Source: Candidatus Hermodarchaeota archaeon (GTDB lineage Archaea; Asgardarchaeota; Hermodarchaeia; Hermodarchaeales; Hermodarchaeaceae). From it: DNA of 10,282 nt. Location: NCBI GenBank assembly GCA_016840065.1, contig JAEOTB010000074.1, positions 1-10,282 on the forward strand, in the 5' to 3' direction. Below the pieces are notes generated by a model, which saw only the letters and a program-made list of their open reading frames with translations, made no database searches and was not told the origin of the DNA. How positions within the stretch are numbered: the stretch's first letter is position 1; each line of letters opens with the position of its first letter. Both the position numbers and the translations under genes were made by a program. Below are positions 1 to 10,282 of the stretch, piece after piece.

Positions 1-1683
1 CATATCCTCTGGTCGGTCAAAGTCTAACGTCTTTAGAACCCACAAGCCTGGATCAAATTCCACCATCAGAGGCTTATCAGGAACAGGAAGGTAGAAGGTC
101 TGTTCCCGCTGCTCCACAAGTATCTCAAAGGACAAAGAGCCCTTTTCGGTAGTCACACCGACATCAACAGGCAACTGGAAAACCTCTGGGGTCTCGTTAC
201 TAGCTTTCTGTTGCTGCTTTACTGTCAACTTCAGCATGCCACGCTTTGAGTCCCAGGACTGGGTAACCTTGAACTCGGGGTAACCAGCCTTGAAGATCCA
301 CTGCTCAAAGAACCGGTCCATCGGGTCACCAGTGATTTCCTCGATGACACGCTGGAAGTCTACAGTCTCAACCACTCCCTTTGCATGTTTTGTCAGGAAG
401 TGCTTGAGTACCTTCCACCAAACCTCATCCCCAAGCTGGTAACGCAGCATATGCAGCCGCCAAGATCCACCTGGATAGGAGTGGGCATCAAACATATTTA
501 TAGGCAACTCGTAGACGCTCGTGACGATTGGGCGCCGATACCGTGACGAGTCCTCACTCATGTACCGCTCCGCATTCACCAGCAGCCGATAACTGAATTC
601 CTCACGCCCCTCATCAAACTCAACAAAACACGGGTCAAGGTAAGTGGCAAATCCCTCATGCAGCCACAGCTGACTCCATGTCTTTAGAGTAACTAAATCA
701 CCAAACCACATGTGTGCAAGCTCATGGGCTACCAAGGGACATGACCTGAAATCCTGGTGTGCCCGAGCATCATGCAAGGTCAAATCGGTTAGGGTAGTAG
801 CTGTAGTATTCTCCATGCCGCCAAAAGTGAAGTTTGTGACACAACTCTGTGTGTATGCTTTGTAGGGATAGGGGACGCCGAATTTTTCAATGAAGAAGCG
901 CATCATCTTGCAGGTTTTGCTGAAGGAGCGCTCCGCATCAACCTCTCTGCCTACAGGAATGTAATAGCGAAGTGGTATCCCATCACAATCTTCTTCCGTT
1001 ATCGTGTATTTCCCGATGACAAGACTTACCAGATAAAGGGAATGCGGGACTTCAAGAAGCCAGTGAAACGTGGTGCTGCTCCCCTCTGCCTTCTTTGATA
1101 CTAATTCTCCATTGGAAAGGGCTTCATAGCCAGTGGGGACAGTGACAATCATCTCGGTTGTGGCTTTCAGGTGTGGCGTATCGATACAGGGGAACCAGTG
1201 CCTGTTGTCTTCATCTTGCCCTTGGCTCCAAATGGATACAGGCTCGTTTGGGTAATGTTCGTTGGGGAGGACCCAGTAGAGCCCTGCCACAGGGCTGGTG
1301 CAGGAATACTTGACAACGATTGTTTCATCGAGTCCTCGGGGAAGAGGTTTACCTAAGGTTACGGTGAGTCTTTCCTCATCGTAATCGTAGTCAAGGTCTC
1401 TGCCTTTGGAGTCTTGAACAGACTCTATTTGGAGTTTAACAGCGTCGAAGGTGATGCGCTGGGCACCATCCTTGACAGCCTTGATACTGGTAGCGCAAAG
1501 ACCGCTTAAAGAACGGTCCTCAAGCTGTTTGAATTTCAGATTTAATTTGACGTGGATTACCTTGAATGGTAGTTTTCGCGTGTACTTAGGAGCGGTGCCT
1601 GGTGAGGTGAATGGCTTATGGTCACCCCATGTGTACGCGCCAAACTCCATTCGATCAAACGAGTCAGAGATATCGTCTGGCAT
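1..1683 (-). CDS. pepN: M1 family zinc aminopeptidase (aminopeptidase N-like), 5' part only; continues beyond the left edge
   Basis: Not in the ORF track because there is no stop in the window. Manual translation from ATG at 1683 (MPDDISDSFDRMEFGAY...) gives WSQGQ..NRHWFPC, LSNG, the exopeptidase motif GGMEN (808-822), the zinc motif HELAH (712-726) plus 18 residues to E (655-657, WLHEGFATY), and the catalytic Tyr region FDAHSYPGG. SD-like GAGGT lies upstream. Confidence 0.95.
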   Translation of the reverse strand, partial: MPDDISDSFDRMEFGAYTWGDHKPFTSPGTAPKYTRKLPFKVIHVKLNLKFKQLEDRSLSGLCATSIKAVKDGAQRITFDAVKLQIESVQDSKGRDLDYDYDEERLTVTLGKPLPRGLDETIVVKYSCTSPVAGLYWVLPNEHYPNEPVSIWSQGQDEDNRHWFPCIDTPHLKATTEMIVTVPTGYEALSNGELVSKKAEGSSTTFHWLLEVPHSLYLVSLVIGKYTITEEDCDGIPLRYYIPVGREVDAERSFSKTCKMMRFFIEKFGVPYPYKAYTQSCVTNFTFGGMENTTATTLTDLTLHDARAHQDFRSCPLVAHELAHMWFGDLVTLKTWSQLWLHEGFATYLDPCFVEFDEGREEFSYRLLVNAERYMSEDSSRYRRPIVTSVYELPINMFDAHSYPGGSWRLHMLRYQLGDEVWWKVLKHFLTKHAKGVVETVDFQRVIEEITGDPMDRFFEQWIFKAGYPEFKVTQSWDSKRGMLKLTVKQQQKASNETPEVFQLPVDVGVTTEKGSLSFEILVEQREQTFYLPVPDKPLMVEFDPGLWVLKTLDFDRPEDM

Positions 1684-1729
1684 ACTGCGAACCTCAAAAA
1701 GGAAATAAGCACTGCACAGATTGAGCCTA

Positions 1730-1750
1730 GGAACTTTAAGGCTTTGCCTT
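1730..1750 (-). promoter_or_regulatory. Putative archaeal BRE/TATA promoter of the aminopeptidase gene
   Basis: Minus strand reads GGCAAAGCCTTAAAGTTC: purine-rich BRE-like bases then CTTAAA, about 50 nt upstream of the ATG in the 77-bp gap after nikO. Confidence 0.4.
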
Positions 1751-1760
1751 CAGGAGCGGA

Positions 1761-2663
1761 TTAGGATCTGCTGGAAAGTCTCGCTGAGTCATGGGAATCT
1801 TTTACTGGTTTCAAGGAGCTAGTATTGGCTAGGTGCTCACGGAGAACTCGTATAGCTTCATCGATGGTCAACGGAAGTGGTGGCGTAATAGGATTGTCTG
1901 TGAACTCGGAAAGCTGCTGGAGGAGCTGAGTTACTGTAGGTGGCGTGAGGTGGGCTTCTGTTAATGCGTCTTTGTTGGAAAAGACTTCAGCCAAGGTGCC
2001 CCGAGCAGTAATACGCCCTTGGTGGAGAATGTATGCACGGTCAGCAAGAAGGGGTATACTGTCCACATCGTGGGTTGCGGTGATTAAGGTGAGGCCTCCC
2101 TGCTTGTGGAGCTTCAATAGAAATTCAATGAATTCTGCCCGACTTTTTGGATCTAGGTGGGCGGTGGGTTCATCGAGGATTAGGATTTCGGGTCGCATAG
2201 CCAGAACGGTGGCGATAGCTGCTCGCTTCTTTTCACCGACGCTGAGGTGATGAGGTGGTTGATCCCGTAAATCCGATAGTCCAACTGCGGTTAATGCCTC
2301 CTTCACCCGCCTTTCTACCTCATCTTTCTCCAATCCCAAATTGAGAGGTCCAAATGCTACGTCCTCCCAAAGTGTTGGCATGAAGAGCTGATTATCGGGT
2401 TCTTGGAAGACCAATCCCACTGAAGCGCGAAGCTTTCGAATCGTCTTTGGTGTAACCTCAGTATGCAGTATTTTGATTGTACCTTTGTTCGCTTCGAAGA
2501 CCCCGCTCATCAAGGAAAGAAGCGTGGATTTACCAGCTCCATTAGCCCCAATAATGGCTGCTCGTTCATGGAGGCCTACTTGGAGATTAACCTCCTTTAA
2601 GGCGATTCGACCATCAGGGTAACGAAACTGAACGCCCTGCATATCAATAGCACAGTGTACCAA
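1761..2663 (-). CDS. nikO: ECF transporter ATPase (A component, NikO/CbiO family)
   Basis: Walker A GANGAGKST, Q-loop VFQEPDNQLF typical of CbiO/EcfA, signature LSVGEKKR, Walker B ILILDEPT, H-loop ATHD. The ORF-track start (2774) overlaps nikQ by 109 nt. The more likely start is TTG at 2663 behind GGAGGA (2675-2680); ATG 2675 and ATG 2642 are alternatives. Confidence 0.93.
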   Translation of the reverse strand: MVHCAIDMQGVQFRYPDGRIALKEVNLQVGLHERAAIIGANGAGKSTLLSLMSGVFEANKGTIKILHTEVTPKTIRKLRASVGLVFQEPDNQLFMPTLWEDVAFGPLNLGLEKDEVERRVKEALTAVGLSDLRDQPPHHLSVGEKKRAAIATVLAMRPEILILDEPTAHLDPKSRAEFIEFLLKLHKQGGLTLITATHDVDSIPLLADRAYILHQGRITARGTLAEVFSNKDALTEAHLTPPTVTQLLQQLSEFTDNPITPPLPLTIDEAIRVLREHLANTSSLKPVKDSHDSARLSSRS

Positions 2664-2665
2664 TG

Positions 2666-3499
2666 TTAAACCCATCCTCCAAAAATAGTAACTGGTGAAA
2701 TAATCGGTGCGAAATAGATCAGAATGGCCACAGTTAACAGGCAGATACCGAATCCCCAATCCCGAGTTCGACAATTCAACTCGTTTAGCGATCGGAATTT
2801 TCCGCTGTACCCCCGAGCTAACATGGCTTGGTACACTTTCTCCCCTCTCTCAAAGGCTCTAATGAAGAGCGTACCAATCATACTGGATAATGAACGGAGC
2901 GTCTTGAAACTCACCACCCGCTCCTTTCTCACTGAACGCGCCTCTCTCGCCATACCCATACGATATACTTCATCGGTGAACAGAAAGATATACCGGTACG
3001 TCATGGCGGTCAGCTGGATGAATAAGCGTGGAAGGTGAAGCCTTTCCATGCCTTGTAGAAGGGTAGTAAACCGCGTCGTTAGAGTAAGTAGGCTCAAGGC
3101 CCCGCCGCATACCCAAACACGCATCGCAAGAAGAGCAGCTTTGTATACGCCCTCCAGTGTAATCCAAAGCAACCACGGGCCTATCTGAAAGGTGTACAGA
3201 GCATAACCTGGTGTGGTGAAGGGTAATGGTAACACGATGGCAACGGAGAAAAGAAGAACCATCGCGGTACGACCAAAGAAGACTCGAAGGGGTAATCGAG
3301 AAGCCAGTGCAAGCCCGACTAGAAATCCCAGCATTATGAGAAGTTGGAGCAAGCTCTGCAGTAATACTGTACCAATGACTAGAGCAGTTAAACCAACTAA
3401 TTTGATTCGAGGATCAATACGCTGGAGTAGCCCTAGACGACTGGCATACCGTTCAATATGAAGGCTCTCACCAATGGTCTTCAAGAGCTCCTTTAACAC
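2666..3499 (-). CDS. nikQ: ECF transporter transmembrane T component (NikQ/CbiQ family)
   Basis: DPRIKL N-terminal motif, several TM helices, YRYIFLF, and two conserved Arg motifs (EAR, ARG in AMLARGY). GTG start preceded by AGGTGA. Confidence 0.95.
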   Translation of the reverse strand: MLKELLKTIGESLHIERYASRLGLLQRIDPRIKLVGLTALVIGTVLLQSLLQLLIMLGFLVGLALASRLPLRVFFGRTAMVLLFSVAIVLPLPFTTPGYALYTFQIGPWLLWITLEGVYKAALLAMRVWVCGGALSLLTLTTRFTTLLQGMERLHLPRLFIQLTAMTYRYIFLFTDEVYRMGMAREARSVRKERVVSFKTLRSLSSMIGTLFIRAFERGEKVYQAMLARGYSGKFRSLNELNCRTRDWGFGICLLTVAILIYFAPIISPVTIFGGWV

Positions 3500-3529
3500 G
3501 TATCAATCACCTGAGTCAGTTAGTACCAA

Positions 3530-3823
3530 TCAGCTCGTTTTCTGTTTTCTTCGTGTTACAAGCCAACCGATAAGAAAGGTGAGTACCAAAATGAGTCCGG
3601 TAATACCTATGCCTAGAGCAAGGCTAGCTATTGGATTGTCTTCTAATCCGGGTATTCCGTAGTCTGGGAAGGGGGATGTCCAGGTTTCTGACTCGTGGGT
3701 TCCAAATAATCCTGCGATGATATCCAGTGTCTCGTTGGCAAATCCTAGTACAAAGACTCCAATTACGACAAATAGGATTGCTATGAGAAACCCTCCAATT
3801 AGCATCTTGTATTTACTTTCCAT
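3530..3823 (-). CDS. nikN: Small two-TM accessory component of the Ni/Co ECF transporter (NikN/PDGLE-domain-like)
   Basis: Two hydrophobic helices flank a loop with SPFPDYGIPG, matching the PxPDY motif of PDGLE-domain proteins. It lies between nikM and nikQ. Likely start is ATG 3823 (MESKYK), overlapping the end of nikM; the ORF track gives 3832. Confidence 0.8.
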   Translation of the reverse strand: MESKYKMLIGGFLIAILFVVIGVFVLGFANETLDIIAGLFGTHESETWTSPFPDYGIPGLEDNPIASLALGIGITGLILVLTFLIGWLVTRRKQKTS

Positions 3824-4481
3824 AATCAACACTTTCTATTTTCGGTAATGTCCCCTTCAAAAGATCTGGACGTATTCGGAGAATTGTCAGAAGAATGATT
3901 ACTGTAGCAATCCCTTCGATGACACCGATAACCGAGTGATGAATGGTCATTGTAAGAAGTCCAATTCCTAGAAAGGTGATATCTGCTGTAGATAATCCCA
4001 CTTCTATGGCAGCCGCAATCGCTGCTAGTAAATCGCCTAGAAAAGCACCGAGGAATCCTCCTGCTATTAGGCTGTTTTTCGATGGCTTCAGTTTCAAGAA
4101 GCCGATTAAAATTGCGTATGGGATGAAAGTTCCGATAACTCCCATGTTGAAGAGATTGGCTCCAAAGGTAAGTATCCCTCCGTCTTGGAACACGAAAGCT
4201 TGAATCACTAGAATGATGGTCATTGAGATTAAGCTCGTAAAAGGTCCAAGGGTTGTAGCAAGAATAGGTCCGCCTAGAAGATGGGCTGTTGTGCCAAAGA
4301 GTACTGGTATGTTTACCATTTGAGCAGCGAAAATCATTGCAGTTAGAGTTGCCATTAGGGGTATCTGCTTCTCGGTAAGAGTTCTATTAGTTCGCCAGAA
4401 GGCTACTACAAGGAAAAGGAGGGAAATTATCCAGAAGACTATACACATTAGGAGCGTGAGCCAGCCGTCAGGTATGTGCAT
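3813..4481 (-). CDS. nikM: ECF substrate-binding S component, NikM/CbiM family (nickel-type N-terminus)
   Basis: N-terminal metal-binding MHIPDG (NikM-like; cobalt-type CbiM typically has MHIMEG), FAAQMVN, GTTAHLLG, QAFVFQDGG..GAN, IGVIEG. Divergent from nikR. Confidence 0.95.
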   Translation of the reverse strand: MHIPDGWLTLLMCIVFWIISLLFLVVAFWRTNRTLTEKQIPLMATLTAMIFAAQMVNIPVLFGTTAHLLGGPILATTLGPFTSLISMTIILVIQAFVFQDGGILTFGANLFNMGVIGTFIPYAILIGFLKLKPSKNSLIAGGFLGAFLGDLLAAIAAAIEVGLSTADITFLGIGLLTMTIHHSVIGVIEGIATVIILLTILRIRPDLLKGTLPKIESVDYGK

Positions 4482-4496
4482 ATAAACGCGCCACCA

Positions 4497-4524
4497 GTAA
4501 TACTTTTTTAACGATTTGTAATAC
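4497..4524. promoter_or_regulatory. NikR operator candidate GTAATAC-N14-GTAATAC (28 bp)
   Basis: GTAATAC at 4497-4503 and 4518-4524. Read as a dyad it is GTAATA-N16-TAATAC, the same 6-16-6 geometry as the E. coli NikR operator GTATGA-N16-TCATAC. It lies 15 bp upstream of the nikM start, adjacent to an AT-rich TATA-like stretch (minus AAATAAAA, 4525-4532). Confidence 0.8.
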
Positions 4525-4609
4525 TTTTATTTAGGTGTTGCGGATTCACCCTCCACAACACTGATAGAACCAAAGTCATGCACTAAACTACTAAATGGCG
4601 TGTGGTTAA

Positions 4610-5050
4610 ATGGCGAAACAAGGTGTAACCCGTATCAGTATCTCACTACCTCCGGAACTTCTACAAGATTTTGAAAACGTTATCAACGAGATGGGATATG
4701 ATAGGTCCAAAGCGATTCAACAGGCAATGCGAACCTTCATCTCAGATTATCGCTGGGATCATCACCCAACAGCCTTTGCCGTGGGAACAATAACCCTCAT
4801 CTATCACCACGATGTTCGAGGAGTAGAATCCGAACTAACGGATATCCAACATCAATACACTGAGCTTATCACGTCATCTACTCATGTGCACTTGGATGCT
4901 GTTCATTGCCTATTAGTTATCGTCGTAAAAGGGAAGGCAAAGGAAATACAAGCGTTGGCAATGGAAATGAAAGGTCTCCGGGGTATCAAACAGCTAAAAC
5001 TGACAGGTCTTGTAGGAGATGCATCACCATCTCATGCTCATTCCCATTAA
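4610..5050 (+). CDS. nikR: Nickel-responsive transcriptional regulator NikR
   Basis: N-terminal ribbon-helix-helix (RISISLP..LL..F......GY.RS.AI) and ACT-like domain with the Ni ligands QH, HVH and C (equivalent to E. coli H76/H87/H89/C95). Divergent from nikMNQO. Confidence 0.96.
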   Translation: MAKQGVTRISISLPPELLQDFENVINEMGYDRSKAIQQAMRTFISDYRWDHHPTAFAVGTITLIYHHDVRGVESELTDIQHQYTELITSSTHVHLDAVHCLLVIVVKGKAKEIQALAMEMKGLRGIKQLKLTGLVGDASPSHAHSH

Positions 5051-5073
5051 TCTCAAGCAGATGATTAGTTAAG

Positions 5074-5991
5074 ATGAACGTGAAATTAGGTATTCATATT
5101 CCCATGGAATATTTCACCCCAACACAAGCAGTCGAGTGCGCAAAACAAGCAGATGCTGTTGGTTTAGACCTTGTTGTCGTAAATGATCACCTTTTCCTTC
5201 CTTGGACTTTTCGTGCCAGCGAGCCTTGGACAGTTCTTGCAGCAATAGCTTCTTCAACAAAGAATATTAGGCTAGGTTCCTGCGTGACACCCTTACCCCT
5301 CCGTCATCCCTTCCTTGTCGCAAAGCTTTCTGCCACAGTAGACCAGCTATCACAGGGGCGCCTAGTCATGGGTGTGGGAGCGGGCTGGTTTGAGAACGAA
5401 TTCACAAGTATTAACGTTCCATATCTGAAGCTTGCAGACCGACTAGCTCAGACCGAAGAAGCAATTCGTCTCTTGTGTGAGCTCTGGGTCAATCCATCGG
5501 TAACCTTCAAAGGGCAATATTACAACACTGACAGCCTTTCTCTCAAACCAAAACCAGTCCAGAAACCACATCCTCCACTCTACTTAGGAGGCAATTCGAA
5601 GACAATCCTTTCACTCACAGCAAAACATGGGAAAGGTTGGATGCCCTTCTCTCCCTCATTAGAGGATTTAGCACTCCGGGTTAAATTGATTGGCAAACTG
5701 CTTCGGAAAGAGAGCCGCTCACTCGACGAAATACAAATTATTCCCAGTATTCCGCTCCAATTTGGTAAAGACAGAAATAGCGCGTTTGAGCAATTACCAA
5801 ACTATCTCAAGGCTCTCCGATATTCCGGATTTAACTATATTTTAGGATCACCGTCAGAGTGCATAAAACAAATTCAAGCTTATCTAAAGGCGGGTGCTAC
5901 TCAACTCATTCTCAGACTTGTGAATCCTCCTCAAACGAAAGCACATATCCAAACAATCGCCGATGAAATAATCCCACAATTGACTCCGTGA
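5074..5991 (+). CDS. LLM-class (luciferase-like) flavin-dependent oxidoreductase, probably F420-dependent
   Basis: VNDHLF, EPWTVLAAIA..T.NIRLG..VT..PLRHP..VAK..ATVDQLS.GRL..GVGAGW and PKPVQKPHPPLYLGG are hallmark LLM motifs. F420 use is inferred from the archaeal context. Confidence 0.92.
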   Translation: MNVKLGIHIPMEYFTPTQAVECAKQADAVGLDLVVVNDHLFLPWTFRASEPWTVLAAIASSTKNIRLGSCVTPLPLRHPFLVAKLSATVDQLSQGRLVMGVGAGWFENEFTSINVPYLKLADRLAQTEEAIRLLCELWVNPSVTFKGQYYNTDSLSLKPKPVQKPHPPLYLGGNSKTILSLTAKHGKGWMPFSPSLEDLALRVKLIGKLLRKESRSLDEIQIIPSIPLQFGKDRNSAFEQLPNYLKALRYSGFNYILGSPSECIKQIQAYLKAGATQLILRLVNPPQTKAHIQTIADEIIPQLTP

Positions 5992-6027
5992 TCGGTGGTT
6001 CTAGGCCAGGGAGGAATGATTCGTGGA

Positions 6028-6246
6028 CTAACCGTTTGGCTCTATTCCACAAACTCCTTGCTCAACCCTTCTTATGCAATCTTTTAGGGCGCGTAAATCA
6101 GCCTTTATAGCCTTGGGAACTTTTACACCTCGAAGCTTAGCAAGCCACTGCTCTACTGCCGCGGTGTCTTCCCATATCTTATTCATCAAAGTCGTGCAGG
6201 TGCCGATTATAACTCCGTTTAAATCTTCGTCAAGATCAGCCATCAT
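6028..6246 (-). CDS. Small hypothetical helical protein (72 aa)
   Basis: Does not overlap neighbours and is convergent with the LLM gene (36-bp gap). Amphipathic helical pattern, purine-rich AAAAGGG upstream, BRE/TATA-like GAAAGGCTTGAAG ~45-55 nt upstream, and local similarity to the C-terminus of the 9526-10053 protein. Confidence 0.6.
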   Translation of the reverse strand: MMADLDEDLNGVIIGTCTTLMNKIWEDTAAVEQWLAKLRGVKVPKAIKADLRALKDCIRRVEQGVCGIEPNG

Positions 6247-6300
6247 TAACCCTTTCTCAGTCTTTCATAAAATATCTAGGAGAAATCCGCTTCAAGCCTT

Positions 6301-6446
6301 TCCCTAAGAGGGATATTGAAAGAAGGTGACTTTCCCTGCAGCCGCAGGGTATTGCACCAGGTTCACTTTCGGTAGATTCTACCATGGATGCAGTTCTCCG
6401 GTATCTCGTCAGAGGGCATCTCTATGCGATGCCGCTGCGCGATACC
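6301..6446. ncRNA. Candidate structured non-coding RNA or cis-regulatory element (unassigned family)
   Basis: Consecutive hairpins: TCCCT/AGGGA 6301-6313; CCCTGC/GCAGGG 6334-6349; TTGCACCA/TGGATGCAG 6352-6393 enclosing GGTAG/CTACC; nested GGTATC-CAG-GGCATC/GATGCC-CTG-GATACC 6400-6446. Confidence 0.45.
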
Positions 6447-6781
6447 AAAAACAACTATGAGCTACTATAAGATAAAGGTAACGATTAGAGTGCAATGGAA
6501 CATCGCTAGAAAAGAAATCGCAGCATTCGGGGTCAAAGGGAGAAAGAATGGTGTATTACGGAGAGGAGTTGACAACAGATTGCTATGGCGTGCTGAGGCG
6601 TATTGCGACAAGGAACATGTGTAGAACACAACCGATTGCAAGTATGAGGAAAAGTATCACACATGATTTTGTCGATAAATTCTCTAATGGCATCATGATT
6701 AACCTGACGACCAACGAAGAAAAATGTGTGTATCATGTGCTGTGTCTTCAGGAATATGCCGAGGATACCTCAGAGGTGCGG

Positions 6782-7846
6782 TCATTCAGTCCAATATACC
6801 CATCCTTCTGGTTCTTTCGTCCGGTTAAGTTTGCCCTTCTTGATTCTCCGCATCAAGGTGGTGTAAATTACGCTCCATCGACCCTTTGAGCGCTTGTCCT
6901 GCTCTGCCAAGGCTGCTTCAATCTCTTCGCGGGTGCGTCGATGAGGAGGTCTAAAGAATCCATTTCTGATTAAACCATCCACAGCTTCCCTTGGAGACCA
7001 AGGTTTGGGGGCTGCTGCAACGATTGCTTTGAGCTCCTTCAAAGCGGCTTTGGCACGGGCCTTGATTTCTTCAAAGTGAAGACCTACAATCTCGATGTTT
7101 TCGATATCCCCTTCACCGAGACCCCGCTTCACGAACTCCTGTAAAATAACTAGTTTCTCGGGCTTGAAACCAGCTAGCGTAACTCCAACAGTTTCCACGG
7201 CAACCGCGTCTCTACCAACTATCAAGATATTCATTGGGACGCGCAGGTTACCATATTTCCAGTAAAGGTGTGTTCCATCAATCACTGATAGATCAATGCC
7301 ACCGATTGCTTCAAAGAGATCAGAGAAGATTGAACGAAAGATTTCCCTCTTGTGATACTGTCTCTTCTGCTTGGCTGGTGGTAATCCGAACAGGTTCTTC
7401 AGAACCATTCCGTGCTGGAATGTTCGCAATACGTGTGTGCTCACAAAGACATTCGGTTTGAAGAGGATGTGGGAAAGCTCGACAGACAAGTCCCCTTCAT
7501 CCTTTGCTATTCTCACAATTCGTGTGTCAGTATCTTCAGACAGATTGAAGGGAATCACTCGCTCCGTAAACAAGGCTTTCCAAAGCTGAAGTCGTTCAGA
7601 TCCAGTTGCTTGGTAATTATCAGATTCTGCTAAGTATATTTTCGGCGATTCGCTAAACCCTTCGATAATCGAGCCAACTACTTCTACCGAGGAATACTGC
7701 TGTGAGCGAGGATAGAAAACGCCCACTTTGATAGTGACATCTCTCTCGGGTTTGTTCAGTTCACCAATCCCTCCTAGTAGGTGGAGGGCTTTCTGCATAG
7801 ATTCGGAAACATCTCCGTTGAACTCGACGATTGCTACTTTCGTCAT
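6782..7846 (-). CDS. DUF362 domain protein with C-terminal winged-helix-like domain
   Basis: DUF362-type motifs: KVAIV..ALxLLGG, V.IK, LAES, LKNLFG, IDG, G.DAVAVE, GLGEGD.ENIEIVG. The last ~70 aa (LIRNGFF..RTREEIEAAL..IYTTLMRRIKKGKLNRTK...WVY) look like a wHTH. ATG 7846 has AGGTGA upstream; the ORF track starts at 7864. Confidence 0.82.
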   Translation of the reverse strand: MTKVAIVEFNGDVSESMQKALHLLGGIGELNKPERDVTIKVGVFYPRSQQYSSVEVVGSIIEGFSESPKIYLAESDNYQATGSERLQLWKALFTERVIPFNLSEDTDTRIVRIAKDEGDLSVELSHILFKPNVFVSTHVLRTFQHGMVLKNLFGLPPAKQKRQYHKREIFRSIFSDLFEAIGGIDLSVIDGTHLYWKYGNLRVPMNILIVGRDAVAVETVGVTLAGFKPEKLVILQEFVKRGLGEGDIENIEIVGLHFEEIKARAKAALKELKAIVAAAPKPWSPREAVDGLIRNGFFRPPHRRTREEIEAALAEQDKRSKGRWSVIYTTLMRRIKKGKLNRTKEPEGWVYWTE

Positions 7847-7897
7847 CTCATCACCTTTCATCATACAACTCGGTGAACACTGACCCCCTTCGAACAG

Positions 7898-7913
7898 TAT
7901 ATAAGAATTCTTA
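7898..7913 (-). promoter_or_regulatory. TATA box (TTATATA) of the DUF362-wHTH gene overlapped by a perfect 12-bp palindrome TAAGAATTCTTA
   Basis: Minus-strand TTATATA at 7904-7898; palindrome at 7902-7913. Confidence 0.55.
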
Positions 7914-8025
7914 GAGCTAGTTCGTTAACTGTAACATTTTAAAACCTTAAGAGCACAGTGTGAACTAGGTTTCTAGGACGGATTTTCAAAATTAGGTGCA
8001 ACTAAAGTTACTGTTGGCTGATAAT

Positions 8026-8059
8026 AAAAAAGAGGGTGAGGAAGAGCTAGCTCTTCCTC
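8026..8059 (-). terminator. Hairpin plus U-tract terminator of the HTH-bPH operon
   Basis: Perfect 22-bp palindrome GAGGAAGAGCTAGCTCTTCCTC (8038-8059), 8 nt after the stop of the 8068-8820 gene, followed on the minus strand by ACCCTCTTTTTT. Confidence 0.7.
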
Positions 8060-8067
8060 TTCGAGTT

Positions 8068-8820
8068 CTAACGGGAGACTGCTTGGTTTATTTTTCGGGA
8101 GATTTCTGCTAGATGGTCGCGCATCTCACGGAGAGTCCAAAGGATTTCATCATCTAGTGAATCTGGAAGCTTGGGGATGGGTTTCTCAGTTCGGTGTGAT
8201 GCTTCTGTTCCAGTTACATAGGGGAGGCGGAACTTCCTTAGTTCCTGAAGGATGAAGTCTCGCAACTCTTCGTAGAATTCGCAGCCCTCAAGTTTCTCTT
8301 CTGGACCACCTTTTTGACCTGATCTGCCAGCAGTTTCAATGTTGATATTCCCGATGCCAAAAAGCCGGTCGAAGGGTCCTGCCGTAGTACTGATATTAGT
8401 GATTGTACGGAATGGTACGTGTTTTCTAGAAACACTAAGGATTCCCTTTTGGACATAGACTTCGGGCATCGCATCACCGGATTCAGCAATCACGGAATAC
8501 TCAATGCTATTGACGTACATGGTGGTGAACACGATTCCTCCAACCGTCCAGATTATGATGAATGCCAGTAACCCAGTGGTTACCGGGGCCCACCAAACTT
8601 CTGGAAACATGATGGAGGAAGGGGTTTCGTCAAAGAAAAGTATCATTGAGGACATTCCCCAAACGCTAAAGAAGATGCAACCTGCGATCAGTAACCCTAC
8701 TAGAATCACCTTCAGATATTCCTTATTTCGGAAAGCTGTTGAAGGTTTGAAAACTCGTCCACTAGTAATGCGCTCCCTGGGCGGTTTAATTACCCTCGCT
8801 TCTTCATGTTCTCTACCCAT
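8068..8820 (-). CDS. Membrane protein with bacterial PH domain (bPH_2, YdbS-like)
   Basis: Two N-terminal TM helices, then VYVQKGILS....VPFRTITNI....GPFDRLFGIGNINIETAG, the characteristic bPH_2 pattern. The C-terminal tail looks coiled-coil (DEILWTLREMRDHL). Confidence 0.88.
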   Translation of the reverse strand: MGREHEEARVIKPPRERITSGRVFKPSTAFRNKEYLKVILVGLLIAGCIFFSVWGMSSMILFFDETPSSIMFPEVWWAPVTTGLLAFIIIWTVGGIVFTTMYVNSIEYSVIAESGDAMPEVYVQKGILSVSRKHVPFRTITNISTTAGPFDRLFGIGNINIETAGRSGQKGGPEEKLEGCEFYEELRDFILQELRKFRLPYVTGTEASHRTEKPIPKLPDSLDDEILWTLREMRDHLAEISRKINQAVSR

Positions 8821-9386
8821 TAACTAAAACTCCTTTGATATCTTGGTATTTCCTTGGCGGCAAGTTTGTTGAAGATCGCTGTGGACTGCTCGGTCATGTA
8901 GAGTTCCTCCTCGTCAGGTCTCAACTTGATATCATACTCTTTGATGATTGTGTTGAGTGTCTGTAGGCATTCTTCTTCCTTTGGGCATTGGGGGCAGAGT
9001 TTGCCTGCATAGGAATCATGTTTGTACCAAACAACAATACCGAGTTCCATCGTGTAGCAGATGTATACTTGGGTGTTGGCTTGGAAGTCAAAACCGATGA
9101 GTAGCCCTTGGTAGTCAAGGAGACTTTCTACATCGAGGCGGTGGCTTTTGGCGTGTTCTCGGAGTGTCTTGGCAATCTTCTTTCTTGCTCGGTTTAGGAC
9201 TCGGGAGACATACGAGACAGACCAGCTCTCTTTTGAACTAGCTTGGGCGATGGCGCTGGTTGATGTTCCTTGCTGGAACATTCGCCAGACTTCTTGCTCG
9301 TCATGTGAGAGTAGGCTCATCAATGTCTTCCTCGTATTTGTGTTGCGGCTCATCCCTTGACCATTACTGGTACAGGATTCTGCCAC
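8820..9386 (-). CDS. Putative transcriptional regulator: N-terminal sigma70-region-4/LuxR-like HTH plus C-terminal Cys cluster (CxxCxxxxxC)
   Basis: LS.DEQEVW.M...G.S...IA......SVSYVSRVLNRARKKI fits an HTH; WYKH....LCPQCPKEEEC follows. The stop overlaps the next start (TAATG at 8822-8818). Start uncertain: GTG 9386, ATG 9353 or ATG 9320. Confidence 0.7.
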   Translation of the reverse strand: MAESCTSNGQGMSRNTNTRKTLMSLLSHDEQEVWRMFQQGTSTSAIAQASSKESWSVSYVSRVLNRARKKIAKTLREHAKSHRLDVESLLDYQGLLIGFDFQANTQVYICYTMELGIVVWYKHDSYAGKLCPQCPKEEECLQTLNTIIKEYDIKLRPDEEELYMTEQSTAIFNKLAAKEIPRYQRSFS

Positions 9387-9410
9387 AAGTATACCAAATA
9401 TTAGTAAACA

Positions 9411-9424
9411 TTTATTAACTTTTC
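9411..9424 (-). promoter_or_regulatory. Putative BRE/TATA promoter of the HTH-bPH operon
   Basis: Minus strand GAAAAGTTAATAAA, about 25 nt upstream of GTG 9386, compatible with a leaderless or short-leader transcript. Confidence 0.5.
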
Positions 9425-9525
9425 TGTATCGGCTAAATCAACTCCCCAACAAACAACAGTACACCTAATTTCTCAATATTCAAATACAACCTACAACACA
9501 ACCCTGTCCCAAGTAGGCGTTGACT

Positions 9526-10053
9526 ATGTCGGAATTTCTGCTACTATCCGTATACGGCCGGTTCCTCGAAACCAAAGGCTACCAAGTCCAGCGTCGAGTC
9601 CAACTCGGCGAAGGTGCAGGCCAAGCCGATATGATGGCAACAAAGGACAAAGAGACAGTCCTCGTAGAGGCTAGATGGGTGAAGGAAAAGGGAGACCTCT
9701 TTGAGGCCCTAGCTCGCTGTGTACTAAACAAGCAAGCGATGCCAAAAGCACAACAGGTGCTAGTTCTTGAGAAATCAATCGGAATAGAGAAAATAGGGGC
9801 AGAACTCTATGACCGCTGCTGGGAACATGGAATACGAATCCACATAGTTGACATAAATGGCCGCATGGTCTTCGAGGACACACTGACATGTCATGTCTTT
9901 CCAGGAATCCGGTCCATGCTGAAAAAAGCGAAGAGCCTCCTCAAGAAGGGCTCAGCCTCGGAAAAGAAACACCTTCAAGATCTTCTGGATGCACTGAAAG
10001 ATGTCACCGGACCCTCCACTCTAGTCGCAGACATCAAAACCCTCCTCAAGTAG
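9526..10053 (+). CDS. PD-(D/E)XK (restriction-endonuclease-like) fold protein with C-terminal helical extension
   Basis: SE......FLETKGYQV....L......AD MMATKD..TVLVEAR matches the E..L...GY.V / D / hhhEhK layout of Hjc/YraN/Mrr-like nucleases, with Arg at the Lys position. ATG 9526 is preferred over TTG 9520 because the downstream paralog also starts MSE. Confidence 0.68.
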   Translation: MSEFLLLSVYGRFLETKGYQVQRRVQLGEGAGQADMMATKDKETVLVEARWVKEKGDLFEALARCVLNKQAMPKAQQVLVLEKSIGIEKIGAELYDRCWEHGIRIHIVDINGRMVFEDTLTCHVFPGIRSMLKKAKSLLKKGSASEKKHLQDLLDALKDVTGPSTLVADIKTLLK

Positions 10054-10077
10054 TAGAGAGTTTACAAACAGTGCTAA

Positions 10078-10084
10078 TTTTTTT
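10078..10084 (+). terminator. Oligo-T archaeal-type terminator candidate
   Basis: T7 run 24 nt after the stop at 10053. Confidence 0.4.
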
Positions 10085-10116
10085 CCTTAAATGGGGGTTT
10101 GAATATATTTCCTTTT

Positions 10117-10130
10117 GGAAAGTATAAAAG
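10117..10130 (+). promoter_or_regulatory. Putative BRE/TATA promoter of the second nuclease-like paralog
   Basis: GGAAAGTATAAAAG with TATAAA at 10123-10128, 50 nt upstream of ATG 10179. Confidence 0.55.
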
Positions 10131-10178
10131 GGAAGATGAGTACTAAACAGTGTATAGAATAGACTGGGGCAGAAAAGA

Positions 10179-10282
10179 ATGTCAGAATACCTTCTACTAT
10201 CAGTATACACACGATACCTTGAGACGCAAGGCTATGAGGTAAAACGAAGAGCACCGCTTGATAAGGGGGCAGGTCTCACTGA
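10179..10282 (+). CDS. Second PD-(D/E)XK-fold paralog, 5' fragment; continues beyond the right edge
   Basis: Manual translation MSEYLLLSVYTRYLETQGYEVKRRAPLDKGAGLT is 22/34 identical to the N-terminus of the 9526-10053 protein (MSEFLLLSVYGRFLETKGYQVQRRVQLGEGAGQA). Confidence 0.85.
   Translation, partial: MSEYLLLSVYTRYLETQGYEVKRRAPLDKGAGLT

Follow-up and report, generated by a model that had tools for sequence, protein, structure and literature searches.

A conserved leader hairpin and a 42-codon open reading frame upstream of a small-protein gene in one genus of Hermodarchaeota

Does the stretch between a DUF362 gene and a gene for a 72-aa protein in a Hermodarchaeota (Asgard) genome encode a novel structured RNA, possibly a switch? 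An earlier note had proposed this for about 145 nt of closely packed hairpins in what it took to be an otherwise non-coding gap. We examined the proposal in the window, which is the whole analysed stretch of 10,282 nucleotides and corresponds to contig C57 of a 2.6-Mb MAG (G000). On the one hand, every stem that had been named is present in the DNA, and the segment 6295-6450 folds better than dinucleotide shuffles, with z -3.29 on the minus strand (0/200) and z -2.97 on the plus strand (4/200); about 1% of random 156-nt windows of the genome reach z <= -3.3. On the other hand, two thirds of the supposed non-coding element is protein-coding, because a conserved 42-codon ORF runs through it on the minus strand, and only 6400-6446, the hairpin P1, is conserved as non-coding structure. 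Accordingly, a standalone non-coding element is unsupported, and we consider it very probable that the unit consists of a coding small ORF plus a leader hairpin (Table 1).

Table 1. Features of the locus and their positions in the window.
Feature	Position	Strand	Remarks
Divergent promoter-like site, overlapping the candidate promoter	6477..6491	+	better BRE; points away from the element
Candidate archaeal promoter	6471..6484	-	weak BRE; TATA TTTATC at 6476-6471; predicted start ~6446
P1, three-part hairpin of 47 nt, putative 5' UTR	6400..6446	-	runs straight into the SD
Shine-Dalgarno (SD) GGAGA	6395..6399	-	9 nt before the ATG; invariant in 6/6
Small ORF, 42 codons	6257..6385	-	ATG 6385, stop TGA 6257
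P5 hairpin, ORF codons 13-17	6334..6349	-	4-bp core pairable in 6/6; predicted in 4/6
P6 hairpin, ORF codons 25-29	6301..6313	-	core pairable in 5/6; predicted in 4/6, P>0.8 in 3/6
Anti-SD, ORF codons 34-36	6279..6284	-	can pair with the ORF's own SD
72-aa protein gene	6028..6246	-	10 nt after the small-ORF stop; genus-restricted

The comparison rests on six distinct sequences from one genus, namely the window, contigs C114 and C115, two GTDB genomes and one ENA contig, which are labelled W (the window), L011, L012, L013, L014 and L016 in the comparisons. These loci carry the labels Hermodarchaeota or Promethearchaeota. In all six, nikR-cbiM adjoins the locus and the chromosomal place is constant, and the flanks of the locus vary; the 72-aa gene is convergent with a luciferase-like oxidoreductase gene and nikR-cbiM. 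Homologs of the element are restricted to this genus. BLAST, profile HMM and covariance model searches found none in 15 sister-genus genomes (completeness 72-91%) and none in the remaining Asgard genomes that were covered. Neither the covariance model of the whole element (R1) nor that of P1 alone (R2) scored above ~22 bits outside the genus in 19 genomes of the class and 151 of the phylum. DNA pattern scans of metagenomes and GTDB returned only chance matches besides two known loci. C114 and C115 are syntenic with the window across several genes at 66-82% identity (66-89% overall) and are 86-89% identical to each other; they most likely represent whole contigs of co-binned relatives rather than repeated copies of the element. 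Because contigs from two related species appear to be mixed in this MAG, copy counts in G000 (C57, C114, C115, C118) are unreliable. In the leader and small ORF, the closest pairs are W-C115 (88%) and L014-L016 (83%), whereas nikR and cbiM pair differently, so that the region is a recombination mosaic; the differing gene histories across window 4610-6246 point to recombination within the genus. By nikR, the window groups with L016, and both have the luciferase-like gene; by cbiM/cbiQ, the window is set apart from all other homologs.

The small ORF is open in all six homologs with its start and stop kept. It has 42 codons in five of them and 41 in the sixth, whose sequence is on balance 3 nt shorter towards the 3' end (1 plus 2 nt as read by eye) and runs to the same stop; the TGA is replaced by TAA in one homolog. 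The remaining five frames of the region are interrupted by stops in most homologs. Upstream of the genome's long ORFs, the GGAGA motif peaks at spacers of 8-10, so that the spacing before the small ORF is the modal one. Its pN/pS is 0.55 (bootstrap 0.35-0.91), which is below 1 with bootstrap P=0.013. Column permutation of the alignment gave P=0.012 for a frame open in all six and 0.0016 for this jointly with the pN/pS ratio, the ratio alone not being significant in this permutation (P=0.12). Thirteen residues are invariant, including C14, R17 and H20, and nine invariant residues (P9, G10, A11, P13, C14, H20, L22, L26 and D42) vary synonymously, as does the stop. As judged from these substitution patterns, the small ORF is under protein-level selection.

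The encoded peptide has an acidic N-terminus and a P-G-A-x-P-C-x-x-R-x-x-H core. NCBI annotates the ORF as ACFFCO_10355 in GCA_048939365, and a JGI contig has a 42-aa gene call at the matching place; no other relatives were found in a shared-word search among 5.8 billion proteins. The structural model of the peptide is unstructured (pLDDT 57), with no confident fold. HMM matches in the sister genus were discarded, as they were short and weak (E 0.002-0.03), three of them contain stops and none fits the RNA model; P0009 was a repeat-protein artefact. A plus-strand ORF starting at 6457 was also dropped, because by-eye translation showed that it is not conserved and varies from 5 to 55 codons.

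Upstream of this ORF, P1 is a conserved RNA hairpin and the sole conserved non-coding structure of the element. It starts at the predicted transcription start, and its last base lies immediately before the SD. On the minus strand its z is -2.6 to -4.8 across the six homologs, the pairing probability of its core is 0.79-1.00, and 89% of the cells of its 18 pairs are paired, with indels confined to the loop and the base. Its folding energy is -22.9 kcal/mol, and none of 893 genome windows placed equivalently before long ORFs with an SD folds as strongly. The earlier view of six stems as one element holds for 6400-6446, which is predicted in 6/6, but not for the rest, which is not predicted in all homologs. 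The stems 6371-6383 and 6352-6393 occur only in the lineage of the window, and the 3' hairpins are no better than shuffles in four of the six homologs: between the SD and 6296, two homologs have z -2.0 and -3.2, and the other four have -0.35 to +1.45. The window is the best-folding member of the six.

The strand had been left unsettled, with some wobble pairs thought to favour plus. We assign the element to the minus strand, since P1 folds better there than on the plus strand in 5/6 homologs, since the substitutions that preserve pairing give G-U there and since the SD and the ORF lie on this strand. In eight pairs of P1 just one of the two bases varies, always by way of G-U, and no pair changes on both sides among the six sequences. 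Compensatory changes, which had been proposed as a check, are thus absent from P1, and over the whole model covariation showed no excess over the shuffle control: one both-sided change occurred in 54 pairs, below the shuffle mean, in a set of six sequences with low power.

The switch-like layout did not survive the comparison either. The alternative helix between 6446-6439 and 6355-6348 has a pairing probability of 0.00 in all six homologs. With 71% of its cells paired, it is broken in five homologs, and two further pairs are present in 2/6; its central A-U pair is confined to the window sequence (1/6) and results from one Lys-to-Ile codon substitution. Considering that this helix is unpopulated and absent from the homologs, we reject a two-state switch. 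The earlier statement that there is no riboswitch, tRNA, SRP or RNase P match was borne out, as Rfam cmscan of the window and three homologs returned noise only, up to E=5-10, and no tRNA was found. A hammerhead ribozyme was considered and set aside: CUGANGA occurs in 2/6 and GAAA in 1/6 (GAAG in the others), stem II is unpaired and there is no Rfam match. Resemblances seen by eye to glycine, TPP, SAM-I, cobalamin, lysine and glmS RNAs were likewise abandoned, because the core motifs are lost in the homologs and cmscan gave nothing. An undescribed riboswitch class with a covarying multi-helix aptamer core found no support in the six sequences, at the low power that they offer. For an L7Ae k-turn leader, a 3-nt bulge followed by tandem G-A/A-G pairs would be expected, and the alignment, read by eye, has no conserved tandem GA beside the P1 bulges.

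The TATA-like element that had been proposed on the minus strand, with a start near 6446, stood in part. TTTATC is kept in 6/6 homologs, its spacing fits, and the mean identity of the promoter segment is 86%; but with a PWM built from 23 tRNA promoters of G000 the candidate scores 1.3-4.4, its TATA half falling at the low end of the range for these tRNA promoters and its BRE half being weak. The transcription start near 6446 is predicted from the TATA spacing. The divergent site on the plus strand outscores this candidate (3.3-11.5 in the six homologs), and it may explain the conservation of the BRE-side bases. In a fourU-type RNA thermometer, a run of U within the transcript would pair with the SD. 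Here the bases 6454-6447 are U-rich and capable of pairing with the SD region, but the run is situated upstream of the predicted start, and 3/6 homologs have it interrupted.

The surroundings of this promoter hold several further features. A dyad, GTAATAC-N14-GTAATAC, lies at window 4497-4524 in the divergent nikR/cbiM promoter, where it is kept in all six homologs and is a probable NikR operator. The pattern is present at the nikR/cbiM promoter in all three copies in the MAG and absent from the promoter of the element, so that membership of the element in a NikR regulon was rejected. Upstream of the promoter, a stretch of ~230 nt (window 6530-6760) is common to three of the six homologs (the window, L016 and L013) and holds a Cys-containing ORF remnant on the plus strand, varying in length from 44 to 113 aa, which is possibly a small gene in decay, transcribed from the divergent promoter. 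In L011 (1330-1470, genome G001), the DNA just upstream of the promoter looks, on reading by eye, like a right end from the IS200/IS605 family, with no Rfam match.

The small ORF is constrained beyond what its peptide would require. Its pS is 0.34 (0.23-0.44), about half of the 0.59-0.64 found in the 72-aa gene, nikR, cbiM and cbiQ, and it is lower than the pS of the 72-aa gene in 14 of 15 pairs, whereas its pN of 0.19 is higher than in these four neighbouring genes (0.11-0.15). This combination of low synonymous and high amino-acid divergence indicates that the DNA or RNA is constrained in addition to the peptide. Part of this constraint maps to the P5 and P6 stems, where Arg17 is always AGG (3' arm of P5) and Gly28 is always GGG (3' arm of P6). 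The SD/anti-SD helix has a pairing probability of 0.93-0.94 in W, L011, L012 and L013 and of 0.00 in L014 and L016, and three of the four homologs that form it fold better than synonymous recodings (p 0.008-0.028). The extra nucleotide conservation hints at translational control.

Downstream, the 72-aa gene is under normal selection (pN/pS 0.23), its homologs being 69-76% identical, and it has no clear SD. Its protein is modelled as a two-helix hairpin (helices 3-37 and 45-66, pLDDT 75) and has no family or fold match; fold searches with the model gave generic helical hairpins only, and the ESM Atlas gave no usable match. A similarity of this protein to the C-terminal end encoded by the nuclease-like gene (9520-10053) was considered and rejected, with an hhalign probability of 2% and E=10 for a paralogue in the genome scan. 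The nuclease-like genes themselves, of ~177 aa, form a tandem family at window 9520-10282, with three more copies on C118.

From these results, we consider it fairly likely that the element is the structured 5' end of a minus-strand mRNA for two small proteins, with probable translational damping; taken by itself, damping or coupling of translation is a more tentative proposal. The earlier note had offered a leader of the 72-aa gene or a standalone RNA, of which the first agrees with a 5' region of a minus-strand transcript directed toward that gene and the second is abandoned. The order on the minus strand would be the TATA (6476), the start near 6446, P1, the SD, the 42-codon ORF, a 10-nt gap and the 72-aa gene. 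P1 would cap the 5' end and protect it against 5'-end decay, and because its base abuts the SD, it would also dampen ribosome loading. Ribosomes that load during transcription would translate the small ORF, and a part of the ribosome flux would reach the 72-aa gene by termination-reinitiation, which we propose considering that this gene has no clear SD. In Haloferax, reinitiation falls to 40-60% at gaps of 13-14 nt (PMC10666635), which suggests that the 10-nt gap permits partial coupling. In four of the six homologs, the finished untranslated mRNA would fold the 3' end of the ORF over its own SD, and this closure would give initiation a time window or an on/off hysteresis; no ligand is implied. 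We found no sensory codon run, terminator or ligand pocket in the element.

A rival explanation is control by the leader peptide itself, in which stalling or run-through would set the SD/anti-SD helix and hence the output of the 72-aa gene, possibly with Ni/Co sensed either by the nascent peptide's Cys/Arg/His motif or by a metal-binding 72-aa protein. A leader that overlaps an RNA structure is expected to combine low pS with high pN, as this ORF does; C14, R17 and H20 do not vary, nikR-cbiM is adjacent in 6/6 and the helix is formed in 4/6. However, the ORF has no run of codons for a single amino acid, there is no terminator hairpin with a U-tract, the promoter of the element lacks the NikR-type dyad, no two-state fold is kept in 6/6, and synteny within one genus does not count as functional evidence. 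We regard this explanation as unlikely. The same low likelihood applies to the specific model in which the 5' hairpin and a long-range SD-masking helix in the translated 42-codon uORF gate the downstream small protein, with nickel or cobalt as a possible signal read by the conserved Cys/Arg/His motif. In the bacterial leader-peptide attenuators trpL, hisL and ivbL, a short upstream ORF likewise overlaps RNA structure and shows reduced synonymous divergence. The ORF described here differs from them in its 42 codons, in having neither a sensory run nor a terminator/antiterminator pair, and in the conservation of its peptide residues; a classical attenuator found no support, as Leu and Phe are exchanged, no sensory codon run is conserved and an alternative fold, the SD/anti-SD helix, is formed in 4/6 only.

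Slightly less probable still is an ordinary operon of two small proteins, in which the DNA conservation would come from a promoter for the 72-aa gene inside the ORF or from recent recombination between strains and the hairpins in the ORF would be incidental. Promoter-like PWM matches lie inside the ORF at 6319 and 6305, and an internal promoter could contribute to the extra conservation, but the TATA half of these matches is weak and inconsistent across homologs. The closest pairs in the region differ from those of nikR and cbiM, a mosaic that would agree with recombination; recent recombination would lower pN too, and considering that pN is raised, it fits poorly as the cause of the low pS. 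P1 would also be left unexplained. In our judgement it is improbable that the element is a structured non-coding RNA (an sRNA or an aptamer of riboswitch type) in which the reading frame arose by chance. Nucleotide conservation reaches 78% in the ORF part, compared with 70% in a control, the intergenic region of nikR-cbiM, the internal loops are purine-rich, the helices P3-P6 are 87-93% pairable and Rfam has no match; yet the 3' part has z ~0 in four of the six homologs, P3 is predicted in 1/6, covariation is not above control, the switch helix is absent, the covariance model found no homolog outside the genus in 151 Asgard genomes, and no homolog has lost the start, the SD, the frame or the stop. 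A toxin-antitoxin-like module, with the SD masked in full-length mRNA as in type I systems or with two proteins as a pair, is very improbable. Type I toxin mRNAs such as hok/mok and aapA1 have a stable 5' structure and long-range SD masking, and the element is like them in its stable 5' structure and in a distant 3' segment that masks the SD in 4/6; two small genes under one promoter and the variable flanks would also fit. Against this, neither protein is hydrophobic or membrane-spanning, PADLOC, Pfam and NCBIfam gave no match, masking is not universal, no conserved promoter that could drive an antisense RNA through the element was found, and the chromosomal place is constant.

Among known systems, its closest counterpart in working would be an archaeal small-protein mRNA whose leader is structured and whose genes are translationally coupled. 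With the small-ORF mRNAs and dual-function RNAs in the part of the Methanosarcina mazei small-proteome study considered here (PMC11456600), it shares a small ORF of <70 aa with its own SD in a structured transcript; it differs from the RNAs in that part of the study in having no sequence relation to them and in the second gene that directly follows. The likeness proposed here does not include a base-pairing sRNA function. Co-oriented genes, a short gap and a downstream gene without a clear SD are shared with archaeal termination-reinitiation coupling (PMC6728339, PMC10666635), but unlike the -4/-1 overlaps of those systems, the gap here is 10-12 nt, so that coupling would be at most partial.

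The analysis corrects a false ncRNA or riboswitch candidate and adds two genus-specific small proteins, one of which annotation usually overlooks. Should a regulatory role emerge for the SD-masking fold or the uORF, the locus would join the few known cases of archaeal post-transcriptional control, in a lineage close to eukaryotes; its narrow distribution in one genus of uncultured archaea limits this weight.

Two observations on tRNA genes were made in passing. In the sister-genus genomes G015 and G017 (L030:1440-1700 and L032:1440-1700), a conserved tRNA-like gene of ~250 nt has D-arm-like and T-arm-like segments and a CCA end; it is preceded by a good BRE/TATA, was missed by ARAGORN and by the Rfam gathering score, and reads by eye as a tRNA with several introns. 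On contig C78 of G000, a tRNA that ARAGORN labels 'Stop' has a strong promoter and is possibly tRNA-Pyl or tRNA-Sec.
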